This document shows positions 1-64,000 of a stretch of 64,000 bases of DNA, one piece after another. The notes under the pieces were generated by a model that did no database searches, was not told the origin of the DNA, and saw only the letters and a program-made list of their open reading frames with translations. This stretch comes from Peribolospora baueri (lineage: Eukaryota), in the NCBI GenBank assembly GCA_029717555.1, contig JAMDHS010000038.1, forward strand, positions 124,001 through 188,000, written 5' to 3'. Every line of letters begins with the position of its first letter. Within the stretch, counting starts at the first letter, position 1. The position numbers were made by a program, and so were the translations under genes.

Positions 1-91
1 TTTGACTGTCTCCTCTTGTCTTCTGCTCGTCGGATCAACAGGCTCTTATCTTTCCGGGCTGACATTTCCTTGTCCCGCCGTCACCGAATAG

Positions 92-202
92 CTTCTCCAA
101 TACGAACCGAAGAAGCGCCTCCCACTCGATCAAGTTCTCCAACATCCCTGGATTCTCAAGTACAAGGCGACGAACAAGAGCGACGGGGCGAGACGCATGT
201 AG
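92..202 (+). CDS. Last exon of a Ser/Thr protein kinase, probably Aurora (Ipl1/Ark1-like); the rest lies upstream of the window
   Basis: After an AG acceptor it reads LLQYEPKKRLPLDQVLQHPWILKYKATNKSDGARRM*, a kinase subdomain XI pattern (R...L.HPW) typical of Aurora kinases. Confidence 0.7.
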   Translation, partial: LLQYEPKKRLPLDQVLQHPWILKYKATNKSDGARRM

Positions 203-237
203 CTCAGGAGCGCAGTCGCCGCGACCTAGAATTAGAA

Positions 238-3782
<3,545 letters not shown>

Positions 3783-5845
3783 GAACGTCTGCGAAGCCGG
3801 TGCGATACGCTCGTCGTCGCCGTCGTTCGTCGCTGTCGTCTTTCGTCGGTGGACTTGATCGGCCCGCATTGCGTCATGGCGGACCGGAGCCTCGGCAGAC
3901 TGCGGCTGCCTGGCTGCGGTTGCATGCATCAAACTTCCATTCCCACCCCGAGCAGACCGATCGAACCACCATCGCCACCGAGGTCGAAATCATTTCGCAT
4001 CATGTTCGCTGGTGAGCTCACTGAAGTGCTAGGGTACAGGAGAACGTCAGCCTGATTTGATGTAGTAAGAAGAACTTACGCTTTTGCCCGCCCTCTTCTT
4101 GTTTCTTCAGGCGCACCCCCCAAGCCCTCCCCCGCTGAGCGCGCCATCGCAAAGATGGAGGTGCGACGGACGTTCACCACTTTCCTCACCGCTGCTGCCG
4201 CCTTGCATTTCGGTGAGTGGGACATGAGCGTCGTACGGACGTCTGGGCCATGTTCTATGCATCGTGGCCGCTTGCCGAGATGCGACATACTTGCTCACTC
4301 CCGCCTCTTGTCCATCCCAGCACCTCTGGCCATAGGCTATGTCCTCCGCCTCTTCAAGAAGCAGTAGAACCTGATCTTCAATGTGAAGGAACGCAATGGC
4401 ATGGCTCGTTGTTAATTATGCTTGTTGCATTTGACCGGGCCATATGCGCTTCTGTCCTCGCTAGCGAATCGAGAGTGTGGCCGATCGCTTCTACCCGTCT
4501 TTTCATCCTGTCCGGTTTTGCAGAAAGTGCCCGGTGCGAGAGCACTGCATGGCCAAGGCATGGGCGGTTTCAAATCGACCCGGCCCGCGCCGTAAGGCGG
4601 GAGGGCGAGCGAGTTTTCGTTCGTCGCGTTCCCACCGTTTTCTTCCACTTTTTTTTGTCTTGCTCCGCCGTCGCATGGGATAACCTGACTGCCGATTTGG
4701 TCTGATCGTTTCTTCGTTCGGACATACGGCCCCCCTCGTGTCAGGGTGCGAGTTCCATGCACCCCGGCTGGTTCGATCGGTCGGGGCTCAGGTCGCGCCG
4801 CACTAGGAAGGAGAAGAAAGGGAGGAAGAACCGACGGTGCCGTCTTTCCTTGCTTCCATTCTTCTTTCCCATCTCGTGCGCGCGCGCACCGACGGCGCAC
4901 ATCGATCGAAGCCGACGTTGCACCGCCAACGTTGGCCGAACCTCGATTGCGGAAAAGACCGCTTGTTGAGCGCTGCCCCTTTAAGGGCTCGCGCCGCCGG
5001 AGAAGCGGCGGCGACGAGCAGTATCAGGGGCGTACATCTTTTTGTTGTCTTGTGTCCTTTTCGGCTCTCTTTTCGGAACGCGTCTTTCATTCCCTCTCTC
5101 GTCTTGTTACGACCGCGATCCGATCTCGCTTCGAAAGGACTGTCATTGTCTGCACGCTCGCCCATCTCGGTCGTTTCACCAGTCGTCCCGACGCTTCGGT
5201 GTGCGCCGCCCCTTCCCCCACCTCTCCTTTGTTTATTTATCTATAATTTTCACCCTCCTCGCGCGGAGAAAAAAAAAAGAAAATGATTTGCGGGACGTGG
5301 GTGGGTGGCCGTGCTATTGAGCGGGGATAGAACAAGAGCATGGAAACGCTTGGAATTGGTTCGAGGCTACGCTACCACTACTCACTCTGCCAAGGGAACG
5401 GAGAAAAGTTACAGCCGATTGGAGCGGAGCGAGATGGGGAAGAGCGGGCGGGTGCAATACAAGAGCGGGAGTTGCGAGCGGTACAGATGGAGACGGACGA
5501 GCGGGGCGGGGCGAGAGGAAGAGGAGAGCGGAAGGGGAAACTCCCGAATGAAGTGAAGTGACGTGAAGTGAGGGAGCCGGAGGAGGCAAACAAGGGAGGC
5601 GAGGGGAAGGACCGCTGGGTAATCAAGAAAATAACAGGAGATAAGACGGAGTCCGACTGGGTAGTACCGCCCTCGCACCTCCAACGACCGAAGGGAAAAC
5701 CAAGGAAAGAAACAAAGCCTTAGGAAACGGCGACCGAGACGGGAGAGCGCGGAAAAGAAAGGAAGAACGACAAGCGGGGACGGTATGTAGAACGTGAAAG
5801 ACGGCCGAGGCCGAACGAACGAACGAACGAACGCCGATGGCTGGG

Positions 5846-8800
5846 TCAATATTGCGTACGATCCCTCAACCTGAACCTCTGCAGACCTCCGCGCCAATAC
5901 CAACTGTCGCCACCTCCGACGACGACGGACGAAGGGTCGCCGCGTTGCTCCTGCGGTGAACCATCCCCTTCTTCTCCCGTCCCGCTACCGCCCGGAAGCG
6001 GTGGCGGTGGCGGTGGCGGCGGCGACGGCGGTGACATGCCAGACGCGTCGCGTCCACACGCGCTCGAGCCGTGGCCGGGGAGGCGCTCGCGACTGGCCGC
6101 CCGAGGGTCAGAGAAAGGCCCGAGGCCGTCGAGGGCGCGGGCGCGATCGACGACGGCGGTGGCGGAAGAAGCGTCGTCGGTGGGTGGAGAGTGGTGATGG
6201 TGAACCATCCCCCCCCTCCTCCTCCTCTCTCGCTCCCTCGCCTGCGCTCTCGCTTCCGACACCGCCTCGTCCGCCGCTTCGTACGAGCCTGGCTCGGCCG
6301 GTCTGCGAGCCCTGCCGGGGCGGATGGGCGAGGAGAGGGTGGAGAGGGTACGAGGGCGAGCGTCGGTGGAGAGGGTACGAGGGCGAGCGTCGGTGGAGTG
6401 GGTACGAGGGCGAGCGTCGAGGTGGTGCGCATCGGCGCCGTTCGTCGCGTTGACAAAGGCGTAGCTACCGTCTAGGAGGGGCAGGTCAGACGCGGAGGGA
6501 GGGTGATCATACGAGGGAGCGCGGGCGAGATCGCCGGCGAGACTGGGACGGGATCCCGTCTGCGGCGGAGGCGAGCCGGCCGGAGTGGCGAGCGGGAGGT
6601 AGTCGAACGAGGAGCCGGACGAGCGCGAGGGCGAGCGCGGAGAAAGAGAGACAAAGGGCGACGCGGCGGAGCGGGTGTAAGGGGGGGAGGCCGAGTTGGG
6701 GATCGGAGGCGACGTCAGCTCGGTGGCCCGCGTGCGCCGAGCGGTTTGAGGAGCGACCTGCGCCGCCGCGCTCGTGCGGTGGTGGCGCGCTGGCCGACCG
6801 CGCGAATGGGCGGGGGAGGATGGTGGTCGTGATCGTGGTGGTCGTCGTCGCCGGCGCTCGGACGAATCCGCCCGTCTCCTTCCAACACGGCCACCGCGCT
6901 GGTTGTCCGTCGCCGCCGCCGACGACGACGACGTAGCAGATTCATCGTCGGTGCTCCGTCGACCAGCTCCATCCTCCTCCTCCGACTCGTCCTCCCAACC
7001 GCCACTGTCATCGTCGTCGTCGTCGTCCTCCTCCTCCTCGTCGTCGGAACGCTCTTCTTCTAGTCTCTCACTCCCCTCTTCCTCCCGCCGTCTCCGCCGC
7101 CGTCTCCGTCTCCGCGCACCACCGCCACTACCACCACCACCACCGGACGTCGACGCCGAAGGCCGCCTGCCACACGAGCACTGATGCGACCCTTCTTCGT
7201 CGGCCCCCGCCGCCGTCGCCCTCCACCCGCGCGGACTGAGCGAGCCCTCAGCGTAGACCATATTGCTCAACCCCGGCCCTCCCCACCCACCACCTCTCCC
7301 GCCGCCGAGGACCTGTTCACGCAATCCGATCTGCTCGCTCGCCCGCTTCTTCGCCGCTGCATCGTGAGCGAGGCGGAGACGGCGCAAGTGGGAGTGGACG
7401 AAGGAGAGGGAAGAGGTGGACATGAGTGCCCGCCACGCGCCTGCGACGGGACGGAGGAGCGGGTGAAGGGTGGAGGGAGAGCGGGAGGAGTGGGTCGAGC
7501 TGGAGGAGGTGCCGGTTCCGACGCGCGACTCGGCTCTCGCGTCCACGTTGCCGTTGCCGTGGCCGTTGACGACGACGCGCCTCAAGCCGGCGTCCAAGGC
7601 GGCGTCCGGCGAGTCGCCATCGACGGCCTCGCGGGAGGAAGCTCTGGAACGCATGGGCTGCAGCTCGAGCCAAGACGACGACGACGGCCCGTCGGCCCTC
7701 GCTCCTGCGGCTGCTGTCCAGCGACGACGGGAGAGGACGTTGCCGTTGCCGTCGCCGCCGGACAAGGTGCTGGCGATCGTGGCGGTACGGGAACCCGTGC
7801 CGAGGGCGATGTGCGTCCTCCAACGTTCCAGCCTGGAGCCGATGTCGAGGTGGCCCTGATGGTGGTGGTCGTCCTCCCCCTCCTCCTCGCCGCCGAGCGT
7901 GGCGAGCTTCTTCCTCCTCGTCCGCTCCTCCTTCTCCTCCTTGAGCCTTTTCCTTTCCTTCTTCCTCCGCTCCTTCTCCTCCCTTTCCACCATGTCCTCC
8001 ACCTCGCCGATCCCCATCCCAGCGCCGACCCACCACCAAAAGCCGAGCCAGCTCTGCCAGAGGGTGAGCGTCCAACCGAGGCCGGGGAGCCACCAGAGAC
8101 GATCGTATTTGATCTGTGCAAAGTAGATGGCGCAGTTGAGCGTCGCGAGGCCCATGGCGCCGCCGCCAAAGGCCGCCGTGCCGCCGTCGGTGCGCCATGC
8201 GCGCCTGCGGTTGACGAGCACGCCCCAGATGACGAGGGCGAGCGAGTAGAGGAGGGCGAGGGTGGAGTTGCAAATGCTGCGCACCGCATCGCCCAAGTCT
8301 TGCCGCTCCGCCTCGACGGCAAGGTCCATGAACTCCATCCCGGAGGAGGCCAACGCCAAAGGGACTGGTGGGAGGAGAAAGGGAAAAGGACCATGTGAGT
8401 GCATGCGACACTGCCGACATGCCCTCTTTCGACGGCTCACCGAGAAGCCAGCAGATCAACTTGGCTTCGAGCCTCGACGGGAAGAGAAGCGTCAAGAATT
8501 GAATGAGCGTGCACTGCGGGAGAGGGAGGCGTGTGAGCGACAGAAATGATTAAGAAAAGAAAGGGAAAACGAAAACGCACATGACACATGGCGGTGACGA
8601 CGGACTTCATCATGAGCCAAAGGCCGGTCTCGGCGTCGGTCCAGGAGCTGTCGTCGTCGTCGTCGTTGGGGGGCATCTCGACGGCTATGTAAGGAAACAT
8701 ATAAGGCCTCTCGTGGGCTTTTGCCTGTAGCCAGGCGAGGACGACGTGCATCTCGGCGCAGAGGTTGAGAAGGAGGAAGAGGGTGCTGCTGAGTTGGAGG

Positions 8801-9715
8801 ATGTAGTTGAGTTTGGAGAGCGGGTAGTGGTATCGAAAGGTGAAGATGAGGTGGAGGACGAGGACGATGACGAGAGCGATGTCGATGCCGCTGACGATGG
8901 ACTGGGAGGGTACGGAGAAGACAAAGTCGGGCATGTAGGCCAGGAGCGGGTCGGTGTGGGACGTTTTGCTCGTCGGTTGCGGCTGGCCCTGCTCGACGGT
9001 GTAGGAGCTGGAGGGAGGGACGGGGGGAAGGCCCACCAAGCGGAGAAGAGCGAGTGAGCCTCATCGTCGTAGGTCACGCCAGCAGAAATGGCTGGTGGAA
9101 TACTCACGTCGGCAAGGGGCCGTACCCGTAGCGATCGGTGCCCATATCGCTTACGGTGACGGTGACGGTGGTGACGGTCGCGTTGCCGTTGACGGTGGCG
9201 TTGCTGGAAAGGGAGGCGGGGGAGGCGGTAGAGGACACGATGGGCGAGCCGCTCGATGCGCGAGCTCCTGTCGCGGCAGCATCGCTCGGGGAGGTGGCCC
9301 TGGGGCGAAGGGCGTGCGCGACTGTAGGCGTGAGTGGCGGCGGGGTAGGGGGAGGAGAGACGGGGAAGAGGGGGGGAAGGGGATAGCGGGGGATAGCGAG
9401 GACGAGGTCGAGGAAAAAGGACAGGAGGAGCAAGAGAAGAAAGAAAGGATATCGAGGGGTACGAAGAGGAAAGAACGAATGCCGACGACGGCGGGGGGCC
9501 GCCGATCGGTGTCGGTGTCGCGCGGCGGATGTGAGTACTGGTGGGGGTGATGCGGGAGGTGGTGACGACGGCGCCAGCGGCGTGGAGAGGGGAAGGTCGG
9601 GCTGGCCGTTATCGTTATCGGTCTTGCTCTTGCTCTTGCTCTTGCTCTCCATCGCCCTCGTCCTCGCCCTCGTCTCCAACCCGTTATCGCAATACCATGG
9701 CGGACGAGGGGCCAT
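5846..9715 (-). CDS. PalH/Rim21- or Rra1-like multi-pass membrane pH sensor with long disordered C-terminal tail
   Basis: Hydrophobic segments IALVIVLVLHLIFTFRYHYPLSKLNYILQLS, ICNSTLALLYSLALVIWG and WTLTLWQSWLGFWWWVGAGMG, then a highly charged E/K/R stretch and a Ser/Arg-rich tail. GT-AG introns near 9107-9009, 8580-8516 and 8440-8367. Start uncertain. Confidence 0.7.
6339..6419 (-). repeat. Three 27-bp coding tandem repeats (DARPRT[H/L]ST)
   Basis: gtggagagggtacgagggcgagcgtcg x3 on the + strand, one copy slightly diverged. Confidence 0.9.
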
Positions 9716-10472
9716 GCGAAAGTGAAAAGAAGTCATTCATTCACTCCCTGGAGGGCGGCGCCCGCGGGCGGAGGAAGGAAGCGAAAGAAAGTGTGGAGGG
9801 ATACGGAGGTGGGGAGGGATGAGGAGGGGAAGCTGAGACGAGACGAGACGAGGCAGGAGGAGGATGGGAGAAAGTGGATGAGAAAAGAAACGTCGATGGC
9901 GGAGGCAAGTGCACGACGTCCGACGGCGCGGGGCGAGACGCCAGTCGGGCCAGCGGCACGTGCCTGGCCTGGCGGAACGCTCACCGCGACCGGACCGGGG
10001 CGTCGGTATCTCCTCTTTCTATCTCGTCCGCCCGGGCAGCTTTGGAATCATCGATCCAAGACGCTTTCGACGCTTTCGCACTGCCACCGAGTCTCTCAGC
10101 AGATGGAATAGGGATAGGGATAGGGTTCATCCAGCGCCTCAGTGAGGTACATGGGAGAACACGCGTGGCTTAGGATGAAGGCGAAGAGGGGGAAGAAAGG
10201 GCACGGGCGTTCTGGAGAGAGAGACAGACAGACAGCCAGCGATGATCGATCGATCGATCGCTGCGCCACGGCTCTTCAGACGGCGACGGCCGCCTGCAAC
10301 CGGCTAGGACGGCGGGGTCGTCGGAAGAGCGAACGAACCGGTCTGGCGAGAGGGCTCGGAAACGCGACCAGCCGGCGGACGGGCGGTCTTCACGTTCCAA
10401 GGGCAGGCGCAGTTAGAAGTGGGACGAGAAGAGGAGAGGGCGAAGGCGGAGGACGGATGGTTGGTTCGCCTG

Positions 10473-10504
<32 letters not shown>

Positions 10505-11048
10505 CCTTCCACCTGGACGGGGCAACAGATGCGATGGGGTGAAACGAACGAGGGGACGAGGGTGTGTGGTGGTGGGATGGGCGGGGAGCGTCGGGAAGGA
10601 CCCTCGGAACAAATATCGCCGGCGGTGGACAGAGCAACACACGTCGTCGGGATCGAATCCTTCCTTCCGACCGGACATTGGACATTGGACATTGACAGGA
10701 ACCGTCCGTAAGTTCCCGGGTGGACCGTGCGCACATGAATGGATTCGATTCGATGGCTGTGACTGGCTGGCAGAGCGTTCGTTCGTTCGTTCGTTCTGTT
10801 GTGATCGGCGTCGGCGGCAGATGGGTGGTCGGTTGACGTGAAGGACCGGCGGCGGTCTACGGTAACTCCCGATGACATCCTGCATCCGTCTGTCGCCTGT
10901 CCGTCGTTGTCCGTGCTTCCGCTCCTTCTTTCGTTCGTGCCTTTTGCCTTCTTCCGTCCCCGTCCTCGTCGGTCCGAGGCGAGCCGAAGCTGTCTGGTCT
11001 GGGCCTGTCTCGCCCGTCCGTCGGGTCGGAGGCGGCAAGTCGGACGCT

Positions 11049-11097
11049 GTCGGAGGCCGTCGGAGGCCGTCGGAGGCCGTCGGAGGCCGTCGGAGGT
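11049..11097. repeat. 10-bp minisatellite (GTCGGAGGCC) about x5
   Basis: Seen directly, intergenic. Confidence 0.9.
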
Positions 11098-11871
11098 GGT
11101 TGTGGACGACCAGACCAGAGCAGACCCGACCCAAGTCCGGGCGCGATGCGGGACACGAGCATGGGGGAACTGCGACACCGGCTTGTCAATGAGCCGGTCG
11201 GTTGGCCAGGCAGGCCGACGAGGGGATGGGATGGCGAATGGAGATGGAAGGCGGGTTGGACGTCGGACGTCGATCATCGTTCAGGCTTCGGTCAGCGCGG
11301 GCAGGCGAGGTTGACGTGACTGGACTGGATTAGACTGGCTGAGCGGGCTGCGTGGGCGTTGGGTGGGGCAAGGTGAGTTTGGGCGACGGAGTGGGTGAGA
11401 TTGAGATTATGACAGCAGACGCGTGACAGTTGGCACACACATAGACAGGCCAAGCTAGACTAGGCAGGATGACATAACCGACAGACGGCAGCGACGGCGA
11501 GCGAGCGACCGTGACCGCCGGCTTAGCCACAGCCCGCGCCAGCGGTCGAACAAGCGACGACAACAGACTCGGGCGAGCGGGCGAGCGAGCGAGGCGAGGA
11601 AGAAAGAAATAGAAGGAAGGTGTGTGTTCTGCCCTGGTAGACAGCAGTCGCCATCGCCATCCTTAAACGACCACCTCCAACCATCCCTTCCTTCTCCCCT
11701 TCCATCCCACCGACGCCTTCCTCCCTTCCAACAACCTCCAAACAAGCCCACCTCCCCGCCTTCCCCGCCTTCCCCGCCCTCCACCTCCTTCCTCCGACCA
11801 CCGCGCCGCTCGCTTCCCTGTCCCCGCGCCCACGCCTTCGCCTCCTTCACCTCGCCCTCCCATTCGCCTCC

Positions 11872-11992
11872 ATGGCGCACGAGAGCGCCGCCGCCGCCTT
11901 CTCTTCCTTCCCTCTCACCGCCGCTCGTGTCCTCCTCTCCTCCTGGCGACTGCCTCAGCATTACCGCGACCGAGAACGAGGGGGAGAAGCAG

Positions 11993-12033
<41 letters not shown>

Positions 12034-14874
12034 GAAGACGAAAGACCGCCCTCCTCCCCTTCCGCACCCCTCCCGTTGCCGCCCACCCCCTCCTCCTCTT
12101 CTTCGCCCTCGACCCCGGCACACGACGACGACATGCTCTCCCTCCGCACTGATATCCCTCTTCCCCGCGCCGGCGAGGAGGTGCTTGCCTCCTCGCCGCT
12201 CGGCCGTCGGCCTACGGTGACGGCGACGATGGACGAGAGAAAAGGACCACCGCCGGCCTCCTATCGCATAAATACGCCCTCCTCGCCGGACCGCCTTTCT
12301 CCCCTCGACCTCCCCCCCATCCTCCGACTAACCACTCCTTCCTCTTCCACCGACTCCCAAGCCGACGCCCTCAAGCCCCACCTGCCTAGCATCCATTCCC
12401 TCTTCCACTCCGAGCTCACCTTCTCCCACTCCCCTTCCCCATCCCCCTTCTCTCCACCCATTTCGTCCCCCGACACGGGCTGCGGCTACGGCCGCGGCCA
12501 CGGATACGGCGGATCTCCTGAGATGTATGCGTCCGACTCTGTACGCGTTTTCTCCCGCGTCGGACACCCTTTCCCCCGTGTCCCGAGGTCAGTCGCATCA
12601 TTTTCATTTTCCGCGTCGCACGCAATGCGAGGACAAGACGGCCTCACGCCTCGTCAGACCATCCACTGACTCTTCTTCCCTCGTCTCGCCAGTTCGCCCC
12701 CTCTTCATCCCCGACATGGCTACACTACCGAGACCGAGTCCGGAAGCGATGGCACGCCGACGTGCGAGCCCCCACCCGGCTCCATCTTTAGCATCGCCAG
12801 GATCCGCTCCACCACCGACGGACGCGCGTCGCCGCTTCGCGGGCTTGACGAGCTCGAGGCCGCACATCACTATTGGAGGCGTCTCAAGCTCAGGGCCAGA
12901 GCCCCACCGGGGACCCTCAGCGAGGCCGGTAGTCGTGGCGGGAAAAGAGGAAGGTGGGAAGGAGAAGGAGAAGGAGAAGGAGAAGGAGAAGGAGAAGGAG
13001 AAGGAGAAGGAGAAGGAGAAGGAGAAGGAGAAGGAGAAGGAGAAGGAGAAGGAGAAGGAGAAGGAGAAGGAGAAGGAGAAGGAGAAGGAAGCGAAGAAGA
13101 AGAAAGGAGAGGAGGACGAGACGGCCAATACGCACAAGGCAACGGCGACGTGCGGCTCAGTCCGCGGACAGAGATAAGGTTGCGCCTACGAGGAGGCTCC
13201 CATTCCCCCACCGGCCCTCCCGGCAAGGCCATCACCGAGTTCAACCTCGACGTCGACGCTCAAGCCAAAGAGATGGACACTTTTCAGTCCTTCGCCACCC
13301 TCGACCCTACCACCACCCCGTCGTCCTCGTCTTCACACCCGCACAAACGCTCCGCCACAGAGGCCGGCTTGGGCGCCCCACCGACCGCCGGCGGCACTGA
13401 GATTCATGAAAGGGAGCGGGCGCAGCTCCCTTATCAAAGTCAGTATCTCGCATGGGCGGAGGATGCGGTCGACTCGGTCGTCGTCGTACTCACCGCCCCA
13501 TGCTCTCTTTCTCACACCAGCAGGATGGGACGGCAGCGCGTTGCCTCCTCCTTTCCAAATCGCAGGAGCGCCGCCTCATGCGACCTATGCGCCATCGCCC
13601 CCCTACCTTCCACAGGTCCAGGTTCAGCTCTCATTTGGCAGAACAGCGCCCGAGTTTGGACACCCCTCCGCTCCGTCCCCCATTTCGAGTCACTGGCCCA
13701 ATGTAGCAGTGCCGATGCCGGTGTCTGAGCCGCCGCCGATCGACGCGCCCGTTCCCAGGGCCGTCATGGGTCCTCCTCCCTACTCGGGCCAGGAGCACGC
13801 ATATCCTGCGGGGCGCGCGCGAGTGCCGGCGTCGGCAATGGCGACGACGACGACGTCTCCCTCGTCCGGTTACCAGCAGAACCCCTTTCCTCCGTCGCCC
13901 TCTTCCTCCGACTTTGCGCCGCCTTGGCCCGTTCCATCCTCCATCTCCTTCTGGCAGGGCCACTCGCACCGGCCCTCGTCGTCGTCGTCCTCCGACCCTC
14001 GACACTCACATGCTTCCAGGGCCGCCACCTCGTCCTCTTCCCGAATGTCTAGCCCCCCGCACCGCTACGGCCCTTCCGTGCTCCTCCCCCAGGACGCCCC
14101 CGTCGTACCGCGCCGCAGGGGCAAGCTGCCCAAGCACGTCACCGAGCTTCTCCGCGCTTGGCTCCTCGATCACGCCTCCCATCCGTACCCGACCGAGGAG
14201 GAGAAGAAGACGCTGTGTATGCAGACGGCGCTCAGCATCAGTCAGATTTCCAATGTGAGTTGACGCGAAGGAGGGAGGAAAATAAAAAAAAATAAAATAA
14301 AAAAAGAAAGAAAGGGTGCTAACCTACGTCCGTTTCGTTCCCTCAGTGGTTCATCAACGCCCGGCGCAGGATCCTTGTCCCCGTCGCCAATGGCGGCTTC
14401 TCTCTCGGCGCCGCGGCGGCTATCCAACAGAAGCAACGACAACAACAGCGGCAACAGCAACAGCAGGATGCGACGACGACACTGCCGGTTGGCTCTGGAA
14501 CTGCGGCTGGTACGCCTCGCGTTGGCGGGACGCAAGCGCTACCTGCGTCTTGGTCACCCCGCGCCGACAGTCCGGGCGAGCAAGCGCTGCGGTCACCCAC
14601 CGCCGCTTCCACTTCCTCCACCCATACCGCCGCCGCCGGACATTCTCCCTCTCGGTGGCCGCCACCGCACCCGTCGTCTACCGAACGCGCTGACCCGACG
14701 GACTACAACTTTGCCGACGAATTGTCCCCCTCCTTTTCTTCCCACCACAGTTCTTTGCCCACCGTCCACCCGCTCGCTCCTCCTCCTCCTCTCCACCTCT
14801 CCCACATCTCTAACCCAGGCCCGTACGCGCACGCGCACGGAAGGACTTCTCCGCACGGCGACCTCGGAGGATAG
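11872..14874 (+). CDS. TALE-class homeodomain transcription factor (Cup9/Tos8/TGIF-like), 4 exons
   Basis: RRRGKLPKHVTELLRAWLLDHASHPYPTEEEKKTLCMQTALSISQISN|WFINARRRIL (PYP loop, WFxN). Phase-compatible introns 12525-12692, 13439-13520 and 14255-14346; stop TAG 14872-14874. Start may instead be 12133 or 12229. Confidence 0.88.
11993..12033 (+). repeat. (CAGAAC)n microsatellite, about 6-7 units, encoding EP repeats if ATG 11872 is used
   Basis: Seen directly. Confidence 0.9.
12958..13089 (+). repeat. Perfect (GGAGAA)21 microsatellite inside exon 2 of the homeodomain gene (poly-GE)
   Basis: 21 uninterrupted hexamers at 12961-13086. Confidence 0.97.
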
Positions 14875-16192
14875 AGAGAGGGGACCAGGTCTTCCGCCGC
14901 CGTCGTCGTCGACCGTGCGGAAGCAGGCGCGGGCCCGCCTCTCCGACCTTCACACTCCCGCATTGGCTTTGGCCTCTTTGGCTTTGGCCGCCGAAGATAG
15001 CTGCCTCCCTTGCCCTGTTCCGAGTGGACCCACGGAGGCCACTGGTGCGATCGGGCCGACGACGGGAGAGGAGACGGCGTTCGTGTACGCCAATGCCGCT
15101 GAACCTTTGTCGGCTGAGGCGGAGAGCGACAGGTTTGGAGGGCGTGGCGGCGGCGGCGGCGGCGGCTGGGAGGAGGAAAGATAGGAGTGCGGACACGGAG
15201 TGATGGTACGGGGTTCGCTAGGTTTTTTTTTCCCGTCCCCTCTTGTCTCACGCACGTTGTTGTTTGTCTGTCTGTTGTATGTCTGTAGTCTGGTTAACCT
15301 GGATCGGAACTCGGAATTCACGTTCCCGCCCGAGGCGGCGATCCCCCGTCCGTCCGTCCTTGTTTGTGTGTGTCTGTCTGTCACTCGTACTGCCGCATCT
15401 TTTCGTTCGTTCGTTCGTCCGTCCGTCGGTGCCGATCGTGTTCGTTTCCAGACGGCCATCGTCCGCTTTTCTGGGTTGCCGTCGCTCGTATGCTCGTCGC
15501 TTCGTTCGTTTCGTTTTGTCGTTTCGTTTGTTCGTTTTGTTTGTTTTGTTCGTTTTCCTTCCGCCCCGGAGTCGGCCATCCTCCGTCCGTCCGTCCGTCC
15601 GTGCTCGAGTCCTGTCTTTCTCTTCCGCTCCTCTCTCTCTTTCCCTCCCCCTCCCTTCCTTCGTCCCTCCCTTCGCTTTCCATTTTTTTCCCCTTCTTCT
15701 TTCCTCTTCCTCCCTTCGCTTTCCTTCTTCCCCTCCGCCCTCCTCCCTCTTGTCCTGCGGAGCCCGCTCTCGTTCCCCCTCGTTTTCGCACTCTCTTTTT
15801 GTCGCTCACCTACTCCCGTCCTTTTCCTTCGTCCCGCCCGCCCGATCGTGTTTGTAATGGCCATGTAGCCTCTCCCCCTCCCCCTGCTTCGTTACGTTAC
15901 ATTCCAAGCCCCCTTGTATTCCATTTGCCCACCACTCCACTCTGCCTCTGCGAGCGAGATCGGCAGGCGGCATGCGATGGCGACGAGACGGGAGTGAATG
16001 ATGATCGACGATCGACGACCGGTCCGTAAAATCGGATCGGACGGACGTCCCTGGACTTGACATTGCCCTCGTCCGTCGCCTCGCGTCGTTTCTACTCTAT
16101 GCTAATGACCGTCGGCGAACCAAGGACAGATGCAGGAGCGAGGCTTAAAAGGACGGGAGCGACGGCGAGGTCCTCACCCAGACAAGTAAAGA

Positions 16193-16802
16193 CTACTGAC
16201 CGGCCCGCTTCCTCGCCCTGCTCGCGCCATAGTTCGCCCCGCTCGCCGGCGTGTCGCCCTCCGACCGCGTCGTCCCGGCCCGCTTGTCGGCCCCATCGTC
16301 CTTCTCCGAGTTGGCCGCGCTAATACCTGTGCGCAGCCTTGCTCCCGTCTGCATTCGAGTGATCATGAAGCGAGAGAGTCGCGTGGGTCTCGCTTCTGCT
16401 AGACCCCGAGGCACGCACGCGAAACGAGTGACCCCTGAGTCTTGCTCACCTCTTTCTCAACGCCCTCGGCGCTCGATACCGGATCCGCGTTGCCGTCGTA
16501 AGCGCTGTCTGACTTTGACACCTTGTCCGTCTGTCCAGCAGGCGGGCCGGGGGACGACACGGCGCGATCCAAAATTCGATCAGCGACAGCAATCTGGACA
16601 AGGTCGATCTGCCTGCTAGGCCATCCATCCACCGGTCACCCACCTCTGCAGCGCCCGGCAGACCTTGCTCGTCTCTTGAGGGGGAGCTCCGCACGGCCGG
16701 TGACGTGCTCAGCAGCGCTCTTCCTCTTCGCGGAACGTGTCGAGAGACGGCGGCAGCGGCGGCCGCGGCCATGGGTCGGAATGCAACCTTGAAGGCGGAC
16801 AT
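16193..16802 (-). CDS. Small 3-exon hypothetical protein (about 130 aa) with mitochondrial-type presequence
   Basis: MSAFKVAFRPMAAAAAAAVSRHVPRRGRALLSTSPAVR...GAAE | TDKVSKSDSAYDGNADPVSSAEGVEKE | TGARLRTGISAAN...RAGQ*. Donors GTGGGT and GTGAGC, CAG acceptors, all phase 0. Confidence 0.7.
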
Positions 16803-17084
16803 GGTTGACACGAGGTGGCGTTGGATGAAGATGGGAGGGTAAGGTAAGCTCTGGAGAGCTAGCTGGACCACATAACGGGCGATGATCAGCGCCGTCTAAC
16901 CGACTGATCGGCGATCGAGTCCTGACGTCATTCGGTATTGTCGCCCGTAGACGGAAATGTGCGGAGATGCTGGCTCGTGCGCCGGCCGCGTTTGTCGGCT
17001 CTCGGGAGATCGTTAATCTTGCCCGAGGGTTACTCGCACGGATCACTTTCACCACATTTCATCCACTCCATCCCTCGTCCTCCC

Positions 17085-19663
17085 ATGGCCGCCCGACCGC
17101 GCCCCAAGCCAAAGGCCAAGGCCGCACTACTTCCCACAGCCAGTCAGCTTGGTGGTGGACACGGCGACGTCGGGCCCTCCTCGTCGTTTATCAGCGAGCC
17201 CCACCGCGTCTCCCCTCCTCCGCCTTCCTCTTCTTCTTCCGCTTTGCGTGCACCGCTCTCGCCTCCTGCCTCCTCTCGTGCTCAGAGCGCCGCAAGGTCT
17301 GTCAGTCCAGAGAAGGCGACGAGACAACACGCGATCGTCATCGACGACGAGGACGACTTTTTCACCAGGAGGCGAGCCACTGGCTCTCGAAGATTGGGTG
17401 AGGGAGCCAGCGTGGCCTAGTGTTGTTCGTCCATGCGCTTTCGATGACCACTTTTTGCTTAGTTACATCTTCATTCCCCTTACTTTCCACGTGCGCCTCC
17501 TCTGTCGGCCCCCAGATAAGGGCAAGGCCCGTGCACGGGAGGGCACTACGGCGAAGAAGGTAGATTCGATCGTCCTCTCCGAGAACGATGACGACCACCG
17601 ACATCCTTCGGCTAGTCCTTCCAGGCTCCCTTCCTCCTTGCAACGGTCGGCCACCCAACACTCCAGTCGCTCTTCGTCTTCCTCCCCCTCTTCATCCAGC
17701 CTCTCTTCTGCCTCTGGAAATGGCAGCGATACCGACACCGAGCGGAGAAGGAAGCGAGAACGCAAGCGCGACGTCGTGACAAAGTTGCCTCGTTGGGCGA
17801 GGTCTCAAAAATACGCACTTGGGTGAGCGAGAGGACGGCGCGAACGAGCGCATGTGTGATTCACTTTGAGCTGGCGCTTTCTCGTCCTAATCAATATCGC
17901 TCGCTCGCTCGCATATGCATCCTCTCGACTGTCTTTGGTCCAAGCTTGGAGAACGACGGACCACGTACTCGTCCTCCTCCCTCCCCCTCGCGGTCCTCTC
18001 AAAAGGGTAGCCCCGAATCGTCTACCCCCCAGGCCTCGGACCTTGACAACGAGCGGGAGCAGAGTACCAGCGTCACTCCGCCCCCGAAATTGCCTGACGC
18101 TGTCCTACTCCAGAGTAGAAATGGCTGGAGGTGAGCGCTCCTTTCAAGTGGCGCGTCATCCCACCGGACCTGCCCCTCACAGCTGTGCTCCCTTTTGTCG
18201 ACAAAGGCAAATACTGGCCCACAAAACGTCGGCGGAAACAACAGACAACGTCTCTGCTTCGTCTGCCCACTCCCTCGCCGACCCTGACAAGCTCGATCCC
18301 GAGCTTGCTCGAATCCTGCAACAGGTTCAGGCGCACGTTCACTCCGCTGGTAGTAGCGGCGGCGCTGGACCTTCGTCCTCTTTTCTACACGGCGTCGACC
18401 CTTCCACACGGACAGGGCATCACAGTGGGCACGACACTGAAGAGAAAGCTCCTAGTGGCGAAGACGTGGTGGAGGACCATGTGAAAACGCGGATCAGGCT
18501 TAGTATGGTCGGCCGTTCCGCGACGGTGCCCTGTTCTTCCACTGCGACGAACCCTGAAAAAGGAGCGTTGGTGGACATGGGCAAACCGAAAATCTTTCTC
18601 GTCAATAGGGTGAGTTCGCTTCACACCTTTTCTGGTCGGCGTTTAGCTTTCTTCCGTTTGTCCCTTCACGCCCTTCGCTCTTTTTATTCATTGCTGCAAT
18701 GCCTCCCTTCTTCGGACAACGCTTACCGACTCCTCCGCCACCATCTGTTCCACAGCACGAATCCTTTGACGTGCTCTACGATGCCGTCGCAGAGAGAACA
18801 CGTATACCTCGCTCCCATCTCGTCCTTATGACCCAGGGAGGCAGCCTGGTTTATCCCAGCAGCACTCCGGAGAGCCTTGGATGGTGGACCGCGGGGGAGC
18901 TGGGTGGGTCCTCCTATCCGGCTCTTACTTACTTAACCTTGGAGGCTTGGCACGACGTCCCCGCTCACAGGGCGGCCGCGCACATCTCGGAAAAAACCTA
19001 TACTCTTCTCCAAACTGACTTGTTCCCGTCGTCGTCCTTTTCCCCCATTCCATCTTCCGCTCAGTCGGCTGCTCTCGAGAGGTGTACGACTTCATGCAAG
19101 CCGAAAAGCGCGCCAAGCGTCAGGCGCACCTCGATCTCCTAGCAGAACTCAATGGCCCCTCGTCGGCATCCTCCTCGCAGCCATCAGGGAAATCCGTCGG
19201 CCCTGCAGCCTCCCGTCGCGGCGATATGATCAGCATCTTATCTTCGGACGAAGAAGACGGGACACCGGTCGTCGTCACGTCTGACACTGAACCCGCTCGT
19301 GACCTGCAGCCGTCTTGCTCCCCCAGACCGGGCAGCCCGCCGACGGGGAGAACGGGGTTAGGGTCGCACGCCACGGCAGAGGGGACCGGAGGTAATGTCG
19401 GGGCTGGTGTTGACGCCGACGAGGATGAAGAAGGACTCCTCCGCCTGACCCTCCGCTCCAAACGGGGCAAAGACGTCCGGGTGACGGTGAAACCCACGAC
19501 GCTCGTCTCCTCCGTCCTCCAACACTTTGCACAAGTTTCAGGTCTCTCGGCCGCAGAGGCGGGCAAGGCGAGGATCGAGTTTGAAGGAGAGACGGTGGCA
19601 CCCGGGACCATGTTTGCGTCGACCGAGGTGGAGGACGAGGATATGCTCGATGTCAAGTGGTGA
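17085..19663 (+). CDS. Rad60/Esc2/NIP45 family SUMO-like domain protein
   Basis: N-terminal MAARPRPKPK and DDEDDFF. Two ubiquitin/SUMO-like domains, the last LRLTLRSK...VKPTTLVSSVL...IEFEGE...EVEDEDMLDV. SIM-like IVIDDE and ISILSSDEE. Confidence 0.8.
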
Positions 19664-20016
19664 AGGTAATGGAACCCAACCACACGCGGCCCACCGTTGT
19701 CAACGCCGCCTTTTCTTACGAAACACCTTCGTCTTCGCACTCCGTTGAAATTCTATCGTAATTTCCACGCAGGGTCAGATTTGGAGTAGTGTGAAGCAAG
19801 GTCCGGAAAGGATATAGAGCTTCTTTGCAATCTTGGAGTCACTGTGTTCCGCGCTCTCGCCTTCTAACGTTACCTCCTTGTCACTCTCCTAATCCAGCCA
19901 TGAGACATCTGTGCATGTGTAGGGGCATGAAAGCGATTACATGTCCTTCCGGGTGCTCCGAGCATCCCCTCAGATATCCATACACTGGCGGATCGCTAGT
20001 CCCAATAATGAGCTAT

Positions 20017-23000
20017 TTACAAGGTTTCGGAATTCTGGGGTTGATCCCGCATCTCCAAAAGCTCGGTGTATACGGGGATGAAGTAGCTGAGGCATTGTCG
20101 GACCTTAGCATTGTCGGCGGTATCCGGTGACTTGTATAGTTCCTCCATTTGTTCCAGGACCTGAACGGTACAATGACGGTTTGAAAAGAGATCATCAGCC
20201 AAGCCCGATGGGCGGCATTTAAGCGGAGAGCAATGACCCGAGCGCACCTGTGGATCGTCCAATGCACCTGAGAGCATCAGCTTTGCTATCCCTTCGCAAG
20301 TGATAGCTAGAGCCTCTCCATCCTCGTCTTCGAGGGCGTGCATCAAGAAACCACAAAGCTGCTCCGACTTGAGGGAATCAAGGCGCGCAGAATTGTATCA
20401 GCATTTCAAGATCATGCGTCGGCGAGGGATGGGATAATAGCACTCACGTTCTGGGCGCCCATCAGGAACTCGGTGCCGTGCGCGATCAACAGGTCGAAGA
20501 CAATCTGCAGCGCCCGCAACCTGATCTCTAACGGCCCCTCGATCGCTTGAGGAGGGAACAGACGAAAATTTCGGCGAGCCAGTTGCTGGTCGGAAGGAAG
20601 GACGGGGAGAGGGTATCGAACGAAGGTCCGAGCGAATGGTGTTCAGAAACGACTTAGGTTGTCAAACTGGGGTCTGGCTCTCTTACCTTGTCAAGCAAGC
20701 AGCACAGACCAAGGCAGACGAGGCCTTGTTCTCGCAGGCCAACATCCTTGCTGAGTACAGCGGGAGAAATCAACTGCGGAATGAGACCGTGCACGGCAGT
20801 GTTCTCTGCGAGAGCCTAAAGAATTTCAAAACATCTCGGCTTAGTCACGAGGGCTGGTTCAAGGCCACGAAGGGAAGATGAAAATTTGCCACTTACACCG
20901 ACGACCCTTTCTAGCATGGCTTGGACGATGGCCAAACAGCGAATATCAATGATGGCCTGTCGGAGAAGTGCAAATTTGGGGAAGAAGGGGGGGGGTTCAT
21001 ACACTGCAAGGCTATCGGTTCTGAAGCCTGCAGCGAAGGCAATTGTAAACATGTATTGGTAAACCTACCTGATCCTTCTCTGACGTTGGACGGTTGCTTT
21101 CGGCTGGCGGGCCCCGGCCAGGTGTCCGTCCAGGTTCGAGCTCCTCCCCCACCGTGTCCATATCTCGGAGATCTTGCACGATCTCCACAACCATACGCAT
21201 GAAGTCCTTCTCTCCCGCGGAGAGCTTGAGAAGGACGTCCAGACAGGCAGGAAGCAAAGCTTCGGAGAGTGCAGGGTCTGCCAGCATCTCACCTGCATAC
21301 AATATGAGGCGTAGTCATCGTCAGTTTGGGCAAATCGCAGCTAGCGACGTCACTTTCGCACTGTCAATGTCGACTCACGTACGAGGTTGAACATTCGCCG
21401 TCTTCCAATCTCGTCACCATAATCGGCAATCATGGCGATGCTAAGAAGCTCTTTGACGATGATCTCATGGTCCTCGTTCGTTAGATCACCATCGGCCCCA
21501 TTCGCACCTTTTGCACCCTCGCCTTCCGCCTCTTCCGTGAGCGCATTATATTCAGCTTGGAGGCGGAAGGCAAGGAGGGTGACCAGAGGTAGGGTTTCGT
21601 CGAGTCGTTCCTCGTCCTAACAAATCGAGAACGTCGTTTATTCAACGATGTCGTACGGTGGCACGACATTCGCGCGAGGATACCCACCTTAGTCTTGAGG
21701 CAGAAATCGAAGAAGACTCGAGCAGCAAATGCTTTGTGAGGCGTGAGAGATGTCCAGAATCCATCTTCGAATGAGGGAGTAAATCATTACGAGTGAGCAA
21801 TTTGCCACGCCTTCAAGACCAGAACTGCAGATCGACAGTTACCTGAGAATGGAATTGTGTCCGCAACGTGAGGTCGCAACTCGAAAGCGGACACTAAAGC
21901 CAGCTCTGCCGCTTTGCCTTCGTCATCCAGGGAGAACAGATCGAGAAACTGCACAGTGACCATCAAAGCGATCAGACCGTGACCTTCAATTGCCAATGAT
22001 GCGACTGCTGTGACTAGCGAACATACCTTGAGTGCGTCTCCCTCAAAAGCGTCGATCCACCCCGTCAAGACCTTCTGAGCTGCATTCTTCACGGACAACT
22101 CTCGATCCCGCAAACCGTGCATTACGATCGCCTTCCTCTGTTCGCCATCCAAGGCCAGCGGGGTTTGATGTGCGACCGCCAGCGCTGCGTATGTTGCTTT
22201 ACGCGTTAATGTGTCTACGTCACGAGCACGGCTCAATAGGTATGGAAGGTTGTTCGGAGAAAAGCTAATGTTGTAGACGACTGCTCGTCGTACGTCCCTT
22301 GAGATTCAATGTCATGAGTAAACGTGAGTATGACGGTATGAAACTCTAAAAAAGAAGCAGCGAGCAAAATGGTAGCACTCAAACTCACCCTGAAGAATCG
22401 TGTTGGAGGGCGTCGATCAGTGCTCGCTTGATTCGGACGGTGTCCTCCTCTTCCTCGGCATCGCCTACGCCCACCATCTTAGCCAACGAGATGGCCGCCT
22501 GCACACGAACAGATGCTTCCTTGTCGTGGAGTCGGAGCAAGAGCGCTGCGCTTAGTTGCTTGTACGTGTCATCGCTAAAATGCCAAGACAAACAGAAAGT
22601 AGCGCAAGTTAGAGAATTTCGCCATCGAAGTGAAGGAGAGGACCAGCTTACTCCATGCCTCCAACAGCGTTCACTATGAAAGCAGTAGCAAGGCAAGCTC
22701 GATAGCGCACGGTCTTGTCCTTCGCCCCAAACGCTTTAAGAATGTGACGCAAAAGGTACTCGGCAAATCGAGTGCCGGGGGTCTCCTCGTCCTCATCGTC
22801 ATCATCCTCTTCTTGGTTATCAGCGGTTCCTTTGATCTCCGCAGCGAATTGCTCCTGTGTGTCTGCCGGATTGTAGTGGAAGGTCACGGCGTAACAAAAT
22901 ACCTCAGTGTTCAAAAAGAGCACACGGAACAAAATAAAACAAATCACCAAAAACTCACAAGCGACGAAAACAGCAACAAACTTGATCACTCTGTCGGCGA

Positions 23001-23265
23001 CCGCGACGCCTTTCTTGATGGGAAGCGCCCGATCGAACATGTCGACGAAGGCGTCGTTAAACGCCTTCTCCCCAACCAGCTTGTTCCCCCGTTCTGTCCT
23101 CTCTACATGCTTGGCACACTTCACTTGCACCTTATGGAGCGCCACCGAGTTCTTCCTGTGGTTGGCGATCGTCTTCTGGACTTGCTGAAAGATGGGCGGG
23201 AGGGATTCGCTGAGCAGCGTCCCGACGTCGACCTGCTCCCCGCGGCGCTTGACGGCGGCCGGCAT
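20017..23265 (-). CDS. YCG1: Condensin subunit CAP-G (Ycg1/Cnd3), many introns, apparently short C-terminus
   Basis: IFQQVQKTIANHRKN, AKDKTVRYRAC, RLHDKEASVRVQA, RARDVDTLTRK, EKDFMRMVVEIVQDLRD, AITCEGIAKLMLSG, TADNAKVRQCLSYFIPVY. Confidence 0.88.
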
Positions 23266-23599
23266 ATCTGGATCAGATACAAGCTAGGTTGTCGAGGAAC
23301 AGAGGCTTGTCAGAAGAGGTGTCGAGGAGGCGTCAGGCGATGTCGCAACAGCTTGGAAGGGAAGCGAGCGAGTGATCGTCAGCTCGCCGTGCTCATTCGC
23401 AAAGGCGCGCTACCAGCTCCGGACGCGTCATGCACGTGACCCATTTATAAATGACGTGGGACTCGAAAACGAGTTTCAACCAGATGATTCTACATTCTTA
23501 CTAGACGAGTACGTATGCCGTAGGTCCTTACTGGTACGTGGTACATGTGCCTCTTACGGGCGCCGCAACGATGGCTTCCCCGTGCCGCTTCGCCTCACC

Positions 23600-26107
23600 T
23601 TACCTCGCCGAGGACGTGTCCTTCGAAACCGTGGCCAGTCGCCCGACCAAAGAGTCCACACCCTGCGCCCATGCACTCCGAAACTGCTCTTCAGAAAAGT
23701 TTCGCTCCGCCGCTCTCCTCGCTCTTTCGCGCATCGCCAGCTGCCCACTCAGCGGGAGGGAAATAATTTCCCATAATGCCTCCGAGAAGGTGGGGTATTC
23801 GGTGGACGTTTGACCTGACTTCGTACCCGTTATCGCGTGGAACCCTACAGGGACGGGAGGGCACGGACGTCAAGAGGAACAGATCATCAGCGGCGCCGAA
23901 AAGATGTGTTCCTGACGCGACTCATCCAAACTTGCCTGTTGCCTCGCCATCTAACGGTACAACTATGTCGTGGAGAGGTCCACCGGATGCGTGGACTAGG
24001 GGGACCAGCCCCGCAGCCTGTTAAGCAGGCAAGCAGTTAAGGCGAAGATGTTCTCCATTCAGTACTTCGGAAAGCAGGCTACGAGCACGACTGCTCCACA
24101 TGCGACGGCGAGTAAGAAGAGCGCCCAAAATCGGGCAAAAGCATTGAGCGGCAGAAACGAAAACGCACCATGAACTCGACGATATTTATGCCAAAATGCT
24201 CGTCCACCATGGTGCTGACTCCCACACTGGCTTTGGAAAGCTCCTTCAACACCTCTGAATATGGGGCGTTCACGACGAATCGGACGTTATCCTGATCACG
24301 CGGGTCGAGGCGTTGTAAAGGAAACAGAGGGGGTTGATAAGAATATCCTCAGATTGAATTCCTTAAGACGCCCAAACCAGAGGTAGGGGGCTGAGCTCTT
24401 TTGTACGCATCGCTCACCTCAATCCCGAGTTCTCGCGCCAACGCCTTGAGCTGTTCAACTCTGCGTGCGTCCCCTTCATTTCGACTACTTCCGATGAGAA
24501 CGAGCTCGATGCCGTCCCCACCCGGCGAGCGGAGTTCGGGATGCGCTTGTAAAAGGTCGCACAACATGTGCAGTTGAGCTGGGTGCTCCTTTTCCGGCCT
24601 ATTGGAGGATAGGGGCAGGAAGGCAGATTTTGGTATAAGGAAGAAAGAGCAAAAAAACAAGGGAGGAAAGCAAGCGTCAGCCGTGAGAGCGCAGCGTACG
24701 AAATTAGCAGGGCTCCTACGAGAGCGTGCTCACCTAAACTGTGCTAAGCTGACGATGTTCCTAGGTCGATCATGCAGTGGAAAGTCTACGAGCGATTTGA
24801 CATCACAGGGCGGATAGACTATACTTGCTTCTCTTCTCCCCTCTTCTTTCCTCCTACGCGCGGCGCTCAACAGAGGAAAGGGCGTACGGGCGAGAAGAGT
24901 GTCTACATGGTTCTTCGTCCAAGACGAGTTGACCATGACGCTGTCCGCTTGAGCAAGACATTGTGCGTAGACTGCGGCGAAAAGACGATAGTACCTGCAG
25001 GGAATGGAGGACAGCGGTCATTTTCCAATCGGCCAGCTCATTCTTGACAAGACCACGTTAGTCAATCTCATATCAGACGCACTGCAGCTTTATGACGCTC
25101 CTCCAGGCACTGCTGGTCACCGCCGAATCGTTGGTGTGTCCGGATTGTCGCTGCCGAACGCGCTCGAGCATATCCGTGCTATCATGGCGGAGACAAGGGT
25201 GGCAGATGAAGCACAGTTCCATAAGTTTCCAGACAGATGTGAATCGAATGCTCACCTGATGGTGGGGTAATGCACGTAAGCGCATATCGGCGCTGACGGA
25301 GCCAGTGCTCGAACGACGGGAAACGTGAAGGCGTAACCCATGGTGTCTGTCATTCCAACGAATCTGGTCAGCAACCGTTCGAGACAGAGGTCACAATGTA
25401 ACCACAACAGTTTTCTCAGGTCGCCAACTCACCAATGAAGACGTCCGGCAGCACACCCTCGTCCCCCACCAGAGCATCCCAGGCCATGCGCATGCTCCCC
25501 AAGCTCTGCCCCAGAAGTGTGAACCGCTTCCAATAGTGATCCTCTACCAAATAGCGCGACCGAACCGGGATAAACACGATCGTAGTTTTGGAGAGATGGA
25601 TCCCGAAGCGAGCCTATGTTGAATAAGGAAGAGATGGATGATGCACAGAAATTCAGGAATACTACTTCGTAAGCTTTCGAGCGAAGGTTGGCGGCCGCAC
25701 CTCTGCTTTCTCCAGGATCTCGTCTTCAGAAGCCTCCACATCGCCGGAGTAGATAGCGCATATAGCCTCCGGGCTCACGGACTGATGGTAAGCGATGGCG
25801 GTCCAAAGGACACGTTCGCCTCCACCTCCCGCGTTGCTGGACAGGTCCCATTCGACCCAGGAGCAAGGACGTGGCGGTGTGAGCGAAATGAGGGCCGGAT
25901 TGCCCTCTGAAGGGAAATGGCTCACCAGTAGGGATGAAAGAATCCAATCAACGTTCGCTTTCCATCTTTCCGCTCGTCTATGCCCAGTCCTTCCAGCACC
26001 ACCCTTCTCCGCCTAGTGTCTCGTCGGCAGATGGAGCTCAGCAGGAGCGAATAACCTAACCGGGCGGAGAGCGCTGCAAAACAGACCAGGAGCACAAGAG
26101 GAAACAT
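23600..26107 (-). CDS. ALG11: GDP-Man:Man3GlcNAc2-PP-Dol alpha-1,2-mannosyltransferase
   Basis: IGFFHPY|CNAGGGGERVLWTAI, DTMGYAFTFP, AYVHYPTI, MVNSSWTKNH, IVYPPCD, SLAQFRPEKEH, MVDEHFGINIVEFM, AAGLVPLVHASGGPLHDIV. Confidence 0.95.
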
Positions 26108-26223
26108 GGTCCGACCAGAAGGCGGAGTGTCCTGGCGTTGTGCCCTCTCGGATGCTTGCACTGCCGCTGTCAAGGTTGAGATACAAACTACCCGGCAAGT
26201 GTCAGTAGCCACGTCGCCGTCCT

Positions 26224-26235
26224 CCTCGTCTCAGG
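26224..26235. repeat. Left target-site duplication CCTCGTCTCAGG
   Basis: Identical 12-mer at 31705-31716; directly abuts the (GATT)n tail. Confidence 0.85.
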
Positions 26236-26245
26236 TCGATTGATG

Positions 26246-26309
<64 letters not shown>
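26236..26309 (-). repeat. (AATC)n 3' tail of the LINE, (GATT)n on + strand, about 17 units
   Basis: Tetranucleotide run between the LINE 3' UTR and the left direct repeat. Confidence 0.9.
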
Positions 26310-28433
26310 AGTCAACTTAAAGTTTTTGATACAAGCCAGCCGGAGGCCTAGAGAAGACTAAAAACACGACTACCGTGGGAAAGGGAAGCTGCGGCGGATC
26401 GGGACGCGAAGGGGGAGTTCGGCATACGGAGAGAAAAGAGAGGGGACTACGCTGGCAATGTGGGGCCAAAGATAGTGGACAAGGGCGTGGTGGCAACATA
26501 ACTCATACAAACTGTGCGGAGACGCCAATGGTGAGGGGCGCAGGAGGACGCATCAGGGGAGGGATGCAGCAGGGCGGCGCAAGAGGGTTGTTGGCAGCCA
26601 GCGCTCAGGACGCCAGCGCTCAGGAGAGGCCGGGCCGACCAGAACTGCCCGGCACGGTGTCATCCGAGGAGGGTCGGCTAGCGCCTGAACCCTCGGCAAA
26701 GGACAAGGGGAAGCGTCCAGTGTCTCGAAGGAAGTGCACTGTGAGCGGGAGTGCCTTCGGGTGAAACAGGAGCGTGTGTAGGTCCGTGCTGGGAATACGG
26801 CGGGCGGATAGCTCGCTTTGGAGTCGACGTCGGTGACTCTGCCATCGGGGGCAGAACAGGAGGAAATGGGCGACCGTCTCGGGGCGCCGGGAAGAGGGGC
26901 ACTTATCGTCGTCGGCGGCCCGGACTCGAGAGAGATAGCTGCGGAGCGCGCAGTGGCCGGAGCGAAGTTGGACGATGAGCGCCGCCGCACCGCGCCCCAG
27001 GCATGAGAGAGCATCGAACGCGGCTTGGGGCGACACATCCCGGCGGACGTGGGCGTGCCACGCTCCCGCCATGCTCTCTCGCAGACCGTAGTTTGGCCCA
27101 GGGTCGTCGGCCCCATGCCGCCATTTCCGAACCATTTTAGCCGCCGACGGGGAGCGCGGGAGGGACTGGGAAGGCTGTCAACGTCCGGTCCCAGGGGGAG
27201 GAGCGGACGGCGAACTGGCAAGTGGCGGCAGCGTCGGCGATTTCGTTTTCAGGGACATCGGAGTGGCCGGGGCACCATCTCGCATGGGGGGGCGGCTAAT
27301 GCGCGTAGAACGGCCTGGTTGTCGATGTGTAGCCACACCTCGCGGGCTCGCGTGTCTCCTTCGGTCCCGTCCCAGCATTCGAGCACGATGTCCACGGCCA
27401 GAAGGACCCCTACGAGCTCCGCCTCATAGAGTGTGCGAACCGCAGCGGAGCTCAATGACGTACGATGCAGACCGTTGGGGCTACCGCCGCCGCTTCGACG
27501 ACCGACCATATTTTGAGCGTTGGCTGACGACGCCGCATCCCAGGGCGGGAGGCGGGATGGTGGCGCTGTCGGTCGGGAAAGCCGGGTGGCGACGGGGTCG
27601 GAGTCCGTAGGCGGGCGGCGGAAAGAAGGTGCGCAGGAATAAGTCGGCTTGCGTGGGGGCCGAGGAGACTGACGGTGGCTCCGATGTCGAAGCCGAGGAG
27701 TCCCGGAGAGGGAGGACGCCGGTGCTGGAGGGTGGTTCGCGGGCGTACCGCGCCGCCGACCAAACGGTCGTACTGTCGAGTCCTTCCAAAAATTTCCGCC
27801 AGTGAAAACGCTTGGCCCTGAGAATGCCTGATTTCAAGCGCCGTCGCGCTCGTCGCAGTGATTCCTTGAGGTCGCCGAAGCCGGGAGAGCTGGGGTCGGC
27901 GCGTCGGGCTGCTCGCTCACAGCGCTTGACATCCCGGACCAGCGGGTTTAATACCTCTGGGTCCCACCACCGTTTAGCATAAGGGGAGGGTTAGCCCTAG
28001 GGACGTGGGCGTGCATGGCCAGCTGGAGGGCCACCGAGAACCGGGCTGCAGCATCGTCCACTTGGCGGGCGTACCCGGTATGCCTGGCCAGTCGCGTAAG
28101 TTGTCGCGCACTGACGCCACGACTTCCTCGAGATCAGCTGCCTTCCAGTTGAGCGGGCGGGGCAGTGTGGTGTAATCGGGGGGGGGGGTTGCAGGGCCGA
28201 GCCTGAAGGCGTACGAGCGCATCGACTTCTCATACCCTCCGCGAGTGCTCTTGTTCCGAGGGGCAGAGGTGCCAGCCGGGCGACTGCTCGCACACGCAGG
28301 TATCCTGTGCCCTACGCCTCGCTGCTGGCCATACGGAGGTGGGGCACATGGCAACTAGCAATGACTGCCCAATCCGCGCCGCACGACGTCAGCAACTGGA
28401 AGACGACCCCGCCCTCTCCGACAGTCTCTACTG

Positions 28434-29210
28434 ATGCTGCCTCCCTCCTCCACAACCTTGAGTCCGACCCCCCCTCCGGCTGACACCGACCGGGTCACAT
28501 GGCTGCGTGTAAAGCAATTTAACTGCAGACGCAGCGATAGCACCCTCCACTCCCTGTTGCACGATGCGGACACGACGATGCACCACATCCTATGCTTGCA
28601 GGAGCCCTACTTCATTCCCACCACTTTCCGCCTTCCCTTCTACCGCAACTGGGAGCCGGTTCTGCCTCCCTCACCCCCTGGGGCGACCACTGACCCGTCC
28701 ACCCGTCCTAGATCGGCTATGTTGCTCAATACCCATCTCCTCTCCCCCCGCGAGATCTCCGTCTTTCCGGTTACTTCAAGGGATGTCACGGCAGTCCAGC
28801 TCTCCCCTCCCGCCGGGGCACCTGCAACATGGCGCCCATTCACTCTCGTCAATGTATACAACCCCGCCCCGGCACGACTTCTGCGCTCGGCCCTCTGGCC
28901 GACCTCCTGACCCGCGTCAGCAACCTGGGGCGGCACCCCCTGCTCGTTGTTGGGGACTTCAACCTCCACCATCCGACGTGGAACCTCAGGGGGTACACGG
29001 TGGAAGAGGCCGATGCGGATCGACTCCTGGCGCTGGTCATGGCGCACGGACTTGAGCTAGCGTCGTCGACCCGCACCCCGACCTTCTTCCGAACCAACCC
29101 TCCGGCCGCCACTTGCATCGACCTCGGCTTCGCCTCTGGTCCTGCGCGGGACAGCCTAGGACGCGCGACCCTCGGCTCCTTCTCCCATGGGTCGGATCAC
29201 ATTCCAATTC
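28434..29210 (+). pseudogene. LINE ORF2 AP-endonuclease domain, inverted relative to the element, one frameshift near 28880
   Basis: Full set of APE motifs spread across ORFs 28434-28910 and 28829-29239. Confidence 0.9.
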
Positions 29211-30265
29211 GAGCGCAGCGGGGGGCGTTCGCACAGTGAGCGGCCGTGTGGTCGAACCCACAGCAGCGGTAACACTGGCGGATTGTTGGGCGGGACTTCT
29301 GGGTGGGGTGGATCTCATGGCCGATGGCGACGTGCTGCTGGATGGCCCGGTTGGCAGCGTCTTTGCTGCCCAGAAGCACGACCAGGCTAGATCTAGGCCT
29401 GGGGTTGGGGCCGGTGGCATGGGAGGGGATGGCCCACCGGGCACGTACAACGTCCTCCCGAAGGAGCCCGTTGTCCGCGGCCAAATCGCCCAGGCACTCG
29501 GGGTCATGGGGGGCGAACGAGGTCGGAACGCCGTGCACGAAGACCGGGTACAGACGGGCCTTGAAGCGCCCATTTAAATGTCGAGAAACTTCTCCAATAC
29601 TGTTAAATGTACGATTTAATTCAGAAACCCCTCGTGCAAAGCGCCCACCCAAGAGCGGTCGGACGAGAGCCGTGTCACTGCCGCGTCCGACAAGAGGTGG
29701 ACAACGATCTCCTTGGACCTGGGTCGAACGGAGGCGGCCTTGATCCTGACGTCCTCCCCTGCCGATTCCTTCACCGCCGCACGAATACGGTTGCAAAGGA
29801 TCGTCGGCGGGAGGTCAACGAGAACAGGGGCATGGGGTTGGCGTTGAGCGAGAGTCACCGAGAACTTGGTGACCGGGGACCGGGGTTCCGAGGTCGCTGT
29901 GGCGGTCGAACGCGACGTTGTCTTGCGTTGGACGACGCGCCAGGGAGAAGGGTGACTTTGCTGGGAGGAGGGCAGCCCAGAGGATTCAGCGCCGCCGGCC
30001 AGGTCGGCCGGCACGCCCTGGGTCCTGGCGTCCATGTTGAACACGGTGTCCCGGACCTGGCACACGCGTTCATCCAGCTTGTCCAGCTTGGTCTGGATGT
30101 CGGCGGTCGGATCCGCCTTCGCCTTGTGGGCAGCGTCGACTTTGGCCATCTGGCCGGCAAGGAGGAGGTCTTGAAAGACCGTCGCATCGACGGTGATCTT
30201 CTTGGCTTTGAGTTTTCTGGCACGATCCGCCTGTGGTGTCGCGATGTTCTTCATGGAGAGGACAG
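29211..30265 (-). pseudogene. LINE ORF1 (gag-like, CCHC knuckles), frameshifted near 29620
   Basis: Coiled-coil IQTKLDKLDERV, YPVFVHGVPTSF, RSSLVVLL, RQCYRCCGFDHTAAHC. Confidence 0.88.
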
Positions 30266-31704
30266 ATCTTGATCAACCACGGCGGCGGGGAAGCGTCAAA
30301 CTTCTTCGCATCAAAGCAGAAGAAGCACTTGTAGGGCTGTAGGCGCTCCATGAAGCGCCGTGCACCACCGTGCCAACACGACTGCTCGATGGCCACAGGG
30401 TGGCCCTCAGCCAGCGTCATGTTCGTCAGAATATTCTCCGTGACGCCATTCAGCTTTAGGTCCCTGTGGCTGGTCATCATGATCAGCCTTCCGGCCTCGG
30501 GCTTGTCACCCTGGGCCCTGATCTTGGCCTGCGTGGTGGCCTTCCCACGTCCTCCCATCCTAACCAGGTGCGGTTCGACGCGCTCGCCACGTATCAGTCG
30601 TTGTCAGGCTTGCTCCGCGTCATACTGGGCAACAACGTCCGCTTCTCCGCGTGTGGAGAACCCGCGCCGCCAGTACTCCACCCCTGCAAAGCGGTCGCCG
30701 TAGAAGCGAACGTCCTGCAGGTCGGCGATCGTTGGGAAGTCAACGCCGTCCGTAAAGGAGCACAGGCCAGCAACATTGTGCGGCTTGAGTAATGAGCTCA
30801 TAGAACTCATGGCGCATTGGGATGACAGCGCGGTTGAACTGATCAAGATGATTCAGCTCAACTAGGGAGTTTGGCTTGACAAAGATATGGTCTGCCGAGA
30901 AGGTGCCCTCAAAGTACGAAGAGTCTGAGTGATTTGCTTCTGTTTCGGAATCGGAAGAGAGGAAGGAAAGGCGGTCGCCCTCTTCTTCTGACGATGCGGT
31001 TCGAGACGGCCGTGGACGGCTAGCGGGTGCGACAGACCGAACGGCCGGTCGTGGGCGGTGCCGGCAAAAGACGGCTGTGCTTCTTCTGGTCTGAGGCACC
31101 TTCGGGGACGAGGGAGGCAGACTCGAACCATCCCCCCGTGCTCGTCCAAGCTGCGTTGGACGTATTAAACGTCGAAGGAACCCGACTCCAACCTCAACCT
31201 AAACCGTGCTTCAGATCCTCCGTCCCCTCTCTTGTCGTCGTGGGCGTCCAGGCTGAATCCCGGAAAGGGCGAGATCGCGTAGTACGCTTTGAAGACCTCG
31301 CACGCCTCCGCGATAAGCAATGTCTTCGACATCCCACGGAGGCACGCCTGCCGACCCATGAACTCCATCCGGTGGAAGCGTGCGTAGAAAGCGGCTTCTT
31401 CAGCCACACTGCGTGCAGTGGCTCCCACACGGCGCTGTCCCCTGCGGCGGCGCGTCGACACCGAACCCTCCGGCATCTCCTCCTCTGGCGTAATGGTGTT
31501 GTCGAACGCATGATCCGAGCTGTAGTCGGAAAAGTGGTGTAGGCGGACATCGTGGAGGTCGCCAGCTCGGACCAGGTGGTTGCGTTCAGCCAGGCTGTCG
31601 TTGGACAGGCGAAAGCCTTGCCCTTGTCTTGATCAGCATTCCTCCCCAAGTGCTTGCGAGTCGGCACTAGTTTTGCGGGGGAGAACCTTTTGGCTTGTTT
31701 CTTG
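30266..31704 (-). pseudogene. Endogenous viral element: 5' part of a dsRNA mycovirus RNA-dependent RNA polymerase gene (Curvulaviridae/Durnavirales-like)
   Basis: Joined frames read ...DRFAGVEYWRRGFSTRGEAD...EQA*QRLIRGERVEPHLVRMGGRGK...AGRLIMMTSHRDLKLNG...SCWHGGARRF...FFCFDAKKFDASPPPWLIKI. GRLI matches motif F and DAKKFD is motif A (DxxxxD). No introns; stops and frameshifts present. Support is strong for 30266-30930 and weaker for 30930-31704. Confidence 0.82.
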
Positions 31705-31716
31705 CCTCGTCTCAGG
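31705..31716. repeat. Right target-site duplication CCTCGTCTCAGG
   Basis: Identical to 26224-26235. Confidence 0.85.
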
Positions 31717-31826
31717 CACATGTCAGCAGATGCACGCGCCGCCGCAGTCGACCCCGTGCGAGTCCGATCCGGACATTCACCTGCATTCTTCCTTCCACCA
31801 TCATCGTAGCTGCATCTTGATTCATC

Positions 31827-33744
<1,918 letters not shown>

Positions 33745-34653
33745 GGTTCGCTTTCGCTTTCGTTACGTGGATTTGTATCTGTACTGTTGAGCCCGTAATA
33801 GATGTCCTCCACTCTGGTAAAAACGTACGAGCTGGCCAATGGAGAGCAATGAGTGGCACGGTCTTTGAGACTGTCATGCGATTGCGGAAAAATGGGGGAC
33901 TTTGATTTTAGCTCGACCTAATGGTATCGTGGTAGAGTAGTGTGAACCGAGAAGAACCATTTGAGCGTTCAATCAAGCTCCCTTCGCAGCTGTAGAGAGA
34001 GTAGCAGGTGGATAGACGAGGTGGGTGAAGAAATGGAAAGATAAAGCGGGTAGGTAGAAGGACGGGGTGTATAAGTCAAGCAACCGAGGAGAGGTCACAT
34101 ACGCAGGGCTATGTGTAGTAAGGTGGCCACCAATGACAAACTGAGCTACCACCTCCGGGTCTACTTGACAGTGCCAGCAGAAGCTGTATCAGTGTGAAGA
34201 GCAACATGGTCAAGGAAGAGAGACTTTCGATCCTTGCTCTCCCTAAGGACAACCTCCACGTCTACCTTCTCCATGGGCCGTCGTCTTTCATCCACCAGCT
34301 GAACTTGGTCTCTCAAGTGTGACTGACCATCGCCTAGGAAAGGCCAAAAATAAATAGATACCTTGAGAAGAGTTCTGGTGAAGTCATCTCTTTCCGCCAA
34401 AAGGTTCACTTTGTACTGGAGCGTTGCCGTTGTCACCGAGTGTGTCGCAGCCTGAGTGACTTGACCGGTGTTACAAAATATCGTTCATGATACGTGTACA
34501 GACTTGACTTGCATCAAGGATGCTACAGAGTGGTGGGTGAGGGTGAATGGTACACAAGAGAGGAGAAAACGGGCAAGCCGGGAACATGTCGTATGACGTC
34601 GCATCACTCTCGGCCCCACCCGAGCCGCAAAATCGAAACTTGGCCATAGAAGC

Positions 34654-36798
34654 CTAGAAGCCAATGAACATATGCCTCACAGACCTCCACCTCTCCCAAA
34701 CCACTTCCCAGAGCGCGATGCTCACGATGTCGCCCATGTGCTCTTCATCGCCGCTTCGCCTTCGGTCTCGATCGTCACCGCCCTTGAGCGCTGATGCAGG
34801 AGCGCGCCCGCCCACGAAGCTACGTCCGGATCCACTATCTCTAGACAAAGGTCTCTGGGCCGGAGCGGAGGAAGAGAGACTTCCTCTGTTTTGGCTCCGA
34901 CGCTCATCAAATACGAGGAAAGACTGTGCGGCCAAGGTGGGTGGGCCAAGTTCGAGGTCGCTCACTTCCTCGTCGGCTGTGATGTTGGCAACTTGACCGT
35001 ACTGGTCCCCGGCGACGGTGAGATCGTGTCCATCGTCATCGACGATACTAGCAAAAATGTTGACATCTTTCCGGCGCACATTCGCCTTCGTCTTCGTTCT
35101 GTCGATATCCTCGTCGCCATCCTCACCACTGGAGCTGCTGTGTGGAGACAGAGCGCCGACCATCTGAGCGAGGAGGTTCACGGATTTGGAAGGGAAGAGC
35201 GCAAGAGGAAGCAACGCGAGGTATGGAGGGCTGACGAAGCTGAGTATGAGGTGGAGGTCGAAAGCGGGGACGGGGACGGACATGGAAGGAGGGTCAGCGG
35301 CTTGCGCGAGCGCGAGGACAGGGTGGATGACGTCGACGCCACTCCAGCCGCTGTGTGACGTTGCCGGAGTAGCGTTCTTGCTAGATGCGAGCTCAGATTC
35401 GTAAGGGTCCCAAACGCTCATGTCCCCGTTTTCGCGCTGCGCGAACTGAACGTGCTTCCTCAGCGCCGATGCGAATTGATCTACTCCGCTCTCCCATCGA
35501 GAAGACCGGGAGGTGGTTGCTGGCGTAGGAGTCCGATCTCCACTCCCGCTCCACAAGGTGGAAGTGTCCCCTTCATTGAGAAACATATCGACGGTCTCCT
35601 CGTCCAAGTTCATGAACCGACGGACGATCGAGCCGAGGAAGAAGCCCTCCCGCTCTCGGTTCGCTCGCGCCTGTCGGACGGCCGCAGTGGCAGGTGCTAT
35701 GACCGGTGGACGGGGAGGGAGCCTCCGGGTCGCCGAAGGTAGTCGGCCGTTACTCGAGCGAATGCTAACGGTCTGACTTCGCGACCCGCTCCTTCCTTGG
35801 CTGACTCTGGTGGCCGAATTAGTGAGGTGACCGCCTTTTTCCATAGACGCCATCGATGAACCAGCGCTGAGGCACGTGTTGCTCCGCTTGCTTGCCTCCG
35901 AAGACGCCCTCCCCTGTGTTCTATGCCTCCTCTTACGCGGAGCTACGCTCGATGCAGGTAGTCTCGAAGACGAAGTTAACGCGTTATCCATTCCCGCGCT
36001 CTCAGCCTGTGGTGTGAAGCCGAGAAGCGCCTCGACCTCTTCGGCATCTCGAGAGCGTCGAGGGGTGGCCGCGCCATCGCGCACCAACCGTTCTTCCTCG
36101 CCATCCGAGGAGGTAAAGTTGAAGCTGGTCGTAGGGGAGAGCGGTTCGCCGAACTCGGAGATTCCAGAAGCGGCAGACAACGGCCCCGACGGTGGGGACC
36201 TAAGCAATGTAGAAGACGTCGTAGAGGGTCGTCGAGCAGCTACAGCGCGCTCCCATCTTCGGGAATGTCGAACTGATCCAAGCTCTTCCCTAGAGGAGCT
36301 CCCCGAACCGTCCAACTCCTCTTCCACTTCGTCGTCGAAATCGAACTCGCTCCCTGCTGCGCTTGTCCACTCGCCGACGTCCGGTAGCGACGGCGAACCC
36401 TCTAGTTCGTAGCCGTCCGTAGAAAACGTTGACGCTGCGTAAATATCGTCTCCATCATCGCTGTGTGGGCTTCCGCCAGTGGACCTGAAGCGACCAGTGC
36501 CGTCGTGAGCTGGAAGGGGGAAGGTGGGCGGCGAAGTCGAGCGGCCAGGAAAAATGACGGACCAATCCGCCGCCTCTTGAGCCAAGCGGGCAGCGGTCGA
36601 GCCGCCAACCTTGGGCGCGGAAGATTGAGAGGCGGTCGAGGCGTTAGACATCGACGGCCGTCGGCCTTCGACGCCGTGTCGAGAGGTGGAAACGTCATGA
36701 GGCGACGGGCCGCCATGCACCACCTGCGCGTTCACCTCGTCGACGCCGTGTCGCTCGGTGCGTGGAGGATGAGAGTGCCTGGGCTGGTAGAAGGCCAT
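34654..36798 (-). CDS. Hypothetical Ser/Arg-rich protein (about 715 aa, single ORF)
   Basis: Long open frame, likely start MAFYQPR at 36798. No recognised domain. Confidence 0.7.
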   Translation of the reverse strand: MAFYQPRHSHPPRTERHGVDEVNAQVVHGGPSPHDVSTSRHGVEGRRPSMSNASTASQSSAPKVGGSTAARLAQEAADWSVIFPGRSTSPPTFPLPAHDGTGRFRSTGGSPHSDDGDDIYAASTFSTDGYELEGSPSLPDVGEWTSAAGSEFDFDDEVEEELDGSGSSSREELGSVRHSRRWERAVAARRPSTTSSTLLRSPPSGPLSAASGISEFGEPLSPTTSFNFTSSDGEEERLVRDGAATPRRSRDAEEVEALLGFTPQAESAGMDNALTSSSRLPASSVAPRKRRHRTQGRASSEASKRSNTCLSAGSSMASMEKGGHLTNSATRVSQGRSGSRSQTVSIRSSNGRLPSATRRLPPRPPVIAPATAAVRQARANREREGFFLGSIVRRFMNLDEETVDMFLNEGDTSTLWSGSGDRTPTPATTSRSSRWESGVDQFASALRKHVQFAQRENGDMSVWDPYESELASSKNATPATSHSGWSGVDVIHPVLALAQAADPPSMSVPVPAFDLHLILSFVSPPYLALLPLALFPSKSVNLLAQMVGALSPHSSSSGEDGDEDIDRTKTKANVRRKDVNIFASIVDDDGHDLTVAGDQYGQVANITADEEVSDLELGPPTLAAQSFLVFDERRSQNRGSLSSSAPAQRPLSRDSGSGRSFVGGRAPASALKGGDDRDRRRSGDEEHMGDIVSIALWEVVWERWRSVRHMFIGF

Positions 36799-37047
36799 TT
36801 CGTCCCAGCAAGGTAATGGAAAAACGAAGTAAGTGCTGAAGGAGGACGCGGACGACGGATGCGTTGTAGGACAGACGGCGGTCCTCAGGATCGAGGGAGA
36901 CAAAGAGATGCCCGATAACAGGAGTATGCCTTATCATGGCGTAATCAGGCACGTGATCCCAGGAGATTACCGGTTACTCAACAACATGCGCGGCGCTGTT
37001 GTCATCCTTTTCTTCTTTCCATTCCGCAAGCTAGGAAGGAAACCGAC

Positions 37048-38225
37048 ATGGACCTCACCGGAGTGCTATATCTCTACGCCTCCGACCCAGATCTTCCTCT
37101 TTTTGAGTCAGGCCAGGTAGATGGCACAAAAACGCTGCTCTTCGTCGGTAAGCCCTTTAAATGACCGGTGAGCCACGCGTCGCATCGCGGGGTCTTGCCC
37201 GTTACCGACGTCTGATCACGGCCTCCTCTCACAGGCGGCTTGGGAGACGGCCCAGGCTCGATACCATATGTGGCGCCCCTCTCTGAGCGCCTCAAGCCTC
37301 TTGGTTGGTCCATAGCCCAAGTGACCCTCTCGTCTTCCTACGCCGGTTACGGCACCTGCTCGCTGGAGAGGGATGCGCGCGAGATGTCCAAGGCCGTGCA
37401 CTTCCTCAAGACGAAGAGAGGGAAGAGGGACGTTGTGCTCATGGGACATAGCACTGGGAGCCAAGTGAGGACGACACGCCGCGTTTGGTTGCTCCCAACC
37501 GGCGTTTTAGCTTGTTCCCGCCGGACTTGGGTCCTTGCTCACCTCTCTTCTCTCTACCTCGCTTTACGCTTTTCCCCCTCGCAGGACGTGGTCCACTACC
37601 TCCAGCCACCGTCCTCTCCTTTAAACGTCAGATCGAACGTCCTAGGCGCGATTGCCCAAGCGCCGGTGAGCGATCGCGAGGCTTTCGACGTCGTGAGGGA
37701 CGATGACGCGGGCAAGTGGACCGCCCAGGCAGAGAGGCTCGTAAAGCAGGGAAGGGGACGCGAGCTGCTTCCGCGCGAGGCGCACAGCGCGCCCATCACC
37801 GCCGCTCGATTCTATTCTTTGTTTTGCAAGGGGTGCGTACGCGCTGTCCTCGTTGGAGACGATATTAGCTATTGACGGGGACGGACGTCGCTGACACTTC
37901 TCGTGGGTGACCCCCCGTCCCCGGTTCTCTTACCCTTTTCAACAGCGGGGACGACGACCTATTCAGCTCCGACCTTCACTCCTTCCCTTGGGCCAGCCGC
38001 TCCGCGGCACCACTGTGCATGATCATGTCCGGCGATGACGAGTACGTTCCGAAGCACGTCAACAAGGACCGTTTACTCGCGCGATGGCGAATGGAAGGCG
38101 GTAGCGAGAACAGAATACGCATGGCCGAGATCATTGATGGGGCGGACCATAGGTGCGGCGGAGAGGAGCAGATAAAGCGGCTTTGTGACGTTGTCGAGCG
38201 ATTTTTGAAGCAGGTCGCGCCTTGA
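37048..38225 (+). CDS. DUF1749-type alpha/beta hydrolase
   Basis: LLFVG|GLGDGP..IPY, LSSSYAGYG..SLERDA, VVLMGHSTGSQD, QAPVSDRE, PITAARFYSL, GDDDLFSSD, SGDDEYVP, IIDGADH. Confidence 0.88.
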
Positions 38226-38429
38226 TGCGGAAGGCAACGATGGTCGAGGAGGTGGAGCGCCAGGGTGAGCGAGAAGATACCGTAAACGCCCCCTATATGA
38301 CCACAAACTTTGTATACACTAGCATCATCCGTCCTACGATAATGATAAGACCACGGGATGTACTGGTATGCGTTTGCTTTTGATCTTGAGTTGTTTGCAG
38401 AGCTCGCGGAAGAACTTAGATACGAACCT

Positions 38430-41400
38430 TGGCCCTTCCGAGACTATGTCAACCACCAACATCGGTAGCAGGGCCAAGCTATCTGGTCATTCCCCTCTCC
38501 AACCACTACCACCAAACCCCTCTCGCACTTGATCGACTCGTCGGTCACAATGCCCCCTCCTTCAATCCCAAAGCGACCCTTGAGCGACTCTTGCGTGTCG
38601 CAATGCCAACCTCACCTAAAGGCTTCCCTGAGCCTTCGCCTGCAGACGATGCTGGTGCGCGGACCACCGAAGCACCTGCGGACGACTCTGGCGCATGGAG
38701 TCTGTTCCCCGCGGCCGATTTCCGTCCGCCCGGTCCGCCGCATCCCAGTTTCAAACCGGATCTGCTCCTCGACTTCAACCCGGACGATCCCAATTCCCCG
38801 TCCGCCTCCCTCTTCATCGACAAGACCAAGGAGCTTGCCGACATATACAGCGAAGCTACTGTAGCGCTCTACGTCTCAAAGGGGCTACCGCCGTCAATTG
38901 GTACGGGAACATCCCGAAGGAGCAAAAGCATCCCATGTACATCTCCATGGGAGAATGCTCTTCGGAGTCGCTTTATCAAGCCCCGAAAGGAAGCATTCTG
39001 GGAGACCCAGTCGGAGCGGTTTCGGTTCGAGGACGGTCGAACGTACGAGCAGTTTCATGAGAAGAAGATTCGTCTTCTCCATGGTGCCGGGATCGTATCC
39101 TGCGTCTTGCCCAGCTAAAAAGAAAAGAGAAAAGAAAAACGGGGGTAGCATAGGGAAGGGAGAGGCATATTCAAGGGCGCGCAGGGCGAGTGGGCATGCG
39201 CACGCGGAGGCGGTCTTCGTAATCCCGAGATATCAGGTGACTCTCGTTGCTCAAGGAGCTTCCCTTTTGCCTCGAGGTACTCCAACCTCTACCGCTCCCA
39301 GCGCCGCAGCCTCTCCCACGACTTCCACGCCTGGGTCGACTGCTTGTCCCAAGCCTTCGGCGAGGACGAATTTGCTGCCAGGATCGCGGCCGAGAAACGC
39401 GTCTCGAACATGGGGACAAGCAGCTTGTCGTGGTAATGGTAACTTGCGCTCGGGCTACAATCAAGTCCGCATCGACCCCAGCCATGTGTCCAAAACGGCC
39501 TTCAAGACACGCTACGGGCAGTTCCAGTATCCGGTGACTCAGGGGATCTTTGCGACGAACGGTATCCACTTGCATGCGGAATGAAAGGAGCCGCAGTGGC
39601 TGAGGTGGTATTGCCCGTGGGCACAGACCTCAGGGGTTGGTGTGGCATGGGTCCAGAGCTCAGGGGTTGGCTCCACCGGAACTGACGCTGGTCGATCTGA
39701 TCGGCCAGTTGCATCAACCGGTCAAGGTCCTCCGCTTGGGGAAGCAGCATGAGGGTGTTCCGAATGTGGTCCTTGAGACCGCGCTCAAACCGGCCGATTG
39801 CGAGTGCTGGAGGAGCCTGAATATGGACTTGCAGCGACCTGAACTTGGTAATGTAGTCGGCCACAGGTCCGGTCTGCCGCAGGACCTTCCACTAATCCAT
39901 GTAGGTCCGCCGATGCTTGGCCAGCAGCTGGAGCAGGCGGCTATGCAGCGTGACCTTGTCTGGAGGCAGGTGGATGTGTGCTGGGAGACTAGAGACTGGA
40001 CTGGGGTCGACGTCCGGGGCTACCCTAGGCCTCAAGGACTACGCCCGACAAATCGACAAGTTCTCGGGCGAGCGGACCAAGCTCGCCGGATTCCTCTACC
40101 AACCTGCGGGAGACCGGACCTGTGGCAGACTACATCACCAAGTTCAGGTCACTACAGGTCCACATCCAGGCCCCTCCTGCAGTCCCCATCGGCCGGTTTG
40201 AACGCGGTCTCAAGGACCACATTCGGAACACCCTCATGCTGCTTCCCCAAGCGGAGGACCTTGACCGGTTGATGCAACTGGCCGACCAGATCGACCAGCG
40301 TCGGTTCCGGTGGAGCCAACCCCTGAGCTCTGGACCCACGCCACACCAACCCCCGAGGTCTGTGCCCACGGGCAATACTACCTCAGCCACTGCGGCTCCT
40401 TTCATCCTTCATGAGGATCGCATGCAAGTGGATACCGTTCGTCGATAATGCCGCCTGAGTCAAGCCGAAGGGCATGATCAGATAGTCGAACTGCCCGTAG
40501 CATGTCTTGAAGGCCGTCTTGCGAATTCGTCCTCGCCGAAGGCCTCGGACAAGCAATCGATCCAGGCGTGGAAGTCGTGGGAGAGGTTGCGGCGCTGGGA
40601 GCGGTAGAGGTTGGAGTACCACACGGCCGCGGCGCCGTCGAGACAAAAGGGAAGCTCTTTGAGCAACGAGACTCACCTGATTTCTTTTCTCATGAAACTG
40701 GTCGGAACCTCGAACCGAAACCGCTCCGACTGGGCTCCCAGAATGCTTCCTTTCGGGGCTTGATAAAGCGATTCCGAAGAGAATTCTCCCATGCAACAGT
40801 GGAGAAGGACATGAGCCGCTTTTGCTCCTTCGGGATGTTGCCGTACCAGTTGAGGGCGGTAGCCCCTTTGAGACGGTGGGAGACGTAGGGTGCTACAGTA
40901 GCTTCACCGTATATGTCGGCAAGCTTCTTGATCTTGTCGATGAAGAGGGAGGCGGACGGGGAATTGGGATCGTCCGGGTTGAAATCGAGGAGCAGATCCG
41001 GTTTGAAACTGGGATGCGGCGGACCGGGCGAACGGGAGTCGGCCGCGGGGAACTGAAGTTGAGGAGGAGGCTGAGCCGTGGACGTGGGCAGGTAACCTCC
41101 ACTCGTCGGCGACTGAAACTGAAGTGGGGAATGAGCCGCGGAGACGGGAGGATGACCTCCACCCGGGGATGCCTGCATCAGGTGGCCCTGTTGAACCGAG
41201 GGGGGCGTTCAGCCGATGGGGGCGCACGGAGTTGTCGTACGGATACGCGTGGGGCTGCCCGGGCGAAACGCGTGGCTGTTCGGGCGAGGGGCTGGTGCTC
41301 GTAGGTGCAATGCGGCTGAGCAGAAGGGAATGATGGCGCCAGTATGTGTGATGGTGGTGGCTGCGAAGAGGACGCAGGGGGGGGCCAGTTCTGTGCCATG

Positions 41401-41830
41401 AGGAGGCGGTTGAGAACCTCGAACCGGCGGTTGAGAACCTCAAACCGGCGGTTGATACCCTCGTTGCCTGAACATGGCCGCGTTCTCAGTGTTCGAGGCC
41501 TGGGTCTCCTGGAGGATCCTAAAAAGTGGATTTGTGGTGCTGCCGCTACTGGTGTCGTTGTTCTGTGCCTCAGCATGGCGGTAATGTATAAGAGGGCGGT
41601 CTTGCCATAGTCCTGGAGCCTGTCTGCGAGTGCGCAGAACTCGGTGGAGTAATCGAATCGCGTGTTGACGGAGAGTAGCGAGTTTGTCGGCAGCGGAACC
41701 TTCAGATCGCGCCCGCAACTGGCTTAAGGACTGGATATATTCAAGAAGCAGTTCATGGAACGTTTCGGCGCCTTTACCTGGAGGTTGAGCTGGTTGCGCC
41801 AGGCGTAAGTCCACTTACTGGTGTTGCCCT
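38430..41830. mobile_element. Scrambled, degenerate Ty3/gypsy LTR-retrotransposon fragments (gag and short RT pieces) in both orientations
   Basis: RT fragment LRSGYNQVRI...KTAFKTRYGQFQY (about 39444-39535 +) and KTAFKTCYGQFDYLIMPFGLT (about 40457-40520 -). Gag-like ADYITKFRSL...FERGLKDHIR, DKFSGERTKLAGFL and ALNWYGNIP...WENSLRNRF. No LTR identified; outer limits approximate. Confidence 0.85.
38704..41053. repeat. Long imperfect inverted repeat: arms 38704-39883 and 40103-41053, spacer about 220 bp
   Basis: ORF pairs 39502-39864(-)/40122-40448(+) and 38429-39118(+)/40690-41178(-) translate to near-identical peptides. Confidence 0.92.
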
Positions 41831-41992
41831 CGAGGCAGGCGACGGTGAACTTATCTTGGTGACCCCGCTGCGGGCAATCATCACGGGGTGCCGCAGCACC
41901 TTAGCGATCGTCCAATACAACATGGTATTGAAGCGTTGAGGGCCGTCCAGCCCGTCGTGGCGGACCCTTTCCTGTTCTGGACAACGACGACG

Positions 41993-44327
41993 ATGTTTAA
42001 CCAGGTCAAAGACAGGGCCAAACAGGCAAAGACGTACGGCACCGGAAAGGTCTTGTCGATCAGGGACAAGTATCAGTCGGCGTCGACGAAGGAGACCGGG
42101 TATGATCCCTACTCGGGCACCATAGAGCGGCCTCCCCAGGCGGAAAGACGGCCACCGCCAGTGCCGCCGCCGCACGCTGGTAGCCGACCGGGGTCCTCAT
42201 ACGGCGTCAAGCCAGACTGGCAGCCTCCACCGGTGAGGAGGGATGCCGCCGGCTCGGCGGCGTCGAGCAGCAGCGCCGGTTTGGTTTCGCCCTCGCCCGG
42301 CCTCCCGCCACGACAAGCGACGGCACCCAGTGCTGCAGCTCGCAACAAGGGCGCGCCCCCGCCTCCTCCTCCGAGGACTGGCAAGCCCGCCACCGCTAGG
42401 ACGGCTCCAGGTCCTTCGACGTCTGTTTCCTCTAGCTCACTCCCTCCTCCGCCCTCGCGTAATGTGTCAGCCGTTTACTCTCCCCCCGCCGGGTCACTGC
42501 CGCCGCCGTACTCGCCTGCAGCACCTCCGGCTAGCTCTAGGCCGGTACCAGCGGCATCGAACGCTCCCCGTCGAGCGAGCACCGGAGTAAAGAGATTCTC
42601 CGAGTACGACGAAAATGACAAGCGCGCCCTGTTTAACGTTCTCGACCAGGTGAGCACGCCCCGGCACATGTGGGATGCGCACAGCGTGTCCAAAGTCTTC
42701 GCTTTTTTCCCTTCTGACATCGCTTGAATGATCCAGTTTTTTGACAGCCACAAGTCTACATTTGTGGGGGAGCGGGACGGCGCGGAGGTTTCCGTTGAAG
42801 AACATTTACCGACGGTTCCTGGAGGTCCAAGGCCGGAGAATTCTGTGCATGCGATGAAAGCAAGCGATGGACCAGTAAGTGAAGGACAAGTCGACCGGCG
42901 CGAGTTCGGTTCGTCACCGCTGGTTCACGCCCCTTTCATTCAATGACGGGTTTGTCAATCCGACCGAACAGCCGCCTATCAATCACGCCACCCGACCAAA
43001 TGTCGCATCGCGATCTTTATCAGACCCGCGAACATTTCCATTTCTCTCCTCTTCAAATCATCCCGCAGACCAGGTCTCCTTGGCAGGCCTAGCTGCCGAG
43101 TTCTTCATCTCTCAGTCTGATCCCTTATGGCGAGGCGGACAACCCTGGTTTGCGTCTAACAACAGCATGCCTCCCCCTCTGCGAAACCGCTCAGACGTCG
43201 GTTGGATGTCATCCTGGACGCAACATGGGAACGAGAAGACCCTACTTGGCTCCGCTCTCTTCGGAGACTTATCATCCCTTTGGTATCGTGTCTCCTTTTC
43301 TACGTCCTCGCCCGCCTCGACCGTGCAGGTGGATGCTGCGGTCGCAGAACCGCCCGATGCTTGGAGAGACGACGACCCTCTCCAATACAGCGCGGCAGAG
43401 TACGGTGAGGCGGTCGCAGCGCTCGCTGAGAATGCCCTCCAAGCGGGCGTGCACGTCGGCGGAGGCGAGTGCTGGGAACTGGCAAGCAATGCGATCCGCA
43501 GCATTGAGGAGACGAGGCCTGACTTGCCTAAGCCATTGCCAAGCATCGGGCGCGTGCACGGACACCTGCTCTTCGCCGGCGTAGGCGCCGATAATCAGTC
43601 CGCGCAGAAGGGGAGGTGGAGGGGTGGAGACAGAGATCGGCAGCAGTGGGGCGGAATCCGCCGGGGCGATATCGTCGAATGGCGAAAAGTGAGTCCTACC
43701 GCCTCCCGTTCGAGAAGCTTGTCGCTGTCCTCATAGGGTCCTCTTTACTTGCCCAGGCAAAAATCTGCGAGCTCAACTGCGCGCCGGGAACTTACATGGT
43801 GAGTTGGACACCTCACGCCCGTCCTTTTGTCTTTTTTTCTTTTTGGCCTCCACCTCTGACCCGTTTTCCCCTTGCGTGCGTGTCGCCCACCAGATCCTCG
43901 GCGAACCAGAGCATACGGCCGTCGTTGTCACCGACTGTCCTGCCCCAGAACGCCTCGTCCAGACGGCCGGTCAAGAGCAGCCTGAGATCGCGCCGTGGGA
44001 ATTTGGAACGCTCGAGGTGGTCGAGCAGAGCGCTCGAGAGGTGCGAAGCCTTTTAGTGCTACTTGGCAGAGGGATGATGAGAGATATGGCTCTCTTGGCG
44101 TCCGGATGCGAGAGGGACATTTCTTCCTGGCCAAGAAAACTTTTCACTCACCTTCCTTTTCCTGCCTTATGAAATCGCAGGTGCCCACTCGTCGCTTGTA
44201 CGATCTATCCGAATTTTCTTCAGGGCACATGTGGATCTACCGACCGGTGGCGTATGCCGACTATGTGGGCACGGTGGTCTCGGCGGAATGGCCTCCTAGT
44301 TGCGACCGGGCAAGGGTGGTGACTTGA
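41993..44327 (+). CDS. Pro-rich protein with Bbc1/Aim3-like C-terminal cysteine-protease-fold domain
   Basis: Poly-Pro motifs (PPPPPPR, PPPYSP), then VGGGECWELA, GHLLF, IRRGDIVEW, GEPEHTAVV, LEVVEQS, SGHMWIYRPV. Confidence 0.65.
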
Positions 44328-45357
44328 CGACTCACTAGCTGCGGGATGGCGAGGAAGGCGATCGTCGGCGTTTTATCGAATTCTGGGCTCTTCAGGACAG
44401 CTACCTGGCATTGCGCGGAAGCATCATTCTGGAGCGTGATTATCTCGTGGAGGAGAATTGATCATCTCTTCGTGTCCGTCTTTTCTATCGTGGGCCACTT
44501 TTTACTGCCTGGAACGAGTCCTGCTACGGTAGTCGGAGGACTTTTCTGGATAAAATCACAGAATTTCTCGTCGAGGTTGATGATGAATGTGTAAGCTGGG
44601 CCGATACAAGAGGGTCGGGTGGACGCAAGGGGATAAATTGCTGACCGTGGAATTTCTGCTCGGTCCCGATCGATATGATATGGCATGGCGAGTAAGTCTA
44701 TATTTGGTCTCAACGCTTGCTGGCGCCTACCTTTGGAAGCAACTCGCGGAGAGGAGACTAGGAGGTGATCTGCGAAGAGGTACCCGATGTACGACCCGTG
44801 TCCGTCGCGTGATGGTTTGAGTACGAAAATGAAATTGTCCCGAACAAGTGAGGCTTGACAGACTCGACAGGAACGTGAGAGAGATACTTGAAGACCTTCT
44901 CGCGGACCCTCTCATTTGCTGCAAAAGAATAACTCGGATCATGGGTGAGGGAGTGAACGTTTCGTCCATTGTTGCTCTTCCTGAAAGGCGCTCTTCCCTT
45001 TGCAGTTAGGACTGAGCTCACGACACATCCCTTACTTAGAGAACATTCCAATACGCGGTCCTCCACCAGAGGCACGCTTGAAGTTTCTGGAGGCCGCTAA
45101 GACGAAAGTGATGAGCACGAAACCGCTTGTACAAGACCATTATCCTACTTCCCAATGAAAAAAAATGGCATTGCACATCGCCAAGTCTACGACATTTGCA
45201 AGATGGCAAGTTTCCGCAAGCCAGAGCCATCCTTGGACGAGATCCAAGGATGGCATTTAGAAGAAACCCCAAGAATGAAGAACCAAGAACCAAAACAGAC
45301 ACGGAATTCGGAAACTTGGAGAAGGTGGAACGACGGAAGAACAGAATGAGGCACGGT

Positions 45358-47253
45358 TCAAAGGCCGTCCTGCGGGGTCCAGAACACCATCCAGCGGTCA
45401 TCGTACGGCTCTTGCGGGTTGACGAAGCGCAAGTCCGTGGCAAGACTGTGGGTATACCAGGACAAGACGCGATAGTGAAGTTAGGATGCAAAGAAGCAGT
45501 TTAGAGAAGACCTTGACGCGACGCGACACGACGACGATCTGCCATAAGACGCGTTACTCACCGGATGGAGCCCGTCTTGGATTCGTTCAGCGTCGAGGCG
45601 TGGACCATGTAGGGATGATGGAAAACCACGTCTCCCGCCTTATTTGGATTGATTCAGAGGATAGGAGTCAAAAAGTACAGAGGCCAAGCGAGGCTCCATC
45701 AGCACCAGAATCGATGGACTCTCGCCGAATCAAACTCGGTGCAAGCCCTCCTCTCCACGTGGTCGGGACCCGGGCAGTCAGTCAAATGGCTTCGTGCTCA
45801 CCTCATAGTTTGCTACAAGCCACCTATGTCCACCGTTGTCCTCCATGAAGCGGTTCGGGTCGTCGCTGCAAGCGATTGCCGTTCGAGTGGGAAGACACCG
45901 GAGGCAACGGTGGCATGAGTTTATCTATCACCCCATCATTCTCGCACCCGCCAACCCGCCGGTTCCTCACTCAAGCAAGTTTAGCGTCTCACCTCAACAT
46001 CCCCCCGGCCATCATGTGCGCATTGAAAGCGGACCTCTTCTCCTCTTCTGAGAAGTCCTTGGCGCGCTCATTGAAGTCGTCCTCGATCTTCTTACCCAAG
46101 TGGTGGCTCTTCTCGAGGTAGATGAGTCCGCCGCCGTCGGCGGCGACGTCGCCCATTGGGACCCAACCCGTAAGGAAGGTGGCTGTAACCGAACGACAAG
46201 GCGTGATGAGGAAGTTTAGCACGTGGGAAGCAAAAACTGGCGCCATGAGTACAATGGAGCATTCGGACTTACGTCCCGCACCGCGGAGGAAGAGCTGATC
46301 GTAGTGCACGGCTGTGGTGGGAGCGCTGTGGAGCGTCAACGCAAGCAAACATGAATCGTCATTTCATGACCTCTTCTCCATTTGTTCAGCTGCTTCTCAC
46401 CCAGGAACATTGGCTCTGAGCATCTGCCTCTGCAAGAGAAGCACCTCCGGCCACCCGCAGAATTTTTGGACGAACTCTTTGAGCGCTGGGTGGCTGACAA
46501 ACTGGGGCGTTTGCCAGGATAAGGAGCATCGGACAGAGAAGGGGATGGGAAATGAAAACAAAAACCAGACGGGTGTCAGCCAACCCTGTGCTAGTAAACG
46601 CTCCAGTTTGCAAGTCAGGTAGAGGACTTCGGACGCTCACGTTCAGATAGAAGTCGGCCTTGTGAGCCTCGATGGAGCGGTTGAGGAATTTGACGGACGG
46701 ATGATCATCTGCGGCTATCTGACAAGTTTCTCCTGTGGGAGAAGGTAGGGTAAAAAGAATACGGAGGCGAGCAACACAGGATGATTTAGCAAGCTCGGCT
46801 CAACAAACTCGAAGAAGAAGGGGATGACTACTGACCGTTGCCCGGGGGCAAGAAATTCTTCACGTCGTCGCCACAGTAGATGCCGTCCTGGGGATCGGTG
46901 CCCTCCTTAAGCACACCGGTATCGCGCATGAACTCGAAGTAGTCCTTGCGGGCCTTGAGGGAGTCTTCACGGGGAATCAGACCCTTGACCAAGACGTAGC
47001 CATCGGTCATGAAGCGGCGACGCATCTCGTCCATCGACGTCGTGCGAGGATCCGTGGGCGTGAGCCAGCCGATCTTGGAGGGAGGCAAAAAGCCGCTGTT
47101 GCTCTTCAAAGAGAGGCTCTCCACGGCCGCCTTTGTCTCGCCGCCATCAGCTGCGCCGATGTTGCCCTGGGCAGCGGCGAGCTTGGCAGGGTCGACCTGA
47201 GGTAAGACGACGGAGTGGTGAAAGATGGACTCTTCGGTTGCGACAGGGGCCAT
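45358..47253 (-). CDS. Phytanoyl-CoA dioxygenase (PhyH) family Fe/2OG oxygenase
   Basis: RRRFMTDGYVLVKGLIPRE, AVHYDQLFLR (HxD), FLTGWVPMGD..GGGLIYLE, YEAGDVVFHHPYMVHAS, IRLATDLRF, WTPQDGL*. Confidence 0.9.
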
Positions 47254-47804
47254 GTTAAGAGGTTATGCAGGGCACGAGGAGATGGAAGGGAGTGAGTGGG
47301 ATGACAAGAGAAAGAAGAGGACGAGGTGGAGAGATTGCAGGGTGAGGGGGACGAGGCCCTGTTTTTGAATGTTGTCTTTATCCCAATCCCCGCTTATCGG
47401 TCGGTCGTTCATCGGTGTCCCGTTGTACCTCGGTTGTGGGGCCCCAGCCAAGATTGAAGACCGCGGCGAAGACGCCGATGTGAGACCGACGATAACGTGG
47501 TCGAGCGCTAATGGAGGTGCACAGGCAGCGAAGGGCGGACGCCGCTACAATATAAGTATACAGGGGGAAACGGAATTGACAGGGAGCGAGCGGCCCGGGA
47601 CATCGGACCGGAGTGATCGGCGTCCTAGGCGCGCTTGGTCGAGGCTGACTCGGGTGTTCGGGCGTCCAGAGCGAGATGGTGAAGGACGACTGGCTATTAT
47701 TAGGAAATCTCTCCAGCTCTCATCCTTACCCAGCTTTGCAAATTCCGCAAGAATTGCACCGGTGATCTCGTGGACACGGCATGGGGACCCAACCGGATTT
47801 ATTT

Positions 47805-50431
47805 TTATCCGCGATTCGGCAACAAAATACCTCGCAAGATTTCGCCCGCTTTCTTTGCGTCCACTCTTCCCTTCTCCCTCTTCATCACCTCGCCGACCAG
47901 CCGGGCGATCACGCGCTCGTTGCCCTTCCTCACCTTGTCCGCCTCAACGGTGAGGTCGTTGACGACGCCCTGGCAGAGCGATACGAGCCCCGAGGACGAG
48001 TCCATTCGGAGTGCGGAGCGCGAGTGGAGGAGTGTAAAGACCGGGCTGGTGTCGGTCGAGGACAGAGACGAGAGGGGCGCGGAGAGCAGCTCGTCTAGGA
48101 GAGATTTGGCGGTTCTCGCTGCAAGGCGGATCAAGTCAAGTCCAGTTTCGATGAGTGCCTCTTTTCGCTAGCCTGACGAGGGAAGACGCAGCATCGGCTT
48201 CTGCGAAGTACAGGCTATAACGTACGTGTAACCTTCTCCGCCTCCACCAAGTCGATCAATTCGCCCAGGTGAGCAGCCGGTATGGGGTTGGCACGGAAGG
48301 CCAAACCGTGTGTACCAAGCCGTCCCAAAAGATCATGTAAGATCCTGCGCCAACAGGAGGGCAGGGAGAAAGATGAGGCATGAGAAATATACAGCGAAAG
48401 GTGCTGGCAGATGTCCACGTCGCGTGAGAGACAAACAGACTGCTTGCCTTCACTCACCAGTTCACAACCACATTCGCATCGCGGCCCTTTGCCACCTGTT
48501 CAAAGTACTCCACTGCATTCACTGGCGCCTGCACCTTCCTCTCCTCGTCACTCGTGGTCGACGTCGCTTCAACGTGGCCTCCATCTTCGGCGCTCAATGC
48601 CATGAGCAGGTTGGTATCGCGAAGGCTCAATCCGTACCGTTCCCGCAACCTTTTTCTCAGTTGTGACGGCAGTTCCGGGAGGGATGCTTTCGCTTCTCGG
48701 ACCAAGTCCTAATAGGAATGGCAAGCGTGGAATGGTCATGGACCGACCAACGGGAAAGGAACAGAATGAGTACGCAACAACTCACTCGAGTCAAGGTGAG
48801 CGGTGGCAGGTTGGGATCGGGTATGTACCGATAGTCGGGCGTGTCCTCCTTGTCGCGTAGCTTGAACGTCTCGCCTTTGACGGCGTCGTACCCTCGCGTC
48901 TCCTGTTTCACTCGCTGACCAGCGTCTAGAAGGGCAAGATGTCGGTGCGCTTCGGCGGCTGTCGAGAAAAAGAACAGGAGGATGACGTTAGTAAAATGAG
49001 GGAGGCGCGTGAGAAAAAATTGCCTATATGACAGATCCTGCTCACCAATGGCGCCCATGAGAAACTTGATTCCGTTCAGGTTCTTCACCTCGCACCGAGT
49101 CCCCCACGGCTCCCCACTTCGGTGAATCGAGACATTGACGTCACATCGAAGGGAACCCTTCGTAGAGCAGCAAAGAACGAAGACGGTTCAAGACAATGCC
49201 GAATGTGTGTACATTAGGCCAATGGGAGCCCACCTCGTCCAAGTTGCCGTCCGACGCCCCGATCTTCCGCAGGATAGCCTGTAGCTTTCGAACAAACGCT
49301 CCAGCTTGCGCAGGGGTTCTGAATGAAGGTCGACCCAAAATGTGAGAGTACGTTCACTGAGTGAAAAGCCAGCTCGATAGTCTGACGAGGGCTCACCTCA
49401 TATCCGGTCCAGTTACGATCTCCATTAGTCCAGTCCCAGCTCGATTGAGGTCCACCAACGTCGTACCATCCCACGGGTCCGAAGTTGACTTCGCAGTATC
49501 TTGCTCTATCTGCAGTTGAAAGATGCGCACGTTGGTTTCGTCGGAAGGAGCGGCAATCAATTGGTCCCCGTCGGAGACCAAGAGGGGGAGGCTCCCACCA
49601 CGTGCCAAGGGGGCTGCATGGGGAAAAGAGGAACGAATAAGACGGTCTTCTATCAGCTTGAAGGTAGAAAGCAAAGGAGCGCACAGTAATGCTGAGTGAT
49701 CTGGTATCCAGCAGGGAGGTCGGGGTAGAAGTAGTGCTTCCGGTCAAAGCTGCTCCTCCGGTTTATGGTGGCACCGAGAGCTAACGAGGTCATGAGTGCT
49801 ATGCGCAGACACTCAGAATTGAGTTGCTAAAAGAGAAAGGGAGAGTAAAGCTCGAGCGATGAGTCAATGTGCAAACAGATGCTACGAAAGTAAGGAATTC
49901 GCTTCATTCTACTGACAGGTTGGGTCCCCGGATAAGCGGCGTCGAACAAGGAAACGTGACTGTTTGGAAGAGACTCGTATGATGTCGGGGTAGCTACAGG
50001 TGCCAAAAGCACAAAAAATCAAGATCCCGCAAAAAGTGCACGAATCAGCAAAGCCCCCGCACGAATGCGGCCACCTTGGAAAGTGGGCGCAACACACCGG
50101 AGAAGAGCTTCTGCTTGGCGGCCATTTGCACATGGATCTCAAGACCGATCACCGCTTCCCAGCCGGGAGGCAAAGGCTTAAAGCCTTTCCAACCTTCATC
50201 ATGAGCGCCTTGCTGAGGGGTCCTTGAACCGGCCAACGAGGATTCGACGTTGATGCGTTTAATGTCGGCACCCGCGCTTGAGGTCGCGAACCGGGCATGC
50301 AGGCCGCGGCTTGCTGATGCAAGAATTGCCCTTGGTTGAATCAATTTTCCAGCAAGGGCAACGTAGCCTATGGCCTGAGCGCCCCGGAGAGCATATGATC
50401 GACCTGAAAGGCGAAGAGAGGTGTAAATCAT
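47805..50431 (-). CDS. PET112: Mitochondrial Glu-tRNA(Gln) amidotransferase subunit B (GatB)
   Basis: [100 protein letters not shown]. Confidence 0.95.
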
Positions 50432-50658
50432 GGCGAGCACATCTCTCCTAAGTAGCAAGCGCAACGGGAAGGCGAACGGAGCAAGAGGGACGGGTCAGGA
50501 CCGGGATGACTGCGGCAAAACGCTCGATCACTTCATTTTTCTTGCGATGCCGACCTTCACTCCGTCTCTCGGTCACTTCGTCCCCCATCACCTCGCCGCC
50601 TTCCGTTTCTCTCTCTTTCCCCTCTCTCCAGTCCCTAGATCCAAGACGTATATCTCAA

Positions 50659-52807
50659 ATGTCTCAGAAAGAGGCCGATTCTTTCTTCCGCCCTCTGGGA
50701 GAGCACGCCGAGGAGACTTCCAAGCGCGCTGAGGGTGGCGAACAGGAAGAAGAGAAAGCGGTGCAGGAGATCGAGAGCTTGTGCCTCAAGTGCCACGAGA
50801 ATGTGAGTTGTACATTTTCCTTGTCCTCTATCGGCTGGTGCTCTAGCCGCTAGCTTATCGGTCGTATAGTGACTGAGTTGACGTGCCTGTGCATCTCCTC
50901 TTCGTACAGGGCACCACCCGCCTCATGTTGACGTATATCCCCTACTTCCGAGAAGTGATCATCGTCTCGTTTCACTGCGATCACTGTGGCAACTCAAACA
51001 ATGAGATCCAATCGGCGGGAACGATTCAAGGTGAGGTGGCGAATTTCCTAAGCGACCGCTGATATGGAGGGAAAGGAAGCTAGCTGACACGTACAATCCT
51101 GCTCACATCACGTTTCTTTAGAGAAGGGCTCTCTGCATACGGTGCACTGCACTGTGGTCGCTGACCTGGATAGACAACTAGTCAAGTCCGAGTACGCTAC
51201 GGTGCGCATCCCGGAATTCCAGCTGGAAATCCCGCCAAAGCGGGGCCAGCTGACGACCATCGAAGGTCTTTTGGCCGACACGATCCGAGATCTCGAGATG
51301 GACCAACCGTTGCGTAAACATGTGGATCCAGAGACGTGGGGTAAGATCGATGCTTTGGTGCAGAAGATGCGCGTCGTTGTTCCAGACGTTGTAGGACCGG
51401 AGGGCGAGGAGGAGGCGGGCGCGCAGACCGGAGAGGTGCAGGCCAAAGACAAGGAGAGGACGTTCCCCAAGTTTACCGTACAGCTCGAAGACCCCTCGGG
51501 GAACAGCTTCATCGAGTTCGACCACGAAGCCGGCTTGAACGATCCCAAATGGAGCAAGCGAGAGTACCCTCGCTCCAAGGAGCAGAACGAGACGCTCGGT
51601 TTGACCGCTCCTGCGTGGCAAGACCCGGACGCGCCGGACCAGGCTCAAAATGGGGATGCTGCTGCTGACGGTGACGGAAAGGAAAAGGCGGATCCGAGGG
51701 ATGTCGAAGCGGAGGCGGAAAAAGAGGGAGAAGACAATGAGGAGATCTACCATTTTCCTAGCACTTGTTCGAGCTGCAACCACCCTCTGGAGACACTGAT
51801 GAAGAAGGTTAACATTCCTTACTTCAAGGTACGTATTTCCATCTGTTTGGCTTCCCCCGCCTGTGACTGACTTGATCGATCCAGCGGTGCTGATCACCGC
51901 CCACCGAACTTCTTCCGGAACAGGACGTCCTGATCATGTCTACTAACTGCGCAAACTGCGGGTACAGAGACAGCGAGGTCAAGTCTGGCACAGCCATCTC
52001 CGAGAAAGGGCGCAAGCTCACTCTTCGGGTGGAAGATGCGGAGGATTTGAGCAGGGATATTTTGAAGGTGTGTGGTGTGTTCGCATCGGGTCCTCCGCAC
52101 CGTGCTGAAGGTCCACTGATGCGACGCTCCTCGTCGCGTTTTCTGCGCCTAGTCCGAGACCGCAGGCCTTTCGGTACCCGAGATTGACCTCAATCTCGCG
52201 CCCGGAACCCTTGGCGGAAGGTTCACGACGCTCGAAGGCCTCCTGAACCAGGTCTACGACGAACTGAGCGAGAAAGTGTTCATGAGGGGCGACTCCACGG
52301 GTGTCAAGGATCGGAACTCGTTCGAGACCTTTTTGGGCAAGTTGAAGGACGTGAGTTGAAGCACCCTTCGGCTTCGAGCCCTGACAAGAGCGTGATTTTT
52401 GATACGACATCGTGCTCGACCCGATTGTTCTTGCTTTGTAGGTCATGTCCGCCGCGCCTTCTGTTCTTCCGTACACGGTCATCGTGGACGACCCATTGGC
52501 GAACAGCTACATCCAGAACCCCTACGCTCCAGACCCGGACGAGCAGATCGTCGCGGAGTGGTACGAGCGCTCGCATGAGCAGAACGAGGACTTGGGGTTG
52601 AATGACATCAAGGTGAGTCTGCCCGAGCCGGAGAGTTGCCGCTTTGGCGCTCCCGATGTGCTTGTCGCTCGTTCATTGACCGACCAATTTCGCTGCCCTT
52701 TCTTATCGTTACTCCCTTCTTCGTAGGTCGAAGGTTACGAAGAGGAGCATGCGGCAGAGTTGGCTGCCGCAAAGGCCGCTGGCGATGCGGAGAAGGCCGC
52801 ATCCTGA
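50659..52807 (+). CDS. ZPR1: Zinc finger protein Zpr1 (eEF1A chaperone)
   Basis: EIESLCLKCHEN, IPYFREVII..FHCDHCG, DLDRQLVKSE, GQLTTIEG, EDPSGNSFI, CSSC, CANCGYRDSEVK, GGRFTTLEG, DDPLANSYIQNPYAPDPD. Confidence 0.97.
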
Positions 52808-53934
52808 CGTGCCATTTCACAGTAGCGTGATGATGAATCGTCGCGAGATTTTGGCTTTCATTACATCAAATGCCGGAGCCCAGCGCTCCTTGAATATCAT
52901 ATCTAGAGTGGATTTTGTGTATCAGTAGGACGTAACGTAATTAAGATCTTGTTCCCACAACTGTGTAAAGCCAGTTTTGCAAGCACTGGTCCACCGATTG
53001 AACCAAACGGACACTCTAATTCGCCAATCGCAGCAAACCCAGTTGGGCTAGTACGGATCTACCAATCGTTGTGGACCATATTGCTGCAGCAATACATTTG
53101 CGCAACATGTTTTCTTGCATGCAACGTGAGAACCTAGACGCCGCTGAGGAAGGTGGGTAGGGGCGGGCGGGATAGCGGCATGTGAGCGCGCACACACGGA
53201 GACGATGCAGCACGGGGACATGGATGCACATCAATGTGAGGAATGGCTCTGGCGATAGTGATCTACCAGCCTGACAGGAAGAACCCATCCCAACCCCATA
53301 TCCCACCTCCGCCGTCCTTCCGCGGCCATATACGCTCGAGACAATGACGAGGACAACGACCAAAGCCTTCATCCAAGTGACTGAGACATCTGCTGTTAAG
53401 GGTCAGAATCAGACTCGCGGGAGCATGACAGCCGGTACGCGTCCCCTTCGTCCTTCGCTTCAGAAAGCTCCTGCAGTGAGTTTGCACCCCTCCTAAGCAG
53501 AATGCGTGCACCTCCTTCCCACAGCATCCAATCATCTCTGAAAACGTACGCAATGCACGCGCCGCTTGTGAGGATGGCTTGAGCCTTCGCTTGAGATACG
53601 CTTTGAACACGCCGCTGGAGCGCACCAAACAGAAGAGCATATTCTCATCGGGGGCCTGTGGCCGTCTTCCAGACCAGAACGGACGAGAAACGATCATCTA
53701 AGTTCTCTCAAGTTCTGCCGAGATTCGGAAGAGGCATACATCTTGACGACAAGTGATAACAAGTTCGGCTGAGTGAATAACGGTGTTCAGGAGAGGAGAA
53801 CTAGTCGGAGCGGGGACAAGGCTGGAAGAGGAAGAGGAATGTTGAAAACTGTCAGGACAAGCGGAAGCCACGGGGAAAAATGCCACTTCCCCCCACGGTC
53901 AAAGAAACAATGCCTCACAATGTTCCAAGAACGT

Positions 53935-54625
53935 TCAGTGACCGTACAGCTCGTCCTTAGTAACCACACCTGTGACCATCAGAAATGCCAGGCGTGGAGG
54001 CCAAAGGAAAGCAGTCAGATCGGACCCCTAGCTACCAAGAAAGCCCTTCCCATGCCCACTCACCAAGATCCTTTCTCAGCGGCTCCAGCTCAGCCAGGTA
54101 CTGCTCGTACTGCCCCTTGTTCTCCACCTTCTCCTTCAAGCCTTCAAAGATCCTGACGGCGGTTGAGAAGTCATTGACGCGCCTCGAGGCGTGAAGGGCG
54201 GCCTCGATGACGGAGGGAGAGGGGACGAGGTCGTACGAGAAGCAGTTGTTGAGGCCGCGCTGCAGCTCGAAGAGGTCCTCGACAGAGGAGAAGAATTGAA
54301 CGTAGCGCGCGTTGAAGTCCTCGTACGACTCCTCCTCGTGGGCTGACGCGTAGCCGCGGACTGGAGAGCAATGGGGTTAACCGGTGGTCGGGAAAGCGCG
54401 CGGAAGACAGAAGGGAGGAGGAAAAGGTGAGCATGACCGAAGGTTAACCGCGACTTGGCGCTAAGACGTTCTATACGACTGGCCGGCCCGACGATCTTGC
54501 CGACATCCATGCAACTTGACCCACTCACCCTGAGCGATCGAGAGCGCAGGCCTGGCCGAAAGGACGGAGGTTCGCAAAGAAGACGCGGCGACAGCGGAAC
54601 GGAAAGTGCCCGTGAGGAAGGACAT
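53935..54625 (-). CDS. COX6: Cytochrome c oxidase subunit Cox6 (mammalian Va), 3 exons
   Basis: Presequence MSFLTGTFRSAVAA, then HEEESYEDFNARY, DLFELQRGLNNCFSYDLVPSP, RRVNDFSTAVRIFEGLKEKVEN; last exon GVVTKDELYGH*. Confidence 0.93.
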
Positions 54626-54889
54626 GGCCGGCGAGGGAGCAGAAGTGCGAGAAAAGGAGATGGCAGCTCGTCAAGTCGAGAGTTGTATCGTCTCTTCTCA
54701 CCGTCGGTCGCGGCCGTTGGTGAGGCAGGGAAGACCCGGGAGCGTGGGAAATGTCGGTTTAGAACGGAGGTAGGCGGCCCTGGATGTTCTTGGCCTTCTG
54801 AAAAGGACTCGACTTCGTCCCATACTAGCTGGACTCGACTCGACATGGTGTGCGTCAACTCGACTCCTTCTGTGGCAGCAAGAGCAATC

Positions 54890-55819
54890 ATGAGAGCCGT
54901 CAACGTGCGCTCGACGTTGCGCGGCCTTGCCTATGCCGGCGTACCCTCCCTTCCTCGCCCTCCCCTCTGCGCTGCGCCCTCCTGCTCGACTCTCGCGCCA
55001 TCCGTCTCCTCTCCTTCTTCCGCTCGTAACATGGCCAACGTCACTGCCGAGCCCGCTCAACGAAAGCCGTCGGACGTTCGAACACGGCCGAATCCTTCGC
55101 CGACGACGCCAGGCAAAAAGCGGGTCTACACCGGTCGCAAAACGTTCCTCTACGCTTCCTATGACCGCCTCTTCGACACTTCAGAGCTTGTGCTTGTCCT
55201 GCAGCCCAACAACCTGAGCGTAGCGGAGCTGAGCGAGCTCAGGAGAAGCATAGCCGCCATTCATCCCCCGTCGTCGTCACCGTCTCCCGCGGTAGATGGC
55301 TCCAAGGAGGGCACCCGCTCGGCTTCAGCCCAAGGCGCAGAGCTGACGATGGTGCGAGCAGGCATCCTCCAACGGGTTGCGAGGCGGCATCCCAAGCCGG
55401 CTGTCGCATCACTCGCCCCCCTCTTCACGGGCCCGGTTTTATTGCTCACTTGCACCACGCTGGACCCTTCCTATCTATCCAAGGTGCTCGTCACCATCGA
55501 CCGCGCCCTGGGCCATCGACCAAAGAAGGCCCCTGCCTCCGCCGCCGCGCCTGTGCCTTCCAATCCTCGCCTCGTGCTCCTTGGAGGCCTTGTGGAAGGA
55601 AACTGGGTCCTCCACGTCCCGCAACTGAGGGACGTCAGCAAACTCCCCAGTCTACAGATCTTGCGCGCGCAGATCGTCGGACTATTGAGCGCGCCCGCGG
55701 CGCAGTTGGCTGGCGTGCTGGGCATAGCTGGAGGTGCAGCGCTGGCGAGGACTTTGGAAGGGTTCAGGAAGGGTCTGGAAGAGGGCGGGAAGGAGGCGAA
55801 GGACCGTGAAGCTTCATGA
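54890..55819 (+). CDS. Mitochondrial ribosomal protein uL10m
   Basis: RKTFLYASYDRLF, QPNNLSVAELSELR, LFTGPV, LVLLGGLVEG, VSKLPSLQILRAQIVGLLSAPA. Confidence 0.85.
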   Translation: MRAVNVRSTLRGLAYAGVPSLPRPPLCAAPSCSTLAPSVSSPSSARNMANVTAEPAQRKPSDVRTRPNPSPTTPGKKRVYTGRKTFLYASYDRLFDTSELVLVLQPNNLSVAELSELRRSIAAIHPPSSSPSPAVDGSKEGTRSASAQGAELTMVRAGILQRVARRHPKPAVASLAPLFTGPVLLLTCTTLDPSYLSKVLVTIDRALGHRPKKAPASAAAPVPSNPRLVLLGGLVEGNWVLHVPQLRDVSKLPSLQILRAQIVGLLSAPAAQLAGVLGIAGGAALARTLEGFRKGLEEGGKEAKDREAS

Positions 55820-56245
55820 GCGATGTACGCGCTGTCACGTATATACACATTCACACGTGCCTTCGCGCTGGAGAGCAACAAGTCGCATCCGTAACGACTT
55901 GCGCCCGTCCCCGATGAAGACTCGCTCGCCCCTCACGAAAATAAATGAGCTTTTCCCGGGCCGATACTTGTTCGTAACCGAGTTGCCCATCGACAATCCT
56001 ACGATATTCTCATGCGAGAGAGTAGACGATAGACACTGGGACACCGCGCCGGCGGCGAAGAAGGGCGGTGCCGCACGATCGGCTGCGGAACACTTTCCGC
56101 CAGGTCACAACCAACCCCCCTTCCATCCCGTCCATCTTCTAACCCCCCTTCGTTCGATAACAGCGGGAGACGACCGAAAGGAGGCGGCGCACGCAGGACG
56201 GCAGCACTTTCATCCGCTCCACCTCTTCTTGAACCTCGCACCGCC

Positions 56246-59200
56246 ATGACTGCCTCACCCTCGTCGCCTTCAGCGTCCCGCACCCTCCTAGATGCCCTCT
56301 CCAAGGTCCGACACGATGCCAGCATCTCGCTCGACTCTGGCGTCGCCGGTCTGTCGTCATCCTCGGACGGAGGAGGAGGAGAAGAGGAAGTTTGGCAAGG
56401 CGTCAGAAGAGAGGCCAAGGTTGTCGCTGATGCGCTCAGGACCGGTGAGCTAGCTACCAGGAGCATGACAATGCAGCCAAGGCGCTTTTCCTTCTTGCTC
56501 GTTGGTTTGGGACACTGGATTGACCATCCTCCGGCCACTTTGTCGTTGTCATTTCCAACCGTATCATTGTAGTCGATCTCCGAGGGCCTCTGGGAAAGAC
56601 GGACCTTCCGCCCACCGTCGTCTCTCTTCTTCGCTTGTCGTACCAAGCGTCCACGGAGCAGCAGGAACAGGTTAGGCTGGCTCAGATTGAGCTGTTAAGG
56701 GTCATCGCGAATTTGTGCATTGACGACGGTGAGAAATTGAGTGGGAGGACGATTTGCTATCCGAAGGAAATGCTGACGGGCTACGAGCGACGGTGTCACT
56801 CCTCACCCTCCTCGCCCTTTCTGCAGACGCAAATCGAACTGTCCTTCTGGACGCCTCTGCTCCAACCACGATAATCTCCTTCCTGGACACTGTCTTACGC
56901 TCCGCTGAGTTGGCCTCGGAGCCCCTGACTAGCGAAGACTTGCGGCTGTTCAAGACTGCCATTGGAGCAGTCTTGAACCTTCAACTCGATCATGGTGCGT
57001 GGCATAACTTTACGTCTTCTTCTCGTCGTATTTTCCAGCCAATTTTCTCTTTTCAAGCGTGCATGTCTGACACGCAATGCTTGATGTCTTCCAGCTCCGG
57101 TTCGAGACTCGCTCGTTACACCCACTTCCCTATCCCTCCTCCTCCGCACCGCCTCCTCTCCCAAAATATATACCCTTTCGCAGTGGGAGAAGACCGATGC
57201 TGGCTCGAAGCCGGCAAGCGAGGAAGAGGAGAAACTGCGAATCAAGCTCAGTCAGTCGATCAGCAGGTGGGCTTGGAGGGTTCTGGAGGATCTGTGCGGC
57301 TTGGGTGAGTGCAGGCCGCCCCCTGGCATTTTTTTCCCCGGAAAGCCTGAGTGTCGGGTGTCGAGTCCTTGTCCCTTCACCGCTGCTTCCCGCCCTACAA
57401 TGTTGTCTCAGATCTTCCTGAACTCTCCATTATCATTGTGTCTGGCTCTCCTTCCCTTCAGAGCAAGCGAAGGCAATTCTGCCGCAAACGTCGATCGCCC
57501 CGCTCTTCATTCCTCTGCTCCCCTACCTGCCCTCTGATGCAACTCCAACTACTACAACCGCGGCCGCCTCGCACCTGTCTCCCACTGCGACACTCCACTG
57601 GACATCAGAGGAGACGGAAGACCTGATCGAAGGCGACGCGGACGCGCTCCAGGTCGCTGCTGAACTAATCGAAGCCATGGCCCTCGACTCCGAGTCGTTC
57701 AGGCAAATGGCGATCCGCAAAGAAGGACTTCCCAAGGAAGCTGAAGAGAGCTGGGAAGGAGCGGATGGGTACGGGTCGGCGAGGAATCCCTTGGATCTCC
57801 TCATGGCGTTCCTTGACGTCGGCGCTTCTCCGCCCAGTTGGGGTCCCCTCTATCTCTCCTCTTCCACGACTCCCACTGCGACCACCGCCACCACCTCGGC
57901 AGCGGTGGAAACTTTGGAGAGCCCTTCTTCGGCCTCACAGAGCTCACGCCTTAAGACCTTTGCTTCCGTTAAGGCGGCCGTGGGGCGCGCCATCGTAGCT
58001 GTCGCGGGCGAGGACGCAAACATGGCGTTCCTGTTTGGCGAGGTAGCGGCGGACGGCGAGGCATCGAGATCGGACGGGAAGGGTTGGTTCGTGGAGAGGT
58101 TAAACGAGTGGCTTGGGAGGGACGAAGTGAGGGAGGTGAGGGATAGGAGGGAGGATCTTGCCGGCATCGCGTTGCTCGCTTTGGGCAATTTGGCCAGGAC
58201 GGGTGAGTACCGAGTGTCAGTTGACATCGGATGCACCAGTACTGTTTTCGCCGAGTCAAGTTTCCCTCACGCCTTTCATTCCGTTTCGTGTCATTCCGGG
58301 GTGGTCAAGACTCCCACTGCCTGGCTCTCGTTCACGAGCACGACGTGGTTCCCACGTTGGCCCGCATGCTCCGACGACCAGATTCAAACGTCCAAGTCCA
58401 GCACGGCCTTGTGGGCCTGCTTAAGAACCTGGCCATCCCGCCCGCCAACAAGAACGTAATTGGTCAATCCGGCGTTATCGAATCGGTAGCTCCGTTTTTG
58501 GGTAGAAAGAAGGACATGGTGCAGCCGCTACAGTTTGGAACTGTCGGCCTGCTGAAACATCTGAGCGCGGGCAACCTCCAGAACACGCTACGCATAGTGC
58601 TTCCCTCACCTGCCCTGCCTGACTTGACTGCGACCAAGCAGGGCGAGGAAGGGGACGAGGACGAGCCTTCGTCGGTGCTGGATCGCCTTCTCGATCTCGT
58701 GGAGCGGACTGACGACGTGCCTACGCGCATGGAAGGCACGCGCGTGTTGGTCAACGTCGTGAAGAGCCTTTGGTCGTCCTCTTCATCGGCCGCGACTGCC
58801 TTGCCGGTGGGAGGGAATGCACGGGAGGTCGCGACGGCCAAGGAGATAATGAAGCGGATGGAAGTGGTGAAGGGGCTGAGCGAGATGGTCAGACTGAGCG
58901 TCAAATACCCCGTTTTGGTCAACGAGGGCGTCTTAGGATTGACGTTGGTGGGCAGTGATAGGAAAGGAGGTGAGCGTCGTCTAGGCTCTGCGCAGGCTTC
59001 GGACCTTCGGCTTATCCCTGTCTCGCTTGATTGTCTCCCCTCATCCGCCGGCTTTCCCAGCGGCGCTCGTCCTCGCCGCCCTGGTTCAAGAGCCCCCTGC
59101 GTCGTCCGCGTCAGCCGAGGAGCGCGAGCGCAAGCCAAGGCAAGGGAGCATGGACGAAAGCGCGGGCTCGACTACTTCCCAACCCCCGCGGCCCACTTCA

Positions 59201-59530
59201 CTCGACACAATCATTGGCGTGTTGGAACGCAGCGACCCGAGGATGCCACCCCAATTCGCGCTCAACGCTTGCCAGATGCTGTCCTCGCTCGCTTCGGCCA
59301 CTCGAGATCCGACTGGAGGGAGAACAGTGGTAGTGGAGGAGGGAGATGACGAAGAGGCCAAGGCGATCAGGGAGGATTTGCAAGTGGTCAAAACCAAGGC
59401 CCAGGCGGCGCTGGTGGCTCTGTCCGGGTCTGAGGGCCGAGTAGAGGAGAGCCAGGGTCATGGCGCCGCGGCGGGTCAGGAAGTCAAGTCAGGAGCGAGA
59501 CGGGCTCTGCAGAAGTTGAGGGAGACATGA
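56246..59530 (+). CDS. ARM-repeat protein, SmgGDS/Bem4-like GTPase-binding factor
   Basis: ELLRVIANLCID...ANR, TAIGAVLNLQLD, LLALGNLAR.DSHC, GLLKNLAIPPANK, RTDDVPTRMEGTRVLVN, KYPVLVNEG. Confidence 0.75.
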
Positions 59531-60054
59531 CGGGTAGTGGGTGTGCTTCCGCTACCGCACTTTCGTTTGTCTTAGACTTGTTGCTATGCCTGGATTGCTG
59601 TTTGGACATCGTATACCGTGACAATGAGAATTTGATGGAAAGAATGTCGGGGTGCATAAGGAAGCTAGACGGCGCACTTATACTTCGTCCCCGCGTACAT
59701 GATGGTTTCAGGTATTGACGACAACATCTCAGAACATGCCATCCCGTCGATATCTTAATAGAGCTGATCACATTGATACCGCAACACATCACGACAGCGA
59801 AGCACTTGCCTGGGCTTCAAGATGATCCGGGCGCCGACTATTTTCTCACAGACCCACCAGACCATATTCGGTGACCACCATTGGCTCCTTTGGTGGAAGA
59901 ACGGAGTGCTCCAGCTTGTCTCTCTTCCAGTCTTTTTCGGGACACAGAAAGCTTCAGACAAGATGCTTTCCTACTTCCAGTTGCTGTGGTGTGCATCTCG
60001 TGTCTTGCAATAAAGAGTTGCCAAATGACGACAGGGCATGCATCGTGGGTATCT

Positions 60055-61546
60055 AGCTTTCCCCTCGTTCATCTACACTCTCCCGAATCCGCTGGCCGAG
60101 CTCCCTCAAAAAGCCCAGCCAGGCCCACCGTTCCCCGACCTCTGCCTCGTACCACCAGTTGACGCTGACGCACATCCCTTCATCCGTCGGAGAGCTCGCT
60201 CCCCGCCCCTCTCGCTCCTCCCACTTGTCGCCGCGCTGCTCGACGTGGTGCAGCCATCCGCTGGGCAAGTAGAGCATTTCTCCGGCTTTGAGGCGAATTC
60301 GAGCTGCCCGTCGAGCGTGCTGGAACCTTGGGAAAGGAACGTTGCGAGGGTGGGAGGCTGGTAGAAGAGGATCGACCGGAATCCATGGCGTGGGCGGGTC
60401 TGAAGCGCACATCGTCAGTCTCAAGTCGCTGCGACGCGTTGGCGGGTCGGAAGAAATGCGAGGCTCCCATCGTGCGATCGGATAGGGCGTGTCTAGTTGC
60501 ACGACAGTCCAGAGCAGGCACGACGCATGTGATGAGTGAGAAGACCCTCCTCCCTTCTGAAAGCTCGCCCTTACCGTCATGAAAAAAGTAGGCGTCTGTC
60601 GGCGCATACAAGGTGAAGATCTTTTCTCCCCGTATCACGCCGAACAGATTCTCGTAATGATCTCTGGAGAGGTTGCAACGCCGGTGGAAAGGGTGAACTC
60701 TCGGGTGCAAGGATCCTGGGCCGACGGGCGACGAAGATCTGGCAAGCTCAACAAACGCACCGATGCGAACTAGTAACGCTCCGACTGTCCCCTGCCCAAA
60801 AATTGACCGCCTCCGGCTTCTTGCCTCCCAGTGCTTCAGTGGCCCAATCGATATGCTCGTCAACATCTCGTGCCAACGGAGAGAACTCGGACGATAGGTT
60901 GTCATTTTGAGTTTGCAAATAGTAGACAAGCGAGTCGGACGAAGAAGAAGAAGAGGAGGCGAGGAGAGATAGAAAGGTGGAAAACGTCCTACAGAGGCCA
61001 AGCGGTAAATTTGTCAATAAAAACGACCATAGCGCTCCGCGGCCTAATCCGGACAATCGTCTTCCTCAGCTCACATGGTCTCCTCATGCGGCAGAGCGAA
61101 CACGGCCTGTCCGTCCTCCGTATGCCTGACGGAGTCAGCCCGACCGTCGGGAGTGACAGCCACCGTCAGCGGAGCATCACCCAACGTGCGCGCCAAGTAT
61201 TCGTTCGTCCATAGCGTTAAAGCGGGCATGTGCGAGAGGGCATCTGAGAAGCAATTAAATCGTATTGGCAAAAGTTCGCAAGACGCCACCCGTTCGTCCG
61301 TACAGATCGACAGAAGAGTTGCGACAGGGAAAGAATGACATGTGAGCGAGGGGCCTGTGCCAGACCGTACGGGGACGGTTGAGACTCACTCTTGATGATT
61401 GCTGGTCCGCCGGCCTTCACGACCCGGGCAAACTCGAGCGCAGTCGGCGGCTTGTCGAAGACGGGGATGTGCTCGCCACGGAGCTCGCGCGCCTCATCGG
61501 AGAGGGCGATGGTAGCTTCAAGGAACTGCTCTGCCGAAATGGACAT
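60055..61546 (-). CDS. JmjC (cupin-8) protein, JMJD7-like
   Basis: PPTALEFAR, VAVTPDGRADS, YYLQTQNDNL, PEAVNFWAG..SVTSSH|RDHYENL, GEMLYLPSGWLHHVEQ, VSVNWWY. Confidence 0.88.
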
Positions 61547-62179
61547 ATCTTCCCGGCGTGCGAGTATCTGATAGAGGCGAGTTGCAGGCGTTCCTAGTAA
61601 CCCTAACCGTTATTCGACGTCGACCTTGACGTCGATCATCCCTTCCCGTCGGGCACTCGGTCAGACACACGGTAAGAACATTAATGGTATCTACGTGCCG
61701 AAGTGCAGGACTACACTGTGATGAGATATGAGATTGCAAAGGGGGGAAGACCAAGAGTAGGCGCCGAGGATCGAATGGAAGGACCTGTCGCTTCGGCGCA
61801 GAACCTGATCGTAGAGATCCGCACAAGCCACCTACACTTCTTCCTTTCGCATTATCTCCTTCGGCAGCCACCGATCTCCCTTTCTCTCACCATGCCGAGT
61901 AACTAGACAGGCGGATACCTTATCGACGACGGGCGAATTTGCGCGAGACAAGACACGACGGGGCAGATTAGAACGACCAAAGATGGGAGACGACCGAGCT
62001 CCATAGCAAACCAGTACGTGCCGCAGCCAACGCTGCAACCCTAACCCTACTATTTGCTACTGTAGACCGTGAGAAAAACTTGGCAGTTCCAATCTTCGCG
62101 ATGGCTGTCCGATCCGCTTCTCAGCTGTCCACCGCTCTCAATATCGCCCTTCAAGATCTCAAAGGAGCAGCAAGTCGCA

Positions 62180-63452
62180 ATGGTGGGTGTCGTCAGCGCC
62201 CGTGCACTACGTATGGGAGGATGTATGAATGGGCTTTGGGTGGTGCTGGCTAAGATTGCGTTGACATTGGTGGATGTGGGAGCCTGAGGGAAGGAATAGT
62301 CGGAAGCAAGGTCGAAGGAGACGGGAGAGTGCGCTGACCGTGCTCCATTACCTCTTGTTCTCCCTCGCCATTTTATGTCATCCCCGTTGTTCGCATTCGC
62401 TTTCTCTGCACGTCCTACTCACATCGTGATCGACTTTGGATGCTTTGGATGGAACATGTGGTTGTTCGTGTGTTGGTGGTATAGGTCCGTTACGCCGCTC
62501 AGCACATCAACGAGGAGAAGTGTGAGTAATGGAGAGGTCATGTGGACGGAAAAACATGGCGGAGAGAGGGGGACGTCTGTGTTGTCATGCTCACGAGAAG
62601 CCTCGCTACCTCGCCTTACTACACATCAGCCTCCCGCTCCCGCGGCCAGTACCTTCGCGTGCACTTCAAGAACACGCGCGAGACGGCTGCCGTCCTCTCT
62701 GGCATGAAGCTCCAGAAGGCGTTCAAGTTCCTCGACGACGTCCAGGAGAAGAAGCAAATTGTGCCTTTCCGCCGTTTCAACGGCGGTGTTGGCCGTCAGG
62801 CTCAGGCCAAGCAGTGGAACACCACTCAGGGTGCGTTTCTTTCTCTGATGGACCCTTCGCTCCCATTCTGTTCCTTCAGCTCGCAGCTCATTAGTAGTAT
62901 CCTCGATGGTGCTCCGGACGCCTCGGCCCCATATACTTTCCTTCAGGTCGTTGGCCGCAGAAGTCGGCCAAGTTCCTCCGCGGTCTCCTCAAGAACGCGG
63001 AGGCCAACGCGGAGGGCAAGGGTCTTGACGTGGAGGACCTGGTCATTGCCAACATCTGCGTTCAGCAGGCTCCCGTGAGTATTCTTTTCAATTTACTTTA
63101 CTAAGTTCTTGTTCGGGCTTGCGGCCCGGCAGCCACACTGGGACTGATGTCTGATCTCATGGCCCTCGCTCGCGCTTCTTAGAAAACCCGCCGCCGCACC
63201 TACCGTGCGCACGGTCGCATCAACCCCTACCTTGGTCACCCTTGCCACAGTGAGTAATTCGTCTTTGCCCTTGGCACTTATCTTTGTCTCCGGAGTACCA
63301 ACCGTCTTGCTCCTGCTTGTCCCCACCCAGTCGAGATCCACCTCACCCAGCCGACCGCCGAGGTTCCCAAGGCTGCTGAGGAGACTGCTCTCGTCCCCCG
63401 CTTGAACAGGAGGCAGCTCGCGAGGAAGCGCATCGAGGCCTCTCGGGCGTAA
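62180..63452 (+). CDS. RPL17: 60S ribosomal protein L17 (uL22), ATG-only first coding exon
   Basis: M|VRYAAQ..., [53 protein letters not shown]. Confidence 0.96.
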
Positions 63453-64000
63453 GCCAGAGCGTCCATTCTTTGCTCTTTTCTGTCTCGCCCACCCTCTTTT
63501 GTTTCTCCTTCGGATGGGGCGTTCGCTGGGAGGGGACGTTCCCAAATGGGCCCCTATGCAACGTCATCTCGTTTCCCCCATGTACACCTACCTCCCAACC
63601 AGCATGCTCTGCCTCTTTCCTGAGGGGCGATCAAAAGTGTTTATCTCACCAGAATGCGCGTGCCTGCTCAGGGAAGCGAGGCAGCGAGTGAGCCTCGTCC
63701 ACGTGCCGGTGTTCAGGCGAGGGTTGGGTTAGTTCGCTCATGCCGCACGCGGTTGACTGATAGTTGGCTTAGCGTCGGTGTATACGGCGTGCAAGATAGG
63801 TAGGCTATGTGAGTCGAGATGTTAGGGGTTTGTGGTTTTGGTGTCCCTAGCGCTCCGCGAGAGAGGAAGGCACGGATGACATTCTCGTTGCTTCTCCACC
63901 GGACGAGGGGCGTTAGCCCTCTTTAGCCACACTTATCGCGAGACCAGTGTCACTGTCTACCGATACAGAGGTCCCAGCTCCCACATGAGCAAGGGCGTCG

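Follow-up and report, generated by a model that had tools for sequence, protein, structure and literature searches.

How did part of an RNA virus genome come to lie in a fungal chromosome, joined to a LINE and enclosed with it by one direct repeat? The endogenization of fungal RNA viruses is usually argued circumstantially, from retroelements that lie nearby. At the locus described here, in a window of Peribolospora baueri DNA (the whole 64-kb stretch that we analyzed), the virus is still attached to the retroelement. On the minus strand, a viral part with a single-copy core is followed by a 5'-truncated LINE; the two meet in the same sense at an exact junction, and one 12-bp repeat surrounds the pair. 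A single LINE-mediated event is well supported. On balance, we favor the reading that the locus is the fossil of one such retrotransposition, with the two templates joined, likeliest, by a template switch of the LINE reverse transcriptase (RT).

The enclosing repeat and its site

The unit is bounded by CCTCGTCTCAGG, which has two exact copies and no others in the window:

26224 to 26235, no strand assigned: target-site duplication, copy at the LINE tail (exact 12-mer)
31705 to 31716, no strand assigned: target-site duplication, copy at the viral 5' end (exact 12-mer)

With one mismatch allowed, there are four matches in the window, the two extra ones at 2380 and 4734. Exact direct repeats of at least 12 nt at a spacing of 200 to 10,000 nt number 150 in the window, many of them of low complexity, so the 12-mer pair is informative by its placement and not by its existence. 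That placement is tight. The left copy is separated by 2 nt from the (GATT)18 array's end and sits 116 nt upstream of the ATG of an ALG11-like gene (26108-26106), while the right copy has the motif GAAAC 3 nt away and AAGCCA 8 nt away. Using a background of about 2.4e-7 per position pair and a target of about 100 to 300 nt around the expected viral 5' end, we estimate the chance of a second copy there at roughly 1e-4 or less. In addition, no direct repeats were found that bracket the LINE alone, the viral part alone, or the internal segment that we call module X alone. The insert is flanked by a gene with ALG11_N and by an Msp1-like gene with AAA and AAA_lid_3, and it is thus continuous with host chromosomal genes. 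In all four runs that we examined, one contig links the right-hand copy of the repeat to the right flank.

The viral part

Minus-strand sequence from 31704 to 30263 corresponds to the 5' untranslated region (UTR) and the N-terminal part of a Curvulaviridae-like RNA-dependent RNA polymerase (RdRp):

31594 to 31704, minus: putative viral 5' UTR of about 110 nt (GAAAC at 31701-31697, AAGCCA at 31696-31691)
31240 to 31593, minus: RdRp N-terminal region (hhalign, collinear weak tblastn matches)
30893 to 31239, minus: module X, 347 nt, rich in Ser, Pro, and Arg, interrupting the viral homology
30263 to 30913, minus: RdRp core, Curvulaviridae-like, to 9 codons past motif A (phmmer, tblastn, tree)

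A phmmer search with the RdRp fragment returned 38 matches at E values up to 0.001, the best at 5e-53 with 52% identity. RdRP_1 (Pfam) was present in all 12 of the matches that were tested, and 27 of 29 ORFs from viral contigs matched the window. The named viral relatives are Lentinula edodes bipartite virus 1 and Lactarius rufus/tabidus RNA virus 1 (the latter a member of the Curvulaviridae); genome-borne copies from Apophysomyces, Phycomyces, and Mortierella were also among the matches. In the tree, the element grouped with free viral contigs of 2 kb (clade support, 93/90), and two genome-borne fungal RdRp copies were sister to the clade that contains it. Other searches were silent: Pfam found no RdRp in 13 pieces of the window, where an endonuclease was the sole match; a search of PDB sequences with the RdRp fragment returned chance matches only (E, 0.2 to 0.3); a word-indexed search of longer proteins gave no match to the viral N-terminus; and IMG/VR, searched with a single fragment, gave one locus at chance level (L001, 20% identity).

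The N-terminal region was recovered by profile comparison. Specifically, an hhalign comparison of 31479-31258 with the N-terminal sequences of 14 relatives gave a probability of 97.2% and an E value of 4.2e-11. The methionine of the viral contig L014 aligned to CTG at 31593-31591, and ORFs of the viral relatives start at nt 39 to 161 of their contigs. GAAAC and AAGCCA are both enriched at the relatives' 5' ends (5/22 versus 48/3478 and 4/22 versus 7/1037, respectively). Furthermore, without module X the viral part measures 1090 to 1093 nt, and in L002, the closest full viral contig, the corresponding residue lies 1087 nt from the 5' end. The viral part therefore reaches approximately the viral 5' end, as the sequence-only reading had proposed, and that reading was also right that it stops just past motif A. 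About 40% at the 3' side is absent, including motifs B and C, whose invariant columns in the homologues are without counterpart here, and the 3' UTR; motif A is the only one present.

The viral frame is interrupted by stops at 30606-30604 (TGA, in frame in the core) and 31167-31165 (TAA, further on in the phase of the N-terminal region), along with two frameshifts, one of them near 30780. Because motifs B and C are missing and the frame is broken, the element has no polymerase function. Judged by its RdRp similarity, its continuity with the chromosome, and its occurrence at one site in two lineages, we classify it as an endogenous viral element derived from a Curvulaviridae-like RNA1.

The LINE part and its decay

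Downstream of the viral part, the LINE can be followed to its tail, with the features given here from the repeat at 26224 onward:

26238 to 26309, minus: (AATC)18 tail of the LINE (Tandem Repeats Finder: period 4, 18 copies, 97% matches)
26310 to 26748, minus: LINE 3' UTR, between the tail and the last ORF2 match
26749 to 27321, minus: ORF2 C-terminal region, interrupted by stops (tblastn, P0055 residues 917-1106, E 1.7e-6)
27322 to 27612, minus: remnant between ORF2 linker and C-terminus, RNase H-like by eye only
27613 to 27978, minus: ORF2 linker between endonuclease and RT (tblastn, P0055 residues 315-431, E 0.023; P0056 residues 320-419)
28178 to 28188, minus: 11-C run marking the inverted block's lower breakpoint, and one arm of inverted repeat I11
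28217 to 29208, plus: inverted LINE block of about 1 kb, with ORF1 zinc knuckles and endonuclease
29209 to 30262, minus: 5'-truncated LINE ORF1, with coiled-coil-like and RRM-like parts and the first CCHC knuckle

On the plus strand the tail reads (GATT)18. The ORF1 part (29209-30262) gave no protein homologue in a word-indexed search at near lengths and no Pfam match; it carries a private AT-rich insert of 56 nt (29570-29625), and the joint from 29569 to 29626 is present in all four runs.

Within the inverted block, the C-terminal zinc knuckles of ORF1 lie at 28207-28434 and an apurinic-type endonuclease lies at 28503-29218. Exo_endo_phos_2 (Pfam, 1.1e-13) and P0055 residues 6-237 both match the plus strand there, as does, weakly, zf-CCHC_6 (0.0047). 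X1, X2, and X3 each have one contig in which 28217 meets 29209 on the opposite strand, which is what a copy in normal order would yield. We found no inverted repeats that would account for the inversion of the block. At the expected RT site, 291 nt (27322-27612) stand in place of about 1.4 kb. RVT_1 occupies residues 522-775 of P0055, and the window matches residues 6-237, 315-431, and 917-1106 only; the RT domain is absent. With the endonuclease on the other strand and the RT gone, the locus lacks the pairing of both activities in one ORF2 that an autonomous element has, and the copy is dead. Later decay would account for the inverted endonuclease block, the missing RT, and the stop codons. 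Since the LINE is not collinear today, one must suppose either that several rearrangements followed or that its origin was more complex.

ORF1, ORF2 remnants, 3' UTR, and tail had all been identified in the earlier reading, which took no account of the roughly 1 kb on the opposite strand or of the missing RT. Likewise, it treated the viral sequence as one continuous stretch; its identity as an RdRp stands, but the 347-nt module at 30893-31239, unseen at that stage, interrupts the homology. The unit is therefore not a clean two-part chimera today, owing to the inverted endonuclease block, the lost RT domain, and this module.

The junction between virus and LINE

Two edges, the end of viral homology and the end of similarity among LINE paralogues, place the junction at 30262/30263 to within about 3 nt. 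From the viral side, tblastn alignments of RdRp queries mostly stop at 30262-30271. Some queries extended the alignment in the same frame to about 30094, an extension that we rejected as RdRp homology because identity collapses after PWLIKI and paralogous LINE copies align to these very nucleotides. From the LINE side, paralogous contigs align at 29716-29969 and 30093-30262, stop at 30262, and continue with nonviral sequence. Such diverging copies include organism A contigs of 6949 and 23288 nt and loose ends in runs X3 and X4. The proposals that this LINE is 5' truncated and that its other copies lack the viral part are borne out by these paralogues, whose similarity ends at 30262 and gives way to dissimilar sequence.

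The viral and ORF1 senses are both minus at the join, as had been claimed, and the inverted block lies inside the LINE, away from it. We found no clear microhomology at the junction; the nearest match between the letters upstream in the paralogues and the viral part is 7 nt long and lies 10 nt away. Independently assembled contigs span the LINE/virus join (29716-30938, 0 differences) and the virus/flank join (31210-33716), confirming a junction that had been suggested near 30265. Copy numbers were taken from contig depth in the read sets. In organism A, the viral core had a depth of 128.8, against 115.5 and 121.4 in the flanks, and is single-copy.

A second organism carries both ends of the insert

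Our sample comprised four runs from two organisms, X1 and X2 from organism A and X3 and X4 from organism B, whose flanks are about 2% diverged from those of organism A. At the same site in organism B, contigs connect the viral N-terminus with the right flank and the LINE 3' end with the left flank. The insert is thus present at one site in two lineages, as vertical inheritance would give and as documented at both ends, with the core thinly covered in organism B. Over 30247-30880 (the viral core), depth in organism B was 17 to 30 versus 70 to 100, and over 27711-28027 it was 0; such holes are uninformative. The ORF2 linker (27613-27978) has single-copy depth in organism A and no cover in organism B. 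The LINE 3' UTR and the left flank are contiguous in a single contig of X3, where the tail is seemingly shorter (74 letters for 26146-26317). No empty site was seen among the four runs of the two organisms, both of which carry the insert ends, and the duplication is consequently deduced from one allele.

The layout of the LINE may differ between the two. In an organism B contig, about 1.07 kb of unlike letters connect 27023-27615 to 29016-28280, in the orientation opposite to that of organism A; the version in run X4 has about 0.6 kb of unlike letters and then 28747-28280. If this contig is the orthologous copy, for which it is a candidate, the comparison suggests that organism A alone underwent the inversion and part of the LINE decay.

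How the unit arose

The preferred sequence of events would begin with a LINE endonuclease nicking the short promoter region between the ALG11-like gene and the Msp1-like AAA gene. Reverse transcription would have been primed on the (AATC)n tail of the LINE RNA and would have run up into ORF1, where synthesis may have continued, unbroken and in the same sense, onto the RNA1 plus strand of a Curvulaviridae-like bipartite double-stranded RNA (dsRNA) mycovirus. Entry on the viral RNA would have been 9 codons after motif A, with copying to the viral 5' end or within about 3 nt of it, and second-strand synthesis would then have produced the 12-bp duplication. We infer that one event made the whole unit and that the join is a template switch. 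The jump of the LINE RT to viral RNA had been put forward before, and it fits one target-primed event; sequence alone does not separate it from a prior chimeric RNA or from 5' transduction. Points that stand against the preferred explanation are a 5' partner that is not full length, a LINE that is not collinear, module X, a junction where clear microhomology was not found, and the fact that no empty site was seen. A further such point is that the viral core is barely covered in organism B.

A chimeric RNA could instead have been formed beforehand, through copy-choice by the viral RdRp onto a LINE transcript, RNA ligation, or trans-splicing, and then copied by the LINE in the ordinary way from its 3' tail. 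The same DNA product would be expected (same sense, one duplication, 3' tail), and the in-frame module X suggests earlier uptake or expansion of sequence by RNA recombination in the virus lineage. Ligation is also discussed as an alternative for U6/L1 chimeras in bioRxiv 10.1101/2025.02.02.635956. We nonetheless hold this route to be unlikely, given that direct evidence for such a hybrid RNA is nil and that template switching by a LINE RT is a documented route for fungal chimeras in the account of PMC2104539.

In the case of 5' transduction or read-through, a 5'-truncated LINE that had landed in an older viral insert, just past motif A, would have been transcribed together with it from an upstream start, the joint transcript retrotransposed in trans by an active LINE, and the parent locus later lost. 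One duplication around both same-sense parts is likewise expected, but the viral core is single-copy in organism A, and hence no parent is seen. Moreover, the viral 5'-terminal motifs adjoin the repeat and the length agrees with a complete viral 5' end, which leaves no room for a transduced host leader. Trans mobilization of a dead, truncated LINE, which this route needs, is a rare event. Although 5' transduction chimeras of L1 with pieces of mRNA are described in bioRxiv 10.1101/2025.02.02.635956, we regard such an origin here as quite improbable.

Separate events are harder still to credit. A LINE insertion could have been accompanied by capture of viral cDNA beside it, perhaps at a double-strand break, and the 12-mer pair would then be fortuitous: exact 12-mers are frequent (150 pairs at spacings up to 10 kb), rearrangement of the locus since then is clear, and a viral polymerase might have made the cDNA, as partitivirus RdRps have reported RT activity (PMC8557412). 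Yet the repeats lie 2 to 3 nt from the tail and the viral 5' motifs, for which the chance estimate is 1e-4 or less, neither part has a repeat of its own, and the join is seamless and in one sense. Finally, viral cDNA or RNA reads misjoined to a LINE by assembly or contamination are a general risk, and X1 and X2 may be the assembly's own reads, but the possibility is negligible when Logan contigs, an independent assembly of the reads, span both junctions with 0 differences, both insert ends are also joined to flanks in the approximately 2% diverged organism B, and the viral frame has stops and frameshifts as genomic fossils do.

Relation to known integrations

Mammalian bornavirus- and filovirus-like elements were integrated by LINE-1 and are recognized by their target-site duplications; viral mRNAs with their own poly(A) served as direct template, and no LINE is attached. 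The P. baueri insert is similar in that sequence of a nonretroviral RNA virus was put in a chromosome, on our preferred reading, by LINE machinery, but it differs in its fungal host, its dsRNA virus without a poly(A)-dependent route, and its attached LINE. Copy-choice between retroelement RNA and viral RNA is also a feature of the LCMV-IAP hybrid of mouse cells and of the hybrids between viral DNA and LTR retrotransposons in insects. Those cases involve LTR elements and mostly episomal or somatic DNA, whereas the insertion here is germline, non-LTR, and apparently target primed, with a duplication.

The closest structural parallels are chimeric retrocopies. In Magnaporthe grisea, as far as PMC2104539 describes them, MINE and related bipartite and tripartite chimeric elements have WEIRD RNA fused to a 5'-truncated MGL LINE; these chimeras carry direct repeats of 10 to 20 bp, a range that includes the 12-bp repeat around our whole unit, and their origin is ascribed to RT template switching. 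Like MINE-type and mammalian U6/L1-type chimeras in these accounts, the present insert has a 5'-truncated LINE with a microsatellite or A-rich tail at the 3' side and another RNA at the 5' side, with a direct same-sense join and flanking direct repeats. Unlike them, it has RNA virus sequence (genome or mRNA strand) as its 5' partner and not a cellular RNA. Furthermore, bipartite chimeras in the material of PMC2104539 hold a full-length copy of the 5' RNA, while the partner here is 3' truncated. In the main text of the L1 chimera survey (bioRxiv 10.1101/2025.02.02.635956), neither "virus" nor "viral" occurs. We found no description of a LINE-RNA virus chimera in a fungus in the literature searched, which lay mostly outside subscription journals. 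What is new relative to known chimeric retrocopies is the viral RNA partner, which extends fungal and mammalian LINE chimeras beyond cellular RNAs.

By sequence, the element belongs to the same viral group as the Curvulaviridae-like RdRp elements of Mucoromycota (Mortierellaceae clade). The latter have near full-length ORFs (mean, 646 aa), and the passages of PMC12548735 that treat them give no integration mechanism. The copy in our window, by contrast with those described there, comprises just the N-terminal half, is broken, and is fused to the retroelement presumably responsible for it. Under the preferred reading, the locus names an enzyme class (a target-primed non-LTR RT) and a template (the plus strand, copied to its 5' end). 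The LINE family and the curvulavirus also form a concrete pair for a retrotransposition assay.

A module within the viral sequence

Module X is missing from all 14 aligned relatives, in which the two flanking blocks adjoin, and its presence means that the viral part departs from a plain copy of a typical RNA1. Its depth is about twofold, with loose ends at 30893 and 31239 that mark a second genomic copy elsewhere. ARAGORN found no tRNA in it, Rfam had no match, and the protein atlas gave no usable one. A tRNA or SINE origin, hinted at by the T-arm-like GGTTCGAGTC, was dropped on the negative results of ARAGORN and Rfam. Less probably than otherwise, by a wide measure, these 116 codons might be a host coding segment that a living virus took up in frame before the LINE reinserted the virus. 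If that were true, the locus would record a round trip from host to virus and back to host, and the second genomic copy would be the donor gene.

The insert and its junctions

Four sequencing runs contain the stretch: X1 and X2 from organism A (share 0.97), which may be the assembly's own source, and X3 and X4 (share 0.39 and 0.37) from organism B, a relative of A. We matched their Logan contigs to the window at 80% likeness. In A, single contigs cover the join between LINE and virus (29716-30938, 0 differences), the viral end with its repeat and flank (31210-33716), and the inverted portion of the LINE (26318-29332). Contigs of A measuring 6949 and 23288 nt contain a paralogous copy of the LINE that aligns with the window at 29716-29969 with 31 differences and at 30093-30262 with 18 differences and 6 gaps. 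This alignment halts at 30262 while the contig continues, and loose ends in B fall at the same place, so that LINE homology begins exactly where viral homology ends. The sequence-only reading had asked whether intact copies of the LINE lack the viral part at their 5' ends, and the paralogue contigs of A carry nonviral sequence beyond 30262.

Both ends of the insert are also in place in organism B. In X3, one contig connects the LINE 3' UTR at 26318-26702, via a shorter tail, to the left flank, which shows 33 differences and 10 gap letters over 1922 nt, and one contig each in X3 and X4 covers 31210-33716 with 53-54 differences and 28-29 gap letters. The insert therefore predates the split between A and B (~2%). 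An empty site was sought among the four runs from the two organisms and none was found, as B, too, carries the insert ends.

The viral part

The core of the viral part (minus strand 30852-30266, with its single in-frame TGA read as X) matched 38 proteins at E ≤0.001. The best match (E 5e-53, 52% identity) covers residues 144-313 of a 579-aa protein, and Pfam RdRP_1 was present in all 12 core matches that were scanned. Named relatives include the RdRps of Lentinula edodes bipartite virus 1 and of Lactarius rufus and Lactarius tabidus RNA virus 1, with the Lactarius virus assigned by the NCBI taxonomy to Curvulaviridae, Durnavirales. A tree of 50 rows placed the element in one clade (support 93/90) with the Lentinula virus and free contigs of 2 kb, while genome-borne copies from Phycomyces and Apophysomyces were sister to its clade (95/89). 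Four relatives (P0006, P0007, P0012, and P0054) are encoded by RdRp genes of this viral group that are nearly complete in length and lie on large contigs, where their annotation reads hypothetical protein; contigs with such genes measure 212 kb in Apophysomyces, 1.8 Mb in Phycomyces, and 3.4 Mb in Mortierella, where the product has 1286 aa and is possibly a fusion.

Viral homology stops at the peptide PWLIKI, 9 codons past the second Asp of motif A (DAKKFDAS), and the family's invariant motif B and GDD columns have no counterpart within the window. Toward the other end, 31479-31258 matched the N-terminus profile of 14 relatives (97.2% probability, E 4.2e-11), and weaker collinear matches extend to 31593, where a CTG aligned with the Met of one relative. 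Because the ORFs of relatives start at nt 39-161 of their own contigs, the 110 nt of 31704-31594 fit a 5' UTR. With the inserted module X (see below) left out, 1090-1093 nt separate the repeat from the last codon of the viral part; in L002, the closest full viral contig, the distance from the 5' end to this residue is 1087 nt, and thus the copy seems to reach the viral 5' terminus. The viral frame is broken by a TGA (30606-30604), a TAA (31167-31165), and phase changes near 31135 and 30780. Read depth in A was 128.8 for the viral core against 115.5 and 121.4 for the flanks, and the core is single-copy in this organism. Organism B has one base fewer than the window at 31470 and one extra after 31534, a compensating pair, 64 nt apart, in the viral N-terminal coding region.

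Between two viral blocks lies module X, a Ser/Pro/Arg-rich segment of 347 nt (30893-31239) that is absent from all 14 aligned relatives. Its depth in A is about twofold, with a 182-nt contig at 239, and a second copy in A has unlike sequence at both sides. At 31102, 31166, and 31169, this second copy and organism B both depart from the window, and both have one additional base in the C6 run at 31132-31137. With the second-copy letters, the TAA is removed and phase 0 becomes phase 1 (frames read by hand), yielding a module of 348 nt whose 116 codons are open and in phase with the viral blocks on either side; we estimate that a random insert would be open and in frame by chance in about 1 in 18 cases or less. 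Module X may be a linker native to this virus and specific to its lineage, part of which has a second copy elsewhere; alternatively, the virus may have carried a coding segment of its host.

The LINE part and its rearrangement

In the related LINE ORF2 protein P0055, the endonuclease occupies residues 21-234 and RVT_1 residues 522-775. Its matches to the window are as follows.

Protein matches of P0055 to the window
28503-29218, plus strand, P0055 residues 6-237
27978-27613, minus strand, P0055 residues 315-431
27321-26749, minus strand, P0055 residues 917-1106

Pfam confirms the endonuclease on the plus strand (1.1e-13). About 1 kb of the LINE is therefore inverted, a block with the zinc knuckles of ORF1 as well as the endonuclease, and the LINE RT domain is lost from the insert. 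An 11-C run marks the lower breakpoint of the inverted block. The ORF1 part at 30262-29209 had no homologue detectable by protein search and was recognized as LINE at the DNA level through the paralogous copies. An AT-rich stretch of 56 nt (29570-29625) splits ORF1 in the window copy only; contigs of other LINE copies in all four runs pass from 29569 to 29626 without it. The opposite-strand joint between 28217 and 29209, found in one contig each of X1, X2, and X3, matches a normal-order LINE copy. Furthermore, a contig of B joins 27023-27615 to 29016-28280 through ~1.07 kb unlike the window, and the orientation is the reverse of that in A. These normal-order joints and the layout of the B contig suggest that the inversion and RT loss in A came later and are lineage specific.

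Origin of the chimera

The 12-mer CCTCGTCTCAGG has exact copies at 26224 and 31705 only, in a search of the whole window. The window also holds 150 pairs of exact direct repeats of at least 12 nt spaced 200-10000 nt apart, many of low complexity. With repeats of this length so common, the argument for a target-site duplication rests on the placement of both copies. The copy at 26224 sits 2 nt off the end of a (GATT)18 array (26238-26309), which is the (AATC)n tail in minus-strand reading. The copy at 31705 has GAAAC 3 nt away and AAGCCA 8 nt away. Among 22 related viral contigs with a 5' UTR, GAAA[CT] occurs within the first 12 nt of 5 (background, 48/3478 windows), and 4 have AAGCCA in their initial 40 nt (background, 7/1037). 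Specifically, GAAA[CT] is at or near the 5' terminus of L002, L006, L010, L014, and L025, and AAGCCA is in the first 25 nt (nt 11-24) of L011, L012, L017, and L027. The two motifs may be conserved terminal signals of RNA1 in the bipartite-virus group.

The locus begins with a tail beside one copy of the repeat. Next come a LINE truncated at its 5' end and a seamless join, in the same sense, to another RNA copied up to its own 5' end, and the other copy of the repeat closes the unit. This four-part layout is the same as that of LINE chimeric retrocopies, which is why we attribute the locus to a single event of target-primed reverse transcription. In Magnaporthe, 33 LINE chimeric elements with repeats of 10-20 bp are ascribed to template switching (PMC2104539). 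A single such event would have made the whole LINE-virus unit, with the LINE joined to the viral RNA by a template switch, and we consider this the probable origin. Unlike the classical definition of such chimeras, in which the 5' partner is full length, entry into the viral RNA was internal, just past motif A. We saw no clear microhomology at the join itself. The last prejunction letters of the paralogous LINE copies, taken with the first two letters of the LINE, spell the 7-mer GTTGATC. The viral part contains this 7-mer as well, at 30273-30279, 10 nt upstream of the join; the match could be chance or a trace of template pairing.

It is possible, if doubtful, that a chimeric RNA was formed before reverse transcription, by viral copy-choice or by RNA ligation. 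Such an RNA would yield the same DNA, and ligation is discussed for U6/L1 in a preprint (bioRxiv 10.1101/2025.02.02.635956). A 5' transduction from a parent locus since lost is less likely, given that only one copy of the viral core is present and that the letters beside the repeat resemble a genuine viral 5' terminus. Separate events with a chance repeat are quite improbable, given that a second 12-mer would fall by chance inside the 100-300 nt expected for the viral 5' end with an estimated probability of ~1e-4 or less at the window's background repeat rate. An assembly artefact is most unlikely, as contigs cross the junctions in A and the insert ends are joined to the flanks in B.

Known parallels and genomic setting

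L1-mediated bornavirus-like inserts are known from mammals, and virus-LTR hybrids from insects and mouse. The literature searched yielded no description of a fungal chimera between a LINE and an RNA virus. Curvulaviridae-like RdRp fossils have already been described in Mortierellaceae (PMC12548735); what is new is the physical link of an RdRp fossil to a retroelement.

The gene content, contig sets of roughly 23 Mb, and the hosts of the viral relatives point to a fungus as the probable host. An ALG11-like gene encoded on the same strand as the insert has its ATG 116 nt downstream of it, and a divergently oriented AAA gene is ~0.4 kb away. Msp1 was among the single-stretch PDB matches of the AAA gene, which agrees with the Msp1-like name and is not decisive. 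The 5.5-kb insert occupies a short divergent promoter region (26106-26235 and 31717-32150), and both lineages have retained it. Transcription could conceivably read through from the LINE into ALG11. Run X3 of B skips 54 nt of the flank beside ALG11 (26146-26199), and its microsatellite tail seems ~11 units shorter (26146-26317), so that the tail and the ALG11 5' region vary between lineages.

Follow-up and report, generated by a model that had tools for sequence, protein, structure and literature searches.

The window analysed here, a 64-kb stretch of DNA, carries between two divergently oriented host genes a composite of viral and retrotransposon sequence. Its viral part, on the minus strand at 31704-30263, represents the 5' portion of a Curvulaviridae-like RNA1 as a damaged DNA copy, comprising a leader and residues about 1-334 (of about 600) of the RdRp and ending directly past motif A. 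Directly adjoining it, in identical orientation, is a LINE (30262-26238) that begins at its family 5' end, and an exact 12-bp direct repeat brackets the whole 5.5-kb virus-LINE composite. Read along the minus strand, the features are as follows.

31705-31716, minus strand: upstream copy of the repeat, CCTGAGACGAGG (minus-strand letters), directly 5' of the viral leader
31551-31704, minus strand: leader of 154 nt, read as the viral plus-strand 5' untranslated region from its length and a motif comparison
31240-31550, minus strand: N-terminal coding part of the RdRp (profile match 31521-31258, positions 12-99, E 1.9e-9)
30893-31239, strand not given: insertion of a genomic repeat with at least two copies in the genome, recognised from depth, a second copy and the alignment join
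30776-30892, minus strand: RdRp piece beginning DHIFVKPNSLVELNHLDQFNR (profile match 30922-30773, positions 96-145, E 1.1e-8)
30607-30775, minus strand: RdRp piece ending in AQYDAEQA directly before the stop (match 30777-30607, positions 145-201, E 1.2e-16)
30604-30606, minus strand: in-frame TGA, where Heterobasidion RNA virus 6 (HetRV6) has Trp
30263-30603, minus strand: RdRp piece with GGRGK, GRLIMMTSHRDL, WHGG and motif A, CFDAKKFD (match 30600-30265, positions 204-315, E 2.2e-51)
29203-30262, minus strand: 5' part of the LINE, consisting of a leader plus an ORF1-like frame with a CCHC zinc knuckle at its end (from translations; depth two to three times single copy over 29201-30262)
about 28217-29209, plus strand: inverted LINE piece with a second knuckle and an apurinic-type endonuclease domain (from Pfam and contig joints)
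26310-28216, minus strand: rest of the LINE ORF2 and 3' region (weak RNase_H match, E 0.024, at 27140-27295, and motif strings)
26238-26309, minus strand: simple-repeat tail (AATC)18, GATT on the plus strand (period 4, 18 copies, 97% matches)
26224-26235, minus strand: downstream copy of the repeat, CCTGAGACGAGG, 2 nt past the LINE tail

The flanking host genes are represented by an ALG11_N-matching ORF at 26012-25665 (minus strand), about 200 nt past the LINE tail and repeat, and by AAA-ATPase exons at 32469-33346 (plus strand). Other fungal-type ORFs in the window match ZPR1, AIM3/BBC1, SelO and homeobox, and a 758-aa ORF at 34657-36930 has no relative at E <= 1e-10, its matches in the Atlas being only weak. 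The ZPR1 piece falls nearest a cluster in which only a few members carry labels, most of them Basidiomycota, an observation that serves as a lead only. Unitigs from DNA runs bridge both the LINE-virus junction (29716-30938) and the junction of virus and host gene (31210-36000); one of the runs, X1, is possibly the sample behind the window assembly and so does not count as independent support. With host domains on both sides and unitigs over the junctions, the viral sequence is continuous with host chromosomal DNA, and the element is a genomic, non-retroviral endogenous viral element.

The viral identity of the element was examined with the translation of 30792-30266, in which an X was put at the TGA. 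Among 483 candidate proteins this query matched six at E <= 0.01, all with PF00680; three are named viral polymerases (HetRV6, Sclerotium rolfsii unassigned dsRNA virus 2 and Phlebiopsis gigantea curvulavirus 1) and two are genomic Apophysomyces proteins. The top match was the HetRV6 RdRp (E 1.7e-50, 53% identity, 99% query coverage), a protein of 606 residues to which the fragment aligns without gaps at residues 159-332. An index-free search of 1.84 billion representatives returned 38 proteins at E <= 0.001, with 12 at E <= 1e-30. Three of the 38 (P0035, P0036 and P0042) were rejected as spurious, being bacterial repeat adhesins. At motif A the Pfam family RdRP_1 was found below threshold (E 0.047, 12.9 bits against a cut-off of 23.9).

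The whole window was translated in six frames, and the 1966 resulting ORFs of 15 residues or more were scanned with a profile of 18 full-length relatives. The profile found four collinear minus-strand pieces covering profile positions 12-315, the next best match having an E value of 5.5, and of the 40 columns within the element's range that are invariant among the 18 relatives, the element keeps 38. The same six-frame search gave no match to profile positions above 315 anywhere in the 64 kb. Tblastn matches of P0006 and P0007 (residues 542-571) to 28692-28621, at E 3.3-7.6, were set aside as chance, the profile finding nothing there. The palm domain is incomplete, motif A (CFDAKKFD) being present and motifs B and C (GDD) being without a match in the window. 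The element derives from an RdRp gene but is not a polymerase gene; production of a polymerase is impossible because motifs B and C were never copied, and the element is most likely inert at present.

A sequence-only reading of this DNA had called a Curvulaviridae-like RdRp fossil and had proposed similarity, profile and phylogenetic checks. The strings it reported (VRMGGRGK, AGRLIMMTSHRDLKL, WHGG and FCFDAKKFD) all lie where it put them, on the minus strand in a single stop-to-stop frame (30603-30070). Its identification is borne out by the protein and profile matches, in which viral RdRps come out best with HetRV6 at the top, and by the trees described below. Its concern that matches might be confined to the region up to 30930 is allayed, as the distal part is matched too (profile positions 12-99), and its limits of 30266 and 31704 come within 3 nt of those derived here (30263 and 31704).

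For phylogeny, a quick tree of 57 rows was built without the query, the three spurious proteins and six short ones, and limited to lengths of 350-800 residues; a careful maximum-likelihood tree was built from 33 rows after 24 long-branched or distant rows had been dropped. In the careful tree the element groups with named curvulaviruses in a 12-row clade with UFBoot 100 and SH-aLRT 99, and the quick trees agree. The named members of this clade are HetRV6, Phlebiopsis gigantea curvulavirus 1, Lentinula edodes bipartite virus 1 and Sclerotium rolfsii dsRNA viruses 1 and 2, all with basidiomycete hosts (hosts as named in the sources); the genomic proteins of Apophysomyces and the bipartite viruses associated with ascomycetes fall into other clades. 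Inside the clade the position of the element has support of only 53/24, and its end branch measures 1.06 against a median of 0.51. Since the element has its own, long end branch, its source is not among the sampled viruses, and the lineage it records has no representative in the sampled sequences. The source virus is, judged from sequence, probably an orthocurvulavirus-like bipartite dsRNA mycovirus, of whose RNA1 plus strand the first 1.1 kb would have been copied.

The reading frame of the copy is damaged in several places. The TGA at 30604-30606, for which an origin from TGG had been thought plausible, aligns to a Trp of HetRV6, and the viral similarity stops at WLIKI (30266). A frameshift that had been put near 30790 is confirmed close by, near 30775, where two profile pieces meet. 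Residues 56-98 of P0003 match the N-terminal part (tblastn, E 5.8e-4), and an ATG lies at 31550-31548; its frame differs from that of the profile match at 31521-31258, and a further frameshift probably lies between them, near 31500.

The segment at 31239-30893 is a later insertion of a genomic repeat into the viral copy. Profile positions 99 and 96 meet across it though about 335 nt of DNA separate the two pieces, and once it is left out CAC (31242-31240) joins GAC (30892-30890) in frame, giving a gapless alignment to relatives. In contigs of public DNA runs the depth is about twice that of single-copy DNA over 30893/30909-31239, a second copy of the 347-nt repeat exists elsewhere with few differences and a loose end at 30893, and unitigs break at 30909/30938 and 31210/31239 in organisms A and B alike. 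The repeat has no flanking duplication longer than 3 nt and no convincing terminal repeats. A search of Rfam gave nothing at gathering score in the window and nothing up to E = 1 in 30800-31800, and blastn of 26200-32400 against the 64-kb window gave zero non-self matches, so that no other copy of the LINE or of the 347-nt repeat lies there. The frameshifts that the earlier reading had assigned to 30900-30960 are instead the edge of this insertion, and the TAA it listed at 31165-31167 is present but sits inside the insertion and not in viral sequence.

Several observations bear on where the viral sequence begins. Leaders of near-full related viral contigs (IMG/VR) are mostly 80-160 nt long. 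The motif AAGCCA stands at nt 9-14 from the 5' boundary of the element; among 19 near-full contigs, four carry it in their first 30 nt (at nt 11, 11, 12 and 19), against a background of 0.005 per 30 nt; these four contigs belong to another clade than the element, and the motif is absent near the ends of the five contigs of the element's own clade (L001-L005). The element starts 6-15 nt 5' of L001-L005 as measured by blastn with the 347-nt insertion subtracted, bearing in mind that contig starts may differ from true termini. Blastn of the leader against 27 viral contigs yielded coding matches only and no leader alignment. We place the putative viral 5' end at or near 31704. The earlier suggestion that the copy may reach the 5' end of the segment is thus upheld by the leader length, the position of AAGCCA and the start relative to L001-L005. 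The long RdRp N-terminus that had been deduced from some 1.4 kb of sequence resolves instead into the leader, a coding part of normal length (about 1 kb) and the later insertion.

The LINE is itself rearranged. Its inverted piece matches Exo_endo_phos_2 (E 1.1e-13) and zf-CCHC_6 (E 0.0047) in Pfam, and contigs of other LINE copies join 29209/29211 to 28217/28308, with one alignment on the opposite strand. Pfam searches of its stop-to-stop ORFs found no match for the ORF1-like frames and no reverse transcriptase domain (no RVT family); the reverse transcriptase region was presumably lost by internal deletion. Strings on the minus strand we take to be the post-endonuclease linker, RNase H and the C-terminus of ORF2, and four contigs of organism B cover 26891-26905. 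Because the LINE is rearranged and has no reverse transcriptase, its continuity from 30262 to the tail rests on weak domain matches, these motif strings and read joints. Other LINE copies match up to 30262 and then diverge, as seen in a 6949-nt contig of organism A and in loose ends in X3 and X4 of organism B; since the match of these copies breaks off exactly there, the 5' end of this LINE family lies at 30262. In organism A, position 30274 is covered by one more contig, with a 4-nt gap, which may belong to some other copy that reaches slightly past 30262.

The 12-bp repeat is the longest common substring of the two 200-nt flanks of the composite. A length of 12 was reached in 2 of 2000 shuffles and in 4 of 1973 random 200-nt pairs from the window, which puts a chance 12-mer between two such flanks at about 1-2 per 1000, a figure that takes no account of the position of the copies at the edges. 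Around the LINE alone, the longest string common to both flanks is 6 nt and lies away from the edges. We read the repeat as the target-site duplication of the whole composite. As in a template-switched retrocopy, one duplication surrounds both partners and none the LINE alone; the 3' partner is a LINE with its own (AATC)18 tail, inverted internally and devoid of reverse transcriptase, and the 5' partner is oriented alike.

Because both lie inside one pair of target-site repeats, the virus and the LINE seem to have arrived together. The composite very likely stems from a single LINE retrotransposition during which the reverse transcriptase changed template, from the LINE RNA to a viral plus strand, a reading we adopt because the two parts share one orientation, the junction falls at the 5' end of the LINE, the two outer edges are formed by the LINE tail and the viral 5' end, there is a single duplication, and no second half of the polymerase is found. 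We infer the following order of events. Reverse transcription would have been primed at a nick between the ALG11-like gene and the AAA-ATPase gene, the enzyme starting at the (AATC)n tail of the LINE RNA and copying as far as the 5' end of that RNA. It would then have switched to a viral plus-strand RNA, landing directly past motif A, and run off at the viral 5' end, after which the chimera would have been sealed with the 12-bp target-site duplication. Later, the viral part would have received the 347-nt repeat, the stop and one or two frameshifts, and the LINE would have undergone its inversion and the loss of the reverse transcriptase region.

The earlier reading held that motifs B and C are missing because the LINE begins there. 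Their absence is borne out for the whole window by the profile search, but a longer, older element severed by the LINE is most likely not what is seen here; the LINE makes more sense as the vehicle of the viral sequence than as what truncated it. For a cut of that kind, a full-length LINE would have landed in an older RdRp copy just past motif A, the downstream half would then have been deleted, and the 12-bp repeat would be due to chance. LINE insertions into older repeats are common, this island has demonstrably been rearranged by the inversion and the loss of the reverse transcriptase region, and the shuffles did produce a 12-mer twice. Such a history would nevertheless leave a repeat around the LINE alone, where none is found, and it has to dispose of every profile position beyond 315 in 64 kb; the repeat, moreover, lies exactly at the LINE tail and at the viral 5' limit, within 2 nt of the tail and with the ALG11_N ORF only about 200 nt further on. 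We consider this course of events very improbable.

The depth of the RdRp core bears on another origin, in which the junction of virus and LINE formed at some other locus and reached this one through a read-through transcript (5' transduction) or as a segmental copy. Transduction of 5' sequence by LINEs is a known process that would likewise give one repeat pair around virus and LINE together, and the additional contig over 30274 in organism A is unexplained. In organism A, however, the core bin 30401-30800 stands at single-copy depth (128.8, on its own contig), the 5' limit fits a viral 5' end and not an arbitrary host start site, and the original junction would still require a template switch or an insertion, which together make a second-hand copy quite unlikely. 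Also unlikely, if a little less so, is that the element has been kept for a purpose, its transcripts feeding RNA silencing against related viruses or acting on the two flanking promoters. Roles of this sort have been described for endogenous viral elements of insects, and the location between divergently oriented host genes, the presence of at least the N-terminal part in two organisms and the retention of 38 of 40 invariant residues could all be so understood; yet the stop, the frameshifts and the 347-nt insertion reveal no constraint on the frame, and the invariant residues fit youth as well as they fit selection. No present function is evident.

Some indication of age comes from organism B, a sister species about 2% different. 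One of its contigs (7.6 kb) carries 31210-36000 together with the host gene, differing from the window over 31210-34102 by 67 letters and 35 gap letters, and organism B also holds 30938-31239, including the 347-nt repeat. As it carries both the N-terminal part and the 347-nt repeat, both predate the split of A and B. None of its contigs lies over about 30420-30890 at 80% likeness, though contigs cannot show absence. An empty site was seen in neither of the two organisms with data (A and B), both of which carry at least the N-terminal part of the insertion. The change of 2 of the 40 invariant residues suggests, as a rough estimate, a few percent of neutral change since integration.

The route by which RNA viruses that have no reverse transcriptase enter fungal genomes has mostly been inferred. 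At this one locus the scars are readable together: the target-site duplication, the LINE tail, the LINE 5' end and the viral 5' end. With template switching as the preferred reading, the locus would document the route of integration and show that viral plus strands met a LINE particle. It may well capture directly how a fungal LINE reverse transcriptase, on reaching the 5' end of its own RNA, moved over to a dsRNA mycovirus plus strand, and would then keep the leader and 5' terminus of an unsampled orthocurvulavirus lineage, accurate to a few bases. Should chimeras of this type prove common, full-length LINE copies could be screened for viral sequence at their 5' ends, which would offer a general way of finding and dating fungal viral fossils and of recovering viral termini. 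The element also extends Curvulaviridae-like fossils past the Mucoromycota clades reported in the consulted part of the literature source (PMC12548735), to a clade whose named members have basidiomycete hosts. No LINE-mycovirus chimera was found in the literature searched, which is no proof of absence from print.

Compared with the RdRps of Curvulaviridae, the element shows 49-53% identity over the core and 37-47% over 260-301 aligned columns; it is collinear with them from residue about 12 to motif A, shares the 38 invariant columns, and matches viral contigs in leader length and in the distance from the 5' end to the core. It differs in being chromosomal DNA, in lacking motifs B and C and the C-terminal half, and in being broken by a stop, frameshifts and the 347-nt insertion. 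Endogenous polymerases related to Curvulaviridae have been reported from Mortierellaceae (Mucoromycota; PMC12548735). This Mortierellaceae clade and the genomic Apophysomyces proteins P0006 and P0007 resemble the element as endogenous copies from the same viral family in fungal genomes. These Mucoromycota copies are annotated as whole ORFs of about 570-650 aa and belong to other clades, whereas the element is a 5' fragment. Unlike those whole-ORF copies, the element has integration scars that are still readable, and its host is probably a basidiomycete, though this is a lead only.

Its structure finds closer parallels among LINE chimeric retrocopies, such as the U6-L1 chimeras of mammals, which are products of LINE template switching. 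These likewise have a 5' partner RNA fused in identical orientation to a tailed LINE, with one short direct repeat around the whole. In the element, however, the RNA joined on the 5' side is viral (a dsRNA-virus plus strand) and not cellular, and the switch came once a full-length LINE RNA had been copied to its extreme 5' end, not partway along it. The bornavirus-like and filovirus-like elements of mammals are non-retroviral RNA viruses copied by L1, with target-site duplications; they are copies of viral mRNA with a poly(A) tail of their own, whereas the fungal element has no viral 3' end and uses the LINE tail. In fungi, the Magnaporthe chimeras of WEIRD, Mg-SINE and MGL were built from cellular RNAs, and a tripartite element among them has flanking repeats of 14 bp, against 12 bp here (PMC2104539). 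Viral fossil and chimera are thus both of known kinds, and what is unusual about this locus is the completeness of its integration scars.

The LINE joined to the fossil RdRp (30262-26238, minus strand) is internally rearranged, and the viral part of the element carries an insertion of its own:

28217-29236, plus strand: endonuclease-bearing LINE piece, lying inside the minus-strand LINE
30893-31239: 347-nt insertion within the viral part of the element

The endonuclease piece is inverted relative to the remainder of the LINE, and the LINE contains no reverse transcriptase domain. As contigs of organism B, one of the two sources of the public DNA runs compared here, join 27615 to either 28747 or 29016 with the strands opposite, the LINE island is arranged differently in that organism. 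The 347-nt sequence is present in at least two copies in organisms A and B, the second copy differing little from that in the window, and the insertion matches nothing in Rfam, lacks clear terminal repeats, and is not flanked by a duplication.

The window also has two long open frames:

5849-8455, minus strand: 869-residue stop-free frame, no Pfam family
34657-36930, minus strand: 758-residue open frame, no Pfam family

The former is overlapped by long frames on the opposite strand, and GC content reaches 0.70 there and across 6001-8000 generally. For the latter, a search of proteins of similar length returned no relatives at E ≤ 1e-10; the frame represents a lineage-specific gene, or else no gene at all.

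Among the related near-full viral contigs from IMG/VR, L008, L010, L012, and L024 have the motif AAGCCA(C) within their first 20 nt, at 11–19 nt from the 5′ end, and L009 and L025 have shortened forms of it at their extreme starts. The motif may be a conserved 5′-terminal element in one curvulavirus-like clade.

The curvulavirus-like RdRp P0023 (704 aa; Pfam RdRP_1, E = 9.1e-14) has a longest contig of 13,448 nt, far exceeding a viral segment, and may likewise be endogenous. Mucorales genome assemblies also carry annotated ORFs for curvulavirus-like RdRps that are not interrupted: P0006 (573 aa), which lies on a 212-kb contig, and P0007, both from Apophysomyces genomic records. Together with P0011 they form one clade, separate from the element described here.
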